Part shown: positions 1 to 64,000 of the stretch, piece after piece | Layout: every line of letters starts with the position of its first letter | Position numbering within the stretch: position 1 is the stretch's first letter | The notes under the pieces: generated by a model | Told to the model about the DNA's origin: nothing | The model's database searches: none | Seen by the model: only the letters and a program-made list of their open reading frames with translations | Made by a program: the position numbers and the translations under genes | Virus record (IMG/VR): IMGVR_UViG_3300028591_000128 | Location: 32,001 to 96,000 of that record | Length of the DNA: 64,000 nt | From: a virus | Taxonomy: Duplodnaviria; Caudoviricetes | Strand: one strand, 5' to 3'

Positions 1-57
1 TTAGAAGTGGTGGTATTCTGCCGAAAATTGGATAAAGTGTAGCACACTCTGTTTTCT

Positions 58-799
58 TTTTGATACCTATGTAATTCCATACCTAAACAAAACATTATTC
101 CAAGCCAATTAAATCATCCTCTCATTTGACACCTATGTAATTTAATCATCAATCAAAACTTCTGATAAATATGCAGTTGGTGGTCATGATTTGATACCTG
201 TGTAATTTCATAGTTTATCAAAACTATAACGTATTACCATTGAGTTTGACTATGTTTGATACCTATATAACTTTGCAGTCTGTCAAAACCGGTATCTTAC
301 CTAAGCCGTTTTCCACAGGTTTGATGCCTATGTAAACTCACAGTCTAACAAAACCAAGATGTTCCTGTCGATGCCATCAAGGAAGTTTGACATCAGTGTA
401 ATTTCATAGCCCAACAAAACTGATAAGCAAATAAGACGAAAATGCCGCTCAGAGTTTGACACCTATGTAATTTCACAGTCCAACAAAATCCTCAGACAAA
501 TACCTGTTCGACACCTGTGTAATTTCATCGTCTACCAAAACTCCACAATGATTGACTTGAAATACCCCTTCGTTTGACACCTGTGTAACTTCATGGTTCA
601 ACAAACCGAACCGCTATCCAAATTACGCTTAGTTTGACACCCGTGTAATTTCACAGTTCATCAAAACAACATATGCATGGGAAATGGAGCCGCCAACGTT
701 TGACACCTGTGTAATTTCACAGTTCAACAAAACGAATATGCGCTGGAACAGTTCTATCAGAAAGTTTGACACCCGTGTAATTTCACAGTCCAACAAAAC
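58..799 (-). CRISPR. CRISPR array: 12 repeats of 36 nt (minus-strand consensus GTTTTGTTGAACTGTGAAATTACACAGGTGTCAAAC) and 11 spacers
   Basis: Repeats read at 58-93, 124-159, 189-224, 254-289, 319-354, 385-420, 454-489, 506-541, 572-607, 632-667, 698-733, 764-799. Spacers are 30,29,29,29,30,33,16,30,24,30,30 nt and unique. Repeats degenerate progressively toward low coordinates, which places the leader at the 800 end. Confidence 0.95.
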
Positions 800-806
800 C
801 TCAAAT
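800..806 (-). promoter_or_regulatory. ATTTGAG leader-repeat junction (type II-A leader-anchoring-like motif)
   Basis: Plus strand ctcaaat abuts repeat 764-799, so the minus strand reads ATTTGAG|GTTTTG. This is the junction known from S. thermophilus CRISPR1-type II-A arrays. Confidence 0.7.
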
Positions 807-818
807 CACACGTATTCA

Positions 819-908
819 GTTTTGACAGAGCATATTTACAAAGGCTTGGTGAGTGTGTTATAGATTGGATGTTCAATCATACCTCACCTTAAGGCCGTCA
901 AATCGGCC
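819..908 (-). ncRNA. Scaffold A: putative tracrRNA for the array (hairpin with AUUUGA loop, GGUGAG/CUCACC stem, anti-repeat)
   Basis: Minus strand reads GGCCG-ATTTGA-CGGCC ... GGTGAG ... CTCACC ... TGTAAATATGCTCTGTCAAAAC. The last part (819-840) is complementary to the repeat 5' part (GTTTTG...TTACA), and the loop is complementary to the repeat 3' end TCAAA. Confidence 0.7.
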
Positions 909-976
909 CTGTATATTAAATTTTATATTTGAATTTAACAGATTCTTCTGATTTTCATACACCTCCAGGGCCAGTG

Positions 977-1007
977 GTTTGATGCTTATGCTATCCATAG
1001 TTTCAAC
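977..1007 (-). repeat. Solitary degenerate CRISPR repeat
   Basis: gtttgatgcttatgctatccatagtttcaac aligns with the array repeat gtttgacacctgtgtaatttcacagttcaac. Confidence 0.5.
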
Positions 1008-1123
1008 ATTTGACACCTATGCAATCATGATAGTTGAATCATGTAGGATTGCAAGAGCTTAGTGAGTGTGTTACAGACAATGCTGAGACCATCCTGCCTC
1101 ACTTTACGGCTGTCAAATCAGCC
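1008..1123 (-). ncRNA. Scaffold B: second copy, fused in cis to a repeat half (single-guide-like)
   Basis: GGCTG-ATTTGA-CAGCC hairpin and AGTGAG/CTCACT stem, then a TGCAATC..CATGAT / ATCATG-ATTGCA hairpin running into TAGGTGTCAAAT (repeat 3' end). Confidence 0.65.
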
Positions 1124-1147
1124 GGTTAGTATAATAACAATTCTGCC

Positions 1148-1186
1148 GCTTGATATCTATGTAATTATCTGTATTCCATCAATAAC
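1148..1186 (-). repeat. Solitary degenerate CRISPR repeat
   Basis: gcttgatatctatgtaattatctgtattccatcaataac retains ttgaY..ctatgtaatt and the terminal aa.aac of the array repeat. Confidence 0.5.
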
Positions 1187-1274
1187 TTTGATATCTACTT
1201 AGACATAGACTCGGTGAGTGCGTTATAAGCAAGAAAAATCTGCTATGCAACACCATAAGGCTGTCAAATCAACC
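1187..1274 (-). ncRNA. Scaffold C: third copy, overlapping the stop codon of the Cas12f-like gene (omega-RNA-like position)
   Basis: GGTTG-ATTTGA-CAGCC pairs only on the minus strand, through a G:U pair. It is followed by a GGTG..CACC stem and a short ATGTCTA/TAGATAT hairpin ending in TCAAA. Confidence 0.6.
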
Positions 1275-2603
1275 AATTACCGTCATATTTTTAGCCTTAT
1301 TATAGGCATGACTTATCGTTTTACCGCAATGAGGACAAGTGAATGATACTTCCTGTGTCCACTCGAATACCTTCGGAATGACTTCTTCTGTACAGAATAC
1401 TTCTCCACATGAACTACATACATTCCGGACTGTCCGAAGAACATCAGTCTTTTTATCTGTCTTATCAGCCATCTTACTTGTGGTTACAACAATACCCTCA
1501 CGTTCTGCCTTATAGGTAATGAACTGCACCAACTGATAATAAGACCAATTCCGGAGCAATACCGGGTAATCATCAAGATCAGACTTCGTTACGTCTTCTA
1601 CAACGATAGCTGATACTTTATTCTCCTTTGCAAACTCTACAACCATTTTACTAAGATTATGGTTATATGTCTGCACATAATTCTTCTCGTAAGATTTATG
1701 TGTTTCAAGTTTTGCCAACTTCTTTCCACGACCATGCCCACCATTGGAATACTTTAAAGCTCTCTGAAGATTCTCAAAGTGGATCTGAATGTCCTTGCGT
1801 TTTGCTACAAGATCATTCTTTATTGATCCACCAATCTCATGTTCATCATCATCTGTAGAAAGTGCGGCAACAAGACATTTATCATATCCAAGAGCAAGTC
1901 CCATGATCTTACCATGTTCAGGTATATATTCTTCTGCATCCTTCTCAATCTTAACGGAAAGATTTAAAATTATCTTACCTTTGTTCGTGATTTGAATCGT
2001 GCTACCACAAACCTTATAATGTTCTGGATCGGTTACAATAGATTCCAAAAGTGATGGAAGGAACTTATCCGGACTCTTATTCTTACCTGCACCAAGATAC
2101 AGCTTGAAATGGATTCCGTTTACAAACTTAAAGAAATAGGCATTTACTGTCTTTTCCGTTCCATCATCTGTAGTGTATGTATCATCACCAGTATAAATAG
2201 TAATGAATCTGCTTGGAACCATAAGTGGGAAATCTCTTTTGTAAAATGGTAGATTCCGCTCACCCTTTGCAAGTCCATTCCTCAATGCTATGGAGAAATC
2301 CTGCTTTACTTTCATACCACAGTTACCAGCCATACCCAAACCCTTTGCCTGTTTCATATCATATATGGCGGTATTTGTGTTCCGGAAGATCATCTTCATC
2401 TCTTCCTTGAAGTTCGGATCGTTGAAATTCTTATCATACTTATAATACAGGCATCCAACCTGTGACATATAAGTATTCAAGATACAATACTGATTGTAGA
2501 TCCCATCACGAAGGTACTGATATACCCTATCCCGTTCTTCTTTATCACCTACCGGGAATAACTGAATCTTCTTCGTTGTGATTGTAGTTGTTTTCTTCTG
2601 CAT
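1269..2603 (-). CDS. cas12f: Cas12f/TnpB-family RNA-guided protein, predicted nuclease-dead (444 aa)
   Basis: Cas12f1-like motifs GGHGRGKKL, YNHNLSKMVVEFA, IVVEDV, RNWSYYQL..YKAEREGI and a CxxC...CxxC zinc finger. RuvC-I reads MGLALG (A237 in place of D) and RuvC-III reads SHAYNKAKN (A433 in place of D). E336 is retained. The gene is adjacent to the CRISPR array. Confidence 0.85.
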   Translation of the reverse strand: MQKKTTTITTKKIQLFPVGDKEERDRVYQYLRDGIYNQYCILNTYMSQVGCLYYKYDKNFNDPNFKEEMKMIFRNTNTAIYDMKQAKGLGMAGNCGMKVKQDFSIALRNGLAKGERNLPFYKRDFPLMVPSRFITIYTGDDTYTTDDGTEKTVNAYFFKFVNGIHFKLYLGAGKNKSPDKFLPSLLESIVTDPEHYKVCGSTIQITNKGKIILNLSVKIEKDAEEYIPEHGKIMGLALGYDKCLVAALSTDDDEHEIGGSIKNDLVAKRKDIQIHFENLQRALKYSNGGHGRGKKLAKLETHKSYEKNYVQTYNHNLSKMVVEFAKENKVSAIVVEDVTKSDLDDYPVLLRNWSYYQLVQFITYKAEREGIVVTTSKMADKTDKKTDVLRTVRNVCSSCGEVFCTEEVIPKVFEWTQEVSFTCPHCGKTISHAYNKAKNMTVIG

Positions 2604-2673
2604 ACTCGTGTACTCCTTGTACTATTGATATTTTGTATGTTTTTGGTATTCTACATCCTATAACGATTTCAAC

Positions 2674-2835
2674 TTAAAAATCTAACATACCGAATTTACG
2701 AAACCCCTTCTTCCAAGCAACACGTTCTTTCTTATGGTACATCATATCCCGTTTCATTCGAAATACTGGACCTTTCTCACCACCACAGTCAAGATATGTA
2801 CGCTTGCACTTATTCTTCTTATTCTGACTTGCCAT
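2674..2835 (-). CDS. Small basic protein, 53 aa (MASQNKKNKCKRTYLDCGGEKGPVFRMKRD...), not in ORF track
   Basis: Translated by hand. It has an AGGAGG RBS and a consensus promoter directly upstream. Confidence 0.6.
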   Translation of the reverse strand: MASQNKKNKCKRTYLDCGGEKGPVFRMKRDMMYHKKERVAWKKGFRKFGMLDF

Positions 2836-2883
2836 GACAACAACCTCCTTTTGGATACTTAATATTTGTTCATTACAAGTATA

Positions 2884-2912
2884 AGTATATACTAATATTT
2901 ATAGAAAGTCAA
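2884..2912 (-). promoter_or_regulatory. Sigma-A type early promoter TTGACT-N17-TATACT
   Basis: -35 at 2907-2912 and -10 at 2884-2889. It is part of a ~95-bp cassette also found at ~10272-10368. Confidence 0.75.
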
Positions 2913-2961
2913 TACCAAAAATGAAAATATTTTCTACAAAAAATCTTTCACAGATGACATT

Positions 2962-3624
2962 CTAGTCAATTGAAATCTTAGCAAACTTATCTATATCCTT
3001 TTGTGTATCTATATCACAAGTATAGTCATTGATTACTGTATAGTTTGTGTAATCTATCTTGTTAATAGGTGTTCCCTTAACTACCTGCCAGAACTCCCAA
3101 GCTATTGGTGCTCTTCTGAATTTCTTTTGATCTGCAAGTTTCCTACATTCTTCTTGTACTTTTTTCAAATGATTTGTATTTACAACTTTGAAAGCAAATG
3201 GTTCTGCGTAAGGTTTGATATATTCTTTTGAGAATGGTGGAGCAGATGCGAAGAATTCGATATCATCTGTAGATGTGTTCACGATAATATTGATCGCGTT
3301 TTGCGAGAACACAACATCCCCCATAAGGTAGCAAGCAGGCTCACCGATTGGGTAAAAGGCATCGCACCAATACCCGGAAGAATGTCCTGGCCGGTGTACT
3401 ACCCAATTATTGTTATTCATCCATAGATAATTTACATCTATATCATGACAATGTACCTTTATAGATTCGACATTTGTTGATACATAAATATCCTCATGCG
3501 GAATACCGGATTTTTCTAATAATCTTGCGGTCCGCTGTATAAGGGTTTCACCATTGATCCTAACCAACTGCCTTGGCAATTCCCAATGTTCATACTTACC
3601 ACCTGCCATAATAATGTAAATCAT
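2962..3624 (-). CDS. Nucleotidyltransferase-like protein (NTP_transferase/LicC/MobA fold)
   Basis: N-terminal IIMAGG...PRQLVRINGETLIQRT, internal YLMGDVVF, C-terminal DIDT. Confidence 0.65.
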   Translation of the reverse strand: MIYIIMAGGKYEHWELPRQLVRINGETLIQRTARLLEKSGIPHEDIYVSTNVESIKVHCHDIDVNYLWMNNNNWVVHRPGHSSGYWCDAFYPIGEPACYLMGDVVFSQNAINIIVNTSTDDIEFFASAPPFSKEYIKPYAEPFAFKVVNTNHLKKVQEECRKLADQKKFRRAPIAWEFWQVVKGTPINKIDYTNYTVINDYTCDIDTQKDIDKFAKISID

Positions 3625-3776
3625 AGTATCTCCATTAAAATATTATATAACATAGTCCTGACATTATGATATACTCATCAAGATTCTTATAAGTCAGAAC
3701 AGTGTAATCAAACTTCCATGTTTTCATACAAAGTTTTAAGTAGTCAAGCATCTGTCCTCCACAAAATATAAATATG

Positions 3777-4442
3777 CTATTCATATTTATCCCAATCTAT
3801 GTGTCCATATGCAACCTTTCTAATTATTTGACCACCTTTACGCAACGGTCTAAGATAATGGAATTCATCTGTATCAACTTCCATGTTAGGAAATACGTTG
3901 TGTTTTATAAGTTCTTCTGGAAGGATGATAGCATGATTTCCAAGTGCTTTATTAAAATAAGTTTCTAATTTACCACTAATTTCAGCCCATCCGATTCTAT
4001 TCATAAATTTTATGTGCTGAATCAATGCAGAATTAGCTTTTGTTCTAACGGTAATATTTTCTTCTCTAGAAGATGTATCAGATGCAACTTTTCGTCTAGC
4101 TATACCTACAAGTTTCATACCATGATTTTTACGATAAACTGATACAACATATACTCGATCTATGTCAAGATCGGAATCAGAACTAGGTTGTGGACCATCA
4201 TAAGTAATATACCATAGATAAGAATCATTGATAAATCTATCCATATCCTTAAATGATCTAAACCCACCAAGTTCATCATAGGCTTCATCAATAAATGCAA
4301 ATAACTCATCACTAAATTTGCGTTTACTCTCTACATCAGAAATAAATCGTTTAGACGCAAGAATAACATCTACATCATGTAATTCAAATGTTGTGAATCT
4401 GTCAGTTTCTATAGCACTATGTATGTATAATTTCATAATCAT
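3777..4442 (-). CDS. Hypothetical phage protein (221 aa)
   Basis: Long ORF coupled to the upstream HTH gene by a 4-nt overlap. Confidence 0.7.
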   Translation of the reverse strand: MIMKLYIHSAIETDRFTTFELHDVDVILASKRFISDVESKRKFSDELFAFIDEAYDELGGFRSFKDMDRFINDSYLWYITYDGPQPSSDSDLDIDRVYVVSVYRKNHGMKLVGIARRKVASDTSSREENITVRTKANSALIQHIKFMNRIGWAEISGKLETYFNKALGNHAIILPEELIKHNVFPNMEVDTDEFHYLRPLRKGGQIIRKVAYGHIDWDKYE

Positions 4443-4627
4443 ATCTCCAAATCAAAATCTATCTTCACTAATCTATTCAGCAGATATAGATAACTATCCG
4501 GTGTTCTCTGTCTACCTTGTTCCCAATTCTGTAATTGTTGTACTCCAAGATAGTATTTTGCTGCGAACTTTGTCTGTGATAATCCAGTAAGTTTTCGTAG
4601 TTCCTTCACAGGAATAAGATTCTCCAT
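4439..4627 (-). CDS. XRE/Cro-like helix-turn-helix regulator
   Basis: KELRKLTGLSQTKFAAKY...LQNWEQGRQ.P is a classic HTH_3 pattern. Confidence 0.85.
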   Translation of the reverse strand: MENLIPVKELRKLTGLSQTKFAAKYYLGVQQLQNWEQGRQRTPDSYLYLLNRLVKIDFDLEI

Positions 4628-4687
4628 TATCCCACCACCTTTCTAATTATATGTTATACTATAATTTCGTATTTGTCAAGCATAAAA

Positions 4688-4718
4688 ATAAGACCCTTAG
4701 AGTATTCCAAGGGTCTTA
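4688..4718 (-). terminator. Intrinsic terminator
   Basis: taagaccctt...aagggtctta inverted repeat followed by a T-run on the minus strand. Confidence 0.65.
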
Positions 4719-4726
4719 CTGATATT

Positions 4727-6094
4727 TTATTCAAATCTTGCAAGTGTATATGCAAGTTCTGTTTCAAATGAATCCTTAGCTGCCAATAAGCATTGCTGAA
4801 TTGTGCCATCAAAGTTGCAATAATACAAATCAATAGTACATATGATGGTTGCAATATCTTCCCTAAGTACATCAAGTACAGATTCTACATTATCTCTATC
4901 AACAGCATCTGCAAGTTTCATTGGATGTGGTGCATATCCGAATAACTTATAATGTTCGACAGATAGTTGATCAATAAGACCATTAGACATCCACATATAA
5001 GAATCTGCAATCGTCTTTATACTTGTGTAATTAGGACCAGTTACATTCCAAGATGCCCACAGGCAATCTAATGACAAGTTGTATAATGTACGGAGAATGT
5101 CATCTATACATGTATCCATACTGACTTCAAAGTAATCACAGGGAACTATGTCATAGTTATCCCCATCCATTTCTACAGAATATGATGCAGGTTCATTCTC
5201 TGGAAGAGAATCTACAAAATCCGGATTTTCTACTATATTGGATACTAACTCAGTGGTATCTGTAACATTACAAGGTGAATCTATAGCAACCAACTGAATA
5301 TCCATCATATCATTTGCTACTACTTTTTGTAATGTAACTTTTATATTAGTAGACAACTGTATAGGTTGTGTATCTTCCACAGTTTCATCAACACCTAATT
5401 TCTCAAACAGCTTCACCATCTCATCATCTATGGTATCATTAACAGTTTTTTTAACTAACTTCGCAAACTCTTCATTTGTTAATTCAGAAACATCTATATC
5501 TTCACTCAAACTTAACTTTACAGCCTTATCAACAACTGCCTTTGAGTTATCATCTTCTTTTCTTCTCAATGCACAATCAATGATTGCGTAATCATCAGAA
5601 CATCCTACAAGTTTTATACCAAATATATATGGGTAGTTACCTTTTTTCTTTTGATCTTCAGTATAATCTCCGGCTGTTAATACTTCCATATAATCCCAAC
5701 CGCTATCAAACTTAACTTCTTTGCCATCTTTTCCATTAGTACGTATCTTCTCAACAGTATCCTCTGTAAGAACCTTGTCAAAAGTCTTATTGAGGGATTT
5801 AAGAAATGTATCAAACAACTTAGCACCTGTATTTAAAATAGTAGAAACTAATCCAGCTTCTACAGATTCTTTACCATCAGTAGATTCTGAATCATAAATA
5901 TAGTCTTCAGGATAATTCTCCCGCATGTAGTTGGATTCGTATTCATCATCCTGCCATGCAAAATTAATCCGTTCTTTCAAATTCTGATAAGTTTCATGAT
6001 CAAATTCATCCCAAGTGGATTCATCAGGATGTTGTTTCAACCAATCTTCTAATTCTTTTTCCAATTTATATGGATCTTCATACTGTCTATACAT
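4727..6094 (-). CDS. Acidic modular protein: N-terminal MYRQYEDP module and C-terminal degenerate Dps/ferritin-like domain
   Basis: The N-terminus is shared with 56577..57152, which suggests a start at 6094. C-terminal LY...WASWNVTGPNY..I....D.Y......ID resembles Dps HWNVxGxxF without the histidines. Confidence 0.6.
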   Translation of the reverse strand: MYRQYEDPYKLEKELEDWLKQHPDESTWDEFDHETYQNLKERINFAWQDDEYESNYMRENYPEDYIYDSESTDGKESVEAGLVSTILNTGAKLFDTFLKSLNKTFDKVLTEDTVEKIRTNGKDGKEVKFDSGWDYMEVLTAGDYTEDQKKKGNYPYIFGIKLVGCSDDYAIIDCALRRKEDDNSKAVVDKAVKLSLSEDIDVSELTNEEFAKLVKKTVNDTIDDEMVKLFEKLGVDETVEDTQPIQLSTNIKVTLQKVVANDMMDIQLVAIDSPCNVTDTTELVSNIVENPDFVDSLPENEPASYSVEMDGDNYDIVPCDYFEVSMDTCIDDILRTLYNLSLDCLWASWNVTGPNYTSIKTIADSYMWMSNGLIDQLSVEHYKLFGYAPHPMKLADAVDRDNVESVLDVLREDIATIICTIDLYYCNFDGTIQQCLLAAKDSFETELAYTLARFE

Positions 6095-6194
6095 GGCAAA
6101 ATTTCCTTTCAACTTACAATGGAAAAGACCTCCGGATGAAATCTATTCACCCAAAGGTCCCATCCTCTACCAATTATCCAATCTAAATGATTGA

Positions 6195-6632
6195 TTACTG
6201 TGTTTTCTTAGACTTCGGAACTACACGAATAGACTTAGAAGCCTTTACAGGTTTTGTAGCCACAGACTTACGTGATGCGGAAACAGGACGACGAGCCGGC
6301 ATAGGACGACGAGATGCGGAAACAGGACGAGCCATAGGTCTGCGAGCACCCATAGGTCTGCGAGATGCAGAAACAGCTTTCTTACCACGGAATGCTCTAC
6401 GAGAAGATTCCAGGATTTCTTCATCACCTTCAGCGGATACAGTGTACTCTTCTACAGTCTCACCTTCGCCTACTACGAATGTTACATCGTCACCTTCAGC
6501 AGTAACTTCTACAGTTTCACCAGTAACCTCTGCTACAAGTTCTGCTACATCCTGGGCTTCAAACAGCAGTTCAGATGCCTCCGGTGCTACTTCAATCTCT
6601 TCATCAGCCATAATTCTACGATTCTTAAGCAT
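6195..6632 (-). CDS. Acidic-N/basic-C protein with VSASRRPM repeats; candidate internal head or DNA-condensing protein
   Basis: Glu-rich first half and Arg/Lys-rich repetitive tail. Located in the head gene cluster. Confidence 0.65.
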   Translation of the reverse strand: MLKNRRIMADEEIEVAPEASELLFEAQDVAELVAEVTGETVEVTAEGDDVTFVVGEGETVEEYTVSAEGDEEILESSRRAFRGKKAVSASRRPMGARRPMARPVSASRRPMPARRPVSASRKSVATKPVKASKSIRVVPKSKKTQ

Positions 6633-6656
6633 AGGTTGTATCTCCTTTTCATAAAA

Positions 6657-7367
6657 TTAATTTAATACTACGAATTTGTTTTTTCTTGCTTCCAACTCTT
6701 CATGTATCGATTCAAGTTCAGCATTTGCTTCTGCAAGTAATGCTTCACCATCAAGTGATACATTTGAACCATCTACTTTATATTTTGACCTTGAACGACC
6801 AATTGCCTTTTTCATATTGGCTTCGCTCATACGGATAAGATAATTTATCCAAGTCTCATTCTTTATTTCGGATACATCCTGATAATCAGGTACATATCGA
6901 ATAGTTACTACAGATGGACGTGGATCTCTGTGAGCACAATATACTACTTGGTTGTCCGGATCATACTTCCATTGGAAATCCGTACTAAGTGTATTTCTTA
7001 CTTGTGCCATAGCCATTTCTGTCATGATTGGGTCAATGTTGATAGTGCTTGTATTTCCGACTTGACTGTAAGTGTTTACAGCCGCTGCCACTTGGAATAC
7101 ATTCCCACTATCAATAGTACTCATTGTTAACCCAATCCTTGGAACTGCAGCTTGTACATACAGTACATTAGTTGTATGTATTCCTACAGAAAGTAAATCT
7201 ATTCGTGTGCTAAACGGCACTGTCTTTTCCACAGGCGTTTTCATGTATCGCTTCAGTTCCCTGAATGCAATCATTACAGCTTTTTCTACTTGCAGTTCCT
7301 CGACATTATCATTAGTAGGGAAGCCGAGCATAAAACTTACCTGGTCGACTATCTCTTCCATTCTCAT
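6657..7367 (-). CDS. Neck/head-completion protein (T4 gp13-like)
   Basis: C-terminal GRSRSKY...VSLDGEALLAEANAELESIHEEL pattern and position downstream of the capsid gene. Confidence 0.6.
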   Translation of the reverse strand: MRMEEIVDQVSFMLGFPTNDNVEELQVEKAVMIAFRELKRYMKTPVEKTVPFSTRIDLLSVGIHTTNVLYVQAAVPRIGLTMSTIDSGNVFQVAAAVNTYSQVGNTSTINIDPIMTEMAMAQVRNTLSTDFQWKYDPDNQVVYCAHRDPRPSVVTIRYVPDYQDVSEIKNETWINYLIRMSEANMKKAIGRSRSKYKVDGSNVSLDGEALLAEANAELESIHEELEARKNKFVVLN

Positions 7368-7401
7368 AATGCCCGACCTCCTATACTAATAATTTCTGAG
7401 A

Positions 7402-7899
7402 TTACTCAGTATCTGTGTCAGTATCTGTATCGGTGTCAGTGTCAGCTTCCGGTTCCGGACCAAACTTCTCGTCACCAACCTCGATGTAGAATCCCTGCTT
7501 CCACATGTTGCGAGCCATCTGAGTCCAATAGATCTGCTCTTCATAACCCTCAATCTCAAATGTGATACCAGTATTCTCTGCACCTGTCTTAGATGCTTTG
7601 TAAGCTGCAAGCTTGGCAATCTCAAACTGAGCAAACTTGCCAGTGAAAGAAGCCTGCGGAAGAAGTCCAGCTACAGAACCCCATCCTTCAACATTAGTAG
7701 CATAGATGGACTTGCCATAAGACTTTCCATCACCTACAGAACCTTCATTCTTGTAACCCTCTGTAAATACAGGAGTATCTACATAAGAGTTATTCGGAAG
7801 GAAGTAACGTGCAATCTCAGCACCATTGCGGATCTCGTCTACAATTGGACCAGTGTAAATAATCTTAACTGTTACTGCTGCCATGATATCTCCTTTCAT
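7402..7899 (-). CDS. Putative virion/head protein with a C-terminal (DT)n tail
   Basis: Codon style similar to the capsid gene, good RBS, late-type motif upstream. Confidence 0.6.
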   Translation of the reverse strand: MKGDIMAAVTVKIIYTGPIVDEIRNGAEIARYFLPNNSYVDTPVFTEGYKNEGSVGDGKSYGKSIYATNVEGWGSVAGLLPQASFTGKFAQFEIAKLAAYKASKTGAENTGITFEIEGYEEQIYWTQMARNMWKQGFYIEVGDEKFGPEPEADTDTDTDTDTDTE

Positions 7900-7936
7900 T
7901 CACACAAAGTGAATTTCTATGTAATGTAATTGTATA

Positions 7937-7958
7937 AGCTCTCACCCTCGTCCAATTA
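7937..7958. repeat. Left arm of a long-range inverted repeat (partner at 11764-11785)
   Basis: ctctcaccctcgtc (7939-7952) is the exact reverse complement of gacgagggtgagag (11770-11783); 19/22 identity when extended. Confidence 0.75.
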
Positions 7959-7965
7959 CCTACAA

Positions 7966-8634
7966 TTATATATAAGGTTGAACCATATTTGGCAATTTTA
8001 TAGATAATTTATCCGCTATAGATTGATCAAAAAACTTTGCTCTTGATGGAAGTTTTCTTGGTGCTTTCTCAGAAGAAGTGGACCAACCAAGAAGATAATC
8101 AACATGATCTACCAAATTAGGCTTTGCATTTATATAAGGTGCATCAGGTACACACTTTTTCAAGTATGTTCTAAATACCATATCATCCCCACGATTTGTC
8201 CTTTTCCATTTATCATACACACCAGACTTTGAATGATAAAAATTAAATGCACACCCACTTGCAAGTTGGTCTGGAATCCTTATACATGGAAATGATAACC
8301 ACATTTGATTTCTTTCCGTTGCAGGATTGTTGAAATTCTCTTTCTTACCATCATCGTATCGTGTACAGATTCCACAGACAATGCCATTGAACCAATCGTA
8401 AGATTCTGCAAGTTCTTTAAAATTATCTGCAATTACAACATCATCTTGTAAATGCCATGTATGTCCAGATCCTTCACACATACTAAATGCTTTCATACAT
8501 GCATATACACATCCCAAATGGTTAGAATCAAGAAAAATATCAATATTATCAACTCCCTGTGCCTTTAAAGATGGTACTAGAAATTGATGAACGTACCAAA
8601 GTCTTTGGTTACATGCATGAATTAATACTTTCAT
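7966..8634 (-). CDS. Glycosyltransferase-like protein (GT-A fold)
   Basis: WHLQDDVVI acidic motif, LVDH near the C-terminus, N-terminal beta strand VLIHA. Confidence 0.55.
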   Translation of the reverse strand: MKVLIHACNQRLWYVHQFLVPSLKAQGVDNIDIFLDSNHLGCVYACMKAFSMCEGSGHTWHLQDDVVIADNFKELAESYDWFNGIVCGICTRYDDGKKENFNNPATERNQMWLSFPCIRIPDQLASGCAFNFYHSKSGVYDKWKRTNRGDDMVFRTYLKKCVPDAPYINAKPNLVDHVDYLLGWSTSSEKAPRKLPSRAKFFDQSIADKLSIKLPNMVQPYI

Positions 8635-9038
8635 ATGATAATCTTCTTTTCTGCCGGTGTATCTTTCAAAATAGATATTTTTGCTTTCATCCCATCAAGC
8701 ATTTTTAATGCGTCATCAGCCTGTTGCACAAGGATATCCATATCTGAAAGTATACCTATTTTCGGAACATCCGGGTATATAGCATCCAAGTATCGAATTA
8801 CACTACTGACACCTTCAGCATAACCATCCTTATCTGGAAACATAATGACAATCGTATCACCTTCTGATAATTCAAATGTATCCAATATAGCACATTCATC
8901 ATCGGATAATTTCTCAAGTTTGTCTTTCACTTCCCAAGTCGAAACACATTCGTTAAGAAGTTTACTAATAACTTCCTCTGAATATAATCTACTCAAATGT
9001 AACACCCCCAAATCGTTATAATAATAGTATTCTACCAT
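8631..9038 (-). CDS. Hypothetical protein
   Basis: 135-aa ORF overlapping the downstream gene by 4 nt. Confidence 0.55.
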   Translation of the reverse strand: MVEYYYYNDLGVLHLSRLYSEEVISKLLNECVSTWEVKDKLEKLSDDECAILDTFELSEGDTIVIMFPDKDGYAEGVSSVIRYLDAIYPDVPKIGILSDMDILVQQADDALKMLDGMKAKISILKDTPAEKKIII

Positions 9039-9085
9039 TCGGATGGAAAATTTTCAACAATTTACAGAATTTTTCAAAATAGTTG

Positions 9086-9114
9086 TTGACATATATACTT
9101 ATATGATATATACT
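9086..9114 (+). promoter_or_regulatory. Sigma-A type early promoter TTGACA-N17-TATACT
   Basis: Followed by the shared leader gaacaaat..caagtatccaaaagga. Confidence 0.75.
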
Positions 9115-9160
9115 TATAAATGTAAAGAACAAATCAAGTATCCAAAAGGATGGTTCTAAT

Positions 9161-9319
9161 ATGTTTACACTTACAGTTGTTTGGTTTGATGGTGACAAGG
9201 CTGAATACAGATACGAAAATGAGCAGGATGCTCGTAACGGTGAAAGAAATATGATTACTGCTTTTGGTAGTCAGATTGCTTGGACAGGAATTCGAAAAGA
9301 AGTTTCTGTAGCATTCTAA
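9161..9319 (+). CDS. Small hypothetical protein, 52 aa (MFTLTVVWFDGDKAEY...)
   Basis: Hand translation; first gene after the early promoter. Confidence 0.6.
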   Translation: MFTLTVVWFDGDKAEYRYENEQDARNGERNMITAFGSQIAWTGIRKEVSVAF

Positions 9320-9380
9320 CCAATAATAAGATTCTTTAAAATTTATATGTCTTAGCGAAAAATGAGAGGGGATAACTGAA

Positions 9381-9551
9381 ATGAAAAGTGAAGCACAAAT
9401 TAAGGAAAAACTTGCTGAACTATATGACATAGCTAAAGAAGATGATCCAACTTTGCAAAAGTATGTTGAGCCACCACTTATTAAAATCAAGCGTGATTCA
9501 CTCAGACTAGCAATTTATGAATTGTTATGGTGTTTAGATATACTAGGATAA
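9381..9551 (+). CDS. Small hypothetical protein, 56 aa (MKSEAQIKEKLAELY...)
   Basis: Hand translation; GAGGGG RBS. Confidence 0.55.
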   Translation: MKSEAQIKEKLAELYDIAKEDDPTLQKYVEPPLIKIKRDSLRLAIYELLWCLDILG

Positions 9552-9579
9552 AAGAAGGGAGTCATGGAGGTAAAGAATA

Positions 9580-9738
9580 ATGGGGAAAAAGCGTGGAATG
9601 GGTTTGATTGAAGTTCTTACTACCATATTTATCGTCCTTAAACTGTGTGGATTAATTGATTGGTCATGGTGGTGGGTACTATCTCCAATATGGATTTCAT
9701 TTATATTGCTTGTTATTTGGTATACGTTGTTTGATTAA
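9580..9738 (+). CDS. Small membrane protein, 52 aa (FIVLKLCGLIDWSWWWVLSPIW family common in phages)
   Basis: Hand translation; GGAGG RBS; two hydrophobic segments. Confidence 0.75.
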   Translation: MGKKRGMGLIEVLTTIFIVLKLCGLIDWSWWWVLSPIWISFILLVIWYTLFD

Positions 9739-9765
9739 TAATAAAATAATAAGGAGGATTATAAT

Positions 9766-10029
9766 TTGGCAACATCAGAAGCATTAAAGAAAGCTATTAG
9801 AAAATATGACAAGGAGCATACGAAGCAGATCCTACTAAAACTGAATAAAGGGACAGATGCAGATATACTACAAAAACTAGATAAAGTTGATAATAAACAG
9901 GGATATATAAAGGGTCTGATCCGGGATGATATAAAATCTGAAACTAAAAACAGCAATCTACATGCACATTCAGAAAATGAGGTGGTAAATGATGCGGATA
10001 AACAAGACGACATTCGAAAAACACTATGA
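9766..10029 (+). CDS. Small DNA-binding-like protein (RHH-like)
   Basis: KYDKEHTKQILLKLN..TDADIL..L....NKQGYIK.LIR pattern; GGAGG RBS with TTG start. Confidence 0.6.
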   Translation: MATSEALKKAIRKYDKEHTKQILLKLNKGTDADILQKLDKVDNKQGYIKGLIRDDIKSETKNSNLHAHSENEVVNDADKQDDIRKTL

Positions 10030-10279
10030 CTACATTACAGGAATTGCACCTAAACTTATAGAAGCTGAACGCACTGTAGATGAGATCAAGCATTCAAAAG
10101 AATGGAAAGAAGCCTACGGATATTTCCAGACACTATATAACCGTGGGCATTTAAAAGAGCGTCCTACTCAGAAAAATGGATATAAGATAATCGCCGGACG
10201 TAATATGGTAAGCATATCTGATATAGAAGACATACTTACTGAAGAGCAGTTGCAGATTATCCGTGAAAGAATTTTGTAA
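9989..10279 (+). CDS. Hypothetical protein
   Basis: ORF with GAGGTGG RBS in the plus-strand cluster. Confidence 0.6.
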   Translation: MMRINKTTFEKHYDYITGIAPKLIEAERTVDEIKHSKEWKEAYGYFQTLYNRGHLKERPTQKNGYKIIAGRNMVSISDIEDILTEEQLQIIRERIL

Positions 10280-10299
10280 AAATATTTTCATTTTTGGTA

Positions 10300-10328
10300 T
10301 TGACTTTTTATCTATATTAGTATATACT
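10300..10328 (+). promoter_or_regulatory. Sigma-A type early promoter TTGACT-N17-TATACT
   Basis: Near-identical to the cassette at 2843-2940 (inverted). Confidence 0.75.
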
Positions 10329-10376
10329 TATACTTGTAAGGAACAAATATCAAGTATCCAAAAGGAGGGTTCAAAC

Positions 10377-11063
10377 ATGTGTACAGAGAATATGGATAAG
10401 ATGATTGAAAAGATTAGCAACCTGCTTGACTTGGCAAATAATAATCCTAATGAACATGAAGCATTAGCCGCTGCTCTGAAAGCACAAGAGTTGATGGCTA
10501 AGTATCATATCGAACTCACAGACCTTGACCATGATGCCGGAGTAGAAATCATAGAGGAATCATGCATGGTAGATGGATCTGGACCGTCGAAGTGGAAAGC
10601 AAAACTGGCAAACATTGTCGCAGAAAACTTCTGCTGTAAGGTATACCACAGGGAAGAACGTGGCATCTTCACTAAAATAACAAAAAATTATGTAGTATTC
10701 TATGGATATGAGCATGACGCTAGGATTGCAAAGGAAGTATTTACGTTCCTGTTCAATACCGGTATCAAACTTGCAAGACATGAATACTATGTAGCAAAGA
10801 GATCCGGAAAGTACACAAAATATGTGATGAACACCTATCTCATTGGGTTCTGTGAAGGAATCAGAGAAGTTCTTGCAAAACAGTGTACAGCACTTATGGT
10901 TGTAACACCGAAAGAAGTAATTGATTCCTATAACGAAATGTCACAGGGATTTAAGACAAAAAGATCAAAAGTAACCATTGGTGGTGATTCTGGAATCTAT
11001 GAACGAGGGATCCGGGATGGTAAGGATGTAGCAAATGCAAGATCCATAGAGCAGGCAAGTTGA
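10377..11063 (+). CDS. DUF2786-family protein (start revised to ATG 10377)
   Basis: IEKISNLLDLA..NPNEHEALAAALKAQELMAKY signature; AGGAGG RBS at ~10363-10368. Confidence 0.75.
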   Translation: MCTENMDKMIEKISNLLDLANNNPNEHEALAAALKAQELMAKYHIELTDLDHDAGVEIIEESCMVDGSGPSKWKAKLANIVAENFCCKVYHREERGIFTKITKNYVVFYGYEHDARIAKEVFTFLFNTGIKLARHEYYVAKRSGKYTKYVMNTYLIGFCEGIREVLAKQCTALMVVTPKEVIDSYNEMSQGFKTKRSKVTIGGDSGIYERGIRDGKDVANARSIEQAS

Positions 11064-11079
11064 AAGGGGTGCAAATATT

Positions 11080-11673
11080 ATGACGAAGAAAGAACTGTGT
11101 AAGATTTTTACAGATAAGGTAACAGAATATATCGAAAATGAATATGTAATCACTCCGAATAGTTTTTCAGGATCTGATGGAACAAGTCGTGTTGATCTTG
11201 TTAAAGATGATAGTTTTATCAGAATTTATATGGATGAAGAGCCTGATTTTGATTCTAATGTAGATAAAATTTACATTAGAGTTGCAGAACGAAAACTGAT
11301 CGGAAAAGAAAAGAAAAATATCTACAATATGGATATTGTCTGGACAAAGGAACTTACAACAATTTATGAACTTAGTTTCATCACCATCGGTAAGTACAGA
11401 CACCCATACTATGTTACAGAAGAAGAATATGCGGAACTTAAAGATAAGATTGCGGAAAGAACTAAACGCAGATATGAGAAATATGCATCCGCAGTACGGA
11501 ATATCTATACATTCCCTGATAGTGCAAAAGCAAAAGTACTTTCATTCATTCAGAGTAAACCGAAATGCAAATCTGTAAAACTGAAAGATATTGAAAAAGT
11601 TGAAAAGCATGTATATGATGACTTCGTAACCTACAAAGTTTACTGTAGGGGTAAAACTTATGCACTTAACTGA
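11080..11673 (+). CDS. Hypothetical protein
   Basis: 197-aa ORF in an operon with the DUF2786 gene. Confidence 0.7.
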   Translation: MTKKELCKIFTDKVTEYIENEYVITPNSFSGSDGTSRVDLVKDDSFIRIYMDEEPDFDSNVDKIYIRVAERKLIGKEKKNIYNMDIVWTKELTTIYELSFITIGKYRHPYYVTEEEYAELKDKIAERTKRRYEKYASAVRNIYTFPDSAKAKVLSFIQSKPKCKSVKLKDIEKVEKHVYDDFVTYKVYCRGKTYALN

Positions 11674-11717
11674 TGTAACTTGAATTTACTGTATAAAAAT
11701 AGCAAAATTTATACACA

Positions 11718-11757
11718 AAAATAACCACTCAAATGATATATGAGTGGTTATTTTTTA
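11718..11757. terminator. Bidirectional intrinsic terminator between convergent genes
   Basis: aaaataaccactca...tgagtggttatttttt. Confidence 0.8.
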
Positions 11758-11763
11758 TTTGTA

Positions 11764-11785
11764 TATTTAGACGAGGGTGAGAGTT
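11764..11785. repeat. Right arm of the long-range inverted repeat (partner at 7937-7958)
   Basis: See the left arm. It lies in the capsid gene 3' UTR. Confidence 0.75.
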
Positions 11786-11811
11786 TTTCGTCTTATATTG
11801 TTTGGTGATTC

Positions 11812-13341
11812 TTAGAATACACCAAGGATCTTACCAGAAACTACGGTCTCAGGTACAGTTACCTTCATAGCATACATCGTTGCAGTTCCCTGCTGTACGG
11901 AAGCATTTGCCAGACCAATTGCATCTGTAGAAACAATCGGCATGTACTCACCATACAGAGCAGAGTTACGACGAATGTCATTGCTCTTGCAGCACATTAC
12001 CCAAGTATCCGGATTGTAGTTCGGATCGCAATATACTTCAAACTGATCCAGAGTACCGGACTTGAACGGACCAACATTATCTGTAGTAGCATCTGCCTTA
12101 AAGCCATTAATCATGCTGATGTAGGAATTTACATTCGTACCAACAATCAGACGGTTCGGCTGGCTAAGACGTGTTGCCTGATATACAGATGCAGCTGCCT
12201 GTGTCAGCTTCAGTTTGAACATATTGAGATAATCAGAAGGATATGCTGCACCAGTCAGTACTGGAGATGCATCCCAGTTGAACTGAGGCTTGTAAGATGC
12301 TACTCTTGCAAGCTCTGCAAAACCTGCCGTATTGATTTCAGCAGTCAGTTCACCAATAGCAGCTTCCTTTGCTACATCAGCAATATTGGAACCATACTCT
12401 TGCTGAGCTGCGAATGCCGCATAAATTGACCAGTAGCAAGCAATCTCATGTGCTTCTGCTACAAGATTGAACTCATCCAGCTCAAGGTAACCCTTAGCCA
12501 TCTGAGCACCATACTCATAACCATAACCACCATTACCAGGTGTTCTCGGACCTACGTTCTCGTTATCATACTGATAGGTAACCTTTACATCATTACCTGC
12601 GGCAGGTGTAAACTGACCAGAAGTGATGCTTACAAGACCTGTAGAGTAATCAATATATCCGATAGCAGTCTTTGTTCCTGCATCAACAATGTTACCATTA
12701 CCATCATCAACATAATCAGTAACATTACCAGCTGCGTTGTACTTCAGAGTTACAGTGTTCGGAAGAACAGGTGTATAAGCTACTGCAAGGTTATCTGTAA
12801 TTTCAGTACCATCTGCCATCAGCTCATTCTTAACAACACGGCCTGTGAAGTTAGGATCGATACCCTGACGGTTTACAAACGGACTAGACAGAACATCACC
12901 AGCCTTTGTCTCACCCTTTGTATTCTCAGCAATAAACTTGAAGTAAGGAACAAGTTGCTGACGAGACCGCATTGCTACAGAACCATAAACATCAAGAATA
13001 AGAAGCTTCTGAACGAACATCGGAAGCAGTTCCAGGAAGTCCGGACGAGCCATGATGTTTGTTGTGTTAGTTGCTGCTGTTACGGCAGAAGCACCTCTAC
13101 GCATATTGGTCTGAAGCTGACGAGCGAACTGTCTCTGTTCAGGTGTAAGACCTGCAAGTTTTGCATTGGATACAGATGCCTTACGGTTCTGTACGGCTGC
13201 TGTGATATTTGTCTTTGCAGTAATCGGACGACGCATAGCCGGACGAGTTCCAAAAGTAGGACGAGCCTGTGCTACTCCACGAGATGCAACAATCTTACGA
13301 GTTGCAGGAGTAGCCTTATGAATAGTCTTCTTAATAGCCAT
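11812..13341 (-). CDS. Major capsid protein (T4 gp23-like, HK97 fold) with a basic N-terminal propeptide
   Basis: 509 aa; segments DVYGSVAM, AEAHEIACYWSIYAA...EINT, GTLDQFEVYCDPNY, YGEYMP; follows the prohead protease. Confidence 0.85.
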   Translation of the reverse strand: MAIKKTIHKATPATRKIVASRGVAQARPTFGTRPAMRRPITAKTNITAAVQNRKASVSNAKLAGLTPEQRQFARQLQTNMRRGASAVTAATNTTNIMARPDFLELLPMFVQKLLILDVYGSVAMRSRQQLVPYFKFIAENTKGETKAGDVLSSPFVNRQGIDPNFTGRVVKNELMADGTEITDNLAVAYTPVLPNTVTLKYNAAGNVTDYVDDGNGNIVDAGTKTAIGYIDYSTGLVSITSGQFTPAAGNDVKVTYQYDNENVGPRTPGNGGYGYEYGAQMAKGYLELDEFNLVAEAHEIACYWSIYAAFAAQQEYGSNIADVAKEAAIGELTAEINTAGFAELARVASYKPQFNWDASPVLTGAAYPSDYLNMFKLKLTQAAASVYQATRLSQPNRLIVGTNVNSYISMINGFKADATTDNVGPFKSGTLDQFEVYCDPNYNPDTWVMCCKSNDIRRNSALYGEYMPIVSTDAIGLANASVQQGTATMYAMKVTVPETVVSGKILGVF

Positions 13342-13389
13342 AATACTATTATCTCCTTTAACTTAATATTTTATAATTTTTCTCGATTC

Positions 13390-14913
13390 TTACAATGTAA
13401 CAAGGTCATCATCATCATTATCAGAAAAATCTCCAACATCAATGAAATCATCATCTTGACTTACGGATTGTTGGGAACCTACATTAGTTGAACCAATAAT
13501 AGATTGTAATTCTCTGACAGATGTAGCCGAAGTCACACGCACATCTTCGAGGTGGACGCCAATTGCGTTTGCGTATAAATTAGCATACGCATCCTGATAT
13601 TCTTGTATCAGTTTAGTTGCCGCCGACACCTCTTGTTGAAGTTTCTTAATCTTTGCATCCAGGTTAGATGTCCTACTCTCCGACTCTGTAGCTGCTGTGA
13701 CGGTTTCACGTAACTCAGAACGAAGATCAGAAATGACAGAATCTTTTTCATCAATGTCATTAGCGGTGGCTTCAATCCTCTGCTTATATATAAGGTTGGA
13801 CGTTGAAAGTGATTTATTTTCTTTAGAAAGTTGTTCATTTGCAGTAACTAAATTACTCATTTTCTTGTCCAACTTAATTTTTTCATCTTTCAATTTCGTG
13901 TTAGTTGACTGCATTATCTTGCATCTTTTCTTGGATTCATCAAGATCAGATTTAATAGATTTCATTTGAGACGCAGTAATTCTTTCAAGTGTTTTAATCT
14001 TTCTACTTGCAGAAGACTCCATAATAGCAATATGATTGTTCAGCATAGAAACTTCATCATTAAGTGATGCATTTATTTTTCTAAGTTCAGAAATCTCCTT
14101 ATGACTAGATTCACTAAGTTTATTAAATCTATCCCGTGAATCAGCCAGTTCATTACGTGTAGAAAGATATAATTGTGTGATCCCTTCAATTCTCTGCTCT
14201 TGAATATCAATATCTTCAGATTCATCAGATGTATCTTCAGATGATTGTACCTTACAATTTTCAAGTTCTTTCTTCTTAGCATCAATCATCTTGTATTCAT
14301 CAGACTGCTCTGCAAATTGAGCTTGAATGACATCAAGTGCTTCCGAAGAAGTGATAGATTGCAGATTTGTACGAACTGCCGCACATACTGCTTTGTATTT
14401 AGCTTGCTTATCCGCGTCAGTGGAAGCTGCAATAGCAGTAAATTCTGGTACAGATTCCGGATATGCTGGAAATGCCACAATGTCAAATCCACGGAATACA
14501 AATGTATCAGGATCTACAGAGTTATTGTAAATATCACCTGCACCTCTTACAGAGATACCAAATTTCACTCCGGCATCAATGAATTTCTTTACAACTTGTC
14601 CTACAGGTGTGTCAACAAGATTGAATTTCCCATAGATTTTACCATTGTCATCAATATGCCCTTCTGTCATTACGATACAAGCATTACGGAAGTCCATACA
14701 ATTAGGATCTTCAGGATGTCCACAGAACCCAATAAACCAACCATTTTCAATTCCTTCTGCATATTCTTCTGAAGCAAATACATTTTCCCAAACTTCACGA
14801 GTAATATCGAGACCATTCTTATTCGTGATATTAGAATCTGCACATTCACCTTCAAATGTACCTATAATTACCGGATTATTCAGATCAGCCGCTTTTACCG
14901 AACTTTTCTTCAT
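13390..14913 (-). CDS. Prohead protease (T4 gp21-like) fused to a coiled-coil scaffold region
   Basis: G..GHPE, DTPVGQ, GISVRGAG (catalytic Ser), FDIVAFPAY; heptad-rich C-terminal 300 aa. Confidence 0.85.
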   Translation of the reverse strand: MKKSSVKAADLNNPVIIGTFEGECADSNITNKNGLDITREVWENVFASEEYAEGIENGWFIGFCGHPEDPNCMDFRNACIVMTEGHIDDNGKIYGKFNLVDTPVGQVVKKFIDAGVKFGISVRGAGDIYNNSVDPDTFVFRGFDIVAFPAYPESVPEFTAIAASTDADKQAKYKAVCAAVRTNLQSITSSEALDVIQAQFAEQSDEYKMIDAKKKELENCKVQSSEDTSDESEDIDIQEQRIEGITQLYLSTRNELADSRDRFNKLSESSHKEISELRKINASLNDEVSMLNNHIAIMESSASRKIKTLERITASQMKSIKSDLDESKKRCKIMQSTNTKLKDEKIKLDKKMSNLVTANEQLSKENKSLSTSNLIYKQRIEATANDIDEKDSVISDLRSELRETVTAATESESRTSNLDAKIKKLQQEVSAATKLIQEYQDAYANLYANAIGVHLEDVRVTSATSVRELQSIIGSTNVGSQQSVSQDDDFIDVGDFSDNDDDDLVTL

Positions 14914-14941
14914 TATTATCTCCTTTCGAACACACTATGTT

Positions 14942-15313
14942 CTAAAGCATTTTCTTAGCAACACCTGCTGAAAGTCTAACAAGACCACCAACAAGTAATG
15001 TCTTAGCAAGTTCCTTTATAATTCCAGATTCAACAGGTTCGTCACCCTCACCTGGAACTACAACATCAATAGATTCATCAAGGTTTTCATAGGCTTCAAG
15101 ATTCGTATCCTCAACCTTTTCAACAACTTGATCGTCTACGGATACATCTGTTGAATTATCGGTATCTATTATATATAAGGATGAACCAATATTCAACTGA
15201 ATTTGACCATCTATTGTTTCTGAAATCCCTACATCAAGGTCTTGAAGTTCTTCTATTTTTGAAAGAAGATCAATAAGTGATGCTGGTGTAAATACTATGC
15301 TTTCCATATTCAT
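14942..15313 (-). CDS. Hypothetical virion-module protein
   Basis: ORF between the fibre gene and the protease, with RBS. Confidence 0.65.
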   Translation of the reverse strand: MNMESIVFTPASLIDLLSKIEELQDLDVGISETIDGQIQLNIGSSLYIIDTDNSTDVSVDDQVVEKVEDTNLEAYENLDESIDVVVPGEGDEPVESGIIKELAKTLLVGGLVRLSAGVAKKML

Positions 15314-15326
15314 TACTCCCTTCTAT

Positions 15327-18300
15327 TTATGATTGTGATCCATTTCGGATTCTAAGACCTGTAATTGTTACATCTTCCATATTGGATACAGTAAGGAAGA
15401 ACTCCCAATTTGTATTGTTTTTAGGTAAGAAATCAGTATTGTTATGGTTCAACTCCGGTGTAGTTGCTAATAGTGTGTTGTCTTTATAGAATTTTAGCAC
15501 AAGTTTACCATTAGCACCTTCATCAGATTCAATCTTGAATGTAGAATTTGCAAAATAAGTTAAACCTTCTACACCTAAACTAACAAATCCTGCGTGTTCT
15601 ACCGTTGGGTTAAATGTATACCAATCTGCACTAAATCCCCATTGCCCGTAATCTTCATCGGCAGTTATGAACCCAATGTACTGACTAGCATCACCTATAA
15701 GATTTCCAATGATCCAAGAATCTGCCCAATCACGGTGATACATTGTGCAATCAGTTACATCAAATTCTACTACTGTACCGGGAACGAACAAGGTTGCAGG
15801 TACACATATGTTTTTGCCATCAGCATCCTGTATACGAATACCTGTACCTTGCACCCACTCACCTGTAGCAGGTGTTGTAGTGTTATCTGCAAATGTCAAG
15901 TTTGCAGACTGTTCAGTATCAACAAGACTAGATGTAAAATCCCAATTGTATGTCCAACTTGTTGATGTAGGTACAAATGTACCGAAAGTTGAAGTTCTCG
16001 GTGGTTTGTTTACAAGTATAGGTGTAGTTACATTCTGACCACCTATAGAATCAGTACGTGTTCCATTTGTTCCGAAGCAATATGCATCGTATTCTTCCCC
16101 TGCCTGATCATAATAATAAGGATAATTTGCTTGATCAATATGGACTACTTGCAAACCTGTTGTATCCCAAGTACCTCCACTCCAATTTGGAAATCTGTAA
16201 CCTTGCTCAAATGCATGGTATGTTTCATTACCAACATCATCTAAGTTAGATGCACACATTCTAGTAAAGTCAGAAGAATAATTAATAAATATCCAATGAT
16301 CTAATGATGAGAAGTCTAGTACACCTGGCATCGGACGATCATGACCTGAATAATTCTCTACATCATTAGGTTTGTAGAACATTTCAGAAAAATCTGTAAC
16401 ATCATGCACATCCCAAGAAGATAAATCTACATTTATGAGATAATGTAAATTACTAAACATATTGGACAATGATGCATCATCAATATACCAATTACGTGCA
16501 ATAATTGTTTGGAACTTCGGACTATCATTTATAATATCTGAACCAGTAAATCCGAATATTTCAGATAAACTTGTATGGTCTCCAAAACGTATGGTCATGT
16601 TGTTCCATACAAGTTTATTTATATCTGAGTTTTGGAAGAAATCTGTGTAACATCCTTCGCCATGACTTAAACTCATTCCATGACTATCAGGTAGTATCAG
16701 CACAGAGTGATCACTTACTGATCCGAATGAAGCACTTTCAAACATACTTGATAGGTCAGTAGATTCTCCAATGTTCCAAGAACTCATGTCAAATATGTAT
16801 CCATCATATTCTTGCGAATATGTACTAGGAAGAATTGCGTTTTTGAACATTGAATCACATGTGAAGTAACCGTTATCATTAATCCATCCATCAAAATCAG
16901 TGCTAGAGTAATTATGTAGATCACAACCTTCGAACATTCCAGAAACAGATTCTATAGAATTTATGCTCCAGTTACTAAAAATTCCTGATGGGACTTTACG
17001 ATGTTCACCAGTATATCCATAACTGAACATGAATTCAAAATTGGTTACTCTACTTACATCCCAGTTTTCTAATCCATGAACCTGTAATAATAAATCAGCC
17101 AGTGATTGCGAGCTAGTTGCAAACATGTACGACATATCTGTAACACTACTTGTATTCCAGGATGAAGTGTGTAAATCATTATAGAACTCTTTAGTGGATT
17201 CAAACATATGGGACATATTCGTAACATGACTTACATCCCAAGATGATACATCCCCATATACAACTGCACCACGGAACATGTTCTCCATAGTGGTGACACT
17301 GGAGGTATCAAGATAAGATATATCTACATAAGTATCACAATCTTCAAACATACTCTCCATAGTTGTTACATTAGATGTATCCCAATGTAGCTCCGCTTGT
17401 GACCCCTTGTATTCTTTGAATGTACTATTCATGTACATAACATTTGAAGTATCTAGATGTTCAGGAATAGGTATATCCGAACCCTCAAATGCATAGTTCA
17501 AATTTACAAGTGAATCTAGTTTCAAGTTGGATAAATCATCACCATAGAAATATCCTGTGTAATCATATTGGAATATTCCACTCATGGTAGTTACATTTGC
17601 TGTATCCCATTCCCTGATACCGTATATGCAATGTATGTGGTCCATACTCGCAAAGGTATTGGATAGATTTGTTATGTTCTGAGTACTCTCCATATCAATA
17701 CCCAGGTATTTACATGGGTTATCAGCAAACAGATTCTCTAATGATGTGAGATTATACGCATCCCAATTTCGGAATGAAATAGTTTCTGTACCATTTATTG
17801 CTGCAAGTATGTCCTTGAAATTCTGCAAGTTAGTAAATTGCAACGGTGTATCACAATAATAAAGCCCATCGTCATAGTACACGTAAGTAGTAGGGTCAGT
17901 TGTATCTAATGATTGAGCATGCATTCTGAATTCTTCAGCAGTTTCACCAATGGACTGGGGCTCTTCGTAGTAGTAAGACTCACTATTTTCAGGTAAGTGA
18001 TACTCCAGTACAGCTGTATCATAACCTGTTTCAAGTGGTAAGAACCTATAAGCACTACTAGACGCAGATCTTAATTGATTGATACCACTGGAACTTAATG
18101 TGACGAATCCAGAAGGTGTAGCAGGTGTAAATGTTCCAAATCCAGAACCAGCTTTCGGTTCAGCAATACCTTTACCATATGGATTAAATGCGTAATATGG
18201 GTAATCAAACTCCCCAGATTCATACTGAGATAATCCAGTCCTATCCCAAGTACCATTCCAATTTGGGAATCTATAGGTGTTCTCACAAGGTTTTTCGTTG

Positions 18301-21300
18301 AACCAACAGCAAGGTACAGGATAGCCATTACCATAATAGTCCACATCATCCTCAGTAGCATCCGGATCTGAACAATGTAGCACGGATCCGCACATCTCAT
18401 AGAAGTCTACACCACTAGAAATATCCCAATCATCCAATGATGAGTAATCAATGATACCAGGAGATGGACTAGCCTCATCAGGTTCTAGAGCTTCTAATCT
18501 ACTAAACATTTGCCGGAAGTTAGTTATGTGTGATACATCCCATCCAGATAAATCTATTGCACATAACTTACGCCAACGTGTGAAGAAATTAGATAAATCT
18601 GTTATAGATGGATCAAATGTCCAGTTTTTAGCTTCAAAGTAGTATATATGATTATCTGCAAAGAATGCTTTTATCTTATTCAATGTAGATACACTGTCAA
18701 CATGTATGTTATTCAGCACCACTTTAGGTACGCTACATAGATCCATTGCATGTGAATAATATGTTAAATTGCTGAAATTAAATGTTGGCAATTTAATATA
18801 GAAGTTATCAGGATGTTCTACATTTAATGGAACTGCATAATATCCAGTGTCTCCTACATAAACATCCTCTGAATATGCTGGATGTATATCATCATCTTCA
18901 TAGCGTGAATAATGGTAGTAAATAGGTTTAGATGTAAATCCGTGAAACATGTGTTCTACATCTGTCACATTCCGTACATCCCATTCAGAAAGATCTAATG
19001 GTAAACAAATACCTCTAGCATCTGCAAACATGCTATTCATATCTTGTGCAGATGAACTTACTTTCATAGAGGAGAAATATCCAGTCTCATATTCAGATGT
19101 TGGACTGACCCATGCAGATAATGAATATGCACCTCCAGACCCATATGCTGATATACTATGTGTATCTGTATGAGTATCATAATCATCTCGTACATATACA
19201 CTCTGTTTACCTAGAACACCCTCAAGCATGTGGCTGAAGTTTACACCACCAGAACAATCAAGGTTCATCAATGCAGCACTAGCTGATGGTAACTGATAAA
19301 ACGCATAAGAAAAATTGGTTACACTACTTACATCCCAGTTTATCGCATAACCTGTATATGCGTGTGGAACATAACCATTTGTCAACGCAAACGTGTAAAA
19401 ACCATATGCAGATTCATAATCCAATTGAGATAATTTGTCAGTTTGATAGAACATGCCCTCCATATTTTCAAGATTGGGCGTACAATCATAGTCATCTGCA
19501 TAGAAGTTTATGAAAATGGAAGAACCATCATATCCAGTTATACTACTAAACATGTAGGATGTATCTGTAAGATATGGAAATCCACCATTGGAATTAGCAT
19601 AAAGTGTTCCAGGACTCGATCCAGCATTTATATCTGCACCATCAAACATATGTGACATACTAACTGCGTATTTAGCAAAATCATATTCGTAATCATATAG
19701 CTGTACATAAGCTATAGTAGAATGATAGAACATGTAAGATGCATCTACTTCACGATTGAATGTAAACCATCCGGAATTGATACTATCTGCATCAATGTTT
19801 GCAAGCATATATGTTGCATCTATAGGATATGCTGATTCATGAGTAGAAGATCCAAAAATGAACTTCGCACCATTCACCAAATAATATCCCGAATGAGTAT
19901 ATATACCAGGGTTAGCACCATCAAACATATGACTTACATTTTCAACATTTGGTAATTCCACTGGATCAGATCCATATATATTAGAGAATTCACCATTAAA
20001 TTCGGAAAACATATATGATGCGTCTGTTACGTTTGCCAGTACATCCATGAATGCGGAATGACCCTCTGGGATTTCGTATACGCTTCCATTGAAGATTCCA
20101 TCAAAAGAATCTACACTACCTTGGAACATCCCTTTGGTAGATGTTACATTTACTGCGGAATCTATTCCAAATAACTGCCATGTAGTATGTACATGATATG
20201 CAGGATCAGCATTACGTCTAGTAAGTTCAGTAGATTCTCTAGATGCAAATAAGTAATCCATATTAGTTACTCTAGAATAATCCCAATCCAATAAATCTAC
20301 AAACAATTCATTTGGATTATCTTGCGGAGATAAACAAGTGTAAAATGCATTCATGACCGTATGGATATTTTCATCATCTAAGAATCCGATTGGAGTTGCC
20401 TCACAAGTGTAGAATATCTGATCTGATAATGTTGTAGTTCCTGAGTGCTCCCAATCCCCACTTACTGCGTATATAGGATATTCGTCCATTGATGTAGGAA
20501 TTGTAGATGTTGGATATTGCTTAATTTCTGAAGCATCAATGTAATCAGTAGTATTGGTGAAGTCTCCACCTATGTAGTACCCAGAGTAATATCCAGTTTC
20601 CGGATTGTATAATTGAACGATGCGTCTGAGCTTAGGAGTATAGTATCCTGAAGATGGTAATAATTCTGCGAAGTCATCAGCATATTCATTTGGAAGATAT
20701 GTGTAATCAACTCCATTAAAATGCCATTTAGTCATATCCTGTGTAATCATTGTAAGATTATAGAACGGATCTGTAGTTCTTGTGCTATAGTTTACTTCAC
20801 CTTCAGCAGTCCACCAAAATATTGTTTCTGTGTCATCTTCATTTGTAACAAAATCAAGATACAGATTCTCTTCCGTACTAAATACAGTAGGGTCAACAAG
20901 ATAACCTCTTTTCTCATCTGCCTGTTCAAAATAAACAGAACGACTACGAGAAGGAAGTTTCTCCAAGAATATTTTATTTAAAGCTCCAGAACTTGTTGCT
21001 CCTGTTGTAAGATAGAAATCATGATATGCAGGAGGCTCTGGAACAGGTTCAATGGAACCTTTTAGGAATTCGTTGATGCTTCCTATCTGTATCTTCCATA
21101 CAACTTGTACAACTTGATTTGTTCCAACTTTTAGTATGTTCTCTTTGAGGATCTTCCTGTTTTCTGGAACAGTCATATCCCAGTTAGATTCATTTGGAGG
21201 ACCGATTCTATATCCTGCAAGAAGTCCATTTTCACTACCAAGTTGCCAAGTCTTTTTCGACCATAGACCTGCTTCTGTAATGAACACATAATCTTTACCT

Positions 21301-22283
21301 TCTTCACGAAATTGTTTTAATGCTCCAGTGCTAATCATAGCACTATAAACTACATCAATTACTTTAGGCTGTTCGGATGCGTATTCTGGAACAATGTCAC
21401 GATAAGAAATCTCAACTCTAGGAAATGTGGTAGAAATGAGTTCCATGTTTATAGTTCTACCATTCGATGGTTGAGCAGTATCAGGTAACTTAGTCCATTT
21501 GGAATCATTAAATGGTCCTGCAGGAACAGATGTATCTGAAGTACATTCGTATAAGAACCCTTTGTACATTACTTGGTCTGCATTATGACCAGAAGATGCA
21601 GCTCTATAAGAAGAAGTAACATCGTAGGATGTAAATGCGTATCCAAGTCCGGGATATTTTCTCCCATTATTATCATCTCTTGGATATCCATCAGCCCCAT
21701 AACCCGGAACACGTTTCATGTACTCAACAAATCGTGCTTCTTCGTTGTAGGATACAAACGCATTGTAAGCCTCATCATACGCAACTTTAGCATCATCTCT
21801 TGCTTGCTTCTTACCAGCAATTCGGTTTGAACATACTTGACAAGATTCACAAGCTGTAGTTGCAGGATAGTATGGGCATTCATCTTTAAGTGCTGCTTCA
21901 GCATCATCTAATGCATCCTTGGCTGCATTCATTTCTTCAAGAAGTCTTTGATACTCAGGATCTGTAGAGCTTGGAATTTCATCCCCAATTCCAGCAGGAA
22001 GTCCTTCTGCATCTTGTTCCTGATTTAGAAGACCCATTGTTCCAAGTGAAATATATCTCGGAACATAGTTAGAAAGCATGGAGTAACCTGGATTAAGTCC
22101 ATGCCGTTCATTTGGCATAAAATCACCAATAAGATGATGTGCAACACCATACAGAAGTGAGTTAGTAGCAGCGTTATGTCCACTTACTTCTTGAACTACA
22201 TCCCCTGTCAATCTATCAAGAACTTGAATAGATACATTCTGCTTTATATCTAATTTCTTTGCAATTTCTGAAATATTCTGCAT
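15327..22283 (-). CDS. Giant (2318 aa) putative tail fibre/adhesin with DUF285/BspA-like repeats
   Basis: Many WDVSxVTNMxxMF-type repeats. The N-terminal segment has ITEAGLW...QVVWKIQI, a tail-fibre attachment-like pattern. Confidence 0.7.
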   Translation of the reverse strand: MQNISEIAKKLDIKQNVSIQVLDRLTGDVVQEVSGHNAATNSLLYGVAHHLIGDFMPNERHGLNPGYSMLSNYVPRYISLGTMGLLNQEQDAEGLPAGIGDEIPSSTDPEYQRLLEEMNAAKDALDDAEAALKDECPYYPATTACESCQVCSNRIAGKKQARDDAKVAYDEAYNAFVSYNEEARFVEYMKRVPGYGADGYPRDDNNGRKYPGLGYAFTSYDVTSSYRAASSGHNADQVMYKGFLYECTSDTSVPAGPFNDSKWTKLPDTAQPSNGRTINMELISTTFPRVEISYRDIVPEYASEQPKVIDVVYSAMISTGALKQFREEGKDYVFITEAGLWSKKTWQLGSENGLLAGYRIGPPNESNWDMTVPENRKILKENILKVGTNQVVQVVWKIQIGSINEFLKGSIEPVPEPPAYHDFYLTTGATSSGALNKIFLEKLPSRSRSVYFEQADEKRGYLVDPTVFSTEENLYLDFVTNEDDTETIFWWTAEGEVNYSTRTTDPFYNLTMITQDMTKWHFNGVDYTYLPNEYADDFAELLPSSGYYTPKLRRIVQLYNPETGYYSGYYIGGDFTNTTDYIDASEIKQYPTSTIPTSMDEYPIYAVSGDWEHSGTTTLSDQIFYTCEATPIGFLDDENIHTVMNAFYTCLSPQDNPNELFVDLLDWDYSRVTNMDYLFASRESTELTRRNADPAYHVHTTWQLFGIDSAVNVTSTKGMFQGSVDSFDGIFNGSVYEIPEGHSAFMDVLANVTDASYMFSEFNGEFSNIYGSDPVELPNVENVSHMFDGANPGIYTHSGYYLVNGAKFIFGSSTHESAYPIDATYMLANIDADSINSGWFTFNREVDASYMFYHSTIAYVQLYDYEYDFAKYAVSMSHMFDGADINAGSSPGTLYANSNGGFPYLTDTSYMFSSITGYDGSSIFINFYADDYDCTPNLENMEGMFYQTDKLSQLDYESAYGFYTFALTNGYVPHAYTGYAINWDVSSVTNFSYAFYQLPSASAALMNLDCSGGVNFSHMLEGVLGKQSVYVRDDYDTHTDTHSISAYGSGGAYSLSAWVSPTSEYETGYFSSMKVSSSAQDMNSMFADARGICLPLDLSEWDVRNVTDVEHMFHGFTSKPIYYHYSRYEDDDIHPAYSEDVYVGDTGYYAVPLNVEHPDNFYIKLPTFNFSNLTYYSHAMDLCSVPKVVLNNIHVDSVSTLNKIKAFFADNHIYYFEAKNWTFDPSITDLSNFFTRWRKLCAIDLSGWDVSHITNFRQMFSRLEALEPDEASPSPGIIDYSSLDDWDISSGVDFYEMCGSVLHCSDPDATEDDVDYYGNGYPVPCCWFNEKPCENTYRFPNWNGTWDRTGLSQYESGEFDYPYYAFNPYGKGIAEPKAGSGFGTFTPATPSGFVTLSSSGINQLRSASSSAYRFLPLETGYDTAVLEYHLPENSESYYYEEPQSIGETAEEFRMHAQSLDTTDPTTYVYYDDGLYYCDTPLQFTNLQNFKDILAAINGTETISFRNWDAYNLTSLENLFADNPCKYLGIDMESTQNITNLSNTFASMDHIHCIYGIREWDTANVTTMSGIFQYDYTGYFYGDDLSNLKLDSLVNLNYAFEGSDIPIPEHLDTSNVMYMNSTFKEYKGSQAELHWDTSNVTTMESMFEDCDTYVDISYLDTSSVTTMENMFRGAVVYGDVSSWDVSHVTNMSHMFESTKEFYNDLHTSSWNTSSVTDMSYMFATSSQSLADLLLQVHGLENWDVSRVTNFEFMFSYGYTGEHRKVPSGIFSNWSINSIESVSGMFEGCDLHNYSSTDFDGWINDNGYFTCDSMFKNAILPSTYSQEYDGYIFDMSSWNIGESTDLSSMFESASFGSVSDHSVLILPDSHGMSLSHGEGCYTDFFQNSDINKLVWNNMTIRFGDHTSLSEIFGFTGSDIINDSPKFQTIIARNWYIDDASLSNMFSNLHYLINVDLSSWDVHDVTDFSEMFYKPNDVENYSGHDRPMPGVLDFSSLDHWIFINYSSDFTRMCASNLDDVGNETYHAFEQGYRFPNWSGGTWDTTGLQVVHIDQANYPYYYDQAGEEYDAYCFGTNGTRTDSIGGQNVTTPILVNKPPRTSTFGTFVPTSTSWTYNWDFTSSLVDTEQSANLTFADNTTTPATGEWVQGTGIRIQDADGKNICVPATLFVPGTVVEFDVTDCTMYHRDWADSWIIGNLIGDASQYIGFITADEDYGQWGFSADWYTFNPTVEHAGFVSLGVEGLTYFANSTFKIESDEGANGKLVLKFYKDNTLLATTPELNHNNTDFLPKNNTNWEFFLTVSNMEDVTITGLRIRNGSQS

Positions 22284-22294
22284 GTCTACCCCCT

Positions 22295-22666
22295 CTACGG
22301 AATCTCGGAAGTTGTAGATTCTTCATCATGTACTGTAATCGTTGTAGTTCTATAAGAATTAGTTCCTTTGATTTCTAATCTATATTCTCTTGGTGCAAGT
22401 TCTTGATTCAGTGGATTATCCTCGTGCTTGGGTTCATGTGGATCAATCCGTCTATGAAGATTTGGATTTGTAAATCCGGTTACTTGATCTTTATCATATG
22501 CAATTTGATCTTCAATTGTACCATCCTCGGTCTGAACCCAACCGGAACCTGCACCTGCAATAGGATAAGGAACCTCATTTCCATCTGCATCTGTGTATGT
22601 TAAGTTTTGAAGGTCGGATTCTGTATAAGTTTTATCTAAATTTGGCCAAATTGTAGGGTCGGGCAT
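22295..22666 (-). CDS. Hypothetical virion-module protein
   Basis: GGAGG RBS and late-type motif upstream. Confidence 0.65.
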   Translation of the reverse strand: MPDPTIWPNLDKTYTESDLQNLTYTDADGNEVPYPIAGAGSGWVQTEDGTIEDQIAYDKDQVTGFTNPNLHRRIDPHEPKHEDNPLNQELAPREYRLEIKGTNSYRTTTITVHDEESTTSEIP

Positions 22667-22729
22667 ATACTACCACCTCCATTACTTCTTATAAGATTAT
22701 ACAAGGTTGGGTTTCTATGAACACATAGA

Positions 22730-22760
22730 AAGGGTGGTGAGCAAGTCTGCGCACCACCCT
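22730..22760 (-). terminator. Intrinsic terminator after the lysin gene
   Basis: agggtggtg...caccaccct hairpin followed by TTTCT on the minus strand. Confidence 0.6.
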
Positions 22761-22769
22761 AGGAACAAC

Positions 22770-23897
22770 TTATTTAACTATAACATAACCATCCTTGTCA
22801 AACTCATAATCAACTTTATTGATTCGAACTGTTCGACTTGATGGATACCATCCTTCGGCAGTAGTAAACCACTTACCTTTAGAATCTGATTTCCAATACC
22901 CCTTCTGCTTGTAAGTTTGCTTACCGTTCGCATCTAAGAACAACCCATCAATCCACTCGATATTTGCCATGTGTCCATCAGGATATAGATAGTACTTGCA
23001 ACCATTTATGGTTTGCCATCCGGTAAGCATAGCACCATCAGCACCAAGGTAGTACCAACCGCCTTTGTAAAGTTCCCACTTGTTCTTCACCATGTTGCCA
23101 TTTTCATCGTAGTAATACCACTTGCCGTTCTTCTTAACCCATCCGGTCTGAATCTCTACATCACTGATGTATCTTGTACCTTGATATAGACCACAAGACC
23201 ATCCAGACTTGTGCTGAAGCCATGTATTACCACTAGCATCATGACGAAGTTTTGTACAAGTAACCTTGTCACCCTTTTTCAAAGATCCTGTTGATGCATA
23301 CTTATTTCCCGGACCCTTTCGAATCTGTACACCATCATACTTAACTTCATAAGTATTGTCTACTTTGTATCCATCCATTTCCTTTGGTTCTGGTTCAGGT
23401 GTTACATTATAAACAGGATGTCCATAATCAAGGATATCACTATTAGAGCGATAATAGCTCTTCGCCTTTACACCAGATACACCGCTACTTACATAGCAGT
23501 TACCTTCATAAGTATAAATCATCTTATCAGTTACTTTGTAAACAAACCCAATATGTCTTGGATATGGAAGTGATCCGAAGTAAACTGCGCATCCTACAGT
23601 TGGATTGTTGTCTACCCTTCCAATACTTTTCAGATATTCTCTCGAATACCTTACACCTGCTCCTAAACTGTCCTTTGGACGATTTAGAACTGTTCTTGCT
23701 CGGTCTTCTCCCAAGGCATTTATGAAATTCCAATCGAAGAAAACTGTGCACCAATCATATCCGTACTTGTTTCCGTTGTACCAATCCGTATAATTCTTGT
23801 CGATATCAAGTGCATATTTAGACTTTCTATCTTTACAAGTATATCCAGTTGCTACTTGGTCTGCAAAGGATTTTATTACCTTCTCAAGTTCAGTCAT
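22770..23897 (-). CDS. Endolysin: CHAP + SH3b + cell-wall (choline-binding-type) repeats
   Basis: DWCTVF, HIGFV, YEGN (CHAP); IRKGPG (SH3); WYYYDENGNM / WYYLGADGAMLTGW repeats. Confidence 0.85.
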   Translation of the reverse strand: MTELEKVIKSFADQVATGYTCKDRKSKYALDIDKNYTDWYNGNKYGYDWCTVFFDWNFINALGEDRARTVLNRPKDSLGAGVRYSREYLKSIGRVDNNPTVGCAVYFGSLPYPRHIGFVYKVTDKMIYTYEGNCYVSSGVSGVKAKSYYRSNSDILDYGHPVYNVTPEPEPKEMDGYKVDNTYEVKYDGVQIRKGPGNKYASTGSLKKGDKVTCTKLRHDASGNTWLQHKSGWSCGLYQGTRYISDVEIQTGWVKKNGKWYYYDENGNMVKNKWELYKGGWYYLGADGAMLTGWQTINGCKYYLYPDGHMANIEWIDGLFLDANGKQTYKQKGYWKSDSKGKWFTTAEGWYPSSRTVRINKVDYEFDKDGYVIVK

Positions 23898-23986
23898 GTT
23901 GGCATCACCCCTTTCATATAATATATTTGTAGAATAATTCTACATAACTATATAAAAGGTAGATGCCTTGCAATTTTAAATTATGA

Positions 23987-24991
23987 TTAAGCTATCTTAT
24001 TCTCTGCGAAAAATTTTCCTAAATTTGCATCTCTGGTTACATCAGAATATACTTGCAACATAGTTGCAGAATCCCAGTTCACCATATCCATAATGATATC
24101 AAGTGGAACATTCTGTTTAATGAGCATAGTTGTAAAATAATGTCTGATACTATGCCAATAGAAATCTTTTCCAAGTATTTTTGTAAAATCATCTGCCCAA
24201 TGATTTAATGACTCTATTGATAGTGGTTTATTGTGAAACTTATAAGATACAAATAGACAATCTCCACGAATCTTGTGTTTCTTATAATCTTCCATAAGAA
24301 GATCAAAGTAAGGCTTGAATTTATCTTTCAACACATATAGATGAATCTGTTTTCCTTGTACTCCTCTACCTTTCGTTTTGATAGGATTAGTAGACTTCCA
24401 CAACGAATCATAAATCACATTTTCATCTTTGAAGTCAGAAATCTTGAATCTAAATAATTCTGATTTTCTTCTACCAGAATACATAGCCAATGCTAACGCC
24501 GCTGCCTGCCGAATCCTATCATGTGCTACAAGATAATCCAGTAGTCCGTTTAATTCATCTTCTGTAAATACAGTTTTCGGTAGAACTTTTTTAACCGGAG
24601 GTGAATCTATCTGCTTTACAATATTCTTATACCCAGGATACTCATCATCCAAAATCTTTTCAATATAAGTAGACATAGTAGAAAGTGCAGACTTTACACA
24701 ATGCATCCTACTGGATGACCAATTCAATGTGTAGAGTGCGTAATCTTGAAACCGAATAAAATCACGTTTTGTAACCTTCGTAAATTCCTTATTACAATTA
24801 TGTATCAAGTTATACACAAAGAATGCTTCGATATTTTTCTGATACTCATAGATAGTAGTCGGTGCTCTGTCAATAGACTTCATGTAAGATAAGAAATCAC
24901 GAAGTAGAAATTTGTTCTCCGGTTTCACTAATTTCAAAGAGTTCTCATCAGTTAATGGATTTTTCTGTACTTTTCTCGCCATAAGTATCAC
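23987..24991 (-). CDS. Tyrosine recombinase (XerC/D-like)
   Basis: SGRRKSEL (R), KTKG (K), HSIRH (HxxR), VNW and QVY (catalytic Tyr). Confidence 0.85.
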   Translation of the reverse strand: MILMARKVQKNPLTDENSLKLVKPENKFLLRDFLSYMKSIDRAPTTIYEYQKNIEAFFVYNLIHNCNKEFTKVTKRDFIRFQDYALYTLNWSSSRMHCVKSALSTMSTYIEKILDDEYPGYKNIVKQIDSPPVKKVLPKTVFTEDELNGLLDYLVAHDRIRQAAALALAMYSGRRKSELFRFKISDFKDENVIYDSLWKSTNPIKTKGRGVQGKQIHLYVLKDKFKPYFDLLMEDYKKHKIRGDCLFVSYKFHNKPLSIESLNHWADDFTKILGKDFYWHSIRHYFTTMLIKQNVPLDIIMDMVNWDSATMLQVYSDVTRDANLGKFFAENKIA

Positions 24992-25073
24992 ACTCCTTTT
25001 GGATTATTGACAATATAATGTGGTTATATATTATAACGATTTACCCCATCAAATTTCTAATGAAATTATAAAA

Positions 25074-25103
25074 AGAACTCCCCAAGTTCATTGAGGAGTT
25101 CTT
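25074..25103 (-). terminator. Intrinsic terminator
   Basis: aagaactcc...ggagttctt hairpin with a T-run on the minus strand. Confidence 0.6.
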
Positions 25104-25183
25104 AGAAGTGACATAAAATAACGGTTTTATGGGGTTATTATCGGATCGTTTTCGGAATTTTCGACCGTTGACGATCCATGATG

Positions 25184-28009
25184 CTAAATATCAAATCTTT
25201 CCTTCGTTATATTTTTGAAGTAAAATTTTCCATTATGTGTCAAATCCGAATCGTGCCATCCTCCGTATCTGTAACCATATTCAATCCGAATCGGATCATG
25301 TGTAAGAATTGCGGTTGTCAAATCCTGATAGCATAACTTCCACAGGCAGTAGCTGATTCCGTGTTCATTTAATGTGTCAAACATCAGCTGCGCTTCTTCG
25401 TCATCATAATCACCATACCCTGTCCCTTCGGAATTTCCCCATTCTGTTTCAAAGAACGGAATTCCGGCATTGATGATAGGAAGGATGAATTCTTCGACCG
25501 TATTTTCTGCCGTGTAAATATGCCGCGAAATGAATACATTCATATTATTTGTGGTATTATATAAAGTATTCATTGCTGAAGCTCCATCCGTACCGACACC
25601 GCAAATAACGATGGCAGAAGGATCAATTCCGCGAATATAATCAGCACACGCTTTATTTGTGGAAAGCATTCCACTTGATGAATTTGACCACGGTTCATTC
25701 TGAAGTTCCCACAGAAGATTGTCATGTGTCGAAAGATATGTGTCAGCAAAATATTTGAAGAATGCCAGCTGCTGGCTTGCGTACTGCGTAACATCCCCAT
25801 CCGTCAAGAGCGTATGCCAATCAATGATAATATAAAGCCCCTGATTCGTTGCATTCTTGATCAGTTTATCCGCTATTGCTTTTAATTCGTCTGAATGGTT
25901 AAGCCATCCGTGACCGTTCCTTCTGTTTGATCCGCTTGGAATAAAATCATTCAGATAAAATGTCATTCTTATGCAATTACACCCACGATACACAAGGGTT
26001 TTGAAAACGTCCGTTGTATAAAGATTCTGGTATTCATTCATAAAATGTGTACCGAATCCGGAAAGAACAATCGGGCTATTCTGTGCATCAAGAATCTGGT
26101 TGCCTGATTTGTGAATTTTCCCACGCTTCAGATATGTATCTTTGTATGGATCAATTTCTGCCGCTTCCAAAACATCAGCCAACTGCGAAAGACCATCTTC
26201 TGCCCTGATCTTCAAAATGGAATTAGCGTATGTCTTCTGATTGATCGTTGTCATTCCAGAAACCAACACACTGTTTGGAATCTCCGGAATATCTTCTTCG
26301 GTGATGTCAACTGTCCCCGCTGTGTCATAATGACCACCGACAAACACGATTCGCACGAATCCGTCTGCAACTGAAGTCCATTCTGTTAAATACTGCGGCG
26401 GCTGTTCCTTGTTGTAACTTCTATATTTGAAGGTCTTCACATTATCATATGAAAATACATCCATATAATAGCTTGATTTAATGGTTGTTCCAACTTTTAC
26501 TGGAATATATCCAGAAACTGCCTTTGTTGATGATGCAATATATTCACCAGTTGATGTGTTAAGTTCTCCAAACTCAATAGATGTATTGTCCATGATTTGT
26601 GAAAATCTTTCACCAGTAAGCATCGAAGACGGTGCTTTGTTTTGCTTTGTAAAAGTTCCGTCCAGAATATAACTATCCGGCTTATAATAGAAATTGATAC
26701 TATCGGCAACGCTAATATCCGAATCATCTGTCTTTGCAAGTGCAAATCTGAAATAATCGGTTTCTCCGAATTCATAAAGAAATTCTGTCAAATTAACTTC
26801 GCCAGTTATCCACGGATCACTTGATACAAACCCCCTGACATCCGGCTTGAAATAATCGACAGTTCTGGCCGTTCCGTCCTGACGATAACAAGTTATAAGA
26901 AACTTGTATCCCGGTTTGCATCCTACACAGGCATATTTTGCCGGTGTTTTTGTTCTAATTCGTGTAGATGATGCGGCGGAATTTGATCCGTTCGGGTTTA
27001 TTCCGCCATATGCCCATGACGATTCGTTGATTTTAAGTGTATTTATTCCGATTGTTTTCTGATTGAATTCAAGATCATTTATTTTTGATTCGGTTGTTGT
27101 AAGTTCTGCAACAGAAAGAGCTGATCCAGCTGTCGGACTGATTGCAGAATCATCAGAATTCGCAAGTAAAAATTCATAGTAATAATCAGGATTCACCATG
27201 ATTTCTATTCCGTCAGTAAGCCATGATGACGAATATCTGCCGATGAATGTTGATGCACTAATTACATTTGACGAATAATAATAAACCATGTATTTCTTTC
27301 CAGCTGATACAGAAAGTTTAATTATTTCTCCGTCTATCGTTCGCGGAAGAATCGTTCTGATCCTGGTTGTTGATGATAATTTTGCACCAGTTCCGTCAAG
27401 TGAACCAGATTCCCAGTTGAAAGATAATGGGTATTCGCCAGACATAACTGCATTATAAAGACTTGCATCTACCTTTGTAATCATTTCTTCCGGCGAATCA
27501 TACTCTACCCCATCAAATCCTGTTTTCATGTCGTTGACTTGACTATCAATCGCTCTTACTGCATCTCCGGCAGTAGGGTAAGTATGTCCAGTGGAATCAA
27601 CACGAATGTTGGTTAGTTCTGCATCCCCAGTGGTAGATCCGTCAGTTAGTGCAGTAAAAGTATCTATCTGACCTTGTAAGGAATTGATACTGTTGTTCAA
27701 GTCTGTTTGATTGGATAATGTTCCATTGATCTGTCCCCAAGTAGACCCACGCCTATCAGTAAGGCGTGAGTCATTTCCCATAACCACTTGTGTAGCAGAT
27801 GCATCACCGCTTGATGCAACATCTTTAGGCGATGCTGTACCAAGGGTTGGTTTGTTTGTTAAATCGTTGTAATCTCCGCTGAAGTTGTTAAGTCCTTCTA
27901 CTGCGTTATCCATTTCGGAGATTGTGTATGTATCAGATGTTCCATTTTTCTCACGAATCATATTTGCGAGATTCTGGATATCACCTTCTTCGTAAAGTTT
28001 CATGCTCAT
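25184..28009 (-). CDS. Tail fibre/spike-like protein with a C-terminal GH5 glycoside hydrolase domain
   Basis: FSGDYNDLTNKP and DAELTNIRV...YPTAGDAVR fibre motifs; GH5 motifs IIDWH, WELQNEP (acid/base Glu), HIY, FETEWG (nucleophile Glu). Confidence 0.8.
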   Translation of the reverse strand: MSMKLYEEGDIQNLANMIREKNGTSDTYTISEMDNAVEGLNNFSGDYNDLTNKPTLGTASPKDVASSGDASATQVVMGNDSRLTDRRGSTWGQINGTLSNQTDLNNSINSLQGQIDTFTALTDGSTTGDAELTNIRVDSTGHTYPTAGDAVRAIDSQVNDMKTGFDGVEYDSPEEMITKVDASLYNAVMSGEYPLSFNWESGSLDGTGAKLSSTTRIRTILPRTIDGEIIKLSVSAGKKYMVYYYSSNVISASTFIGRYSSSWLTDGIEIMVNPDYYYEFLLANSDDSAISPTAGSALSVAELTTTESKINDLEFNQKTIGINTLKINESSWAYGGINPNGSNSAASSTRIRTKTPAKYACVGCKPGYKFLITCYRQDGTARTVDYFKPDVRGFVSSDPWITGEVNLTEFLYEFGETDYFRFALAKTDDSDISVADSINFYYKPDSYILDGTFTKQNKAPSSMLTGERFSQIMDNTSIEFGELNTSTGEYIASSTKAVSGYIPVKVGTTIKSSYYMDVFSYDNVKTFKYRSYNKEQPPQYLTEWTSVADGFVRIVFVGGHYDTAGTVDITEEDIPEIPNSVLVSGMTTINQKTYANSILKIRAEDGLSQLADVLEAAEIDPYKDTYLKRGKIHKSGNQILDAQNSPIVLSGFGTHFMNEYQNLYTTDVFKTLVYRGCNCIRMTFYLNDFIPSGSNRRNGHGWLNHSDELKAIADKLIKNATNQGLYIIIDWHTLLTDGDVTQYASQQLAFFKYFADTYLSTHDNLLWELQNEPWSNSSSGMLSTNKACADYIRGIDPSAIVICGVGTDGASAMNTLYNTTNNMNVFISRHIYTAENTVEEFILPIINAGIPFFETEWGNSEGTGYGDYDDEEAQLMFDTLNEHGISYCLWKLCYQDLTTAILTHDPIRIEYGYRYGGWHDSDLTHNGKFYFKNITKERFDI

Positions 28010-28031
28010 TGTTCAACATTACTCCCTTCTT

Positions 28032-30449
28032 TTAGTACTGTATGTTTTGTCCGACTGGTAAACTAGCAGCAACCCATTTACCATTAACAACTGTTAATAC
28101 TTTTCCATCATCTAAATCTGATACTTCTGGAAGTTCAACTGCGCTTTCAATGAGGTCAACAATCGGCTGAAACTCCTCTGTGATATACTCCACCTCCATA
28201 TCTCCCGTACTGCTCTCTATGTGGGTGTAGCCGGAGAGAGATTTGATTGGGAGGTTGGTTTGGGTGATGGTTTCAGTGGTGGGAGTGGTGAGCAATCCAC
28301 ATATTTCCAAGTTGTTATTTGATAAATAATTAGTAAAATCAGAAAGACTTGAAGCACTCGGAAATCCTACATATAATCGGTTATTTACATAAGCAAAAGA
28401 TGGGCCTCTTCCAGCGTATGCACTTTCATTGTCCGCAACAAGATAATTGGAAAATCCATTATCAAGTGTTTGCCCCCAAATTGAAGCAAACCCTAAATTA
28501 CCGTCTAATATAAAACATGTCGGTCTATCTACTGAGGCTTGTTGCCAGTTTTCTGTGCCATCAAATACAACCTTTTTCCACTCTGTTGTCACTTCCCCAT
28601 TCACCACATCCTCACTCCCTCGATAGATAGCAGAGGGGTAGGTGGTGGTGTGGGTGGTGGAGGTGTAGGGTTCGTATGTGGTTGGTACAGAACCCTTTTC
28701 AATTTGCCAATCATAATCAAGTGGGTCATTTCTGACCGGATTATATCGACTTGCCACCGTCACATATCCATCAATCGACTCACACGTTATAGGTGTTGAA
28801 TTGATAACTCCATTGGTGGCTGATGATGCACCACTATCTACATTTCCCGGCAAGAAGAAAATATCTCTATAATTTTCCTGTCCTCCGCCTGTTGGAGGGC
28901 AATTAGTTGACATGGTAAATGTTCCCTCACCAACAAACATAGGCTTATATGTGAGAGTGCCTGTGTGGTTGAAATCATTTTTATCACAGAGGTTCTTCCC
29001 CCTCACCTCAATCTCCCCCTCCGTATATCCGCTTATGGGGCAGATGTTGGAGTAGGGGGTGAAGGTGGGGTCGGATTCTGTAGAGAGACGAATCATGGGC
29101 TTGAATAAAAGGTTGTTCGCCGTGTAACCGTTACGGATAGTAATATATGCCGAGCTGATATTTGCGGTTGGGGTAGTTTCTGATATGAGTCTCCAATCAT
29201 TTGCATTATATGCGTTTATAAATATATCCGTTACATCGGAATATACCTGTAATGCAAATGTGGTTTCAGAACCTCCGTTTATACCACCATTTACAACATA
29301 AGTTCCATCAAATGTGCCTAACGATGTAATATTCGCAACAAGGAAATAAGTAACCGCATTTGCCGTACCATTTACTTTTATACCCGTAACATTATCATCA
29401 CCATCCGTTTCTAACGTAAAAGTTACTCCATTCCGAGTGTAGACATTTCCACTCCAAGTACCACCAGTATTGATTGCCTTTATCCCGTCAACCGTCATAG
29501 GGAGTTTATTCTTTCCACTACCACCTACCCACGGCTTATCATATCCATGCAAGTCCTGATTTCCTTGGATGGCGGTTACGCACTTTACCAAAGGTGCGTC
29601 TGCTCCATCGGTTATCTCGATAGGATTTCCGCTTGCGGTCTTGGTTACGGATGCTTTATCTTCTATTTCCTCTGTAATCTTATTACTACTCCATGTAGTA
29701 TCTGTATCTGTTGCGGTATCATCAATTATATTATCAATCTTATCAGTTATTGATTCACCATTGATCTCTACATCCTGTGCAGTTACTACACCTTCTTTAG
29801 ATACTTTGAAAGTTGCATCAGAATAATCATCTTGTGATCCACCACCTGCAAACAAGTATCCGGAATTCGGTTCAGCTATTTCTGAAAACTTTCCATCATC
29901 TACATATACTTGTGCAGAATCTAACATATATCTTGCGGCATCTTCAAGAGACAGAGTTTTATCCGGAATTACAGAAATTCCAGTAGCAGGACTTCCCCAA
30001 TAGGCATAAGTACCGCCACAGTAATACCATGTTGTACCATTATAATCAAAACTATATGCTGTGTTATTCCATGAGAAATATGTTGAATCTGCTTCTGTAG
30101 ATACCAATACAATAGCATGATTCTGACCATCACCTGGTGTACCAATTACTCCACCAAATGCAGGCTTCGCATTCGTCTTAGTGTATGTTCGATCCCCTAA
30201 TGAGAACTCAGCCGCAGTATCAAAATAATATGTTTTATTCTCACATCCCCAACCGAGTTCGTTTACATCATAATTTGCATAAACTTTTACACCATCTTCG
30301 GATATATCAATGTTGTCCGGTGGTGTAATATCATCAACTCTCTGTGTAAGTGAAGTTAAATCCGTTCTTCCTTTCTTATCAACAAGTTCAATTTCATCTT
30401 GTATTCCAAACTCTTGTAGATTTAATTTACTTGCAGGTCTTGTAGCCAT
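28032..30449 (-). CDS. Tail fibre / receptor-binding protein
   Basis: TWSSNKI, GKNKL/GKNLC, QIEKGSVPTTYEPY, LPEVSDLDDGKVLTVVNGKW motifs typical of Firmicute phage fibres. Confidence 0.75.
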   Translation of the reverse strand: MATRPASKLNLQEFGIQDEIELVDKKGRTDLTSLTQRVDDITPPDNIDISEDGVKVYANYDVNELGWGCENKTYYFDTAAEFSLGDRTYTKTNAKPAFGGVIGTPGDGQNHAIVLVSTEADSTYFSWNNTAYSFDYNGTTWYYCGGTYAYWGSPATGISVIPDKTLSLEDAARYMLDSAQVYVDDGKFSEIAEPNSGYLFAGGGSQDDYSDATFKVSKEGVVTAQDVEINGESITDKIDNIIDDTATDTDTTWSSNKITEEIEDKASVTKTASGNPIEITDGADAPLVKCVTAIQGNQDLHGYDKPWVGGSGKNKLPMTVDGIKAINTGGTWSGNVYTRNGVTFTLETDGDDNVTGIKVNGTANAVTYFLVANITSLGTFDGTYVVNGGINGGSETTFALQVYSDVTDIFINAYNANDWRLISETTPTANISSAYITIRNGYTANNLLFKPMIRLSTESDPTFTPYSNICPISGYTEGEIEVRGKNLCDKNDFNHTGTLTYKPMFVGEGTFTMSTNCPPTGGGQENYRDIFFLPGNVDSGASSATNGVINSTPITCESIDGYVTVASRYNPVRNDPLDYDWQIEKGSVPTTYEPYTSTTHTTTYPSAIYRGSEDVVNGEVTTEWKKVVFDGTENWQQASVDRPTCFILDGNLGFASIWGQTLDNGFSNYLVADNESAYAGRGPSFAYVNNRLYVGFPSASSLSDFTNYLSNNNLEICGLLTTPTTETITQTNLPIKSLSGYTHIESSTGDMEVEYITEEFQPIVDLIESAVELPEVSDLDDGKVLTVVNGKWVAASLPVGQNIQY

Positions 30450-30465
30450 TTGTCAAGCCCTCCTA

Positions 30466-31176
30466 TTATTCAACAGTTATAGTCTTTTCTGATTTTGTAA
30501 GTGTTGTATCTACACTACCGGATGGTGTTCCTGTTACACTTACATTTCCACTTGTACCTGTAAATGTAGGTTGTGTTGATACACCATCTGCAACAGTTAC
30601 AGCCTCATAAGTCGGAAGTGTTCCGGCATGGAATACTAACACATCATCTACAAGTTCAGCGGTAGGAAGTGTCCCGGCATTAGTCATACTATTTATGGAA
30701 TCTGTAGATAATACTACATCACTTATAGTTCCATCTGGTGTAAATGTACCTGTGGAAGTTAGGGCATCTCCTGTAAATGTACTGGATGCATCTGTGACAT
30801 AATCATCAACTGTGCCAGATGCACTATCCTTAAATGCAAGAAGTCCTAAACCGGATACATCGCCAAGTGCTTGCCATACTTCCCCATCATAGATAAACTC
30901 ATCATGATTGTAAGATGCCATATCTCCACGAACTGCGGTTACAGATTTACCATCAACTTGAATAGGATTAGTAGTTGCACCATCAGAAAGTGGAGTAGTT
31001 GTTACACCAATCCACTTTACGGCTTTCTCTCCACCACCGCCACCACCTTGTTCAAGGAGTTCCATCAATAATTCCTCAACCCGTGTTTGAGGTGGTTGTA
31101 ATTCATTACTTGCACCAAGCATATTTTCAAGTATTGCTTCAACTCGATTCTGTGGATTACCTAAATCTCTTGTCAT
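30466..31176 (-). CDS. Minor tail/fibre protein
   Basis: PQNRVE repeats, GLGLLAFKDSASG, TFTG/TPSG repeats. Confidence 0.65.
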   Translation of the reverse strand: MTRDLGNPQNRVEAILENMLGASNELQPPQTRVEELLMELLEQGGGGGGEKAVKWIGVTTTPLSDGATTNPIQVDGKSVTAVRGDMASYNHDEFIYDGEVWQALGDVSGLGLLAFKDSASGTVDDYVTDASSTFTGDALTSTGTFTPDGTISDVVLSTDSINSMTNAGTLPTAELVDDVLVFHAGTLPTYEAVTVADGVSTQPTFTGTSGNVSVTGTPSGSVDTTLTKSEKTITVE

Positions 31177-31290
31177 AATTTGTTACCTCACGAATCATTC
31201 TATTATATAACTATAAAAGGTTTGATAGTACAAAGAAAGGGCGAATCTTAGGTTAGTAAGATCCACCCATGTGCTAGTTTACTTAGGAAA

Positions 31291-33825
31291 CTATTCAGTA
31301 TCAGAATCCGAATCAGAATCCGTATCGGAATCAGGTTCATACTCATTGAAGAATACACCGTAATCAATTCGCATGAACTGTCCGGATGTTTTTGTAAATG
31401 GTTGTGAAGGTGTCCAAACAGTTGCAAGATAATTTTGCATACGCATTACAGTTATAGTACAATCTACGGTAGTTGAATTTGATACTACAATATAGGAAAT
31501 CATCGGCTTATCATTAGATTTACATACTGTAGAAGTTGTTGCAGGTCCATATGTCATATTTACAGGGGAAATAGTGTTAGAATCAAAGTTGAATACACTT
31601 GTATTGTTACCATAACCATTACACAGTAACATTCTTCCAGAACCCAAGGATCTACTTGTCAGTTCCCAACCAAATGTGTTTGTGCATTCTTGGAAATTTC
31701 CCCAAGTACCATTTGTACGTTTCATTGAATAGATTATGTCAGTTTCACGAAGTTCCGAGTAAACATATCCATAGTACCCATTTATCCAAGCAACTGTGTC
31801 CTTATCAATCCAAATAGCTTCACGCATAGTATACATCGTACGAGTTCCAGAATATAAATTAGGTATGATAGATTCTGTGCATGTACCGGCTACGGGATCA
31901 ATTTCCCACATCTTCTGATCATAACCATTACCCCACTCTGTACCACCTTGATTAGCACTTAAGCATATTAAAGTTGTACCATTATCTTGAATGAGTCTGT
32001 TACTTACCGTTATTCCTTGCGTATAACCACTATATGTAAGATTTGTCTTCAGATCCGCAGGCATAGTCAGTTCCACAGGTTCTTGCATTTCTTGACATGT
32101 AGATGTAGTCCCCTTAAGATTCAATTCTGTCAATGGCAACCTGTATTTATGGATAATTATTTTATCATTAGTAGTATCAAACACAACGCCATATACGGAT
32201 GAATCAGATATACTGAGCCTACACGGAACACCTATAATAGTGTAAGGAGTTGAACTACCATATGCATTAGTTAATTCAGCAGATGAAGGTTTACGAACAT
32301 TACTTATGGCGTTTCCCATACCTGCCCAACCCCAGTTACGGGATGTTAAAGATATTGCCGCAATAGTCCCATTTCCTTGACTTAATCCCCACTCCCAAAC
32401 GAAATGGTAAGAACCGTCATCTTTCCAACCGCTTCCATCTGTACCTTCAGCAACCCAATTACCCATTTCTGATGGATCACCAGTTGTGCTACCATTTGAT
32501 ACATCATAAGCAGCATTAGCAACCATCGATGTACTAGATGGTGGAAGTACAGTAGATGCGGATGGAGTTACAGTAGAATCAAATGCAAGCATGCCACCTA
32601 ATAGTTGTTTAACTAGATTATTTCGATCAGTGTTATCACTATTCATAAATCCGCAGTTTGTAAAGAACTCTGCAAGACCATTGGTTTGCATATTATCTGA
32701 TTCAATTACCGTCTCCTGTTGCGTAGCATCATCTGTTAATGTTACTTTTACATGACCTGTAAAACTTAAAGGAGATGGACTTGTAGATAATTGTGTATTT
32801 GCAATATGCTCAAGTGCTTGAACAATAGTTCCACCAGAACCACTTGGAAATTCCATCCATTGTCCGAGGATCTTCCCATATACAACAGATATACCATTTG
32901 AACCGTATTGCAGATAGATATCACCATCATTACCAAGTGACACTGTAGGTTCAGTAGTACCTTGATAAGTATGTGCTCCACCTGAACTGTCTTTAATCGC
33001 TTTAAGTTGTGATGCAATATCTGTTTTCACCCAACTATTAGCATCCCAAGCCCCTGTAGTGTTATCATATCTGCATACGTAATATTCGTTCTGATAAACT
33101 ACATATTCACCAGCAGAATACGTCCTACTTGGAACATAATCTTGTCCTACAATAGACTTTCTTGTATTTAATTCTGTGATAATTCCTTCGGCAGTAACAA
33201 GTCTTGCATTTATTGCGGTCACATTGGATGACAATGTACTAAGGTCAGATGCTACCGAAGATATAGCAGTTCTCAGATCCTGAATCAACGAAGAAATGGA
33301 CTTGACTTCAAATGCATATGACACACTAGACCATGTACCAGATATGTTATTTAAAGTACATCTATACAGTATGTTGTCATGTATAACTAAATCACCTTCA
33401 TTGTAAGTATGATTTTCAATGAAGTTTTCCCCAATGTCTTCAATTAATATTTCTACAATATTATTTAATCCGGATATCTGAGTTGTATGTGTATCTACAA
33501 CAACACTTATATCGTGTGTTTTAGTATCAATGTACCATACAACTGGAATTTCATCCCAATCATGGGAATCAAATGTTCCTGATGTTGGAGATGTAGCAAT
33601 GTAGAAATTGTCACTGAATGTACATGTATCTCCGGTATCATATGAAGAATTAGGATCATATGGTGGAGCAATAACTGATTGTGATATTCCAGAGGATGGT
33701 CCGCCTCCACCACCAATATCAGATACTTTTATTCGTCTAGTGCCACTATTAGCATTATCTATCAACAAGTAATCGTTATCTTGATATGTAGTTGTTGATG
33801 GATATTGGTTAATTCTAGTACCCAT
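31291..33825 (-). CDS. Tail fibre-like protein with three CBM5/12-like aromatic repeats
   Basis: YDPNSSYDTGDTC, FIENHTYNEGDLVIHDNILYRC, YVPSRTYSAGEYVVYQNEYYVC; GNDGDIYLQ motif. Confidence 0.65.
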   Translation of the reverse strand: MGTRINQYPSTTTYQDNDYLLIDNANSGTRRIKVSDIGGGGGPSSGISQSVIAPPYDPNSSYDTGDTCTFSDNFYIATSPTSGTFDSHDWDEIPVVWYIDTKTHDISVVVDTHTTQISGLNNIVEILIEDIGENFIENHTYNEGDLVIHDNILYRCTLNNISGTWSSVSYAFEVKSISSLIQDLRTAISSVASDLSTLSSNVTAINARLVTAEGIITELNTRKSIVGQDYVPSRTYSAGEYVVYQNEYYVCRYDNTTGAWDANSWVKTDIASQLKAIKDSSGGAHTYQGTTEPTVSLGNDGDIYLQYGSNGISVVYGKILGQWMEFPSGSGGTIVQALEHIANTQLSTSPSPLSFTGHVKVTLTDDATQQETVIESDNMQTNGLAEFFTNCGFMNSDNTDRNNLVKQLLGGMLAFDSTVTPSASTVLPPSSTSMVANAAYDVSNGSTTGDPSEMGNWVAEGTDGSGWKDDGSYHFVWEWGLSQGNGTIAAISLTSRNWGWAGMGNAISNVRKPSSAELTNAYGSSTPYTIIGVPCRLSISDSSVYGVVFDTTNDKIIIHKYRLPLTELNLKGTTSTCQEMQEPVELTMPADLKTNLTYSGYTQGITVSNRLIQDNGTTLICLSANQGGTEWGNGYDQKMWEIDPVAGTCTESIIPNLYSGTRTMYTMREAIWIDKDTVAWINGYYGYVYSELRETDIIYSMKRTNGTWGNFQECTNTFGWELTSRSLGSGRMLLCNGYGNNTSVFNFDSNTISPVNMTYGPATTSTVCKSNDKPMISYIVVSNSTTVDCTITVMRMQNYLATVWTPSQPFTKTSGQFMRIDYGVFFNEYEPDSDTDSDSDSDTE

Positions 33826-33839
33826 TTGCGTCCTCCATT

Positions 33840-35255
33840 CTATTTGTCATCTGTACGAATGTATGAATTATCCGCATCAAGTATTACATCATTGTTCCTA
33901 TCTAAGATGGCATCTTCAGGTTCATGTATGCTTGGTACTTCATCATTCATATGTAAATCACCTACTGCAAATTCACCATTTCTCATAACAGGTCGGATCT
34001 GACTATCGTTGATATTTTCATCAGATAATTGATAAAATCCATCATGATTATATGCAGTAGCAAATCTATTATTTGCAGTATCATCTAAGGATAAAGCATC
34101 CCCTACTACACGCATTATAGGATTAATAGCAGGTCTTGGAGATATTACTTTATAAGAACGATCATCATCAATAGTGTAAACATCATCTCCAAGTTGTTTT
34201 TCTCTTGCTTTATCATATCGCAAATTCCAAGGTGCATATCTTCCACCTGGGTCATTTTCAGTAGCTACATCGGGAAGTACATAATCATCAGGGAATGATA
34301 CTGTAACATCTTGTGGGCTCCAACCAAGTCCAAAGAATGGTTCACCATCGCCATCTGGAATGAGTGATTTCATAATATGTTCATTGTTGCATAATTGTAA
34401 AGAGTACAATGCACGATATCCTGGATTGAATCTGCGTGTTTTAGCTTGTACTTCAGGAGTATCAGCATAACCTTCGTAATCTGCATTTCTATACCATGCG
34501 TTTCTTCGACTATCAGATAAATCAGTAGGTTTCACCATAGATTTAGGATGAGCTGGATTCAAATCGGATTCTTGTAATCTCTGCATCCTCGCATAATCTG
34601 TTCTACTATAATGTCCAACATGTGTAGGTCCAATATCCATTTGAACATCTTCAATGTTAGTTAATCTTGCATCAATGGATAACTTGGTTCTAGCATCCAT
34701 TCTGACACCGGCATTCTGGAAACAATACATACCTAAAGGTCTTACGTATTCAATACAAGCATCTGTGGGAACTCTATCAGAGAAATATACTACATCAATA
34801 TATCCTTCGGAGGTATGTGGAGTTACTACTACTGAATTCACAGGTATAGATGTGTCTTCTAATCTGTCATACAATATATCTTTAGGTGGTACAACTTCAC
34901 CTTCACGATTCACATAACCCGTTCCTGCAATCAAATCTATATCAAATTGTTTTAGATTTGCTTCTGCTGCAAGTGTAACACCATCTTTACTACCACGATT
35001 ACGAATCATTGACATGAAATACACAAGTACAAATCGGTTGAAGGATGTAGGTAATCTATCATCATATTTGTAACCCATTGTATCAGCAAGCATCCAAAGC
35101 AGATGTGCAGGGCATTTCAATGGATCATATAAGTCGTAGAAATGTTCGGTGTCATAATGAATTTTAGTTAGAGCATTTTCAAACCAATCCAGAAAGAATC
35201 GGAAATCTTGACTATCTGTATACACATCTGGAACGGATACATCACGGATATTCAT
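33840..35255 (-). CDS. Baseplate wedge protein (P2 gpI / T4 gp7-like)
   Basis: DPLKCPAHLLWMLADTMG...RGSKDGV pattern; follows the gp6-like gene. Confidence 0.65.
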   Translation of the reverse strand: MNIRDVSVPDVYTDSQDFRFFLDWFENALTKIHYDTEHFYDLYDPLKCPAHLLWMLADTMGYKYDDRLPTSFNRFVLVYFMSMIRNRGSKDGVTLAAEANLKQFDIDLIAGTGYVNREGEVVPPKDILYDRLEDTSIPVNSVVVTPHTSEGYIDVVYFSDRVPTDACIEYVRPLGMYCFQNAGVRMDARTKLSIDARLTNIEDVQMDIGPTHVGHYSRTDYARMQRLQESDLNPAHPKSMVKPTDLSDSRRNAWYRNADYEGYADTPEVQAKTRRFNPGYRALYSLQLCNNEHIMKSLIPDGDGEPFFGLGWSPQDVTVSFPDDYVLPDVATENDPGGRYAPWNLRYDKAREKQLGDDVYTIDDDRSYKVISPRPAINPIMRVVGDALSLDDTANNRFATAYNHDGFYQLSDENINDSQIRPVMRNGEFAVGDLHMNDEVPSIHEPEDAILDRNNDVILDADNSYIRTDDK

Positions 35256-35265
35256 TAAGTATCAC

Positions 35266-37335
35266 CTACTTTCTTGTACTAACAATACATTCAGGTGCTA
35301 CAGTTAGATTAGTTGCGGTAGATCCCGGGTCAGTAAATCTACAGAAACTAATAATATTTATATAAGCTGGATCACAATTGTTCCACACAATGACCGGATT
35401 AGTTACAGAACCTGCATCAAAGTAATCAATACGAGTATCTGAATTCTGTACTACTTTCACTATCTCCATTGTAGTAGGCTTCTGCCCCATATGTCGATTA
35501 GCTGGAGAGAAGTATAATGCAAGATTTTCTTTTACTTGTGCGATTATTGTTCGTGCAACATCATTGGAAACAGGTTTCTTAGTATATATTTGTCCTGCAA
35601 CATAGAATGGAAATACTCGTACATCTCCGAATTCTAATTCAACTGACATAGCTTGAAGTGGACGAAAATCTCTCTTTACTGCATCAATAAACTGCTGAGG
35701 TGGTTTATATTTAATAAACACTTGTCTATTCGCATACTTAGCAGAAGATGTTTGACTTCTTCCCCAATTCGTAGTCATTGCAAAGTCATTGTGTATTGCG
35801 TAACACATCGCTGTGTATGTCTTGAAGTTAGTTATAAATTCTATGGATGGTTCGGTATATTTACCTACAGGAATCTTCAATAGATATCCAGGATACAACT
35901 CACTAGATTCCGTAAGATTATTGTATGCAAGTAAATCCGCTAATGTAACTCCATATAATTTTGCTACTGTTTCAAGCGTCTCTTCTGATGAAAGCCGATG
36001 TGTAGTTTTTGTAACTAGTAGTTCTGTATCTACTTTTGATAACCAATCTAAATCAGATTCACCTTGTGGAAAATCATAATTTGTTATGTACATCTTTCGT
36101 TTTTCTGAATTACTCAGATTAGTGTCTTGATATATTGCAAGATTAGTTTCTAATGCTTTCTGGCAGTCAAGAACAATTCCACAATCTACTCCGGCTTCTC
36201 TATTCAAGAATCTATTGAAGTCAGGAAGTGTAATAAGACTATCCCAAGTATTGATGTAGTTTCTACTGTTATAATATGCTTCCTTTGCTGTTTCAGGACT
36301 TCTACCAGTTACTGTATAAGTGTTTGGTAACTCAACCGTATTAGAAAGATTGGATATAGACCAAGCATTAGACAGTTCATCAGGAAGTGTAGAACTCGGC
36401 TTCGCTTGCAGATAATTGGATAGTACATCTTTACCTACACATCCAATAACTCCTGAGCAATCTAACCAATATACTACCAGATACGAACTAGAATCATATG
36501 CTTCCATCTGATCCAAATAGTTACTTATCTGAATCTGTGCATTGGAATATGAGTCATAGGTAACAGCAAATCTTGGTTCTGGTGTAATGAATTCAGATGG
36601 ACTAGCACACTGAATCCACTGTGTTGCTAAAAACTCATCTGCATCTTTAGATGCTTTCGCCTTTATCCAAATTGCTGTAGTATCAATATGTTGAGATGGA
36701 ATATTGATGATATAATTATTCTTTCTGATAGAATCTACTGAAATTGAATAGTAGCGGAATTCTCCTTCCACAGCCACACGAGTTACACTTTCTCCAGGTT
36801 TCAGTATAACTTCATCTGTATCTACAAATACATTTATGTTTGGTGATACGACAGAACGGGTACTTCTTGAATATGAAGCACCATATGTATTAGTAAGCGG
36901 TAGAATATTATAAGTGATAACTCTTGATTGATTGGTTATATCAGTGTATGCATTCAATGTGGCGAAATTTGCCCCATTGAATCCGAAATCAAATGTGATG
37001 TTTTCATCAATGTTATTTGTAAAAGTTACTTCCGTTCTTGCTGCAGTATACCAACCAAGTTCATACCCGATTAAAGAAAATAATCGTTCTGCATCTTTTC
37101 TTTGTCTGACAGATGGTGCAAATATCTCAGTTGCAAGTGCATCAAGATTAACACCAAGCATATCAGCAACGGATGCAAGAAACTTTCCAAGAACTACACC
37201 GGGATCAGCATCGGCTTCGGGTTTCCATAATTCTGTCATCTTCGGAACAAGATTCCAAAAATCATCCATTATGGAAGTATAGTCTCGGCTAGTGTATTTA
37301 ACTAATCCCTTTTCTACGAAATCTTCTGTTGCCAT
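35266..37335 (-). CDS. Baseplate wedge protein (T4 gp6 / P2 gpJ-like) with an inserted LysM domain
   Basis: YTSRDY, DPGVVL, GRSPET; LysM ETLETVAKLYGVTLADLLAYNNL....LYPGYLLKIP. Confidence 0.8.
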   Translation of the reverse strand: MATEDFVEKGLVKYTSRDYTSIMDDFWNLVPKMTELWKPEADADPGVVLGKFLASVADMLGVNLDALATEIFAPSVRQRKDAERLFSLIGYELGWYTAARTEVTFTNNIDENITFDFGFNGANFATLNAYTDITNQSRVITYNILPLTNTYGASYSRSTRSVVSPNINVFVDTDEVILKPGESVTRVAVEGEFRYYSISVDSIRKNNYIINIPSQHIDTTAIWIKAKASKDADEFLATQWIQCASPSEFITPEPRFAVTYDSYSNAQIQISNYLDQMEAYDSSSYLVVYWLDCSGVIGCVGKDVLSNYLQAKPSSTLPDELSNAWSISNLSNTVELPNTYTVTGRSPETAKEAYYNSRNYINTWDSLITLPDFNRFLNREAGVDCGIVLDCQKALETNLAIYQDTNLSNSEKRKMYITNYDFPQGESDLDWLSKVDTELLVTKTTHRLSSEETLETVAKLYGVTLADLLAYNNLTESSELYPGYLLKIPVGKYTEPSIEFITNFKTYTAMCYAIHNDFAMTTNWGRSQTSSAKYANRQVFIKYKPPQQFIDAVKRDFRPLQAMSVELEFGDVRVFPFYVAGQIYTKKPVSNDVARTIIAQVKENLALYFSPANRHMGQKPTTMEIVKVVQNSDTRIDYFDAGSVTNPVIVWNNCDPAYINIISFCRFTDPGSTATNLTVAPECIVSTRK

Positions 37336-37778
37336 CAGCCACTACTCCTTCCGAATAATCTATCTTGTTCCTCTGACATATCAATAGTTACATTTAGCAC
37401 ATCCTTGTAAATTGATTGCATTGCTACTGTCATCTTCAATGAATTTAGATCTGCTACAGCATTTGATTCTGCATCAGAACCTGTAAATAACAGTCCATCT
37501 GCGAACTGTGTTTTATCTGCTTCTACACAAGGTTCATGTTCATCAAGTTGTGCTTTGATTCTATCTTGGATTATAGCTTTAGTATTTGCTGTATTGTACT
37601 GCCACAGGTATTGTTTTAATCCCACACCAAATGTTGGATTATTATACAATTCCGTAGGTTCTGTCAAGATAAGTAGTCTTGACCGATTTACAATAGAATC
37701 TCTCCCGGTTTTTACAGAAACACAATTTCTTGATACATCAAACATTGTAGGGAATGAAATACTTGTTGTGTTATTCAT
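37335..37778 (-). CDS. Baseplate protein gp25-like
   Basis: LILTEPTELYNNPTFGVGLKQYLW...HEP. Confidence 0.75.
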   Translation of the reverse strand: MNNTTSISFPTMFDVSRNCVSVKTGRDSIVNRSRLLILTEPTELYNNPTFGVGLKQYLWQYNTANTKAIIQDRIKAQLDEHEPCVEADKTQFADGLLFTGSDAESNAVADLNSLKMTVAMQSIYKDVLNVTIDMSEEQDRLFGRSSG

Positions 37779-38080
37779 CGATTATTACCTCCGTCGGTTA
37801 CGTTGGAATAATATGCTCCGCCTGTAAGTCCTAAAACAAAGAATTTTGAACTACTTTCATTGGTAGATGCCAATGCTACTACCTCACCATCATTAGGAAG
37901 ATGTGGTAATAACACGGATGGATAGTATGGTAAATCTGCATCTAAAACATATCCACGGACTTGTTGACCATTGTATTCCCTTTGGTCCATAGGTCCGTGA
38001 ATAGAAGGTATCCTCACTTTGATAAGTAATGTACCATCACCTGCATACTTATAGCCTTTTACATATCCATTTATAATCAT
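37775..38080 (-). CDS. Stand-alone gp5/gpV OB-fold-like spike protein
   Basis: IKVRIPSIHG and LPNDGEVVAL motifs; baseplate context. Confidence 0.55.
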   Translation of the reverse strand: MIINGYVKGYKYAGDGTLLIKVRIPSIHGPMDQREYNGQQVRGYVLDADLPYYPSVLLPHLPNDGEVVALASTNESSSKFFVLGLTGGAYYSNVTDGGNNR

Positions 38081-39891
38081 GTTTTACTTCCTAACTTTGG
38101 AAAATATTGTGCAGGGTCTACCGTTGAGGTGCTTCTATAGTTAGAACCAGAACCTGTACCTTGTAGCAATGCACCGACATGTACCTCTAGATGTAAGTGT
38201 GCTGCCATCCCAGGAAGTCCTGTGTTTCCTACTTTTCCAATTTCTTGACCCGCTAGAACTGTTGCACCCATAGAAAGTGGAGTTCTACTCTGCATATGCT
38301 GATATAAAGTGTAGAATTTATTTCCGTGGTCTATAACAACATAATGACCTCTTGCACCTGAACGGTCTATTTTACATACTTTTCCATTTCCACAACTTAC
38401 AATAGATGCTCCAGATCCACCACCTATATCTACACCATTATGCCAGGTAGTTGCACCAGCTATACCTACATTACCTCTGTAACCATATCCGGATGTGTAC
38501 TTACCTACAGTTACAGATGGTACAGGCCATGTTAGGTACCATGAAGGAGTTGTAACAGATTTCTGTACAGTAGGATTATTTGAATAATCTGCATTAGTAG
38601 CTGCGGATGTAGTTACTATCTGTGACCAAAAATTTTCAGCATTTGTTTGTCGTCTCAATGAAGAAGTATCAACATTAGCAGGTCTTTCAAATACTCGGAC
38701 GAATCTATCAGCAGCATGTTTTGCACCTTCTAGTGTATTCGGAACTTGCTTCAATTCAGCAACTAAACCTGAATAAGAAGTATCTAATTCGTGAAGAAGG
38801 AAATCAAGCTGACCAGATAAATTGTTCTCCCAACCTGATCCAACATATGCAATCATTGCACGTCCACGTGCATTGTGCCATTGGCATATACCAAATGATG
38901 TACCACTATCTCCTATGCAATTGGTTCTAAAATCGCTTTCTTGTTTTATATTAGCAATGATTCCAATTGCTGCAGCTGTATTGAATCCTTTACCAGTTAA
39001 GTATTGAACACAAGTTCTTGGTAATGTGTCAAGTCCGTCAATGTTATCAGGAGAACCACTAATACCAGGTATTCCACCACTTTGTAGTCTGTATAAATCA
39101 TTAAGTAATCCGGTGTAATTCACCACCGCTAACCGAACACCTGTCATATTTATACAAGGTTTCCCATCCTTATCTAAATATGCTACTTCACGGATTGATG
39201 CATCCGCTTTTGTACTTTCTGTAGTGTACAGTTGCGTAGAGAATGTACCATCAATTTGGTAAGTAGACATACTTGGATCTGCATTTGGACTATAGGTCCC
39301 TGTTGTTGGTGCAGTGTATGCAACTACACCATTTGCTCTTGACCAATCAGGTCTGACATAGAATGATATGTTTTCAGAATTTATACTGTATGAGGATTTC
39401 GCTATCTTGTTTCTGCTTCTATCTCCAGAACCACCACAATTACCTTCAATTGTATACACTTTTCCGTCTCTGCAATCTGTAACCATACCTATGTGGGATG
39501 CAGAATACCTCCCATATGTAGCAGTTCCATTTCGCACACTATTGTAGAAAGATTCGTTTCCTCGTTTCCATACAAATATTATCATGTCACCACGAGATGG
39601 AACAACGTTTGTCCTACCCCATAGTGGACCATCTATTCGTTTACCTCCATAAGTTTCAAAGGCTTTTCCACACATACCTGCATAGAATATTCCTTCTTGA
39701 CCTTTCTTAGGAAATACAGTACCGCTTAGATTAGTATATATTCCAGCAGCTACTACAGTTGCAGCACACCAATCAGATGTAACTCCGGTAACTTTTCTCT
39801 GCCATTCATAGCCGGAACCAAGTTGAGATTCCACTGCGGAAATAACAATATTTGCAGGATGTAAAGGATCGGATAAATTAAGTAATGGCAT
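38077..39891 (-). CDS. Virion-associated hydrolase: CHAP + phage tail lysozyme + M23 peptidase
   Basis: DWCAA/HIGMV/IEGN; GFNTAAAIGIIANIKQES..GICQW..FERP; HNGVDI, YQHM, HLHLE. Confidence 0.85.
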   Translation of the reverse strand: MPLLNLSDPLHPANIVISAVESQLGSGYEWQRKVTGVTSDWCAATVVAAGIYTNLSGTVFPKKGQEGIFYAGMCGKAFETYGGKRIDGPLWGRTNVVPSRGDMIIFVWKRGNESFYNSVRNGTATYGRYSASHIGMVTDCRDGKVYTIEGNCGGSGDRSRNKIAKSSYSINSENISFYVRPDWSRANGVVAYTAPTTGTYSPNADPSMSTYQIDGTFSTQLYTTESTKADASIREVAYLDKDGKPCINMTGVRLAVVNYTGLLNDLYRLQSGGIPGISGSPDNIDGLDTLPRTCVQYLTGKGFNTAAAIGIIANIKQESDFRTNCIGDSGTSFGICQWHNARGRAMIAYVGSGWENNLSGQLDFLLHELDTSYSGLVAELKQVPNTLEGAKHAADRFVRVFERPANVDTSSLRRQTNAENFWSQIVTTSAATNADYSNNPTVQKSVTTPSWYLTWPVPSVTVGKYTSGYGYRGNVGIAGATTWHNGVDIGGGSGASIVSCGNGKVCKIDRSGARGHYVVIDHGNKFYTLYQHMQSRTPLSMGATVLAGQEIGKVGNTGLPGMAAHLHLEVHVGALLQGTGSGSNYRSTSTVDPAQYFPKLGSKT

Positions 39892-39902
39892 AGTGCATCA
39901 CC

Positions 39903-42011
39903 TCAACTTTTCCAATAGTCAATTATATTCGTGATTCTATCACACTGATTTAATCTTATCTTAGATTGAATGATTCCCTGTTCTGGACTTGCAGCTTCAA
40001 TCATTTGATCTCCACCAATATACAATGCTACGTGGTGTGGATAATGCATTACATCTCCAGGTTGAGCATTTTGGATTGTTACTTGTTTACCGTATGCCGT
40101 AGTCAATGTAGTACGATTAGGGTACAGATTCATACCGAATTTCTTATATACAGCACATATTAGTCCTCCGCAATCTGTAGGTTCTCCAGGTTTCGTACTT
40201 GTAGCACCCCAAACATAAGCTGTCCCTACATATTGTTTTGCATACGCAACCATTTGATTCCTTAAGAATCCATTCGCTCCTGTTGCAGATGGAGTTGCTA
40301 CTGCTGCAATAGATTCAGCAGCATTTGCAAGTAATTGTGATGGGGTTACGCCGGGTGTAGCAACTGTACCATCCGTATCAAACAATGTTGGGTCAAGTAA
40401 GTTATCTAATGGATCTAAGTCCTTTAGATGTTCTATCAGATAAAGATAAAATTCGTCTTGCCACTTATCCCATGAGATTTGATCTAATTTTTTCCTGTTA
40501 CAGATAATGCCCATCTTACCGCTGAATCCTAGATTGGCTAAAGATTGATTGTATTGTGTGAGCAGAGCATCATTAGTCTTTTTCGTAGTACCTAAATTTT
40601 CTATGTTTAACCATACACCCAACCTTGGTGGATGTCGATAGGTTTGATACTGAAAATATTTAATTTCCTCTTTCGCATCTTCTGTGGTTTTTGCTCTGCA
40701 TATTGTGTACATGCCATAAGGTATTTCCACCTTATCTAATCCTGCAATCTGTTTTTCTATGTTAGGATTGTCAAACTTAGCAGTACGTCTTCCGTTTGTA
40801 TCATATCTGTATCCAGCTTCGATGATTGCTCCGGTTACTCTTATATCTTTCAATGTTTTGTAATCTACACTTGCGTTTCTATCAAACATTGCAATATAGG
40901 GATTGAAATTAGTTGGATCCAGATTCAAGTTTAGATTCAACCGAACGCCACCGGAAACACGATTAGCTTGTTGAATGATAGTATTGTATATCGTCTTGTT
41001 TGTGTTTTCATCATAGTTCTTACCACCAGTTACTACGAAAGAATCTTTGATAGCAGTATATGCATCAATGTAACAAATGGCAGGAATAAGATATTTCTGC
41101 ATCTCTGCATTAAATTTTTCAATCTTAGCATTTGTCATGTTACCATGACCAGATCTGCTGATAGGTGTGATAGATGTGAAGTATACACCACAACCTCTTA
41201 GTAACCAATTAGTTGCGTACTTATTGATCTTTTCAGCATAATCTTTTGCTTTTGTATAATTAGGGTCATTCCAACCACCCATGATACATACAGCAGATTT
41301 GTTGTTGATTTCTTGATCAAACAGAAACTTGTCGTATCCAATCCATGAACAAGCAGGATCTTTCTTAGTGAACCAAAAGTTCAGGTCGGTGCCTATTGTA
41401 TTGTGTAAAGCAGTTGCTCTTGAATCACCTATGAATATGACTCTTCGCATATTCTCTCGTGTTATAGCAAGCTGTGCATTGGCAATCTGAACAATGTCAG
41501 GATGATGTGCTATGACCCACTGTCCAGGGTCTGATTTCTTAGAAAACCATGTGTGAATAAACATGTTCTGCTCAGCAATTGGACCACCTGCTCCAGCCGC
41601 TTGACCATATTTCTTATCATTCTTCCATTTTAATTCTTTGATGTTATTACGTATACATATATCTACAAGCAAATCAGTTAAAGCTTGGTTCGCTGCATCA
41701 CTTATTGGATATGGGGATTTATCCACACTAGCAGACACCATAATAGATATAGAACGATTATCAGCACCCGTGCTGGACAATGCCATAGCTGCATTCTTTT
41801 CGTCTACAAACACAGCAATGTTTCCGTAACTATCTATGCCATAGTGGCAAGATGATTTGTTCGCTTTATCTGCATATAGCTTTCCCATACTATCCAATGA
41901 TAACACACCACATGGACAGTGAATTGCTATGCAATCAATCTTATGAGCTCTCTTAGTGTAATTCGGAGATATTATAGATTTGGTAACAAGACTACTATAT
42001 GCCATAATCAC
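39903..42011 (-). CDS. Virion-associated hydrolase: amidase_2 + SGNH-like + GH25-like + NlpC/P60
   Basis: IAIHC, SCHYGID; FIGDSR...GWND; IIEAGY...IPYGMY...VWLNIE; YVWG..DCGGLI..HHVALYIG. Confidence 0.75.
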   Translation of the reverse strand: MIMAYSSLVTKSIISPNYTKRAHKIDCIAIHCPCGVLSLDSMGKLYADKANKSSCHYGIDSYGNIAVFVDEKNAAMALSSTGADNRSISIMVSASVDKSPYPISDAANQALTDLLVDICIRNNIKELKWKNDKKYGQAAGAGGPIAEQNMFIHTWFSKKSDPGQWVIAHHPDIVQIANAQLAITRENMRRVIFIGDSRATALHNTIGTDLNFWFTKKDPACSWIGYDKFLFDQEINNKSAVCIMGGWNDPNYTKAKDYAEKINKYATNWLLRGCGVYFTSITPISRSGHGNMTNAKIEKFNAEMQKYLIPAICYIDAYTAIKDSFVVTGGKNYDENTNKTIYNTIIQQANRVSGGVRLNLNLNLDPTNFNPYIAMFDRNASVDYKTLKDIRVTGAIIEAGYRYDTNGRRTAKFDNPNIEKQIAGLDKVEIPYGMYTICRAKTTEDAKEEIKYFQYQTYRHPPRLGVWLNIENLGTTKKTNDALLTQYNQSLANLGFSGKMGIICNRKKLDQISWDKWQDEFYLYLIEHLKDLDPLDNLLDPTLFDTDGTVATPGVTPSQLLANAAESIAAVATPSATGANGFLRNQMVAYAKQYVGTAYVWGATSTKPGEPTDCGGLICAVYKKFGMNLYPNRTTLTTAYGKQVTIQNAQPGDVMHYPHHVALYIGGDQMIEAASPEQGIIQSKIRLNQCDRITNIIDYWKS

Positions 42012-42526
42012 TCCCCTGCATTATTAATCATGTTATCTAGTCCTGTAGCATCAATAGAATCTTCAAAATAGGTATCATAAGGTTCAGTATATGCATAATC
42101 TGCTAAATCTTGCAATCCACCATTTATGAGTGATGTAGCATCGGCTTTGTACCAATCTTCTGTACCTATTCTAACTGGCCAATCAGATACGTCTTTCGTA
42201 TACACTTCGGCATGTACATATTTGTCCACAGACCCAATGAGATACCATTTTTCTACAATATCATTGAGTGTTACTGTTACAGTTTTAAGTCGTTTGTAGC
42301 AAACACAAAAGGACGAACCAGTCTGTATTACAACTGTTCGTCCGGAATTTTCATACCCAATATAAGCAATCCGTCCTCGGTAAACAGCAAATACATTGTT
42401 TGCTTTTACATCAATTCCGGTATGAAACTTCTTTAGTATCTTAAATTCTGGATTAGATTTACTCATGACACAAGGTTTGAGTAATTCTGTATCATTCATT
42501 GTTATCGCACAGTTTGGGATAATCAT
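42008..42526 (-). CDS. M23-like protein, partly degenerate
   Basis: FHTGIDV, VFAVYRGRI, YVHAEV. Confidence 0.55.
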   Translation of the reverse strand: MIIPNCAITMNDTELLKPCVMSKSNPEFKILKKFHTGIDVKANNVFAVYRGRIAYIGYENSGRTVVIQTGSSFCVCYKRLKTVTVTLNDIVEKWYLIGSVDKYVHAEVYTKDVSDWPVRIGTEDWYKADATSLINGGLQDLADYAYTEPYDTYFEDSIDATGLDNMINNAGE

Positions 42527-42543
42527 ATTTTAAAATGTCCTCA

Positions 42544-44043
42544 CTAACTTGCTTCGGATTGCATATGTTCGTAGGTTGGGAAAAGTGTTCCGAAATCTAC
42601 TTTATATGGAGTTTTTATGTTAGTAGTTTGTTCAAATGAACCTGCAGGATATCCGCTAGCACCTGATACAAATATGCCTTGTGCTGATGCCACTTGGTTT
42701 GCAGAACTCATTGTAAGTCTTTGAATCTTCAAAGTTGTAGTAAATGTATCTGATATAGAGTGCGACACAGACATTATATTGTAAATCCCAGATATAGGTG
42801 ATAGCGTATTACCAGACATTACTAATAATGAAACTGGTTGTGCTACATTATATTTCTTAGTGCTACCTGAAATAGTAACTGTGAAATCTCCGCTAAACTG
42901 AGATGCAATAGCATTGATATCATTTATGATATTCACAGTTTGGAATACATCTGACATTGAATTACTCCAACTGTTCACTACTTCTGCATCTTGTATAACA
43001 GTATTTCCAGAACCATCTACCATAAATCCTACAGATGTAAAGTTCATATCTGTCATGTTGTAAGCAACACCATTGTAGGAACCACTTAAAGATAGAATAT
43101 TTGTGTCAGCTGTACCATACTGCAATACATCACGTATCTGAGAAGTTGTAAGTCCTGCGTTACTCTTGTAATGTATTGTACCTGGAGATGTCATTGTAGG
43201 TTCATCTACCCAATAGGAAAATGATGCACATTGTGGTGTAGCATCCGTAAGTCCCTTCTTCAAGAATTTAGATACAGGAGATATGGTAATATTATTCAGC
43301 ACTTGGCTTAATTTCTTTACCGTAGGAATCAATCCTGCACTATCTCTTGAACTACTATAAGATTTAGATAACTTTAGCAATCCGGGAAATGTATCATAAT
43401 CGTCTTGACCGGAATATGTACCCCTAACATATTGATTGAAACTAGTTGTTAAAGCTCCGTGTGTTACAAGTGTAGGAGCATCATTGTGATCTATATCTAA
43501 GTTGTAATATGTTGTTGCTTTAACTGCCTTTGCAAGCCCCTCAACAAGTGCAGATGGTTGGACAATACCTGATACTTCTGGAATACGAAGAATAGGTGTA
43601 CTACTCTGTGCTGCTTGCGAAGCATATCCAGATACTGTGTAAGTCATGTATAATCCAGAAGTACTAACCTTATACTGCAATGTAAATCCTTGATATGACA
43701 GATACTCAGAAATATTTCCATCATTATCTAACCATCCAAAGGAGAATGCTACTGGAATTCCGGATGAATTTGGATACTTACTTGCAGCTTGTGCTGATGT
43801 GTATAGCAGAGCTTCAAATGCAGCTATGTTAGATTTCTTATTAGCATCTCCACCAACTATAACAGTCAATGTCCATGAGGAAAATGATGCTATTTCAGAA
43901 TTATTCATTTCAAGTTTACTGAATGGGGATGGTATCTTTAACCCAAAATCGGTCAGGGATACCCCTGCGATTGCAAAATTTACCCAAGTCTGTTTCTTCA
44001 TAAATAGAACTCCTAAACAGTAGTTATAGGAACGTCCATACAC
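42544..44043 (-). CDS. Putative baseplate hub protein
   Basis: C-terminal SGIYNIMSVSHSISDTFTTTLKIQR is typical of hub (gp27/gpD-like) proteins. The likely start is at MKKQTW. Confidence 0.55.
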   Translation of the reverse strand: MYGRSYNYCLGVLFMKKQTWVNFAIAGVSLTDFGLKIPSPFSKLEMNNSEIASFSSWTLTVIVGGDANKKSNIAAFEALLYTSAQAASKYPNSSGIPVAFSFGWLDNDGNISEYLSYQGFTLQYKVSTSGLYMTYTVSGYASQAAQSSTPILRIPEVSGIVQPSALVEGLAKAVKATTYYNLDIDHNDAPTLVTHGALTTSFNQYVRGTYSGQDDYDTFPGLLKLSKSYSSSRDSAGLIPTVKKLSQVLNNITISPVSKFLKKGLTDATPQCASFSYWVDEPTMTSPGTIHYKSNAGLTTSQIRDVLQYGTADTNILSLSGSYNGVAYNMTDMNFTSVGFMVDGSGNTVIQDAEVVNSWSNSMSDVFQTVNIINDINAIASQFSGDFTVTISGSTKKYNVAQPVSLLVMSGNTLSPISGIYNIMSVSHSISDTFTTTLKIQRLTMSSANQVASAQGIFVSGASGYPAGSFEQTTNIKTPYKVDFGTLFPTYEHMQSEAS

Positions 44044-44588
44044 TTTACAAGAGTATCTACGAGTTCACGTGTTGTATCTGTAAATATAAATTCGTCTTTA
44101 TGCTCATTGTACCATGCAAGTGCTGTAGATTCCGGATTCTTGTATGAAAATGAGTGCCAATCACAAAGCATTTCACAGATATAATCCAAAGGCATATCCA
44201 TAGGAACAATATCACCGGAATCTCTTACCAGTACCCAATACTGCCAATGATGAGGATTTACATGTTGATGATGCAACCAAGCAAGGTCAAAAGCAAGTTC
44301 ATCGTCATAGAAATCATCTCCATACGGATAGAAATGGTTACAGTATGGAATGAACTCCACATCTTCTAACTTAGAAAGATCATGTTCATTCACATGTGAT
44401 TCTGCAAGATCAATAATATATTGTCCATATTCATTCTCAACCATATATGGCTTCAATACATTATACCAAGAGGATTTTACACCACCAATATGATCATCTA
44501 GATATTGATAATATTCGTCTTTTCGTGGATTCAAACATGTATCTACGGGGGTAAAATTTTTGAATTTTTTATGCTTTCTTATAATCAT
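44013..44588 (-). CDS. DUF5662-like HD-type protein
   Basis: HDLSKL, AWLHHQHVNPHHWQYW, MP..YICEMLCDW. Confidence 0.7.
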   Translation of the reverse strand: MIIRKHKKFKNFTPVDTCLNPRKDEYYQYLDDHIGGVKSSWYNVLKPYMVENEYGQYIIDLAESHVNEHDLSKLEDVEFIPYCNHFYPYGDDFYDDELAFDLAWLHHQHVNPHHWQYWVLVRDSGDIVPMDMPLDYICEMLCDWHSFSYKNPESTALAWYNEHKDEFIFTDTTRELVDTLVKCMDVPITTV

Positions 44589-44591
44589 TCT

Positions 44592-45038
44592 TTACTCCGT
44601 TCCAAGATTCAATGTGATCGGACTTACACTTGCAAGGCATTCACCCTTACTGAATAATTGAGTTATATCATTAGGTATCATCAATCGTTGTCCAGGTTTA
44701 GCAGTATATCCATCTTGAATTCCATTGAAATATGCAATCACCCATGCATACTGAGCCGATCCCAGAGTTTTATATGCAATAATGTCAAGACGATTTTCTT
44801 CAGAAGTAGGTACTTCGTAGTAAGTTACTTCGGTATTCGTAACAAACGGATTAGGTGTTTCCAATGTGATAAACCTATCTTCTGTCGATTGTGGATTATT
44901 GACTACTTGTCGAAGTCTACGATATCTGCATATGTGATTGTAATCTCGACATACACCGTACTGTATTCCATCATGCGGAACTGTATCATAAGGTTCTAGT
45001 GTATTATACCATTTCATTATGCACCACCACCTATCCAA
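44592..45038 (-). CDS. Baseplate wedge gp53/LysM-like protein
   Basis: RLDIIAYKTLGSAQYAWVIAYFN...PGQRLMIP. Confidence 0.75.
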   Translation of the reverse strand: MDRWWCIMKWYNTLEPYDTVPHDGIQYGVCRDYNHICRYRRLRQVVNNPQSTEDRFITLETPNPFVTNTEVTYYEVPTSEENRLDIIAYKTLGSAQYAWVIAYFNGIQDGYTAKPGQRLMIPNDITQLFSKGECLASVSPITLNLGTE

Positions 45039-46044
45039 TCAATGGTTTATTCTTAACCGTGTAGAAATCTAACTTGGTCTCGGATACTTCAGTTATTGAT
45101 ATATCTAATTTGCATTCAAGATAGAACCCATCTAACCCAAGTGGTCCACCCCAATGAGGAGTAACCGATGTCATGATTCCGGATATGATTGGATTTCCAT
45201 GTATATATAGTGTTACTGTAGATGAATTCACCGCAGACCCTTTGTATTCCGGGTAACAATTGGCTTCACATGCACGAATCAATTCATTAGCTTTTCCATC
45301 TCTATGATCACCTGTCCACATATCTCGATGGAAATGGAAACTAAATGACATTTCTCTTGGGCCAGAACTCTGATAGATTTGCCATGGTTCATATTGATAG
45401 AGCATTTCAGGCATCGTTGTATAATTAGCCTTAACTCCATCACCAAGTTCTTCAGGATACACAGGAAAATCTATTCTACTGTCGTCTATAGATGAATGAA
45501 GTGTTACTTCTCCCCAAGGAATCTTGAACCATTGAAATACTTCCGTACCACCACTACTTCCGGTACTAACTGTAGCATCAAATGCACCTGGTGTTGTTGC
45601 CACACTATATTCATTAAATACGGATGGATTTACTTCTTGACCATTTTTAAAGAATTTCATTACTTTATTATAAATTCCAGATTGAACGGATTCACCATTT
45701 CCCATAACTTCTGTAGAATCTTGTAATCTTATGGAATCAGGTACACGCATCATTTCTGGTAATGTATTACATGCAGATAAAATTTTCCACCCAATATCAT
45801 CCATTAATGCGGCATATTCAAATATATCTGAATCTGTAGTCAAACCATTCAGCAATGAAATTTTCCGATCATAAGTAACTTCTGATAAATCTGAAATCAT
45901 TTCATTACATCTATCAATAAATGCTTTTCCAATTTTAGGAACCCGTTTGACACCATTTAGATGCAAGAATCTATCTAGAGCATCGCCAAGTTCTTCATTT
46001 AAATCTGATAAAGTAGTATCTTTATTTATAGATAATAATTGCAT
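45031..46044 (-). CDS. Tail tube initiator-like protein
   Basis: FPVYPEEL.D...ANY...EPWQIYQSSGPREMSFSF; located downstream of the tape measure gene. Confidence 0.55.
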   Translation of the reverse strand: MQLLSINKDTTLSDLNEELGDALDRFLHLNGVKRVPKIGKAFIDRCNEMISDLSEVTYDRKISLLNGLTTDSDIFEYAALMDDIGWKILSACNTLPEMMRVPDSIRLQDSTEVMGNGESVQSGIYNKVMKFFKNGQEVNPSVFNEYSVATTPGAFDATVSTGSSGGTEVFQWFKIPWGEVTLHSSIDDSRIDFPVYPEELGDGVKANYTTMPEMLYQYEPWQIYQSSGPREMSFSFHFHRDMWTGDHRDGKANELIRACEANCYPEYKGSAVNSSTVTLYIHGNPIISGIMTSVTPHWGGPLGLDGFYLECKLDISITEVSETKLDFYTVKNKPLIG

Positions 46045-46050
46045 ACCTTA

Positions 46051-46626
46051 TCACACTCCATTAGATAAATACTGATTTGTAAGTTCTTTTACTCTCAGCG
46101 ATTTTATTACATGTGGTTCACCGAACATTGTTGGTGGTCTATGTTGTCTATATGTAGTAGGTAGTTTCTTCAACCAATCTATACTTTCATTGTAGCATGC
46201 TACCGAACATTTTTCATCAAATTCATCATATAGATTATCAGTTCCTAATAATACAAATAGATCATGTCGATCCTTCTGTGTAGAATCTACACTCACAACC
46301 GAACCGATCATGTAAGAATACACCCAATCCGGTAAAACATATTCAGTATCAACCGTTGTTTTTAATATGTTAAGATGGTATGCGATTTCTGAAACCAACA
46401 ATCTGTAAGCACCCATTAAAGTATCAGATAATAATGGGTATGTATCTCGGAAGTAATTCAACTCTGCATTCATACAATCATCGTATCCGCTTAACGGATT
46501 AGCAGTATCGTACAGATATGGTAGAAATGCATCGCACATCTCCGCATCCGAAATCAGATGCGGAGGATAATTTGGTAAGTAACCTAGACGAGATAATTTG
46601 ATTTTCACAAGGTCATTCATAAACAT
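46051..46626 (-). CDS. Hypothetical protein
   Basis: ORF in the tail operon. Confidence 0.65.
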   Translation of the reverse strand: MFMNDLVKIKLSRLGYLPNYPPHLISDAEMCDAFLPYLYDTANPLSGYDDCMNAELNYFRDTYPLLSDTLMGAYRLLVSEIAYHLNILKTTVDTEYVLPDWVYSYMIGSVVSVDSTQKDRHDLFVLLGTDNLYDEFDEKCSVACYNESIDWLKKLPTTYRQHRPPTMFGEPHVIKSLRVKELTNQYLSNGV

Positions 46627-46637
46627 ATCTGTTACCT

Positions 46638-49600
46638 CTAATCAATTGCTCCACCTTGGAATATATTGAGTGTATGTAATGCCCAACAATCAATTGTTTC
46701 ATTTGCACCTACACCTATTATGGAGGATACTAAGTATGTATCGGTGCAGAATGCAATAGATCCAGGTGTACTGCTCATCGCAGTAGATGTTAATGCTGAG
46801 AAATTTGTTTCTTTCATCACATACTTACTGTTACTTGTAGACCAATAACTAGATACAAATGAACCTACAATCTTTATTCTCCGAGTCAATTTTGTTGACG
46901 GATATGATAATCCAGAATTCTGAGGTAGTGTGAAATTAGCTCTAGATATAGTCTTGCCAATTTCTACTACGTTAGGAGTAGAATCATCAGAAACAAGCAA
47001 CCCTGCACCAATTATACTTCCATCTCCTGCAAATGTTATAGACCTGAGTGCATATGAATAATGATTATCATTCGGATACTCAGCTGACCACGGATCAAAT
47101 GTTGAAGTATTTTCTATGTTACTTAACAATGTAACCGTCATACCATCTACTTGTAGATCCGGTGAACTAGAATCATTGTAGTCACGTTCATACCACAACT
47201 TCAAGTTTTCTATACCAGTTATAGTTGAAACACTGCTATGAGCACCTGCCTTATCTAATACATTGGAGCTATAGTATAGATTCACATTCTTTAAAACAAT
47301 ATTAGGTTGTCCAATAATTGTGTCATCTATACGTAGTTTATCGCAGTTTTCAAATATGATAGTAGTTGCAGATGTAGCCGAACCTAGTATCTTTACATAT
47401 AAGTATCCACCGGCACGAGTTCCTATATCATGAATGTGTATAACAGATTCTTCTGTTACACTTGGTATATCTAATGTAAGTAGTATAGAATTAGGATCTC
47501 GATTATTTGCATCTGATATAGCACGTTGATCGTCATTCGGATAACATATTCTATCATTTACAGAATCATCTAAACTTGTCTGAATAGCAGAAATATCTAG
47601 ACCAGATCCTACTTCAACATCAACTTCAAGTTGTTGTGCTCTTAATCCCATTACAAGGTAGTTGTAATCAACTACACGAAGATGCCCATTGGGATCTACC
47701 GTAACATAACCATTACCATATGCATCTTCCGGTGTAGCGATAAATCCACCAACGGCTTCCGTAGTAGCAATAGGAACTCCACCTGTAACAAGAATTGGAG
47801 GTAATGCATAAGTCAACTCAAGTTTAGTAGATGATGGTGTATAGAAGAAGTTTGTATATGTTTTTGAAACTAGAACCTCTTGCCCATCAATTGTTCGATA
47901 ATTCTCTTTCTCATAGTGCATGACGAAATAATCTTTCTTTACTGCACCATAATATTGAGTGAAGTTCAAGTTGGTGATATCTGTAGGTGTAGGTGTTTCA
48001 TTTACAATTGTGTTATATTCAAGTTCCACACCACCTGCTAGATTAATCGGACTTACCGGAACTTTGTGCAGGAACAGATCTAATTTTTTATACTTATCCG
48101 CATCATCTTCATTGATAGTTACAGATAAACTTCCGGCAGATGTAACTGTTTCTATCTGGCCATAGTTTACAAAATACATTGTAGATGGATATGTACCATC
48201 TGATCTAACAGGTTGTGTCATATCTTGTGCAACTAAAACATAATCGCCAGGACTCCATACAGTTTCTTTAAGTACAGTTTGCTCATCTAATCTACGTTGA
48301 ACTTCTTGATCTACATACTGTGTTATTGTGTCAGATAATGAGGAAATTGTTGTAACAACTTGACCTAATTTAGCAATACAATATTGTAATGTACCTGATT
48401 GAGAAGCCGTACCTATAATGGATCTAAGAGCGGTGATTGCGTTTCCAACAGAATCTTTTTCTGTAGATATTCCGGTTCTGAGATTCTCAAGATTAGATAT
48501 TAATCCACCATTTCCTACTAAATCTTGATAACATTGATCAACTTGTGCGTAACTGTTCTTTACAGCAACTGATATATCATTTAAAAGTATGTCCCTCGCA
48601 ATAGATATATCATTCTTAGCTGCAGAAACATCCGGAGTAGCTTCACTAAGCTCGCTTAGTGCATTTTTTAAGTATTCTATGCAATTTTCTAACGCTCCAT
48701 GAGTAGGTTCGTGAGTAACTAACGAACCAAGATCCGCATGTACATGATTCAATGCAGATGCAATATCATTTGCCGTACCATCGCATCTTGACGCAAGTTC
48801 AGCCGAATCTCCTAGATTAGAAACTACCTGACTCAAAGTGCTAATGACAGTTTCAACACTACCACAACTGGTAGATATATATGAAGAAACTTCATTGATA
48901 GTTGAAATAATCTGTTGAATCACTGTATCTATGTCTAGCGGTTGTATAGAACCTTCACCAATCGGAATTTCTGGTAGTGCACCATCTTCCCCATATTTAG
49001 AAGTATCATGTGGGTCAATAGTAAGCTGAGTAAGATATTTACGCATCACTCCATTTGGAAGACGATATATCTGGTTCAGTTTTTCTTCAATATGAAGTAT
49101 TCGCTTAGTGTATGCAGGGCTTACTACACCCCCACTTCCAGGAGAGAATGTTGCATTAGGAATTGCGTATCGTTTATCTGGAAAATATATTCTACGACCT
49201 TGTTCATCTACAGCATAATCAATCTGTTTATGCGGAACAACTAATTCAGTAGCACCAGAAACTACTTCTCCAGATGCCCCATACAATTTATTATACTCAA
49301 AATGTGCAACATCTGATGTAGCAATATCTGGTACCAACTGAGGATGAGTATCCCATACCATCAAGCTATCTTGTGCAGCACACCAAGTATCTTTATCATC
49401 AAGTGTACCCTTTCCTGCGAATACGTAGAAACTATTAGGATCAAGTCCAACTTTGCTGACATATTCACTTGAAAGTGAATTACTCAAGTTTCCAACTCTA
49501 CTTGCGTCAAATACACGAAGTTTATCTTCATCTTGATGCACATTAGATACAGTGCCATTGAAGAATGTAAATCGACCCAACAGAAGATGCATATTTACAT

Positions 49601-50105
49601 CTTCCATTTGGTTTGGAACATCTATAGGTCTCCTGACATCTGCTTCAGGAACAATGACAACACGAACACCCTCATAGTAACCATCTGCGTTTTCTGGAAG
49701 TGCAGATGCTGCAAGCGTTGTATATGTGCTATACATCATGACAAGACCGATTGCCAAATCCCCTTTAAGAGGGGCAACACCTTCTTGAGCTGCTTTGAAA
49801 TTGACAGTAGCAAGATCAATGACAATAGGTGTAAGCAATTCTACATAATGTCCATTTACTATAGCTCTACCAGGTTGTATCTGTATAGCTGTAGATGGAA
49901 TACTTGTGCCATCAGCTAAACATGAAATAGCAAAATCTTGTTCTGAATGTGCATAAGATGGTCCTACTTTGTATTCAATTGTAGGATCTGTAGCTACAGT
50001 TTCCCTTGACCGAATATTGAACTCAGTTAGTATCTGTCCTCCTGCGGTTGAATTAGATAAAGGAAATATGTTTGTAGCACTTACAGGAAATTCTATAAAT
50101 TGCAT
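46638..50105 (-). CDS. Large hypothetical virion protein (start revised to MQFIEF at 50105)
   Basis: GGAGGA RBS at 50113-50118; IQPGRAIVNGHYVEL motif; central coiled-coil. Confidence 0.7.
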   Translation of the reverse strand: MQFIEFPVSATNIFPLSNSTAGGQILTEFNIRSRETVATDPTIEYKVGPSYAHSEQDFAISCLADGTSIPSTAIQIQPGRAIVNGHYVELLTPIVIDLATVNFKAAQEGVAPLKGDLAIGLVMMYSTYTTLAASALPENADGYYEGVRVVIVPEADVRRPIDVPNQMEDVNMHLLLGRFTFFNGTVSNVHQDEDKLRVFDASRVGNLSNSLSSEYVSKVGLDPNSFYVFAGKGTLDDKDTWCAAQDSLMVWDTHPQLVPDIATSDVAHFEYNKLYGASGEVVSGATELVVPHKQIDYAVDEQGRRIYFPDKRYAIPNATFSPGSGGVVSPAYTKRILHIEEKLNQIYRLPNGVMRKYLTQLTIDPHDTSKYGEDGALPEIPIGEGSIQPLDIDTVIQQIISTINEVSSYISTSCGSVETVISTLSQVVSNLGDSAELASRCDGTANDIASALNHVHADLGSLVTHEPTHGALENCIEYLKNALSELSEATPDVSAAKNDISIARDILLNDISVAVKNSYAQVDQCYQDLVGNGGLISNLENLRTGISTEKDSVGNAITALRSIIGTASQSGTLQYCIAKLGQVVTTISSLSDTITQYVDQEVQRRLDEQTVLKETVWSPGDYVLVAQDMTQPVRSDGTYPSTMYFVNYGQIETVTSAGSLSVTINEDDADKYKKLDLFLHKVPVSPINLAGGVELEYNTIVNETPTPTDITNLNFTQYYGAVKKDYFVMHYEKENYRTIDGQEVLVSKTYTNFFYTPSSTKLELTYALPPILVTGGVPIATTEAVGGFIATPEDAYGNGYVTVDPNGHLRVVDYNYLVMGLRAQQLEVDVEVGSGLDISAIQTSLDDSVNDRICYPNDDQRAISDANNRDPNSILLTLDIPSVTEESVIHIHDIGTRAGGYLYVKILGSATSATTIIFENCDKLRIDDTIIGQPNIVLKNVNLYYSSNVLDKAGAHSSVSTITGIENLKLWYERDYNDSSSPDLQVDGMTVTLLSNIENTSTFDPWSAEYPNDNHYSYALRSITFAGDGSIIGAGLLVSDDSTPNVVEIGKTISRANFTLPQNSGLSYPSTKLTRRIKIVGSFVSSYWSTSNSKYVMKETNFSALTSTAMSSTPGSIAFCTDTYLVSSIIGVGANETIDCWALHTLNIFQGGAID

Positions 50106-50146
50106 GTATCGTTCCTCCAGAATTGTTATATAGATATACAAGGTGA

Positions 50147-53100
50147 TTATGGCGTTTTCTGTGTCAGTCCTAATGACATAGCAGAAAGTGTATCAATAAA
50201 TGATGTCCCACCTGCAGGTGTATTTGTTTGTTGAACAATCTGTCCTACATAAACAAGTATCTGACCTAGTAGAATATTTGTTTGTAATGTAGGATCTGTT
50301 GTTTGATCAGTTATAAGAGTATCAGCAAGTACTTGACCCATTTGGTCTGCAATACTCTTACGTTCTTCTTTCTTAGTATCTACCTTTATAGATTCAAGTT
50401 CTTTTAATAATGTAGAGGATCTAAATTTTCCATTGGATGATACACCATAGTAAGAATTGTATGCCATATAGTCAGATAATCGTGTATAAAGTTCTTGGAA
50501 AGTTCCACCTCTTTTGGTTCCAAATCCCCAAAAATCACTTATTGCTTTAGTAAAATCTGACCAAGTAGATGCAGGATTCTCTTTAGAGCCGCCAATCCAT
50601 TTTGCCCAAGCACCAGAAGAACCAACCCATTTACCCCAAGCACCAGTTTGTTTATCCGTACCCAACCACGCAAGCCAAGGTTCTGGATATTCATCTTTCG
50701 TCCAAGTTTTCCAAGAATCGAAGAAATCTTCATACCATTGTTCCTGATTTTGGATAACAACATCCAATTTAGAATGAAGTTCTGGAGCAAATGTATTTGG
50801 ATAATATTCGTCCCAATAATTCTGACCTGACTTCCAAAAGGCTTCTTCCCGAAGATTTCTTTCATGTTGTTCTTCTTGACCGGCTTTTGCTTCAACATCT
50901 TCAAAGAATTTTTTAATATCAGACTCTTGATATCCTGCAGATTCCATTGCTTTATCTAAATCTGCAATACCGAATTTACCAGAAGTTGATGCCCAATCTT
51001 CATATGTTTTACCTTGCTTTACAAATTCATCCTTGATATATGCTTGATCCATCATCCTATCAAGTGCTTGCTTTGCAGCATTTGCTGTAGCATTTAATGA
51101 TGATGATGGTGCATTAGATGAAGATGTGAAAGTAGACACGAGATCAGTAGCAGAATTCAGTATCATATCTGCTATTCTACCTTGTGTTTTAGATACATTA
51201 CGAAGGCTTCCCCAGGAATATTTGGAAGTAGGACTACTTACAGATGGATAGATACCATTTGCTTGATCAAGGAGCTCTTTCATTTGTGATATCGATGAAG
51301 ATGCAAATCCATCATTTCCATATAAAGTATTGGATATACCATACCAACCCTTAAACTCACTTGCATTCCCATATAAGGATCTTCCACCTATCAATTCGAC
51401 AAGTGGTCTTGTTAAATTCAATGATTCGTTACGTGTAACAAGGTTTCTAAAATCTCTTGTATTACCCTGACCTACTTTAGTTAATTGCAACATCTGTGCA
51501 ACATCTGCTTGCTGTTGGAAACCTTCATCAGCTGTTGCTATTACGTTACCAAGTTTCTTGAACCAAGAAAATGGATTTAAGAAGTCAAGTATCTTCTGAA
51601 CACCTTCACCAATCTTGAGAAGTCCTTCTTTAGTTTCACCAATAAGTTCTACAGAGAATGTGGATTGAACTAAATCACGTTGCATCTGTTCATCCCACAT
51701 ATGTTGCTGTATTGCTCTACTTGCTTCATTATCTAGGACTAATGCAAGCCCTTCATTGATCATATATTCATTGATCTGTTGATTTTTAAGCTGCTCGGTA
51801 GTAGTTGTGGTTTGACCTTCACGAAGAAGTGCCATGTTTTCAGATAGAGATGAATTATTCACGTTCATCTCTTTAATTGCTTTAGCAAGATCAGCAAAAT
51901 CAACCCTTTGGAATGCCGCTGCATCTACACCAAATAATGATGCATATCCTTCTGCTTTTTCCATATAAGCATCTGGAGACTCTGTAAACATAGCAGATAG
52001 ATTCTCAAACATTGCACCTAAGATTGCTTGTGGATCCTTTGCAAGTGCTCTAAGGAATTCGGTATTAGATGCGTTTACACCTGCTAAAGATCTAAGTGCA
52101 ACGGTTTCAGAAGAATTGCCACCTGTAGCAAGTTTATTGATTACATTAACAAGTCCATCTGCTAAATCAGGTGCAACTGCCCCAATGTATCCTTGTACAG
52201 CTACTAATGTACTACTTATGGCATCAATGTTATCAGATTGAGCTGCAAGTGCAATGTTTGCAGCATCTTTGTATAGTGAGGATGCGTTTTGTAAACCTGT
52301 AGTAAATCCTCCTGTAAGTTCTCTATCTGCGTAGAGAAGACTAGATGCAAAGGATCTTAAACTAGCATTGGCTTTCTCAATTGCTTGTGCTTCAGACTCT
52401 CCGGCTCTTTGAGCATTCGCAGCTACAGATGCGTAAGTTGCAGCGTAGCTGAAGAAATCTTGTGTAGGTACTGCTTTGTTTAATAGTGTTGCTTGATATG
52501 CGAATTCTTCTGCAATCTTATTGGATAATCCTGAATCTAGAACTTTCGCAAGGTTATCCATAAGGTTTGCGCCATTTACATATTTAGATAGACCTTCATT
52601 ACGAATACGCTCTGCGTAGTTTGCCATGAGGTCTTGTACATCGGATTTAGTGTACCCTTGAGTTGCAGATATCTTGGTTAAATTACTATCCCAAGCATTA
52701 TACAGGTCAGTAGCAGCTTTTTGAAGTAGTTCAAACGGATATTTGACCATAGTTTCATAGTCATCTTTCATCCGTTGTTTAGATAATTCAAGATTCTTCT
52801 TACGTGTTTCAACATCACGTTTGGATGCTGCTGAGAATGCACCGAATATTTGTTTTATTCCTGCACCAATATCCTTAAATCCTTCCATCAATCGGTCAGT
52901 AACTAATTCGAGTGCTACCATAGCACCAATTACTGCCCAACCATGCGGTCCCATTCCAGCAAGCATCTTTGTTACTTGACCACCTGCACCAGCTAAACCA
53001 CCTGCACCACCACCTGCACCAGTAAAGGCATTTACAACCTTTCCGGCACTATTACCAACATTAGCAAGTTGAGTTGCAATATCACCAGAGCCAGGTCCAA

Positions 53101-53899
53101 TAATATGACCAGGCATATCTTGTGGACCAAGTGGTATACCATTACTACCTGGAACCTGTGGTGCTTTGAATAGACTACTAATGAATCCAGGTGCATTTTT
53201 TGCTGCGGATAATCCACCTTTTTCTATATCAAACAATCCACGAAGTCCAGCACCAGCACCTTGTAGGAAATTTCCAGCTGCTGTTTGTGCGGTACCAACA
53301 TTGGAAAATCTACTTGCAACAGCATTTGCACCACGTTGACCGAGATTACCACTAACAAGATTATTGACAAATGCATTTCCTCTTGTAGATATATTTGTTA
53401 AGAAATTTGACCCTAGAGTATTTAATTGAGATGTAAGTGCTCTACCGGTATCAGTATTCTTGAATGCAGACATAAATGACTGCCCAAGTTGCTTTCCTAT
53501 AGCACCCTGAATTCCATCTATATCTGTATTAAGTCTTCCAGCAAACCCCTTGAATATGTCGCCGACTTCTTTTTTAAATCCAGATCCAAGGAATCCATCA
53601 ATAAGTGCATCTTCAAAACTATCCATGAATCCCTTACGGGAATTCTTATTATCTGCATCAAAAGAAGTCAGACGGTTTGCTTGTCTGTTTCTAAATGCGG
53701 ATCCTGCATCATTTCCAAAAGATCTAGCATTGGCTTGAGATGGTGTACCATTTTTAGCCCATGAAGACATGTTCTTATCAAGATTTTCGACATGATTAAG
53801 AATGTCTAGTAGTATTCTCGGTGGAACATTATTACCGGCAGCTGCTTCCGTTACTTCTAATACAGATATACTTGAATTGTTGTTATTCGTATCAGCCAT
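50147..53899 (-). CDS. Tape measure protein
   Basis: 1250 aa, Ala/Gly-rich and helical, Trp-spaced C-terminal repeats; downstream of chaperone-like genes. Confidence 0.7.
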   Translation of the reverse strand: MADTNNNNSSISVLEVTEAAAGNNVPPRILLDILNHVENLDKNMSSWAKNGTPSQANARSFGNDAGSAFRNRQANRLTSFDADNKNSRKGFMDSFEDALIDGFLGSGFKKEVGDIFKGFAGRLNTDIDGIQGAIGKQLGQSFMSAFKNTDTGRALTSQLNTLGSNFLTNISTRGNAFVNNLVSGNLGQRGANAVASRFSNVGTAQTAAGNFLQGAGAGLRGLFDIEKGGLSAAKNAPGFISSLFKAPQVPGSNGIPLGPQDMPGHIIGPGSGDIATQLANVGNSAGKVVNAFTGAGGGAGGLAGAGGQVTKMLAGMGPHGWAVIGAMVALELVTDRLMEGFKDIGAGIKQIFGAFSAASKRDVETRKKNLELSKQRMKDDYETMVKYPFELLQKAATDLYNAWDSNLTKISATQGYTKSDVQDLMANYAERIRNEGLSKYVNGANLMDNLAKVLDSGLSNKIAEEFAYQATLLNKAVPTQDFFSYAATYASVAANAQRAGESEAQAIEKANASLRSFASSLLYADRELTGGFTTGLQNASSLYKDAANIALAAQSDNIDAISSTLVAVQGYIGAVAPDLADGLVNVINKLATGGNSSETVALRSLAGVNASNTEFLRALAKDPQAILGAMFENLSAMFTESPDAYMEKAEGYASLFGVDAAAFQRVDFADLAKAIKEMNVNNSSLSENMALLREGQTTTTTEQLKNQQINEYMINEGLALVLDNEASRAIQQHMWDEQMQRDLVQSTFSVELIGETKEGLLKIGEGVQKILDFLNPFSWFKKLGNVIATADEGFQQQADVAQMLQLTKVGQGNTRDFRNLVTRNESLNLTRPLVELIGGRSLYGNASEFKGWYGISNTLYGNDGFASSSISQMKELLDQANGIYPSVSSPTSKYSWGSLRNVSKTQGRIADMILNSATDLVSTFTSSSNAPSSSLNATANAAKQALDRMMDQAYIKDEFVKQGKTYEDWASTSGKFGIADLDKAMESAGYQESDIKKFFEDVEAKAGQEEQHERNLREEAFWKSGQNYWDEYYPNTFAPELHSKLDVVIQNQEQWYEDFFDSWKTWTKDEYPEPWLAWLGTDKQTGAWGKWVGSSGAWAKWIGGSKENPASTWSDFTKAISDFWGFGTKRGGTFQELYTRLSDYMAYNSYYGVSSNGKFRSSTLLKELESIKVDTKKEERKSIADQMGQVLADTLITDQTTDPTLQTNILLGQILVYVGQIVQQTNTPAGGTSFIDTLSAMSLGLTQKTP

Positions 53900-53918
53900 T
53901 TATTTTACTCCGATACAA

Positions 53919-53951
53919 GTCAAGGGCAAGTAATTACATACTTGCCCTTGT
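53919..53951. terminator. Hairpin/terminator upstream of the tape measure gene
   Basis: caagggcaagta...tacttgcccttg. Confidence 0.55.
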
Positions 53952-53964
53952 TCTACATAAAATG

Positions 53965-54132
53965 CTATTTCTTAGTCTTTAGACGATTAGCACGTTCAGT
54001 AAGCTCATCGTGTAAGGCTTCAGCATATTTCTTTCGAATAAATATTGGTTGGTTCATTATCCATTCGGTAGACACAGCACCTTCAGATGCTCTTGATATA
54101 AACAGGGCTTCATCAATTATATTCTCATACAT
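53965..54132 (-). CDS. Small tail/baseplate assembly chaperone-like protein (55 aa, MYENIIDEALF...)
   Basis: ATG overlaps the upstream stop; WIMNQPIFIRKKY pattern; the frame stays open back to 54231. Confidence 0.55.
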   Translation of the reverse strand: MYENIIDEALFISRASEGAVSTEWIMNQPIFIRKKYAEALHDELTERANRLKTKK

Positions 54133-54943
54133 CTGCTTTCTTACTTGGTGATAAGTCTTTTCTTTCCCCTGAATGTTTACTGTTCTTCCATTCCCGTAAA
54201 TCTCCCAAGGTCGGACGAAAAAATTTATCATTCAACATTGCATAGAATATACCATCTGTACTACCACACTTCGGACAAGTGGTTTTTCCACCTACACGAA
54301 GTCCGTAGTCTGCAAGTTGACTTACCATATTTCTGAGAATAATGTAATCAGCAGATGAAAATTCCTTCTGAATAAGCATCTTGATTTCAATAGGTGTAAG
54401 AATTGATTTGTTTCCAATAGAAGAAATCATATAGCAGATTCTAGCAAGCTCTCTATTGGTTTCACCTTCTGCATTCTTAAATGCCTTATCCTTATCAGAG
54501 TTCATAATCTGTTGAATAGTAGGTAATTTAATATGCACATCCTGATTGAAATCAATAAATTCATCTTTACTGATTACAATATCATTAACAAAACCCGGTG
54601 GTAATGGTTTACAATCAATAGTTTCCAAATTTACTATATACTCACCATAGGTAAGTTTTTCACAGTCTGGGCAGAAGATGGCAGTTGTTGTAAAATACGG
54701 TCCATAATTCAATATACGAAGACATCTACAAACCCATTGAAAATCAATTTCAAGTAATTTCCTAAAATCAATTTTCTCTTCTACTGCTGATGGTAGTATT
54801 TTTTCAATCATTGTCTTTTCGAAATCTTCACTACCAACATAATCAAGTTCCGAAGCGGTTGGGATACTAGTAAGAGTCAGTTCATCTGGGATATCAGTAT
54901 ATAATCCCTTTCCCAACAGTTCAATTTTCTCAGACATAGCCAT
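54125..54943 (-). CDS. Baseplate hub assembly chaperone (T4 gp26-like) with two CxxC motifs
   Basis: LLEIDFQW...LRILNYG...CPDC, CPKCG...FFRP; GGAGGA RBS before ATG 54943. Confidence 0.7.
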   Translation of the reverse strand: MAMSEKIELLGKGLYTDIPDELTLTSIPTASELDYVGSEDFEKTMIEKILPSAVEEKIDFRKLLEIDFQWVCRCLRILNYGPYFTTTAIFCPDCEKLTYGEYIVNLETIDCKPLPPGFVNDIVISKDEFIDFNQDVHIKLPTIQQIMNSDKDKAFKNAEGETNRELARICYMISSIGNKSILTPIEIKMLIQKEFSSADYIILRNMVSQLADYGLRVGGKTTCPKCGSTDGIFYAMLNDKFFRPTLGDLREWKNSKHSGERKDLSPSKKADV

Positions 54944-55078
54944 ATTCAGTTTCCTCCATTCCAACAGTTTTGAATTGGTAAATATAAAAATAGTATAGGG
55001 TATCGCAGAAAGTTTTGCAATGCACCCTATACTATTATAAAAGGTTGTTGGTCAATTTACAATAGGTATAAATAGATG

Positions 55079-55681
55079 TTACAACTCAGGATATCGGTCT
55101 TTAAATCGTTTCATTGCCTTGATATATCCAGAAGTACCAGAATATGGTTCATACTCCGTAGCATTTACAGAAATATCAGTAGAACTCAATACGAAGTCTT
55201 TTCCGCAGATGTTTGTAAAATACTCTTCTGCATCTTTTACATTTGCATGATCAAACTCCATATCAATGTTTCCATTCCGATCGTAATATCTTCCTATAAC
55301 ATTGATTGCATAATTCCTTGTCTTATCCTGTGTAGGAATAGTTACAAGTACAGAATCCTGATCATATTTCTTACACCAACTCACTGCAAGTTTGATGAAA
55401 TCTTCTGTCCGGTATCCATTATTTACTACACAAAATGTATCTTCTGTTACACGAACACCATCCGGATTTTCACCACGTTCAATGAATCCACCAAATGCCT
55501 TAATGTATGTAAGATCACTTCCATGAATATCTGAAGCAAGTTCTTTGTTTCTTCTACGATTTTCCTTTACAGAATATTCGTGCCGAAATGCAGTGATAAA
55601 CATGCAATCGTAGTTATTCATGTAGTCTACTACACGGCTGAAAGAAAAAGCGTTAATTGTTTGATTTACGAGTCTCAGCAT
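55079..55681 (-). CDS. Hypothetical protein (ITA...N..RN..L...YDQDSVL pattern)
   Basis: 200-aa ORF with RBS. Confidence 0.65.
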   Translation of the reverse strand: MLRLVNQTINAFSFSRVVDYMNNYDCMFITAFRHEYSVKENRRRNKELASDIHGSDLTYIKAFGGFIERGENPDGVRVTEDTFCVVNNGYRTEDFIKLAVSWCKKYDQDSVLVTIPTQDKTRNYAINVIGRYYDRNGNIDMEFDHANVKDAEEYFTNICGKDFVLSSTDISVNATEYEPYSGTSGYIKAMKRFKDRYPEL

Positions 55682-55706
55682 GATATCACAACCTTCCTAC
55701 ATAATT

Positions 55707-56105
55707 TTACAGAACATCATCGTTGCTGATAACAACTTCACCATTTACATCATCAACAAAGATTTTACAAGAATCTCCGAGTACATTTACTAAGAATGAT
55801 CCAGGGATAGAATCTAGTACATATCGTAGATCACTAACTGTTTTACATTCACCAATAAATGCAAATGCAACATCAGTTTCAGAATTTTCAAGTATTTCCC
55901 AACCATAGAAAGAACTTAGCGGAGTGGTTCCGTATGCACGATTTGGTGTTACATTTCCATCAGCATCTACCCAATCAAATTTTATGGATAGTCCATTTCT
56001 ATATCTACCAGATTGTTCAAGTTTAGTTACAATAATATGTTCATCTTTATTGACAAGTTCTGTACCAACCCTGACATAATCTTTTGTTGATCTATCCAAC
56101 TTCAT
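55707..56105 (-). CDS. Hypothetical protein
   Basis: AGGAG RBS; AAATCGTTATAA motif upstream. Confidence 0.65.
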   Translation of the reverse strand: MKLDRSTKDYVRVGTELVNKDEHIIVTKLEQSGRYRNGLSIKFDWVDADGNVTPNRAYGTTPLSSFYGWEILENSETDVAFAFIGECKTVSDLRYVLDSIPGSFLVNVLGDSCKIFVDDVNGEVVISNDDVL

Positions 56106-56135
56106 AAATTAATCTCCTTCATATATTATAACGAT

Positions 56136-56558
56136 TTATCCGTATGTAAATGGTGGAACTTGATCACCCATATCACCGTCACCAAGGAAACCACTACCAT
56201 TACTACGTACAAATTTCTGCGCGTAATCAAATAGCCAATCAAGTTTGTATCCTTGCGGATACTGCTCATTCATTTCTTCAAGAAGATCCATAGTCACAAG
56301 TCTTGCAAGGTCAATGGCATCTGATTTGTATTTTGCCATAATTGCACAATCCATCGGATTTTTACTCTGGCCTTTAAACCATCGTCTTATTGCAGCTTTA
56401 GGATTATTTGTACTTGAAGAGTCATATCCGCAAATGACTCTGTATTTGAATCCGTTATATGGATCCCACGCTTCGTATTCCCCGTCTTCTAATTCCTCTA
56501 ACCGCTCCGGAGTTGCATCATACAGAATCTTTGATTCACTTCTTATATATCTCTTCAT
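56136..56558 (-). CDS. Hypothetical protein with MKRYIRS N-terminus
   Basis: ORF with RBS; N-terminal motif shared with neighbouring genes. Confidence 0.65.
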   Translation of the reverse strand: MKRYIRSESKILYDATPERLEELEDGEYEAWDPYNGFKYRVICGYDSSSTNNPKAAIRRWFKGQSKNPMDCAIMAKYKSDAIDLARLVTMDLLEEMNEQYPQGYKLDWLFDYAQKFVRSNGSGFLGDGDMGDQVPPFTYG

Positions 56559-56576
56559 ATATTATAGTATTCCTTT

Positions 56577-57152
56577 CTACCACTCTTCGGTAATGATTAT
56601 GTCATCTTCTGTAATATCATCTTCCGTGATTTCTTCAATACGGAATTCCCCATAATGATGAAGTATATTACCAGCATTTCCACCTTGAACAAATTCATCT
56701 GGATAAATAACCCAATCCGGATCACCTATTGGATGAATGGTTTCGTACTCATCATCCCACTCGTACTCAGGTTCATATAGGATTCTGGAATCACCCCGTT
56801 CTACAAGATAATCAATAAGGATATCTGTTAGAGCGCCATAGTCTGTAGTTTGATGATCTGTCTCAATTACAAATGAATCAACATAAGCAGTTCCAGTTCC
56901 GATAGAAATGCGGTAGTAATAATGATTATCTATGTCTGTTGCAGAATACACATTTTCTTCCATCCACCGTTCATCTTCAGGATCACGATTCATTTCATCG
57001 TATTCATCATCTTGCCATGCAAAGTTAATTCTATCTTTCAAATCCCTATAGGTTTCATAATCATATTCATCCCAAGTATCTTCTGGATGATTTTCAAGCC
57101 ACGAATCTAACTGATCCTGTAATTTCCTTGGATCTTCATATTGTCTATACAT
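56577..57152 (-). CDS. Acidic protein with N-terminal MYRQYEDP module
   Basis: GGAGG RBS at 57161-57165; N-terminus paralogous to 4727..6094. Confidence 0.7.
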   Translation of the reverse strand: MYRQYEDPRKLQDQLDSWLENHPEDTWDEYDYETYRDLKDRINFAWQDDEYDEMNRDPEDERWMEENVYSATDIDNHYYYRISIGTGTAYVDSFVIETDHQTTDYGALTDILIDYLVERGDSRILYEPEYEWDDEYETIHPIGDPDWVIYPDEFVQGGNAGNILHHYGEFRIEEITEDDITEDDIIITEEW

Positions 57153-57248
57153 AATATATACCTCCAAAATAGTATAGTATCTACTAAATATAATAAAGGT
57201 TAAAACAATAATGAATACTTTACTTTCACATGATACACTTAGAAATTC

Positions 57249-57557
57249 TCATTCCTTAAAGAAATGAATCCAACTATTTTCGCTCGCAATCTTTAATCCA
57301 ATATCTACTTCATCAGAATCTGTAAGATCTTCTATTGCCCATACTGTAAATCCAACATCCGAATTACTTGACAATTTCACAAGATATTTGTGATTATGTA
57401 TAAATCCACAGGTGGTTCTTCCAACATATTTCCGTATCACGTATTCAGATGATCTTATATTTTTTATAGGAGATGATTTTTGCTCCTTTGATGGAATTAT
57501 ATCAGTTGCATCATCTGCAAATAGATTTATAGATTTTGATTTTCTACCCCTACCCAT
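57249..57557 (-). CDS. Hypothetical protein
   Basis: Coupled ORF in a small early operon. Confidence 0.55.
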   Translation of the reverse strand: MGRGRKSKSINLFADDATDIIPSKEQKSSPIKNIRSSEYVIRKYVGRTTCGFIHNHKYLVKLSSNSDVGFTVWAIEDLTDSDEVDIGLKIASENSWIHFFKE

Positions 57558-57739
57558 TATCTACCACGCCTTTCTTCTAAAGAAATAAGGTACTTACTTC
57601 CGATCAGACAGATTATAGAAATTACTTCCTGAATACATGCTTGCGAAAAACTAATGATGTTCATATTACATGCTCCGGCAGTTCCGCAAGCAAGGATAAT
57701 AGATAATACAAAGATGATTTCATAAATAGTCTTCTTCAT
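57557..57739 (-). CDS. Small membrane protein
   Basis: Two hydrophobic segments. Confidence 0.55.
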   Translation of the reverse strand: MKKTIYEIIFVLSIILACGTAGACNMNIISFSQACIQEVISIICLIGSKYLISLEERRGR

Positions 57740-57918
57740 GATAATTCTCCATTCTTAAAATATTGTGTGCAAAGGTATTCTACTCGGTACATAGTTCTTA
57801 CATGATTGTCCAAAACTTTACCATCTGGTAATGTAATTTTGTAGAAGTATGATCTTCCTACTTTGGATTCCAAGTCAATTTTTACATTGAATGTTCTTTC
57901 AATCTCTGACTTGTTCAT
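57736..57918 (-). CDS. Small hypothetical protein
   Basis: First gene after a consensus promoter. Confidence 0.55.
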   Translation of the reverse strand: MNKSEIERTFNVKIDLESKVGRSYFYKITLPDGKVLDNHVRTMYRVEYLCTQYFKNGELS

Positions 57919-57972
57919 GTTTGTATCACTCCGTTCTATTAAATACTTGATATAGGTTTTTCATCTAAGACA

Positions 57973-58001
57973 ATTATATACTATATAAGATAATATGTCA
58001 A
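57973..58001 (-). promoter_or_regulatory. Perfect consensus sigma-A promoter TTGACA-N17-TATAAT
   Basis: tgtcaa at 57996-58001 and attata at 57973-57978. Confidence 0.8.
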
Positions 58002-58052
58002 CATATTTATGATAAATTTAGTAAATAAATTATCTAAATATGAGTATAAAAA

Positions 58053-58078
58053 TTCCGGGAACTGTGAAAGTCCCCGGA
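58053..58078 (-). terminator. Intrinsic terminator
   Basis: tccgggaac...gtccccgga hairpin followed by ATTTTT on the minus strand. Confidence 0.6.
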
Positions 58079-58085
58079 CAATTTG

Positions 58086-58526
58086 TTATTGTAACTTCGC
58101 TTCCAATCTATCATAGTATTTCTCAATCAGATCAAGTACAGAACTTATCCCATCCTTAAGTCCGGTATCATAATCTTCTCCACCAGATTCTTCAGCGTAT
58201 AGGCTCTCCGCTTCTGTGTATAAATCTTGTAGAACTGCTAAAGTATCTTCTGGTAAATCACTCTCCCAATATTCAACAAACTCTGAACTTTCTATAGGAA
58301 CACGTTCACCGGATGCAAATTGATCTTTCAAAGCTGCAACAAGTTCATTCCACTCATGACATTCTCCGCAGTTATTTGCATCTGCGATATCTTCTATGGT
58401 AAGATCATTCTCTTTTGCAAGTGCATGGAGTTTAATGATATCTGGCAGCATAAGCGGTTTATTGTTGAGTGCAAGATCATCCAGCGTATTCATTATTTCA
58501 TAATAAGCAATCATCTCTGTATTCAT
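58086..58526 (-). CDS. Acidic hypothetical protein
   Basis: GAGG RBS; late-type motif upstream. Confidence 0.65.
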   Translation of the reverse strand: MNTEMIAYYEIMNTLDDLALNNKPLMLPDIIKLHALAKENDLTIEDIADANNCGECHEWNELVAALKDQFASGERVPIESSEFVEYWESDLPEDTLAVLQDLYTEAESLYAEESGGEDYDTGLKDGISSVLDLIEKYYDRLEAKLQ

Positions 58527-58574
58527 AATTAATACCTCACAAACAGAATGTTATATCTATATACAAGGTGCAAT

Positions 58575-59114
58575 TTATCTGGTCATGACTTCTATTGCTA
58601 GTTGAATTCGTTGATCTAATTGAATGAATGCATCTTCGTAAGATTTGATTTCAGTATTTTCTTTATTCAGCACATAATCTATTGTATATGGTGTAAGTTT
58701 CTTTCCACGTGTAAATCGATGAAGTTCTGTGGATTGTTCTTCTTCCTTTTTATGTTGCTGTTGCAGTTTAGTTCTATGTGCAGGATGTGTCGATACTCGA
58801 AGTCTTAGTCTAAATTTAAGTATAGTATTTCCATCTGCATCTTTTGCAATAAAATTATAATAATTTGAATTATCTTCTGAAAAATTCAAATATGTAAGTT
58901 CTAAACCATAATAATCAATGCATAGGTCTTCTACAGAAACTATGAACGCATTATAATCTGCTAAAGCCTGTGGTGGGATTATAGCATTCTTTTCACCACT
59001 TATAAGTTCACCATCAGGTATATAGAATCCCTTATATGTTGCTGCAGCTATATATGGATCATCTGTATCTAAAAATATATTCACCAACAAATCAAATGTT
59101 ATAGGAAGTATCAT
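58575..59114 (-). CDS. Hypothetical protein (RLRVSTH motif)
   Basis: 179-aa ORF with RBS. Confidence 0.6.
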   Translation of the reverse strand: MILPITFDLLVNIFLDTDDPYIAAATYKGFYIPDGELISGEKNAIIPPQALADYNAFIVSVEDLCIDYYGLELTYLNFSEDNSNYYNFIAKDADGNTILKFRLRLRVSTHPAHRTKLQQQHKKEEEQSTELHRFTRGKKLTPYTIDYVLNKENTEIKSYEDAFIQLDQRIQLAIEVMTR

Positions 59115-59117
59115 AAT

Positions 59118-59315
59118 CTAATCCACCCCTCTATTTTTATAATAAGCTATTGCAGTCTGAATGTATGCGTTAACTGACATACCCTCTGACTTTGCAATAT
59201 CTTTCAATTTAGCATGTTCTCCATTTGGAAGCATAATTGTAACTCGATCATACTTCTTCTTATTGTAGTTGTTCTGATATGAAATCCTATCAAATTTCTC
59301 TTTGGTATCGGACAT
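59118..59315 (-). CDS. Ribbon-helix-helix (Arc/CopG-like) DNA-binding protein
   Basis: YNKKKYDRVTIMLP.G....LK..A...GMSVNAYI..AI. Confidence 0.75.
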   Translation of the reverse strand: MSDTKEKFDRISYQNNYNKKKYDRVTIMLPNGEHAKLKDIAKSEGMSVNAYIQTAIAYYKNRGVD

Positions 59316-59331
59316 AATCTTTCTACTCCTT

Positions 59332-59372
59332 ATTATAATAGATATTTATAAATGTGTCAATAGATATTTATA
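59332..59372 (-). promoter_or_regulatory. Perfect sigma-A promoter overlapped by a 14-bp direct repeat (candidate operator)
   Basis: TTGACA at 59355-59360 and TATAAT at 59332-59337; aatagatatttata at 59337-59350 and 59359-59372. Confidence 0.7.
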
Positions 59373-59446
59373 CATTCAATAATTATAACGATTTAACAAA
59401 ACTAAAAACACCCATGATCTACTCACAGGTGTTTTAGAAATATCAT

Positions 59447-59671
59447 TTAGTTGATCTTATAATTACGATATTCTACTTCCATGCTTGATTCATTAGTTTC
59501 ATGACAATATGGACAGACATCATAATCTCTATCACGGAATCCAGGAATCTGGCTCTCTGTTTCCTGTCTATAGTTCTTACCACAATGCGTACATTTAACT
59601 ATATTGGAACCATAAACAAATCCATTATCAGAAAGTTCCTGCTCAACGAGCAAATCTTTCATTCCTCCCAT
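59447..59671 (-). CDS. Small zinc-ribbon protein
   Basis: CTHCG...CPYC. Confidence 0.65.
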   Translation of the reverse strand: MGGMKDLLVEQELSDNGFVYGSNIVKCTHCGKNYRQETESQIPGFRDRDYDVCPYCHETNESSMEVEYRNYKIN

Positions 59672-59679
59672 ACTTCACC

Positions 59680-59988
59680 TCATGTAAATAGATTTTTCTT
59701 AACAATTTCCAATCCGGCACGAACTTCTTCTAAAGATTCTACAGATACATTTGGATTACTCAAAGTAGATATTGCTTTATCTAAAATCCGGTCAGTTTCT
59801 TCGGATTTGTATCTAATAGAATCGTTGTTTAGCTTGCTATCTGCAAATTCTTGACCATTTTCTGCAAGCATAATTGCGTAAAATAATCCCTTCAATATTC
59901 CAGTTTCATACACTTTGTTAGAATGTTCAAAGTTTTCAAGTTTTGACTTTAAGCGGTTTACATATTCTGTAGTTTCATAGTAAAACAT
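59680..59988 (-). CDS. Hypothetical protein
   Basis: AGGGGG RBS; AAATCGTTATAA motif upstream. Confidence 0.6.
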   Translation of the reverse strand: MFYYETTEYVNRLKSKLENFEHSNKVYETGILKGLFYAIMLAENGQEFADSKLNNDSIRYKSEETDRILDKAISTLSNPNVSVESLEEVRAGLEIVKKNLFT

Positions 59989-60029
59989 TTTTTTGTTCCC
60001 CCTTATTTATTATAACGATTTACAGGCAT

Positions 60030-60062
60030 AAAACCACCGCAACAAGTAAGTCACGGTGGTTT
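60030..60062. terminator. Intrinsic terminator
   Basis: aaaaccaccg...cggtggtttt. Confidence 0.65.
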
Positions 60063-60077
60063 ACCTACAACGTATAA

Positions 60078-60887
60078 TTATTTTGCATAACTCTTCCTAA
60101 GTGAACATACAGGGCATCCATCACTTGCTTGGAAAATTTCAATAAAGTCAGGATCATACCACTGAATTTCTACATCAGAGAACTTTGTATTCTTATTGAA
60201 GTATCCTACTGTATCTTTCAGATAGTTGAACAATTCCTCTTCAGTTGTATCATCTGAAATCCAAATCTTCTCTTCTACAACTGCTTGATCGTTTACTTCC
60301 CAACCATCTTCCTCATTACCCCATACATCGAAGTAATCAATGAGATCAAAATATTTTCCGGGATCATTATGACCTACACAGTTGATGGCTGTTGAAGAAT
60401 TGACATATTTATCATAACTAAAATCTTTCGGTTGTTTCTCTTTTGCCATATCTAAATAATGATGTGCTTTTTTAAGATTGCCATGTGAAAAGAAGTCTAT
60501 AATCTTCTCTGCCCAACGAAGTGGTACAGGAAAATAATCACCGGATCTATCCATATAAAGAACATACCCATCCCCTAAATAACGCATAGTACAAAAATTA
60601 TCACGATAGTACAATTCATCACTGCTGTAATCATTATGACCTACGCAGTTGATAGATTCTGAAGAATTGATTTCAATTGTATCTGTTTTATCAAGAAGAT
60701 CGATAGTATCGTGTTCATATATAGCATAATCAGCAACTCTACCATCATCTTGAATCAGTGCAACACCCATTCCTGCATCATGAAGAGCCTTTACAATCTT
60801 CAAATTTGCTTCTTCGTAATACTTACTGAATATAGAAATTTCAGCAAGTTTCTTATTACCGCTTGAAGCCTTTACATATTTATTCAT
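60078..60887 (-). CDS. Modular hypothetical protein (MNKYVKASS start; duplicated INCVGHND linker)
   Basis: ORF with GAGGA RBS and an internal repeat. Confidence 0.7.
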   Translation of the reverse strand: MNKYVKASSGNKKLAEISIFSKYYEEANLKIVKALHDAGMGVALIQDDGRVADYAIYEHDTIDLLDKTDTIEINSSESINCVGHNDYSSDELYYRDNFCTMRYLGDGYVLYMDRSGDYFPVPLRWAEKIIDFFSHGNLKKAHHYLDMAKEKQPKDFSYDKYVNSSTAINCVGHNDPGKYFDLIDYFDVWGNEEDGWEVNDQAVVEEKIWISDDTTEEELFNYLKDTVGYFNKNTKFSDVEIQWYDPDFIEIFQASDGCPVCSLRKSYAK

Positions 60888-60914
60888 AATGTATTATCCT
60901 CACTTCCTTATATA

Positions 60915-61994
60915 TTAGAATGCCATCATAAGTACACTATTTCTTGCAGTAATTGCATACATTTCTCCGGTATCTCTATCTTGCAGAAGACCACCATTGA
61001 TTCCATAAGTACCTCTACTAACTGCAATCTTATTTAAATCATGGGAATGGAGGAAATCTTTCATCTCACCAAATCCATAGTTTGTAATATCTATTGCGGC
61101 ACCATCACGGACATAATCTTTGATCTGTTTCTGAGTCATCTTACGGATTCCGGATGATACACTCATGATTTTCTTACGTCCACGGATATTAGTAGACTCC
61201 CAAATATCATCAGTTTCACTTTCGTCATTCCATAAATCGATTTCCGCATCAGAATCTTCGTAAAAATCTACCCTGTTAATATATTCTTGCTGAATTTCTT
61301 CCCATTGTTCTAACAACCAATCAATGTTGGAATCATCTGCGGAAGTGAATTCAATTTCTGTATTCCAAACTTCGCCTGTTTCTTCATCGTATGGCATCAT
61401 CCAATCATAGTCATATTCAGACATCCCCGAATTCTTTGGAAGATAGGCTACTTTTCCACAAAAAAGCGGATTACCATCACCATCATCAATCCATCCGAAT
61501 ACGACTGCCCACTGATTTCCATCATCATCGTAATCCAAATTAACACAATAAGTTGTACTACTTGGACCATCCGAAAGTGCTTCAGTTATTGTATTACGAA
61601 CCTTTTGTCTAATATTTGAATCACTTGAAGCCTTTACATATTTTTTCATATTACCACCTTCCCTTATATAGCTAGAAGCCTTTATATTTTTCGGATTACT
61701 TAGTATGTATTCCTGAACACTATTCAATGATGTATTAGTATTGAATCCCCATGTAATATTATCAATATGAGAATTCCAACCATAGGAATCTGTTTCTGCA
61801 TCTTGAATAAATTTATTATATTTTCTTCTAGCAGAAGACTTGTTTGATGTAGTTAATTCATCTACCGGATTACCTACAGAACCATCTGAATATAACATTC
61901 CGATCCAAATATTATATGTTCCATAGTCATTAATATCTACTTCTATATAATATTTACCATATTCTGCACTTTGTACGAAAAACCAATTTTGCAT
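60915..61994 (-). CDS. Modular hypothetical protein with an internal MKKYVKASS restart
   Basis: 359-aa ORF; internal in-frame RBS+ATG near 61650. Confidence 0.7.
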   Translation of the reverse strand: MQNWFFVQSAEYGKYYIEVDINDYGTYNIWIGMLYSDGSVGNPVDELTTSNKSSARRKYNKFIQDAETDSYGWNSHIDNITWGFNTNTSLNSVQEYILSNPKNIKASSYIREGGNMKKYVKASSDSNIRQKVRNTITEALSDGPSSTTYCVNLDYDDDGNQWAVVFGWIDDGDGNPLFCGKVAYLPKNSGMSEYDYDWMMPYDEETGEVWNTEIEFTSADDSNIDWLLEQWEEIQQEYINRVDFYEDSDAEIDLWNDESETDDIWESTNIRGRKKIMSVSSGIRKMTQKQIKDYVRDGAAIDITNYGFGEMKDFLHSHDLNKIAVSRGTYGINGGLLQDRDTGEMYAITARNSVLMMAF

Positions 61995-62014
61995 AGGATT
62001 ACCTCATAATAATA

Positions 62015-62215
62015 TTAATATGTACTATCTATAATGTCATAACTTAGGTATGTATCAATAGGTTCGCTTGTCTTGCGGAGTTCTTTATAATATTCCGGCG
62101 GAGGTACTAAATCCTCATATACACGATATGCATAATTCTTATCAGTTGTTTCAAATACACACCAATCAAAATCATCATCAGAAACAAATGAAATAAAATA
62201 ATTCATAATAGTCAT
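62015..62215 (-). CDS. Small hypothetical protein
   Basis: ORF with RBS. Confidence 0.5.
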   Translation of the reverse strand: MTIMNYFISFVSDDDFDWCVFETTDKNYAYRVYEDLVPPPEYYKELRKTSEPIDTYLSYDIIDSTY

Positions 62216-62344
62216 CCTTCCTCATCTGTTAGTCATAATAGTAGTCTTCATCAAATTCATCAGATTCAGATTGCTTAATACAGAAATTCGCAATCTCTCA
62301 TTCATATGGTATACACAATCAACACATCTATGTACTACAAGGAT

Positions 62345-62626
62345 TTATACATCAAACACAATATCCTCTACACCATAATTGGATTCATCATATCCTAAGT
62401 ATCTTCCTCTATAATCATAATTCGGAATTCTAATCCGAAACCAAGTTCCAGCGGAATTACAGCCTACCAATTCCCCAATTACCGGTTCACCATATCTGTC
62501 AACCTTAACTTCAATTCCAGAAGTTTCTGGATAGCCAACACGACCACAATTACGTACTTTTGGTATAATTGACTTAATATATTCATCTACAGTAAGGTCA
62601 CCGGAACAATGTATATATCTTTTCAT
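62345..62626 (-). CDS. Hypothetical protein with MKRYIHCS N-terminus (start revised)
   Basis: GAGGTG RBS before the ATG; late-type motif upstream. Confidence 0.6.
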   Translation of the reverse strand: MKRYIHCSGDLTVDEYIKSIIPKVRNCGRVGYPETSGIEVKVDRYGEPVIGELVGCNSAGTWFRIRIPNYDYRGRYLGYDESNYGVEDIVFDV

Positions 62627-62720
62627 AATCACCTCGAATCTCAAGTCTAAACAACCTATCGAACATATAAACAAGTCCTATATTACTATTAAAGGTTAAA
62701 ACAAAAATGGAACTCACCAT

Positions 62721-64000
62721 CTAATCGGGAAGTTCCAATTCTAACACAAACGAATCTTTCTGTACCGTTGTAAGTGCATTTGCTATTCCATCAAAACTCG
62801 GTTCTAATCGTTGTTCAAGATAAATTCCAGGAGTACGGTCTGATGGATTTTCTGGATTTCTACCACGCATAGCACATGAAAAATATAATTTATTCATCTT
62901 CATCACCAAAATAGATCACAAGAAAATCCATTCTACCTGAACGAAAGGCCGGTGCATAATTATTATAGAATCTTGCGTTTCTAACTGTTGCATATGTATC
63001 ATCAACTATCCACATCTGAATCATCATCCTGTACCTCTATAATCTTCCAGCCATTCCTTAATGCAGAATGACCTATAGTCGTTGTTATACTACCAAGTAT
63101 ATCTGATTGGGATGGGATATAAGAATCATAATCATTATAGGCTATGAATTGTTTCATAATCATCCACCACTATCATTGGAACTCTGCCACCACCTTGAGA
63201 AGTTGTTAGTGATGGACAAAAATATTCCGGATCCCATATATTTCCAGCATATCCAGTTCCAAAATCTTCATTATATATATTAGCAAGTTTCCTTACATTG
63301 AATTCCAATATCTTTCCACCATTCATATACTGCAACATTTGCAAATCCATATCCATGTCCTGCACCACCACAAACAATAGCTGGAAATATTCCATCCGTG
63401 TGGACAACAATGCCACCTTCGGAATTACCTGTACTATAATTACCTATTGTCAGTATTTTATTCGTATCTTGATTTATCACAAATAAGTACCGCCGTTACA
63501 GTTCCATGGTTTTCTTTCACACACGGAGCAACCCACCCCCACAGAAACAATTCTGGAAGCATCATGGTTGCTGAACATATAATTTCCTAAAATGATAATT
63601 TCATTCATCTTCATCTCTTACCAAAATGTATAATTTCTGTCCAGTCATTATTGTAGTCATTAGAGATGGGCATATTCCTTCTGAATCATATGTTGATCCA
63701 TCATATCCGGCTTTACACTTCCCGGATACTCCACCCAAAAACATGATCTTAAAGTTATCCATCACTCACCACAACCCTTATCGGAGTTTTGAAATCTCTT
63801 GCCATCAATGTAGGTGCCAATCCACCAGCCGAATATATATAGCACCACTGGTGCATCTTTTCGCTACCATTCTCCGGAAGAAGTAATCCAACTGTTATTA
63901 TTTCATTTTGTTCGGATAGAATCATTATCAATCACCAAAATCGTAGTATCTTTTAATATAGTAGAAATTGTATTACAGATTCCATCTGTTCTTACAGACC
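62721..64000 (-). other. Array of at least 9 coupled mini-ORFs resembling C5-methyltransferase variable-region modules
   Basis: Hand-translated ORFs: >64000-63903, 63925-63755, 63762-63601, 63608-63477 (frameshifted, other frame to 63458), 63480-63280, 63326-63135, 63157-63002, 63027-62890, 62903-62721. Each has a GxxPTL/NTL/PSL-type core. Confidence 0.65.

Follow-up and report, generated by a model that had tools for sequence, protein, structure and literature searches.

A phage-borne Cas12f lacking both RuvC aspartates carries guides that match an AbiL-type defence operon, a candidate RNA-guided silencer

Why should a phage keep a Cas12f gene that has lost the residues for cutting DNA, followed by arrays of guides? 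The gene lies in a window of 64,000 nt, the whole stretch analysed here, which corresponds to bases 32001–96000 of a 106,310-bp virus record from a large rumen phage. An original prediction had read the locus as a programmable, non-cutting DNA binder with a multi-spacer array that silences host or competitor genes. Because the cutting residues are lost, the arrays are conserved and two guides match an abortive-infection gene, the phage probably turns off host immunity by binding rather than cutting.

The dCas12f gene (P0001; 1269–2603, minus strand) encodes 444 aa without an internal stop, and its predicted product has the compact TnpB/Cas12f fold with WED, REC, RuvC and zinc-finger TNB domains. 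The closest solved relatives, by sequence and by fold, were the type V-F Cas12f1 proteins of Clostridia, RhCas12f (PDB 9nzp, E 1.7e-49) and CnCas12f1 (8hr5, E 3.1e-40); the latter was also the top fold match of an AF2 model with a pLDDT of 85 (Foldseek E 1.7e-25), and the Pfam family Cas12f1-like_TNB was matched at E 3.7e-7. In HMMER alignments to the solved Cas12f structures, Ala237 (codon GCT, 1893–1895, minus strand, within MGLALG) was located under the RuvC-I Asp of GVDLG, and Ala433 (codon GCC, 1305–1307, minus strand, within SHAYN) under the RuvC-III Asp in NADYN of CnCas12f1 (8hr5). Glu336 (codon GAA, 1596–1598, minus strand) was aligned with the RuvC-II Glu and is retained, as is the CCCC zinc finger (Cys396, 399, 423 and 426). 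The phage protein thus lacks an intact D-E-D triad, with both Asp residues changed to Ala. The original prediction of an intact Cas12f-like reading frame, with Ala at both catalytic Asp positions and with Glu336 and the zinc finger remaining, agrees with the codons, the alignments to solved structures and the homologue alignment described below.

The RNA scaffolds and the 12-repeat array that had been proposed to follow the gene on the same strand were both located, the scaffolds as three copies at about 1279–1201, 1128–1049 and 913–836 (minus strand). Module A (1124–1279, minus strand) overlaps the 3′ end of the gene and has a P1 hairpin with an ATTTGA loop and a GGTG.../CACTCAC stem, together with one degenerate repeat and a guide slot of ~24 nt. 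Module B (971–1123, minus strand) resembles a single-guide RNA; a degenerate repeat is fused to it, and short remnants of repeat ends come next. The tracrRNA-like module C and its leader (800–908, minus strand) continue directly into CRISPR array 1 (58–799, minus strand), consisting of 12 repeats of 36 nt, more degenerate with distance from the gene, and 11 intact spacers, A1–A11. In module C, P1 shows compensatory changes and the anti-repeat is predicted to pair with the 3′ half of the repeat, giving the same-strand downstream array and the anti-repeat–repeat pairing expected of Cas12f1. One predicted structure is shared by 15 scaffolds, with compensatory changes in 7 pairs, and the 3′ end of the repeat is complementary to their invariant ATTTGA loop, with which it would form a candidate pseudoknot. 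No Rfam family was found for the scaffolds, and a sigma-70 promoter scan gave no signal above shuffles. In every family locus examined, the gene was followed by scaffold and mini-array modules.

What looks like a 12th spacer (window 28–57) most likely derives from the left end of a TnpB insertion (1–57, minus strand), which interrupts the last spacer and is absent from close relatives. Inspection of the sequence left of position 1 identified the remainder of this element, with an active-looking TnpB gene (L002 18629–19918; 429 aa with a complete D-E-D triad), as well as a fourth scaffold, D (L002 18397–18508), and array 2, with 6 repeats (L002 18039–18396). The earlier statement was that neither cas1/cas2, tnpA nor transposon ends are visible; cas1 was absent from the virus record, a related fragment and a complete 253-kb relative, and 1–57 is most likely an insertion end.

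To what are the guides directed? Spacers A11 (94–123, minus strand) and A7 (355–384, minus strand) match opposite strands of one 534-nt gene, encoding 178 aa, in the rumen Lachnospiraceae MAG RUG11200. Counted from its first base, A11 matches the sense strand over 25 of 26 nt, 82 nt past the start codon, and A7, with its orthologues in two relatives, matches the antisense strand at 23–25 of 30 nt near the 3′ end of the gene. Cas12f1 proteins use a PAM on the 5′ side that is rich in T or C, with a guide of ~20 nt. The 5′ flanks, from two protospacers in total, are TTTG for A11 and TATA; these T-rich flanks, a candidate PAM at most, are conserved, and both protospacers fall on the most conserved motifs of the gene. 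Within the 12-kb target locus, 4 matches were found at ≤6 mismatches, compared with 0 in 30 shuffles, and the A11 and A7 sites were the sole matches on the 40.8-kb contig. The A11 match was drawn from about 1.2 Gb of genomes searched, a scale at which 25/26 is not vanishingly rare; the case rests on the second match in the same gene. Since even the best matches are imperfect (26/30 and 25/30), the exact target is not the sampled RUG11200 genome; the searches turned up no allele with a perfect match, those in IMG/VR being too diverged to match better. Both protospacers lie inside the second ORF of an operon, not at its promoter. The target of the original prediction, host or competitor genes in general, is sharpened by these two matches to a host or prophage defence operon.

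The gene upstream of the 178-aa gene was assigned to an AbiL-type ATPase by PADLOC (AbiLi, E 1.5e-41) and Pfam (AAA_21, E 2.8e-15). The start of the 178-aa gene overlaps the stop of the ATPase gene, and in the loci read the pair is kept in all cases with an intact upstream gene. The operon lies in a defence island, next to a type I restriction R subunit. AbiL-type systems pair an OLD-family ATPase with a Toprim protein. The 178-aa protein gave no HMM match and no significant Foldseek match against PDB. Its model (pLDDT 88) showed weak fold matches to PH0156 (Z 8.1), the C-terminal Toprim region of OLD (Z 5.9) and GajA (Z 5.3), with atlas leads to DUF4276 and RloB; this model weakly suggests a Toprim-like partner of the AbiL-type ATPase. 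The family is patchy: 23 of 401 Lachnospiraceae genomes encode a member, as do 19 contigs of IMG/VR.

Of about 40 distinct spacers, a target was identified for only 2. At the DNA or peptide level, no other spacer match was detected in the AbiL ATPase gene, the adjoining hsdR or the rest of the contig, and spacers of more distant family members did not match the AbiL-type operon. Searches of the arrays against INPHARED phages and PLSDB plasmids gave no target. Exact 20–24-mers of A1, A2, A7, A8 and one leader-proximal spacer in IMG/VR (for A7, also in JGI metagenomes) identified sister arrays only, and an exact-word scan of IMG/VR with a sixth, leader-proximal spacer, from L011, found nothing. 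Array 2 and the arrays of G001 and L161, each compared with ~400 Lachnospiraceae genomes, yielded only repeat or AT-rich leader noise. One G001 spacer matched the ribosome-binding site of rpsB at 26/31 in one genome; this was set aside as chance, because 401 genomes had been searched, each at an E of about 1e-3, and because the site is without a T-rich flank. Self-regulation was also rejected, as spacers of the phage and of G001 had no match beyond chance (4 or more mismatches in 20 nt) in the 106-kb record or the complete 253-kb relative.

The guides themselves are under constraint. In 20 groups of orthologous spacers, variable sites numbered 3 of 339 at positions 1–17 and 12 of 236 at later positions (Fisher p = 0.0025), and a constraint limited to the first ~17 nt is consistent with a Cas12f R-loop of 20 bp (10.1101/2025.08.14.670346). 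Between the phage and its relative G002, spacers differed at 4 of 509 nt against a synonymous difference proportion of about 0.26 in the gene, a comparison weakened by the mosaic nature of the locus. Guides were conserved between phages diverged to a dS of ~0.6. The arrays show turnover at the leader end, and G002 contains an additional spacer whose repeat is an exact duplicate.

Such turnover is also a property of immune arrays, and the system might provide binding-only interference of the Cas12m kind against rival mobile elements, the defence operon being matched as their cargo. The target family does occur in mobile contexts, with Tn916-Xis, HTH and toxin-like neighbours, as well as on the IMG/VR contigs noted above, and the carriers of dCas12f include a conjugative or integrative element and one chromosomal-looking context. 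However, the 40.8-kb contig is matched only within a single 534-nt gene, which contains both sites. This confinement, the position of the matches on the conserved motifs of the gene, and the conservation of guides across diverged phages suggest selection for the gene, not for a particular element. We thus consider interference against rival elements unlikely, though it is the best supported of the alternatives to silencing. Cas12m itself (type V-M) has an impaired RuvC and protects via binding, not cutting (PMC11013384); it is only a distant fold match of the phage protein (Foldseek E ~1e-8), and it is a host- or plasmid-borne immunity against invaders, whereas the dCas12f is carried by a phage and matched to a defence gene.

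In a MAFFT alignment of 121 homologues, Asp was present at the first aspartate position in 52 and at the third in 55. A split with 100% support separates 52 D-E-D relatives from 63 cluster representatives, all without the aspartates, with A/S/V and S/A/R/G at these positions. Members of the dead clade are compact (about 420–475 aa), with an invariant CCCC and most of the fold conserved, and are carried by phages and the two other contexts mentioned. Across four relatives, dN/dS was 0.02–0.05 at a dS of 0.34–0.59. On this phylogenetic evidence, the inactivation is ancient and conserved over a deep clade, and the codon comparisons indicate strong purifying selection on the gene. The low dN/dS and the clade-wide loss of the aspartates show that the gene is not decaying, so that the view of an inactive copy drifting among intact homologues was rejected.

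A second alternative is that dCas12f is still a nuclease or nickase, using Glu336 and other residues in a rearranged RuvC, or that it recruits a host nuclease, and is an ordinary CRISPR weapon. Residual chemistry is possible because Glu336 is kept, and it is kept in most of the clade; in addition, rearranged RuvC sites have been documented in TnpB and Cas12 (PMC10691335). Against this, the 63 clusters have small or polar, non-acidic residues in place of two of the three metal ligands, no conserved replacement acidic residue was found among the invariant or nearly invariant columns, and in some subclades the Glu too is lost, to Q, K or D. Retained cleavage, direct or recruited, therefore seems very unlikely to us.

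Comparison with described systems places the phage protein nearest to Cas12f1. The two agree in size and in the zinc finger; both have an array downstream, accompanied by a tracrRNA-like scaffold, and both lack adaptation genes. It differs from Cas12f1 in the replacement of both RuvC aspartates throughout its clade, the several scaffold-plus-mini-array modules per locus, the carriage by phages and mobile elements, and guides that match a defence gene. A parallel in function is TldR, a prophage-encoded nuclease-dead TnpB-like repressor that is directed to flagellin promoters of the host by a single omega-RNA-like guide (10.1101/2023.11.30.569447; PMC13418256). Both are phage-encoded dead proteins of the TnpB lineage with RNA guides for a host gene, repression being predicted for the phage system. 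Unlike TldR, the phage protein is Cas12f-derived and has arrays of 12 and 6 repeats with scaffolds and signs of spacer turnover in place of a single guide, and its guides match inside a defence ORF instead of a promoter.

Other dead type V proteins act as recruiters (PMC13472631), and the phage protein might likewise be an RNA-guided recruiter for transcription activation, transposition or recombination, as sigma-E-linked dCas12f or Cas12k are. The dCas12f–sigma-E system of Bacteroidota is linked to an rpoE (ECF sigma) gene that bears a C-terminal extension, and it activates genes (PMC13472631; PDB 9n9c). It resembles the phage protein as a nuclease-dead Cas12f descendant with guide-RNA-directed DNA binding, which is predicted for the phage protein. 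The sigma-linked clade is, however, another lineage (E 7e-17), with an IAEASLSLE motif and a deleted RuvC-III and C-terminus, where the alignment has gaps; the phage protein has no rpoE linkage, and its C-terminus is full length with a zinc finger. By sequence comparison, the phage clade is thus distinct from sigma-factor-linked dCas12f. A separate array-linked dCas12f cluster, with guides sometimes directed to efflux promoters and a Chitinophagaceae example, has also been described (PMC13472631), and we do not equate it with the phage clade. The phage genome contains the TnpB element and a tyrosine recombinase as conceivable partners, but the former is the insertion absent from close relatives and the latter lies about 21 kb away. 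As originally noted for this locus, no sigma factor or transposase partner is adjacent, and no protein neighbour is conserved across the family loci; the small ORFs upstream of family genes are unrelated to each other, and one, in L164, is a translated array. We give a recruiting role very little credence.

It is equally improbable that the protein is a decoy or dominant-negative anti-CRISPR that poisons host Cas12f dimers or soaks up host guide RNAs: Cas12f does act as a dimer (10.1101/2025.08.14.670346), and active relatives of ~38% identity are encoded in Lachnospiraceae genomes, including L014 in the protospacer-bearing RUG11200 genome (G006), but a decoy would have no need of its own arrays, whose scaffolds, repeats and first ~17 nt of spacers are conserved here, and an identity of 38% together with differing repeats makes it doubtful that the two would form mixed dimers or share RNA.

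On this computational basis, we favour, with moderate confidence, the reading in which the phage-borne dead Cas12f of the type V-F lineage silences a host or prophage defence operon under RNA guidance. The protein would be loaded with guides from several scaffold-plus-mini-array transcription units and would bind, but not cut, matched DNA beside a T-rich motif. Some of the guides at least would be aimed at a two-gene abortive-infection system, consisting of the AbiL-type AAA_21 ATPase and a small Toprim-like partner. Bound within the partner gene, the complex would stop RNA polymerase, so that production of the effector falls, and the lower level of effector may protect the phage, or its long-term carriage, from the AbiL-type defence. 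Defence protein that has already been made survives transcriptional silencing, a problem for a strictly lytic phage; the tyrosine recombinase in the genome may point to lysogeny. The conserved dead site, the selection on the gene, the lack of a conserved partner, the constraint on the guides, the absence of self-matches and the two matches in a defence gene support the original prediction of a programmable binder; RNP assembly, a PAM, binding without cleavage, repression and a benefit to the phage are our inferences.

Most of the counter-defences known from phages are inhibitor proteins, each dedicated to one defence system. With a dead effector and an array, a phage would gain a programmable, heritable shut-off of host immune genes, and the array is possibly updatable. 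The few CRISPRi-like systems known from nature (TldR, Cas12m and sigma-linked dCas12f) would be joined by a large clade carried by mobile elements, which would also be a source of compact Cas12f scaffolds with native guide RNAs, predicted to be naturally binding-only. If the phage invests in silencing the 178-aa partner of the AbiL ATPase, this partner is thereby marked as a functional anti-phage effector. More tentatively, phages and mobile elements in Firmicutes of the gut and rumen may possess a dCas12f guide library that can be updated, with spacers taken from host immune genes, probably by host Cas1–Cas2 in trans. If true, this would be a form of anti-immunity that is adaptive and programmed by RNA, and that silences defence systems of many kinds.

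The 444-aa protein encoded by a stop-free ORF on the minus strand of the window (positions 1269–2603) matched the Pfam family Cas12f1-like_TNB, and its nearest solved relatives were RhCas12f (9nzp; E = 1.7e-49) and CnCas12f1 (8hr5; E = 3.1e-40), the sigma-linked dCas12f (9n9c) being much more distant (E = 7e-17). The AF2 model (pLDDT 85) gave CnCas12f1 and AsCas12f as the top fold matches. In HMMER alignments to solved Cas12f proteins, A237 lay under the Asp of GVDLG, E336 under the RuvC-II Glu and A433 under the Asp of NADYN (codons GCT, GAA and GCC, respectively), confirming the original prediction that both alanines occupy catalytic Asp positions. All four zinc-finger cysteines were kept.

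We aligned this protein (dCas12f) with 120 database homologues by MAFFT. Down to about 35–40% identity, the homologues carried A/S/V at the first Asp position and S/A/R/G at the third, with the surrounding motifs kept (MGLAMGYDK and DYSYNKAK), while those at ≤40% identity carried GVDLG and NADFN. No substitute acidic residue was found among the invariant columns of the alignment, and the RuvC Glu was also lost in some dead subclades. The maximum-likelihood tree separated 63 dead representatives from 52 D-E-D proteins and three sporadic mutants with 100% support for the split, so that the inactivation is conserved in relatives. For four close relatives, dN/dS was 0.02–0.05 at dS 0.34–0.59. These low values, together with the clade-wide loss of Asp, rule out a decaying copy; the tree split and dN/dS point instead to an old, maintained, non-catalytic form of the gene. 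The sigma-E-linked dCas12f of Flavobacteriia has another motif at the site (IAEASLSLE) and lacks the C-terminus, indicating a separate loss of catalysis. Catalytically intact relatives (GVDLG/NADFN, approximately 38% identity) were observed on dozens of large gut-phage contigs (L095–L152; IMG/VR, 90–167 kb), and thus this Cas12f lineage is common on large phages in both its active and its dead form. The setting of one dead-clade member (L008, 5825–7780) looks chromosomal, its neighbours being RecO, GlyRS and PPDK in one direction, Imm33 and thymidylate synthase in the opposite one; scaffold modules flank the gene at this locus, and its array is young, with near-identical repeats.

The RNA scaffolds and 12-repeat array noted on the same strand after the dCas12f gene were present, as three scaffold copies (modules A–C) followed by 12 repeats of 36 nt (array 1; window 58–799, minus strand). 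Left of position 1, where partner genes had been thought worth seeking, lay, in order, a 429-aa TnpB, a fourth scaffold and a second array of six repeats (array 2). All examined loci of the family consisted of the gene and then several scaffold-plus-mini-array modules, with one module upstream in some. Common to the 15 scaffolds aligned were a 5-bp hairpin that shows compensatory changes and whose invariant loop, ATTTGA, is complementary to the 3′ end of the repeat, a GGTGAGG/CACTCAC stem, and anti-repeat pairing to the repeat's 3′ half; double changes were detected in seven base pairs overall. Modules A and B, which are joined to degenerate repeats, look like single-guide forms. The scaffolds had no match in Rfam. 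A 53-aa gene called upstream of one family member (L164, 7809–7970) was rejected as a protein, since it is a CRISPR array in translation, with VLDTYEFTQVSN repeated.

The TnpB retains all three catalytic residues (D/E/D; NCBIfam guided_TnpB, E = 8.5e-56), and its element looks active by sequence. This element is located just left of the window (18560–19990 of L002, the extended phage locus), window positions 1–57 being its left end; it abuts the 3′ end (TCAAAA) of the final repeat in array 1 and interrupts the last spacer. Since TnpB was absent from the corresponding place in the close relatives L011 and G001, it represents an insertion into this spacer, and the repeat end TCAAAA may be its target-adjacent motif. 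Related TnpB copies were observed elsewhere in G001.

The arrays of relatives shared an old spacer core and differed mostly at the leader end. Array 2 of the related record G002 (L188, IMGVR_UViG_3300021426_000149) contained one additional leader-proximal spacer compared with array 2 of the window phage, flanked by an exact duplicate of the repeat, which is the signature of a fresh acquisition. Consistent with the reported lack of cas1 beside the system, no Cas1 was encoded in the window phage, G001 or G002. Among 20 orthologous spacer groups, variable sites numbered 3 of 339 at positions 1–17 versus 12 of 236 beyond position 17 (Fisher p = 0.0025, with the position-17 cut-off picked after the data were seen); this constraint fits the 20-bp R-loop of Cas12f structures (10.1101/2025.08.14.670346). 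Between the window phage and G002, 4 of 509 spacer nucleotides differed, against a proportion of synonymous differences of approximately 0.26 in the adjacent gene, a contrast that is no more than suggestive, given the mosaic nature of the locus.

The spacers had no match in the phage's own 106 kb, the complete 253-kb relative, or curated collections of phages and plasmids; searching IMG/VR and JGI metagenomes for exact words yielded sister arrays only, or nothing. When array 1 was compared by BLAST with five Lachnospiraceae genomes, a single match was outstanding, that of spacer A11 (window 94–123) in the MAG RUG11200 (G006), with 25/26 nt from the first base. It stayed the top match among 401 Lachnospiraceae genomes, in which the remaining matches were at noise level, within repeats or spanning repeat–spacer boundaries. 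The A11 protospacer is located 82 nt into a 178-aa ORF. Independently of A11, spacer A7 (window 355–384) and the A7 orthologues of G001 and L011 matched 23–25/30 nt of this 534-nt gene, close to its 3′ end and on the other strand. The 12-kb target locus held four matches at ≤6 mismatches of 29, compared with none in 30 shuffles; in the whole 40.8-kb contig, the A11- and A7-type matches were the only ones at ≤7 mismatches (shuffles, 0.3 per run). Both protospacers fall on the most conserved motifs of the target protein (LIFGEDDLIGLEPYH and PDxLVDAIKEY), the sole mismatch among A11's first 26 nt leaves a Leu codon synonymous, and conservation across alleles extends to the 5′ flanks (TTTG and TATA), in agreement with what genuine protospacers would show. 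Target matches were obtained for 2 of about 40 distinct spacers; no perfectly matching target allele was found, and none of the window phage's spacers matched hsdR. In one Lachnospiraceae genome (G286; L226, 1504–1534), the RBS and start codon region of rpsB was matched at 26/31 nt by spacer 11 of the G001 array; we judged this match to be chance, though if real it would be a host-shutoff target.

The start of the 178-aa ORF overlaps the stop of a 394-aa AAA_21 ATPase matching PADLOC AbiLi (E = 1.5e-41), and in G006 the pair adjoins an HTH gene and a type I restriction R subunit. The 178-aa family has >1000 database members, is present in 23/401 Lachnospiraceae genomes and 19 IMG/VR contigs, often adjoins mobile-element genes, and is paired with the ATPase at every locus read having an intact upstream gene. 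The 178-aa protein received no HMM annotation; its AF2 model (pLDDT 88) gave weak fold scores, the best being to PH0156 (Z 8.1), followed by the C-terminal, Toprim-containing part of OLD (Z 5.9) and by GajA (Z 5.3), and the protein atlas leads were DUF4276 and RloB. We read this protein as the effector-like member of a two-gene defence system of the AbiL/OLD type, in which the ATPase assignment is firm and the Toprim assignment tentative. G006 also encodes an active-type Cas12f relative (L014), with 38% identity to the phage protein.

The IMG/VR virus record around the window (its bases 32001–96000) is 106,310 bp in length and was confirmed as phage by PHROG matches to head–tail adaptor, tail and tape-measure proteins and endolysins; the related record G001, of 253,527 bp, is rated complete. 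A tyrosine recombinase (window 23987–24991, minus strand; Pfam Phage_integrase, E = 1.2e-18), which this relative carries too, is a hint of lysogeny, or of dimer resolution, in a phage of jumbo size, and leaves room for long-term host association. No ParB was found in the phage.

Surveys have described altered catalytic sites in large branches of Cas12f (PMC10691335), as well as a separate dCas12f cluster, linked to arrays, with guides that sometimes match efflux promoters (PMC13472631). Cas12f-like genes carried by phages are on record as candidate nucleases (PMC12297358). Our literature search found no paper on this dead clade or on dead-Cas12f guides against defence genes. The principle of RNA-guided repression of a host gene by a phage is already known from TldR. 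Timing is the main biological caveat to silencing, as repression would leave already-made defence protein in place. The most economical reading of these sequences is natural CRISPR interference on a defence operon, in which the dead Cas12f RNP would bind within the operon and stop its transcription.

Follow-up and report, generated by a model that had tools for sequence, protein, structure and literature searches.

We analyzed a 64,000-nt stretch of DNA (the window; positions 32,001 to 96,000) from IMG/VR record IMGVR_UViG_3300028591_000128, which represents one virus genome of 106,310 nt with a CheckV completeness of 71%. All features given window coordinates below lie on the minus strand. 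Near its left edge, among phage genes, the window carries a CRISPR array (array A, 58..799), three tracr-like RNA scaffolds, and a gene for a 444-amino-acid effector of the Cas12f/TnpB family (1269..2603). The genes upstream of the effector gene (2962-3624), which encode a MobA-like nucleotidyltransferase-domain protein and a capsular-synthesis-like protein, are conserved among phages (L003, L133), and L133 adds a T4 gp13-like gene; this conservation supports a large tailed-phage context.

The effector matches the solved structures 9nzp (1.7e-49) and 8hr5 (3e-40), the latter named CnCas12f in PMC13472631, as well as the profiles for the Cas12f1-like TNB domain (PF07282, 3.7e-7) and guided_TnpB (2.9e-25), and it has the split RuvC and zinc-finger TNB domain of Cas12f homologs. 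Its RuvC triad reads A-E-A instead of D-E-D (aspartate to alanine in both RuvC-I and RuvC-III), with the glutamate and the zinc finger kept. The aspartate loss is common to about 60 protein clusters of the effector's clade (40 to 96% identity), while the triad is intact in a sister clade at 37 to 40% identity. Across 22 sequences of the former clade (43 to 81% identity), 53 columns are invariant; the inactivation is conserved and the rest of the protein is under constraint. We predict that the effector is nuclease-dead and refer to its clade as the dead clade. With both aspartates gone, and judging by the analogous TldR, Cas12m, Cas12c, and dCas12f, it would bind DNA without cutting it and may repress its targets. 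The phage protein thereby resembles the dead TnpB/Cas12f regulators (TldR, sigma-E-linked dCas12f, and the array-linked dCas12f proteins mentioned in PMC13472631), which share clade-wide RuvC loss and an expected RNA-guided DNA binding without cleavage. Unlike these regulators, the locus sits in a phage and has multi-spacer arrays with signs of turnover, its protein is of full length and retains the zinc finger, and neither a sigma factor nor an HTH partner was seen beside the effector gene.

Three copies of an 80-nt scaffold, each an ATTTGA-loop hairpin plus a long-range stem, lie between the effector gene and array A. Scaffold A (1201..1282) overlaps the stop codon of the effector gene and has a degenerate repeat-like piece downstream (1148..1200); scaffold B (1049..1131) has two abutting degenerate repeat-like pieces downstream, with no spacer between them (971..1025); and scaffold C (836..916), in which hairpin 1 with its ATTTGA loop precedes the long-range stem, sits directly upstream of array A. 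The pieces that follow scaffolds A and B have neither the motif ATTTGAG (see below) nor regular spacers and may be decayed arrays or fused single-guide units; the sequences in these positions have no target in the 106-kb phage genome better than shuffles. No Rfam family matched in the window. An anti-repeat (819..840), complementary to the first 6 to 11 nt of the repeats, lies 18 to 19 nt upstream of repeat 1, which confirms the close spacing of the two elements in the original prediction.

Comparison with relatives supports a structured guide RNA. Compensatory changes occur in 8 of 14 consensus pairs of the scaffold (11 sequences from eight loci), and the loop of hairpin 1 is complementary to the 3′ end of the repeat, in three loop/repeat-end variants: TTTGA/TCAAA here, TTCAG/CTGAA in L006, and TTTTG/CAAAA in L007 and L020. 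In silico, the scaffold stems covary and the tracr is predicted to pair with the repeat, including a pseudoknot at the repeat 3′ end. An AAAC:UUUG pseudoknot is reported to be general for Cas12 tracrRNAs (bioRxiv 10.1101/2025.01.20.633832). The AAAC end of the repeat, which had been taken as a sign of type II-A, seems better explained by this covarying pseudoknot and is probably not in itself a type II-A mark; that part of the earlier interpretation does not hold.

Array anatomy and the leader junction

Array A comprises 12 repeats of 36 nt and 11 spacers, running from a leader end at 799 to a degenerate trailer end at 58. Repeats start at 799, 733, 667, 607, 541, 489, 420, 354, 289, 224, 159, and 93, and the spacers measure 30, 30, 24, 30, 16, 33, 30, 29, 29, 29, and 30 nt. 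Ten of the 12 repeats start with GTTTTG and eight end with AAAC. Mismatches to the consensus climb from 1 at the 799 end, where repeat 1 marks the best-conserved end of the array, to 9 at the 58 end, and the leader is therefore at 799. The 3′ end of this leader, ATTTGAG (800..806), abuts repeat 1 and is identical to the leader-anchoring motif of group-1 type II-A arrays. The original reading of the sequence (36-nt repeats with GTTTTG and AAAC ends, spacers mostly of 29 to 30 nt, and ATTTGAG 5′ of the best-kept repeat) is thus correct on the minus strand across 58 to 799. Across the 212,620 positions of the whole genome (both strands), there are nine copies of ATTTGAG, two of which are the junctions of array A and of a second array, array B. 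With the repeats in place as well, we conclude that the array is real and that its junction is not a chance match.

Array B lies 1.6 kb past the left edge of the window and has five or six units, its own scaffold upstream, and the same ATTTGAG junction. The repeat period is 65 to 66 nt in both arrays. The anti-repeat upstream of array B matches the starts of the array B repeats, such that anti-repeat and repeat covary between the two arrays. A 429-amino-acid open reading frame on the minus strand between the arrays (L096 1630-2919, genome 30629-31918) was considered as a second effector and rejected: it encodes an ordinary TnpB (PF01385, 5e-27) and is missing from this position in L002, where only 193 nt separate the two arrays, which marks it as an IS insertion. 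DNA similar to this TnpB is also found in the Lachnospiraceae genome G320, beside an unrelated array of 33-nt repeats.

The junction motif is widespread among relatives of the effector. TTTGAG abuts repeat 1 in five further dead-clade loci (L003, L004, L005, L006, and L134) and in RuvC-intact relatives (L007 and L008), a set that spans 36 to 82% protein identity, and the full ATTTGAG is present at the junction in L001, L003, L005, L006, and L007. Over the same range, the linker between scaffold and motif changes in sequence and varies from 0 to 35 nt in length, and the 3′ end of the repeat varies across the Cas12f subfamily. The junction itself reads ATTTTAG in L020, is mutated in L133, and also varies in L004 and in the second array of L003.

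This distribution bears on the possibility that RNA function, and not an integrase, maintains the motifs: GTTTTG, AAAC, and ATTTGAG could have converged on their type II-A-like form because guide RNA pairing, the pseudoknot, and processing require them. Such an origin would suit the two ends of the repeat, since the 5′ end pairs with the anti-repeat and the 3′ end with the hairpin-1 loop, covarying with it across the family in a pseudoknot of the general Cas12 kind. It does not suit the junction. ATTTGAG is unchanged in L006 and L007, where the hairpin loop and the repeat end change together, and therefore it is not their RNA partner; it is also unpaired in the consensus fold and missing behind the array-less scaffolds A and B. 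Nor would RNA function explain why the 29- to 30-nt repeats of Clostridial relatives are here replaced by 36-nt repeats with 30-nt spacers. We regard RNA-driven convergence as very improbable.

The original prediction also held that a TnpB/Cas12f scaffold had captured a type II-A array. As an event in this phage, such a capture proved incorrect, because the array type is shared by the whole subfamily, including L007 and L020; judging from these loci, the II-A-style array is probably ancestral to the Cas12f subfamily, RuvC-intact chromosomal members (L007, L020) included. More distant RuvC-intact relatives, in Clostridium, Peptacetobacter, and Cellulosilyticum, have arrays of 29- to 30-nt repeats. 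In L013, L014, L018, L019, L021, and L073, the array lies 350 to 420 nt downstream of the effector gene, and no cas genes were found in the flanks of six Clostridial RuvC-intact loci. In genome G411, the Cas12f-linked repeat of L021 agrees at 27 of 29 positions with the repeat of L153, a cas1-linked array from a different contig. For this relative, the likeness to a cas1-bearing system is seen within a single genome; for the phage, it is seen at the level of the presumed host family. From these comparisons, the Cas12f lineage appears to depend in general on whichever adaptation system is resident, with the array type following the host.

Resemblance to type II-A arrays of the presumed host family

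The closest genome-borne relatives of the phage locus come from Lachnospiraceae and Erysipelotrichaceae metagenome-assembled genomes (MAGs). We took Lachnospiraceae, the family of MAG G002, as the presumed host family and examined 401 genomes, 42 of which encode Csn2. Group-1 type II-A loci conserve ATTTGAG/GTTT at the leader-repeat junction, and the last 10 nt of the leader together with the first repeat reportedly suffice for adaptation in this group (PMC5382924). Consistent with this, a sample of 13 csn2-linked arrays of the presumed host family includes 11 in which ATTTGAG runs straight into a 36-nt repeat and the period is 66 nt. Both the published work and the host-family arrays therefore uphold the claim that the junction and the 36/30 geometry of the phage array are those of group-1 type II-A. 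The pattern ATTTGAG+GTTTT+N27+AAAC was found in 0 of the 401 family genomes; host II-A repeats start with GTTTGAG, not GTTTT.

Beyond the junction, the relationship of the repeats is one of opposite strands. In global alignments, the phage repeats reach best scores of 10 to 14 against II-A repeats, compared with 8 for the best of 1,000 shuffles and at most 3 for control arrays of other types (29- to 33-nt repeats). In the same sense, only the repeat termini match, with a longest common stretch of 6 to 8 nt. When inverted, most of the 17 repeat copies match the first 25 nt of II-A repeats at 20 to 23 of 25 positions (mean, 19.5), whereas controls that keep the first six letters average 12.8 and never exceed 19. 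The other 11 nt of the repeat have no match to II-A repeats. The longest common stretch averages 9.1 nt in the inverted orientation (maximum, 16), versus 6.5 nt in the same sense. BLAST matches inside the II-A arrays of G261, G355, and G292 are likewise all inverted relative to csn2. Apart from the repeat similarity itself, the 13 II-A arrays and the phage have no exact 16-mer in common, and in distant family members no similarity of the repeat body to II-A repeats rises above shuffles. The suggested search of the repeat against Lachnospiraceae type II-A systems thus gave a divided answer: junction, period, and alignment score match, but the body of the repeat does so only as its reverse complement.

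On these alignments, the part of the repeat that enters the Cas12f guide appears to be the antisense of the part that enters the Cas9 crRNA, while the junction keeps the II-A orientation. Owing to the inverted ends of II-A repeats, turning the repeat around leaves GTTT available at either end. The antisense match of 25 nt of the phage repeats to the array of G261 (20 to 23 of 25) raises the further idea that the phage arrays hybridize host Cas9 pre-crRNA as mimics of the tracrRNA anti-repeat, disturbing Cas9 immunity while borrowing the II-A integrase. The diversity of the phage repeats could then serve as a panel covering different host II-A repeat variants. We consider such mimicry a long shot.

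Set against group-1 II-A arrays (the CRISPR1 type of S. thermophilus and Lachnospiraceae arrays L116 to L127), the phage arrays are alike in the ATTTGAG-GTTT junction, 36-nt repeats, spacers of about 30 nt, semi-palindromic repeat ends, and polarized gain at the junction (see below). They differ in that no cas9-cas1-cas2-csn2 operon is linked to the array and none of these four genes lies elsewhere in the phage; in that the repeat lacks homology in the sense of the leader, its body corresponding to the opposite strand of the initial 25 nt of the II-A repeat; and in that the RNA would be used as repeat then spacer, by a Cas12f-type protein with its own tracr. Having no cas operon and an inverted repeat body, the locus is not type II-A.

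Spacer gain and the source of adaptation enzymes

No Cas1 or Cas2 was found in the source genome, in the record of L001, or in the 253-kb record of L002 (complete according to CheckV), and the phage locus thus has no adaptation module of its own (cas1, cas2, and cas4, as in type V-F1). L001, whose effector is 98% identical to that of the window, carries array A with the same spacer order. Its array B, in contrast to that of the source genome, contains one extra 65-nt unit (a 36-nt repeat and a 29-nt spacer) exactly at the ATTTGAG junction. The first two repeats of this array are 100% identical and all others differ, L001 and the source have identical flanks across the remainder of an alignment of roughly 185 nt, and the extra spacer is seen nowhere else among the fetched loci. 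An indel of a single unit at the junction, with the repeat duplicated unchanged, would be the classic mark of polarized insertion, or of its later loss. The spacer gain at the leader end that the original prediction looked for in related phages is therefore supported by this one unit.

The leader-side spacers of array A, which are the same in the window and L001, differ from these in L002 and L133 and between the latter two. The spacers at 384-225 are common to L002 and in part to L133 and L003: inner spacers 7 and 8 are present in the window, L002, and L133, and spacer 9 is present in the window and L002. The window, L133, L002, and L003 have mosaic arrays, in which blocks shared between phages are interspersed with unshared ones. 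Repeats within an array differ at 1 to 9 of 36 positions, three spacers have shrunk to 16 or 24 nt, and shared spacers carry point mutations. With repeats this diverged and spacers truncated, most units must be old and insertion rare.

A side observation concerns where the shared spacers differ. When window positions 225-384 are compared with L002 (5985-6144), L003 (6386-6414), and L133 (6656-6750), substitutions fall mostly at every third position (4 of 5 in spacer 8, 2 of 2 in spacer 9, and 2 of 3 in spacer 24 of L002/L003), a pattern that would be expected if the spacers follow protein-coding targets.

We favor a model, to which we assign a probability of about 0.55, in which the phage Cas12f arrays gain spacers through group-1 type II-A enzymes of the host and the resulting guides direct the dead Cas12f. 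Array A would be transcribed on the minus strand together with the tracr-like scaffolds. It displays II-A integration signals (the ATTTGAG-GTTT junction, a 36-nt repeat with inverted GTTT/AAAC-type ends, and 29- to 30-nt spacers). In hosts that have a II-A system, Cas1-Cas2-Csn2, perhaps with Cas9, would occasionally add a spacer to the phage array at this junction. [quoted passage not shown] The locus anatomy, the II-A match, the absence of cas1 and cas2, and the one gain are observed, and from them we infer that II-A enzymes do the inserting.

The main problem for II-A feeding of a Cas12 array is PAM logic. In II-A insertion, the PAM-proximal end of the spacer lies away from the leader, while Cas12 needs its PAM beside the leader-side repeat. 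The PAM sides are opposite, and so II-A PAM choice would not serve the effector. The original proposal of acquisition by host Cas1-Cas2-Csn2 thus keeps the lack of phage cas1 and cas2, the junction match, and one gain in its favor, with the rarity of gain and the wrong PAM side against it.

The II-A-like junction and geometry might instead be a frozen relic: an ancestor of the Cas12f subfamily would have taken over a II-A array, on which no II-A enzyme acts any longer and which now changes only by point mutation, deletion, and recombination between the arrays of co-infecting phages. The strong divergence of the repeats, the truncated spacers, the mosaic arrays of the window, L133, L002, and L003, and the mutated junction of L133 are all in keeping with this, as is the finding that neither Csn2 nor Cas9 was found in G001, G005, and G406, three incomplete MAGs that carry relatives with the same array type. 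Two observations count against it. TTTGAG is kept in relatives as distant as 36% protein identity even as the linker beside it changes, and the exact unit with a duplicated repeat in L001 fits integration and is not easily produced by recombination. We consider a frozen relic unlikely.

Insertion in trans might instead be the work of other enzymes, such as type II-C or type I Cas1-Cas2 or an unrecognized phage integrase. In MAG G002, a candidate host that carries an active relative (L008), the only type II genes seen, a full-length cas9 and a type II cas1, lie where a contig ends, and csn2 is not visible there. In G005 and G406, which also carry active relatives, the cas1 genes are linked to other repeat types. 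Both situations leave room for non-II-A machinery. However, the 36/30 geometry with the exact ATTTGAG/GTTT junction is the signature of group-1 II-A, and the other cas1-linked arrays have unrelated repeats of 30 to 37 nt with periods of 69 to 70 nt. Non-II-A machinery is accordingly quite improbable in our judgment.

The locus also invites comparison with type V-F (and former V-U3) Cas12f, represented by CnCas12f (8hr5). The two are alike in the homologous effector (3e-40), the scaffold between gene and array, the pseudoknot with the repeat 3′ end, and the lack of an adaptation module in many members; CRISPR-linked TnpB/Cas12 loci without adaptation genes are noted in PMC10691335. Unlike type V-F, the phage effector lacks both RuvC aspartates, the system is phage-borne with three to four tandem scaffolds, and its repeats are of the II-A type, in contrast to the 29- to 30-nt repeats of Clostridial relatives. 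Because RuvC is dead and an adaptation module is absent, the locus is not canonical V-F. It would work like a Cas12f system with adaptation in trans, outside both II-A and canonical V-F. Adaptation with borrowed machinery has precedents in type IV-A3 with type I-E, in type III with type I, in virus mini-arrays, and in huge-phage arrays without cas1. As in those systems, an effector and array occur here without cas1-cas2, and leader and repeat would mimic a resident system whose integrase could then serve them; the phage case differs in crossing class 2 types (II-A to V), in its inverted repeat body, and in having a dead phage effector as the user. Our literature searches returned no report of the II-A leader-anchoring motif in a type V array.

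If the model is right, acquisition and interference modules can combine across class 2 types (II to V), on a virus, and the immune-memory machinery of the host would program a phage DNA-binding protein against host genes or rival elements. It would further suggest a rule by which Cas12f/TnpB loci without cas1-cas2 take the repeat type of the host's adaptation system, as with the cas1-linked 29- to 30-nt repeats in Cellulosilyticum and the II-A-type repeats in Lachnospiraceae. In practical terms, the system would offer a compact, multiplexed Cas12f that is dead by nature and whose guide RNA parts are defined.

Spacer targets and a candidate host

Self-regulation by the spacers was rejected: none of 17 spacers matched the 106-kb source genome better than shuffles, and the spacers of L002 have no self-targets in its complete 253-kb genome. 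Searches of GenBank phages and plasmids returned no convincing protospacer, and the first 22 nt of spacer 1 matched only L001's own array in IMG/VR. Family genomes (401 for array A; 371 for array B and the new spacer) yielded none that was convincing apart from the lead described next, and protospacers with informative flanks were found in none of these collections (GenBank phages, plasmids, and family genomes).

The lead comes from spacer 11 (94-123), which matches the rumen MAG G002 (L086 1501-1530) at 26 of 30 positions, including 25 of the first 26; about 0.3 such matches are expected by chance, as a rough estimate over all genomes searched. The 5′ flank of this near-match is T-rich and ends in G. 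The near-match lies in a defense island, inside a small open reading frame that overlaps the end of an AbiLi gene (PADLOC, 1.5e-41), and a type I restriction R subunit adjoins the AbiLi operon. We treat the match as a lead, one that hints at possible anti-defense repression. The relative carried by the same MAG (L008, 2500-2620) combines a scaffold and a GTTTGAG junction with just one repeat-like unit and no more repeats, and it may be a one-guide form.

Follow-up and report, generated by a model that had tools for sequence, protein, structure and literature searches.

Which RNAs are encoded by the tandem modules that lie between a Cas12f gene and a CRISPR array in a phage genome, and why should a single effector be served by several of them? 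The question is raised by IMG/VR record IMGVR_UViG_3300028591_000128 (Duplodnaviria; Caudoviricetes), a 106-kb virus record that is 71% complete and of which 64,000 nt (positions 32,001 to 96,000) were analyzed as one stretch, referred to here as the window. On the minus strand of the window, a gene of 444 codons' worth of protein (444 aa, 1269-2603) is followed by copies C, B and A of the module and then by a CRISPR array (59-799). A sequence-only reading of this DNA had described the copies as tracrRNA- or omega-RNA-like scaffolds that grade from fused guides to a split tracrRNA:crRNA form, and had proposed that the locus is either a snapshot of the TnpB-to-CRISPR transition or a means of giving one effector both fixed and adaptive guides.

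The tandem scaffolds are present on the minus strand at the positions given in that reading. The explanation favoured here, which is probable though well short of certain, is that they belong to a set of four tracrRNA-core paralogues, two of them canonical (A and a further copy, D) and two shortened (B and C), which would load a nuclease-dead Cas12f for DNA binding without cutting.

The phage locus and its effector

The gene at 1269-2603 on the minus strand (P0001) was identified as a nuclease-dead Cas12f gene from PDB and Pfam matches and from the RuvC residues of its product. The best solved relatives of the 444-aa protein in the PDB are RhCas12f (9NZP, 1.7e-49) and CnCas12f1 (8HR5, 3e-40), the identities of the solved Cas12f structures being taken from PMC13186708, and the Pfam match is to the Cas12f1-like TNB domain. 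The protein is full length with an intact zinc finger and retains the RuvC-II glutamate. The aspartates of RuvC-I (GLALG here, GVDLG in relatives) and RuvC-III (SHAYNKAKN here, NADYNAARN in relatives) are both replaced by alanine. Both losses are common to a whole clade of proteins at 37-96% identity, and the Asp-Glu-Asp triad is kept in all other relatives retrieved (L005-L100). In the protein tree, a branch with 100% support separates the dead-RuvC clade from the other proteins; as this tree is unrooted, the clade cannot be called nested. The relatives sit on contigs of 63-253 kb that bear phage-type genes.

The effector is a bona fide, typical Cas12f. Since both catalytic aspartates are gone, RNA-guided DNA binding without cutting is its likeliest activity; that such binding silences genes is predicted from the dead active site only. 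No description of this phage clade of dead Cas12f proteins was found in the literature searched, and the GenBank phage collection held no match to the locus or its spacers in either near or distant mode. The 106-kb record contains no Cas1, and of the eight neighbouring ORFs scanned none encodes a sigma factor. The locus contains an intact TnpB element at a separate site, and no IS or transposon ends flank the Cas12f gene.

Scaffold copies and their fold

Copies A, B and C occupy positions 848-908, 1061-1123 and 1213-1274, respectively, and the sequence details reported for them hold throughout on the minus strand. Each carries a 5-bp hairpin with an invariant ATTTGA loop, the stem of which reads GGCCG/CGGCC in A, GGCTG/CAGCC in B and GGTTG/CAGCC, with one G:U pair, in C, and TAACRCACTCAC is common to the three copies. 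The second stem had likewise been described as covarying, and a compensatory change does separate GGTGAG/CTCACC in A from AGTGAG/CTCACT in B, but only four of the six pairs form in C. The GGTTGA of copy C includes the last glycine codon of the 444-aa gene and its TGA stop codon, the overlap with the latter having been pointed out before. The module spans about 62 nt, over which the three copies align at 81% mean column identity. Repeat finding resolves two collinear three-copy families, one of 33 nt (70-82% identity) and one of 29 nt (72-83% identity), with spacings of 213-215 and 151-152.

A covariance model (R1, 11 pairs) was built from copies A, B and C. In the 106-kb record it gave four matches, namely these three copies and copy D, which is situated at G000:30444-30510 on the minus strand, outside the window, and has its own six-repeat array. 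The original count of three copies is therefore right for the window and falls one short of the total. Since the model matches only this locus in the phage record, copies A to C are not chance repeats.

Folded in isolation, copy A beats all 200 shuffles (z = -4.1). The isolated folds of B and C are weaker (z = -1.2 and -1.9) and no better than those of many shuffles, so that support comes from comparative data and not from folding energy. A scan of window positions 1-3000 against Rfam returned no relevant family, and Rfam holds no model for the module. A REP-like or terminator-like element was also considered and rejected: the sole terminator-like match is the plus-strand complement of the copy A hairpin, and the model matches are confined to cas12f loci.

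Over 98 sources, model R1 gave 116 matches, all of them on the same strand as cas12f and immediately before or after the gene, and these occur beside both dead and active Cas12f relatives. Across 69 distinct sequences, 98% of the cells are standard pairs and double-sided changes are seen in 10 of the 11 pairs. The observed pairing was reached by none of 500 shuffles and fell to 34-46% when the 3' partners were slid as a control; the alignment behind these pair counts was fitted to the model and thus favours the structure, but the margin is large. The covariance model of the three copies and homologous loci, which the sequence-only reading had named as the check to be made, hence shows both helices to covary, and the sequence comparison supports a conserved fold for both scaffold helices.

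Pairing of the hairpin loop with the repeat end

The loop had been noted to be complementary to the TCAAA end of the repeat. In the wider family, it covaries with the last five repeat bases in seven combinations: ATTTGA occurs with the repeat end TCAAAC in this phage and its close relatives, ATTCAG with CTGAAC in L081, ACCTTT with TAAAGG in L006-L009, ATTTTG with CAAAAT in L016, L020 and L062, ATTTTA with TAAAAC in L022, L030, L031 and L078, ATTTCG with CGAAAC in L066, L072 and L077, and ATTTAC with GTAAAT in L084 and L085. Repeat consensus ends were used for this comparison because counts of loop-complement 5-mers downstream of the scaffold, and the distance to their first occurrence, are too noisy in A/T-rich DNA.

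The relative L109 carries cassettes with different loops. Its ACTTGA-loop cassettes contain six TCAAG motifs and one TCAAA motif, and its ATTTGA-loop cassettes contain no TCAAG and nine TCAAA motifs (Fisher p = 0.0009), while a fifth cassette has an ATTTGC loop that is followed by GCAAAC. With both helices covarying and the loop pairing with the 3' end of the repeat, the interpretation of the modules as tracrRNA-type scaffolds stands.

Layout of the guide cassettes

All cassette parts lie on the minus strand. Scaffold copy A (model match 846-910, 84.1 bits), with its GGCCG-ATTTGA-CGGCC hairpin and GGTGAG/CTCACC stem, is the predicted tracrRNA core for the main array. Directly before it is an A/T-rich box, AAAATTTAATATAC (911-924), which from its sequence is a candidate -10 region; boxes of this type are conserved before the scaffolds of L001, L002, L102, L106 and copy D, and published tracrRNAs begin 1-2 nt before the stem 1 hairpin. 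The scaffold is followed, in agreement with the free ending first described, by a 27-nt anti-repeat (819-845), a 19-nt linker (800-818) and the full array (59-799). The anti-repeat resembles the reverse complement of the repeat but is imperfect (TGTAA...GTCAAAAC vs. GTTTTG...TTACA in the repeat), and the corresponding segments of L104 and L107 are almost perfectly complementary to the repeats of their own loci. Repeat finding assigned 12 repeats of 36 nt ending in TCAAAC to the array, with spacers mostly of about 30 nt. Copy D shares this layout, with a 27-nt anti-repeat, a 19-nt linker, full 36-nt repeats and spacers of about 30 nt.

The linker of copy A ends in ATTTGAG and abuts the first repeat in the manner of a type II-A-style leader end. 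This ending precedes the arrays of A and D and is found in most relatives, and in group 1 type II-A arrays ATTTGAG/GTTT forms the conserved junction of leader and repeat (PMC5382924). As L081 retains this junction unchanged despite its different loop, the junction does not take part in the RNA pairing. It is absent from copies B and C.

Scaffold copy B (1059-1125, 81.5 bits; GGCTG-ATTTGA-CAGCC and AGTGAG/CTCACT) has conserved counterparts in L001 and in L002, in the latter as the first cassette. It is preceded by a promoter-like stretch (1126-1147) with a -10-like TATTAT and a TG extension, where a promoter consensus scan gave a minus-strand match at 1159-1131. From its sequence this stretch is a candidate promoter, and an A/T-rich TATA-type box lies ahead of most scaffolds in the relatives. 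The tail of copy B (1008-1058, fold -13.0 kcal/mol) consists of a cis anti-repeat:repeat hairpin of about 12 bp and GGTGTCAAAT, which agrees with the ending reported earlier, and its predicted fold is that of a natural single-guide-type junction. The 3' half of the repeat within this tail, TGATTGCATAGGTGTCAA, is conserved in L001 and L002. Directly after the junction follows a degenerate repeat of 31 nt (977-1007) that ends in GCATCAAAC and aligns with a full repeat at the same place in L002; the alignment also reveals about 30 nt that are present before the degenerate repeat in L001 and L002 and missing from the B cassette of the window. The next element is a spacer-like sequence of 21 nt, CACTGGCCCTGGAGGTGTATG (956-976), which is unique in the window and is kept in L001 and L002 while its flanks vary.

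Scaffold copy C (1211-1276, 79.9 bits) combines GGTTG-ATTTGA-CAGCC with stem 2. Its tail (1186-1210, fold -5.0 kcal/mol) is nearly identical in L001 and is made up, as previously noted, of a tiny hairpin and TATCAAAG. In the predicted fold, the stem closes directly before TCAAA, by which the tail is a trimmed anti-repeat:repeat stem plus the pseudoknot motif. The guide slot of copy C is occupied by an orphan, degenerate full-length repeat of 38 nt that ends in ATCAAGC (1148-1185; repeat family D4) and is identical to its L001 counterpart at all 38 positions.

Each cassette has a stem formed between the stretch that follows the scaffold and the one directly before TCAAA, and only the length of this stem varies, from about 15 bp in L104 through 12 bp in copy B to 6-8 bp or less in copy C and the L109 cassettes. 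The claim that fused and split forms stand side by side in one locus is thus supported, in the shape of a graded series that leads from an anti-repeat with a full array (A) to cis-joined, single-guide-like units (B and C). Compact gene-proximal cassettes recur in L001, L002, L102 and L109. In L109 they are the only kind, with units of 24-32 nt that end in a mini-repeat of about 12 nt. In active loci, too, the first repeat of an array can be trimmed and fused to the scaffold, L005 being one example. The trimming of B and C has a parallel in the collapse from dual to single guides that has been proposed for the unrelated dCas12f-sigmaE systems (PMC13472631).

Origin and role of the shortened cassettes

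In the favoured explanation, copies A to D would be paralogous genes for the 5' core of a Cas12f-family tracrRNA, in which the loop of the stem 1 hairpin would engage the final bases of the crRNA repeat in a 5-bp pseudoknot and stem 2 would be the GUGAG/CUCAC helix. Each copy would head its own guide cassette for the one phage-encoded, nuclease-dead Cas12f. Copies A and D would represent the canonical arrangement of scaffold, anti-repeat, short linker with ATTTGAG leader-type junction and full array; given this layout, they could pair with the first repeat in cis and with those after it in trans. In B and C, a deletion would have joined anti-repeat and repeat, yielding natural single-guide-type scaffolds followed by repeat remnants. 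Transcribed from their predicted starts and presumably processed, the RNAs would most likely be loaded into dCas12f and direct it to bind DNA without cutting, and so to silence transcription, during infection, with B and C supplying extra scaffold and possibly hard-wired guides.

To judge from their sequences, B and C seem to have arisen from canonical cassettes by deletion, and the absence from the B cassette of about 30 nt that align in L001 and L002 fits a secondary collapse. For this reason, the idea of a TnpB-to-CRISPR snapshot finds no support here; the effector is an ordinary Cas12f, and active and dead members of the family all carry the scaffold beside arrays. It is extremely improbable that the locus is an intermediate between a TnpB omega-RNA and a split tracrRNA:crRNA pair in which the fused forms are ancestral, even though a route from TnpB to Cas12 by omega-RNA splitting has been published (Jin et al. 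2025, as cited in PMC13565253) and scaffold-fused first units also head the arrays of active relatives such as L005. Apart from the typical Cas12f protein and the remnants of full repeats in B and C, this scenario has against it the absence of transposon ends around the gene and the nature of the gene overlap. The overlap had been taken as omega-RNA-like, yet it amounts to 8 nt, concerns copy C only and is not conserved in more distant relatives: in L081, L102, L104, L106 and L107 a gap of 10-30 nt separates the stop codon from the scaffold downstream of it.

Deletions could also have left B and C as non-functional relics of a tandemly duplicated tracrRNA-plus-array unit, with only A and D at work, and we regard this as doubtful. 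The guide slots directly after B and C hold degenerate repeat remnants and not spacers, the B cassette lacks the roughly 30 nt mentioned above, stem 2 of copy C is weakened and the anti-repeat region of B varies among close relatives. However, B and C score as high in the model as A does (79.9-81.5 vs. 84.1 bits), and B keeps one conserved spacer of 21 nt, the only one after either copy. Compact gene-proximal cassettes furthermore persist in relatives at 82-98% protein identity, and all cassettes of L109 are compact and carry motifs that match their own loops. Between copy C and its L001 counterpart, 9 of 66 positions are changed, and all the changes that fall within a helix preserve or strengthen its pairing (one compensatory change from G-C to A-U, one from G:U to A-U, and one mismatch to G-C). 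These pair-preserving differences, which speak against decay, could instead stem from gene conversion by functional copies and not from selection on C, and the copy C hairpin of L001 equals that of copy D. Another role that has been considered for the extra copies is that of guide-less genes that merely raise or time the supply of tracrRNA for about 18 spacers, C being carried on the 3' end of the cas12f mRNA and B and A being made from their own promoters. All four loops are identical (ATTTGA), so that any copy could serve any repeat, and C abuts the stop codon and is without a clear promoter box of its own, with A/T-rich boxes before A and B. Such a role is nonetheless quite unlikely, as the anti-repeat of B and C is either sequestered in a cis hairpin or trimmed off, a poor fit to a trans-acting tracrRNA, and as the conserved spacer after B would be left unexplained. 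A very improbable alternative holds that scaffolds and dead Cas12f form an anti-CRISPR decoy that captures the crRNAs of a host Cas12f. A phage-borne dead effector with several tracrRNA genes would suit this purpose, and a decoy has been proposed for a phage RuvC-dead Cas9 with its tracrRNA (PMC11656645), but the phage keeps long arrays of its own, its spacers turn over among relatives, and the 401 sampled Lachnospiraceae genomes yielded no host array whose repeats are similar.

Targets and possible function

A search of a sample of 401 Lachnospiraceae genomes gave one notable match, over 25 of 26 bases, for spacer A11 (window 94-124). The site lies in an AbiL-type operon, within the 5' part of the gene directly after an AbiLi-type ATPase (PADLOC 1.5e-41). 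With an E-value of 2.6e-4 per genome, about 0.1 such matches are expected by chance over the 401 genomes, and the match is only a lead. The other spacers gave chance-level matches in the same genomes, and the arrays of copy D, L002 and L102 gave nothing firm against genomes G013 and G319. For the 21-nt sequence CACTGGCCCTGGAGGTGTATG, the sampled host genomes held only matches with three mismatches (12, vs. 3 for a reversed control), and IMG/VR held matches in unrelated GC-rich phages as well as one AT-rich coding match (L132). Outside its own position, no spacer or guide-slot sequence has a match in the phage record, and a convincing target was found for no spacer across the phage record, the GenBank phages and the 401 Lachnospiraceae genomes.

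The supply of fixed as well as adaptive guides to one effector, the other proposal of the sequence-only reading, is plausible but unproven. The pseudoknot between loop and repeat end may even act as an address code that ties scaffolds to their own guides, such that one dead effector could run several guide sets, namely arrays refilled by the adaptation machinery of the host via the type II-A-style leader and hard-wired, trimmed single guides, in order to silence host defence genes; this is a speculative extension that we think rather unlikely to hold.

The series of cassettes offers natural designs for very short Cas12f guide scaffolds, and the comparative evidence that a 5-bp pseudoknot sets the partnership of scaffold and guide bears on orthogonal multiplexing. 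The locus is, moreover, a tractable case for the fusion and splitting of guide RNAs in evolution. Should host defence genes turn out to be the targets, it would exemplify phage counter-defence by CRISPR interference.

Comparison with known systems

Stand-alone repeat-like RNAs such as tracr-L, CreR and mini-arrays (Shmakov et al. 2023, bioRxiv 10.1101/2023.03.03.530964) resemble the shortened cassettes in being extra repeat-containing RNAs inside a cas locus and outside the main array. In contrast to tracr-L and CreR, the guide slots of B and C show no partial match to the cas promoter or elsewhere, their sequences matching only themselves in the 106-kb record (71% complete). TnpB omega-RNAs and TranC, as far as they are described in PMC13565253 (Jin et al., Cell 2025), likewise have the scaffold directly 5' of the guide and a pseudoknot with the sequence just before the guide, and one phage copy touches the 3' end of the gene. 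The phage locus differs from this account in its short, non-conserved overlap of 8 nt, in lacking transposon ends and in having repeats that derive from real arrays. A TnpB omega-RNA comprises one scaffold and one guide set by the transposon end, whereas the phage has four scaffolds and two arrays.

The dCas12f-sigmaE systems (Hoffmann et al., Nature 2026, PMC13472631) share with the phage a nuclease-dead Cas12f that is served by several scaffold-plus-guide genes per locus; their dual guides are proposed to have collapsed into single guides, and one locus with both guide RNAs and CRISPR arrays is shown. These systems are chromosomal, belong to Bacteroidota, are linked to rpoE and encode a C-terminally truncated protein, whereas the phage-borne protein is full length with point substitutions and canonical arrays are retained. 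At the phage locus, no ECF sigma factor gene (rpoE) is found among the eight neighbouring ORFs, and the effector has no C-terminal truncation. The other, array-linked dCas12f cluster in PMC13472631 comes from Chitinophagaceae and is therefore not this phage clade.

The closest likeness is to the group of RhCas12f, OsCas12f and CnCas12f1 (9NZP, 9NZQ, 8HR5; PMC13186708), in which the RNA is also encoded beside the gene and has at its 5' end the same hairpin, whose loop is complementary to the repeat 3' end, the same stem 2 (xxUGAG...CUCAxx) followed by AAGG or AAGCC, and the same anti-repeat:repeat stem directly before the guide. The RhCas12f cryo-EM guide RNA starts with AC-GGCUG-AUUUAG-CAGCC, continues with a UCUGAGGGC...GCCACUCGGA stem and AAGG, and has a repeat ending in GUAAAU; that of OsCas12f follows the same plan, with GGGCCG-ACUUCC-CGGCCC and the repeat end UUGAAGG. 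This likeness is at the level of motifs and was judged by eye, not scored with the model. The phage differs from the group in its four copies, two of which have a naturally trimmed anti-repeat:repeat stem, in the lack of a stem 3 between stem 2 and the anti-repeat, and in the loss of both RuvC aspartates from the effector. Deletion of the repeat:anti-repeat stem raised the activity of OsCas12f about tenfold (PMC13186708), which makes trimmed natural scaffolds mechanistically credible.

Copies A to C have the features of a Cas12f tracrRNA: they lie between gene and array on the strand of the gene, and their anti-repeats are imperfect in A, a 12-bp cis duplex with the repeat 3' half in B and a 6-8-bp remnant in C. 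To these are added the covarying structure, the pseudoknot with the repeat end and the likeness to an experimentally defined tracrRNA. Since its counterpart in the guide RNAs of RhCas12f and OsCas12f is their 5' core, the module is to be regarded as a Cas12f tracrRNA core and not as a new class of RNA. The helper RNA is thus of a known kind; what is unusual is its occurrence, for a phage clade of dead Cas12f, in a side-by-side series from dual-RNA to compact single-guide cassettes.

Gene neighborhood and possible host of the phage

A TnpB gene of 429 aa (OrfB_IS605, 5e-27) is encoded on the minus strand of the phage record (G000:C1 about 30629-31918, corresponding to L114:1686-2975), outside the window, where it is flanked by the main array on one side and by the fourth scaffold cassette on the other. 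The Asp/Glu/Asp catalytic motifs are discernible in the protein sequence, the gene looks intact, and it carries an omega-RNA-like tail. A copy with about 84% identity was found in the Lachnospiraceae genome G319 (L115), a hint as to the family of the host.

Spacers of the main array

All 12 repeats of the main array differ from one another. Two spacers, of 16 nt (window 490-505) and 24 nt (window 608-631), are unusually short in comparison with the remaining ones of about 30 nt. Spacer A11 (window 94-124) agrees at 25 of 26 bases with a site in a Lachnospiraceae genome (L116:1501-1526). The site belongs to the 5' part of a gene encoding 178 aa, which is immediately preceded by an AbiLi-type ATPase gene. 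It is a possible host-defense target, though the match is statistically weak, as about 0.1 such matches are expected by chance across the 401 genomes searched.

Scaffold and repeat variants in related loci

In a nuclease-active relative (L005:3810-4260, likewise L006-L009), the array begins with a scaffold that is joined to a trimmed first repeat, with the loop ACCTTT and the repeat end TAAAGG. A second, compact scaffold downstream uses the different code ATTTTG/CAAAAT, so that two addressing codes exist within a single locus.

In two further loci, very-short-repeat arrays follow compact scaffolds (L102:4400-4690 and L109:4412-5140). Their repeats of about 12 nt, which end in GCATCAAAC or ATCAAR and are separated by spacers of about 19-28 nt, retain only the pseudoknot motif. 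One scaffold copy (L106:5080-5380) is interrupted within the distal part of stem 2, where about 210 nt are inserted between its 5' half (5080-5130) and its 3' half (TAACACACTCGCTAAGCC, about 5355-5378); a normal anti-repeat and array come after the 3' half. In a dead-Cas12f locus that lies on a contig of a Lachnospiraceae MAG, tRNA-like sequences with GGTTCGATTCC motifs are sandwiched by two scaffold-array cassettes (L081:3850-4130).

Leader-repeat junction and spacer uptake

The motif ATTTGAG lies immediately before the first repeat (GTTTTG...) in the main array (window 800-806) and in the fourth-cassette array (G000 about 30398-30404) alike, so that the tracrRNA gene takes the position of the array leader. 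Cas1 is absent from the phage record, and the acquisition of new spacers may rely on a type II-A adaptation module of the host. The ATTTGAG/repeat junction of both full phage arrays is the typical leader-repeat junction of group 1 type II-A systems.

Follow-up and report, generated by a model that had tools for sequence, protein, structure and literature searches.

The DNA analysed here, referred to as the window, is a stretch of 64,000 nucleotides that comprises bases 32001-96000 of a 106,310-bp IMG/VR virus record, and the record is that of a large rumen-type phage. An ORF listing and a three-frame print revealed, between 64000 and 62721 on the minus strand, a gap-free chain of overlapping mini-ORFs, nine in number, arranged head-to-tail and encoding 45-73 aa, which we named C1-C9 and refer to as array C. 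An earlier note on this DNA had described at least nine head-to-tail ORFs of 45-66 aa at this place; the chain and the quoted cores were recovered, but C1 starts beyond the window at 64106 and the fourth core is made up of two pieces, C4a and C4b. Features past the window end are given in the coordinates of L004, a 12-kb stretch reaching past that end (L004 coordinate = window coordinate - 62000). The modules of array C are as follows:

63903..64000, minus strand: C1, 3' part; full mini-ORF of 67 aa, core motif RTDGICNTISTILKD
63755..63925, minus strand: C2, 56 aa, core APTLMARDFK, ATG at 63925, SD -7.9 kcal/mol
63601..63762, minus strand: C3, 53 aa, core GICPSLMTT, ATG at 63762, SD -10.6 kcal/mol
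63458..63608, minus strand: C4, here in two pieces, C4a (63477-63608) and C4b (63458-63586)
63280..63480, minus strand: C5, 66 aa, core GIFPAIVCG, GTG start at 63480, no ATG, SD -6.4 kcal/mol
63135..63356, minus strand: C6, 73 aa, core FCPSLTTSQGGGRVPMI, ATG at 63356, SD -8.6 kcal/mol
63002..63157, minus strand: C7, 51 aa, core GSITTTIGHSALRNGWKIIEV, ATG at 63157, SD -7.7 kcal/mol
62890..63027, minus strand: C8, 45 aa, core YAPAFRSG, ATG at 63027, SD -7.2 kcal/mol
62721..62897, minus strand: C9, 58 aa, core AMRGRNPENPSDR...ALTTVQKD, ATG at 62897, SD -8.4 kcal/mol; last in the array

The start of C1 (extrapolated 64106, L004 2106) is an ATG without SD, 9 nt past the stop of a preceding 221-aa ORF. 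C2 overlaps C1 by 23 nt and is read in the +1 frame, C6 begins inside C5 with an overlap of 77 nt with the C5 tail, and C7 starts 23 nt upstream of the C6 stop. The terminus of C3 is ...RDEDE followed by TGA, that of C8 ...GDEDE followed by TAA. Array C is the third of three arrays with a total of 23 modules (A 8, B 6, C 9), each of which ends in its own stop codon. The gene order on the minus strand is a 301-aa ORF, array A, a C-terminal methyltransferase ORF, array B, a 67-aa Arc-like ORF, the 221-aa ORF, which has no assigned function, and array C. Array A is thus positioned between motif VIII and motif IX, as TRDs are in a normal gene, and 15 of the 23 modules (arrays B and C, downstream of the IX-X ORF) lie outside this interval. 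Over the whole locus the frame step to the next ORF is +1 in 24 of 26 cases, and all 23 modules are different, pairwise identities being below 61% (highest 60%).

Several further features lie around the arrays. A perfect 16-nt palindrome at L004 3040-3085 (extrapolated window 65040-65085) covers a promoter-like site, TTGACA, 17 nt, TATTCT with TG; located ahead of the 67-aa Arc/ribbon-helix-helix-like ORF before array C, it may be the operator of a separate transcription unit. Directly upstream of the 301-aa ORF a 383-aa ORF (L004 7046-8197, minus strand) contains a DUF559 (Vsr/endonuclease-like) domain and is kept in the relative L005. Within the window, a 200-aa ORF at 55079-55681 (minus strand) was assigned to the S-adenosylmethionine lyases (PF23780, E 6e-11); genes of this family are of the anti-restriction type, and SAM is also required by the methyltransferase of the phage itself. 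The relatives compared below are L005 (98% identical core), L006 (a complete 253-kb phage) and L040-L042 (ENA and Logan contigs); a TnpB/IS605-type ORF and an N4/N6 methyltransferase are inserted between arrays B and C in relatives (L006 10710-12687; L040 261-1388 and 6445-7020). In L040 the IX-X ORF is followed by an HNH endonuclease gene, and an AcrVA2-like gene is present in the L040 neighbourhood.

The earlier note had stated that the window holds no catalytic motifs and that its last ORF is not followed by motifs IX-X, and had suggested looking for a dcm core beyond 64000. Both statements are true, and the core lies just outside, divided into an N ORF with motifs I-VIII and a C ORF with motifs IX-X. 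The N-terminal core ORF (301 aa, L004 6047-6952, minus strand, ~4 kb past the window end) matches PF00145 with E 1.1e-41 over profile positions 22-209, carries motifs I, IV, VI and VIII (FSGIG, FPCTD, ENV and QNRKR), and has M.MpeI and M.HhaI as nearest solved structures. Judged by its motifs it corresponds to the first two thirds of a C5-cytosine methyltransferase (motifs I-VIII), and its end directly follows the motif VIII region, at the point expected for the start of the variable region. The C-terminal core ORF (minus strand, L004 about 4030-4743) starts with 45 acidic residues ahead of the probable motifs IX and X (RKLTPEEC and QAGNG); it is preceded by a strong SD (-12.4 kcal/mol) and begins at an ATG of its own, both kept in four genomes. 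At 14 bits its Pfam score does not reach the cut-off. In this genome motif X is interrupted by an insert; motif X (QAGNG) is intact in L005 (128 aa) and L006 (127 aa). A PF00145 search of the 106-kb record yielded no other catalytic core, and none near array C. Here and in four related assemblies the N part, each module and the C part occupy ORFs of their own, so that the enzyme is not encoded as a single polypeptide and the TRDs are not inserted covalently between motifs VIII and IX of one chain. Instead, the division into subunits falls at the variable region, as in split enzymes of the M.AquI type.

The insert that interrupts motif X of the C core ORF measures 324 nt (L004 4159-4482, minus strand; genome 98159-98482). 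In group I introns the exon ends in T and the intron ends in G, and these terminal bases are found here as well, T in the preceding exon and G in the insert; a P1 pairing AGGU/GCCU is possible. In L040 a copy with 97% identity occupies the corresponding position, and L005 and L006 are free of the insert. An Rfam search of the 12-kb locus gave no match of the insert to group I introns or any other family. From its ends, the insert is probably a small group I intron, in which case an intact motif X would require splicing. The core of two relatives carries inteins at the catalytic Pro-Cys motif (motif IV; L006 6612-8555, L040 2079-3374), the intein-bearing core ORFs having 647 aa (L006) and 431 aa (L040) as compared to 301 aa here.

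The earlier note had likened the peptides to variable-region (TRD) modules of methyltransferases, and this likeness was borne out by homology for all nine. When all modules were compared with 288 long proteins by phmmer, every module of the window was matched, with scores from 17 bits (C8) to 85 bits; eight of nine checked targets belong to PF00145, and the matches fall between the catalytic part and motifs IX-X. By phmmer and tblastn, C1-C9 and the majority of the modules in arrays A and B match PF00145 proteins within their variable regions, and the modules are thus homologous to the variable regions of C5-methyltransferases, as tandem TRDs are. C1 matches the PF00145 protein P0032 with 83 bits, C2 residues 117-138 of P0052 (PF00145) with module A3 as paralogue, C3 residues 89-114 of P0046 (PF00145 C-terminal part), and C5 residues 407-453 of P0147 (PF00145, E 5e-69; phmmer). 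C4 resembles a module within the continuous ORF of L011. C6 aligns with residues 112-157 of P0046 (55 bits) and has B4, B5 and C3 as paralogues, whereas C8, with 17 bits to P0042 (phmmer), is the weakest TRD assignment. C7 is 60% identical to A7 and also matches P0132; its N-terminal FIAY, encoded upstream of the preceding stop, aligns with the continuous methyltransferases L011 and L012. In the Atlas, 27 of 30 feature matches of C5 are to cytosine methyltransferase clusters, and the search with C7 gave no match. Pfam likewise gave no match for single mini-ORFs because these are too short and too variable.

The last module, C9, has homologues in 25 other IMG/VR contigs, mostly inside one continuous ORF in which motif I is followed by several similar modules and then by motifs IX-X (546 aa in L012, 677 aa in L017); such continuous multi-module C5-methyltransferases with a C9 homologue occur in more than 20 IMG/VR phages, and in GenBank phages the module lies inside annotated cytosine methyltransferase genes. 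A C9 profile matched 2761 cluster representatives, and among the best 150 matches in 1.84 billion representatives 11 have ≤100 aa. Stand-alone homologues of C9 number 22 and have 48-106 aa. The module order A7-A8-IX/X is the same as in the continuous enzymes L011 and L012. C9 alone was predicted by AlphaFold2 (36-sequence alignment) to form three strands (pLDDT 83.6), and neither a Foldseek search with this model against the PDB nor a PDB profile search returned a matching solved TRD.

A start codon preceded by an SD duplex of at most -5 kcal/mol is found in 18 of the 23 modules (median -7.3 kcal/mol), a threshold reached by only 19% of 788 control windows taken from alternative frames of long ORFs (binomial P 1.5e-9). 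For comparison, the median SD duplex energy in this phage is -9.1 kcal/mol at gene starts and -2.9 kcal/mol at internal ATGs. The SD is weak or absent in C1, A1, A6, B3 and B5. The usual SD, GGTGAT or GGTGGT, lies within Leu-Val-Val/Ile codons 4-6 nt before the ATG, which corresponds to initiation spacing, and the ATG of the next module is located in the +1 frame of Asp-Glu codons in the acidic GAT-GAA tail. This arrangement explains the acidic tails, in keeping with the earlier statement that most ORFs end in a short acidic tail encoded by the next RBS: starts and SDs are embedded where the ORF before them ends in purine-rich codons for acidic residues. The same coding logic may, we think, underlie the predominance of +1 steps (24 of 26), since GAT-GAA contains an ATG that is read in the +1 frame; the A3-A4 junction is a conserved -1 step. 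The starts of the mini-ORFs are kept in L005, L006 and L040 although adjoining residues vary. A7 and C7 have residues in common with continuous enzymes, and the codons for these lie 23-26 nt ahead of the stop of the previous ORF. From the placement of these signals we conclude that the mini-ORFs would be initiated separately. An alternative genetic code was rejected, as long ORFs use all three stops and a read-through of the stops remains in the wrong frame.

Related phages keep the layout of one module per ORF in at least four assemblies that are independent of each other, and a C9 orthologue is present in at least seven contigs. The earlier note had held the orderly layout to argue against random decay and would have counted one continuous ORF in relatives, with breaks at random positions here, against its idea. 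Its argument gained strength from the comparison: in L005, L006 and L040-L042 the breaks fall at the same module boundaries, selection is purifying and the starts are conserved, continuity being confined to distant homologues. Fragmentation also extends to relatives that are further removed (L031, L033), and in the unrelated phages L036/L037 and L038 stand-alone modules are joined by classical ATGA (-1) overlaps, those of L036 being located downstream of the IX-X ORF. One further contig has a three-piece order of 256, 106 and 119 aa. Stand-alone modules in other phages always adjoin PF00145 ORFs. A truly degraded copy, L039, has a broken catalytic domain as well. Assembly or sequencing error was rejected as a cause of the layout because at least four independent assemblies share the frames and window genes of up to 2318 aa are intact.

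Module content differs between the close relatives. L006 has one extra module and is devoid of C1 and C7, and L040 is devoid of C6-C8, its C5 junction being joined straight to C9; the L040 gene call for C5 starts from an ATG (MTIGNY) in a remodelled junction, and the GTG is retained as well. Some breaks inside modules are private to single genomes: A6 and C4 are frameshifted here, B1 in L005 and C2-C4 in L006. A6 (L004 about 5190-5220, minus strand) is broken by a 14-nt tandem duplication found here only and is intact in L005, L006 and L040. The break in C4 is an indel in a G-run near 63540; the module is intact as one ORF in relatives (51 aa in L005, 57 aa in L040), and the length of the G-run differs in L006. 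Module breaks in a single genome show either relaxed selection on single modules or assembly errors.

Comparison of the modules in their own frames gave a pN/pS of 0.22 against L005 and of about 0.14 for clear orthologues in L006, compared to 0.11 for the catalytic core. Third codon positions account for 62-70% of the substitutions, the differences at positions 1/2/3 being 35/19/87 for L005, 34/15/115 for L006 and 87/30/206 for L040. Among single modules, C3 differs from its L006 counterpart by 17 synonymous and 5 non-synonymous changes, and C8, which is 98% identical in L005 and L006, by 6 synonymous changes and 1 non-synonymous change from that in L006. By these substitution patterns selection on the modules is purifying, and the third-position excess together with the low pN/pS suggests that the small frames are translated and that their products matter.

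The earlier note had named three mechanisms for such a layout, namely a split enzyme whose modules act in trans, a cassette reservoir and a product stitched by frameshifting; of these the split enzyme fits best, whereas the reservoir found no support and frameshifting at the junctions is disfavoured. If each junction stop were passed by a +1 shift, the arrays would be read as fused polypeptides, yielding a giant multispecific methyltransferase. The prevalence of the +1 step (24 of 26) would agree with this, as would the fixed place of the stop relative to the conserved N-E-I residues of the next module (AATGAA) and the enrichment of TGA at junctions (12 of 25, as compared to 8 of 43 long ORFs). 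However, the P-site codons at the junctions (GAA, GGA, GCA, AAA) are unable to re-pair in the +1 frame, so that the junctions do not resemble programmed +1 sites of the prfB or Ty1 type, and the SD spacing suits initiation rather than stimulation of a shift. A shift would also skip the conserved N-terminal residues of A7, C7 and C6, which are encoded upstream of the stop, and could not serve the conserved -1 step at A3-A4 or the ATGA (-1) overlaps of other lineages. Eight to 13 shifts in series would leave almost no full-length product, and arrays B and C, which follow the IX-X ORF or two unrelated genes, would give chains consisting of TRDs only. No suppressor tRNA or tRNA with a four-base anticodon was found here or among the 38 tRNAs of the complete relative: ARAGORN detected no tRNA genes in the 106-kb record, and the 38 tRNA genes of the complete relative have ordinary anticodons. 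On these grounds stitching by frameshifts is improbable. The one place whose sequence resembles a programmed +1 site is module A8 (L004 4745-4973, minus strand; extrapolated window 66745-66973), in which every relative has a break at a tract rich in C or G. The break sites CCC_CGG_A (here and in L005) and CCC_AGG_A (in L040) are good +1 slip sites, in L031 the break lies in a G-run, and in L006 a -1 shift would be needed instead. The slip codon pairs occur in frame 0 times in 22,483 codons of long ORFs, and the downstream piece, which has no start codon, differs from L040 by synonymous changes (5 of 5). The A8 tract may thus be a genuine programmed +1 shift site or a phase-variable tract. In the complete relative G001 (253 kb; L052-L055), three of the 38 tRNA genes (Gly, Pro, Trp) are tRNA-like and have anticodon-loop inserts of 27-46 nt.

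Alternatively, the modules could be slowly decaying leftovers of a once continuous multispecific methyltransferase, translated or not but without a function of their own; the continuous distant homologues, the frameshifts private to each genome (A6 and C4 here, B1 in L005, C2-C4 in L006), the break of A8 in all relatives and the differing module contents of close relatives would fit this. Decay is nevertheless unlikely, given that the pN/pS of the modules (0.14-0.22) is similar to that of the catalytic core, that the third-position excess is strong, that in-frame nonsense codons were not seen inside modules, and that the breaks fall at module boundaries equipped with SD and start. Moreover, the core ORFs are intact in all relatives, with intein and intron-like insert at conserved motifs as in functional genes, and L039, in which the catalytic domain is broken too, looks different. 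Gain and loss of modules between relatives exactly at junctions, as in the C5 junction of L040 leading to C9, and short imperfect junction repeats of 16-27 nt would suit arrays that are silent cassette stores, from which recombination into an expression site switches specificity as in shufflons or phase-variable hsdS. Yet silent cassettes have no need of their own SD, start and stop, and an expression site is lacking, since the modules located between the two core ORFs, N and C, are likewise encoded one by one. Meaningful inverted repeats, long perfect repeats or an adjacent recombinase were not found and all modules are co-oriented; a shufflon or inversion model was rejected given these co-oriented modules and direct repeats that are short and imperfect. 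We therefore consider a cassette store very unlikely. Least probable of all is that the mini-proteins have a core-independent role, in binding or blocking host methyltransferases or restriction enzymes or as DNA-binding decoys: the detachment of arrays B and C from the core and the anti-defence neighbours (the S-AdoMet lyase in the window, the AcrVA2-like gene in L040) would fit, but array A lies in the usual TRD place between motifs VIII and IX, the order A7-A8-IX/X is that of the continuous L011 and L012, and stand-alone modules elsewhere are always beside PF00145 ORFs. Frameshift stitching, a silent cassette store and decay are all less likely than subunits acting in trans.

We thus lean, with slightly more confidence than doubt, towards separately translated specificity subunits that would act in trans on a split core, an idea that draws on analogy with known enzymes. 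According to this proposal a phage C5-cytosine DNA methyltransferase would have been dismantled into subunits, the window containing the last of three arrays of TRD mini-genes. Each mini-ORF has its own SD, a start inside the end of the preceding ORF and its own stop, and for this reason the arrays would be expressed as a chain of coupled small proteins, as the design of the sequence and its conservation suggest. A module would next bind in trans at a place between the two core subunits, N and C, and confer a single DNA specificity; with each module doing so, one catalytic core could methylate many sites and shield the phage genome from many restriction systems. Docking in trans and multi-site protection are proposed by analogy with the multispecific enzymes of Bacillus phages and with natural and engineered split C5-methyltransferases, and by the same analogy it is probable that the layout enables a single enzyme to guard the DNA of the phage against many restriction systems of its hosts. 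More tentatively, and with doubt slightly prevailing, we suggest a self-assembling methyltransferase of three components in which the split core would accept any of the 23 free peptides of 45-73 aa as TRD. We know of no experimental precedent for a three-part assembly with a free peptide of ~50 aa.

The enzymes of Bacillus phages (SPR, phi3T, rho11s, H2, SPbeta) carry tandem TRDs of ~40-60 aa between motifs VIII and IX of one core (PMC12707154, PMC8936443), and the presence of several TRDs in a single polypeptide allows evasion of many restriction systems (PMC12707154). Tandem TRDs are a feature shared with the present locus, but the Bacillus phage enzymes consist of one polypeptide with about 3-5 TRDs, whereas here 23 modules have their own start and stop and 15 of them lie outside the VIII-IX interval. 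Two-polypeptide enzymes are represented by M.AquI and M.EcoHK31I, and fragments of M.HhaI, M.BspRI, M.BsuRI and M.SssI complement each other in vivo (PMC3404938). As in the locus described here, M.AquI and M.EcoHK31I (alpha/beta) are separate polypeptides with a break in or beside the variable region; they have two subunits and one specificity, in contrast to the two-part core and the library of free TRD-sized peptides found here. The small subunit of M.EcoHK31I is encoded in an overlapping frame. Type I HsdS follows a similar logic in that a separate, exchangeable protein sets the specificity of a common methylase, but it is of an unrelated fold and family, serves N6-adenine methylases and switches by inversions, signs of which were not found here. 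Among the two-piece C5-methyltransferases of Firmicute prophages is that of the Streptococcus phage Javan179 (MK448694.1), deposited as a complete prophage genome (host S. equi 4047); the same C9-type module occurs there in a gene annotated as two CDS, whose break follows an acidic end and coincides with a TRD boundary. This is, however, a single break without an array of mini-ORFs. In the literature searched we found no description of arrays of TRD mini-genes. The locus is, as far as can be judged, a derived, extreme form of the multispecific and split C5-methyltransferases.

Phage multispecific methyltransferases are the textbook case of restriction evasion by one enzyme, and to our knowledge all known examples have their modules in a single chain. 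If the proposal is true, free and exchangeable recognition mini-proteins would be a new way of building DNA specificity in the C5 family, with a logic closer to that of Type I HsdS subunits, and some 20 distinct 5mC motifs would be set by one scaffold. The acquisition or loss of a single mini-gene would be enough to add or remove a specificity, which would explain a gene-by-gene turnover of anti-restriction specificities in large phages, the module sets of close relatives being different. The arrays would, finally, constitute a natural parts kit for programmable cytosine methylation.
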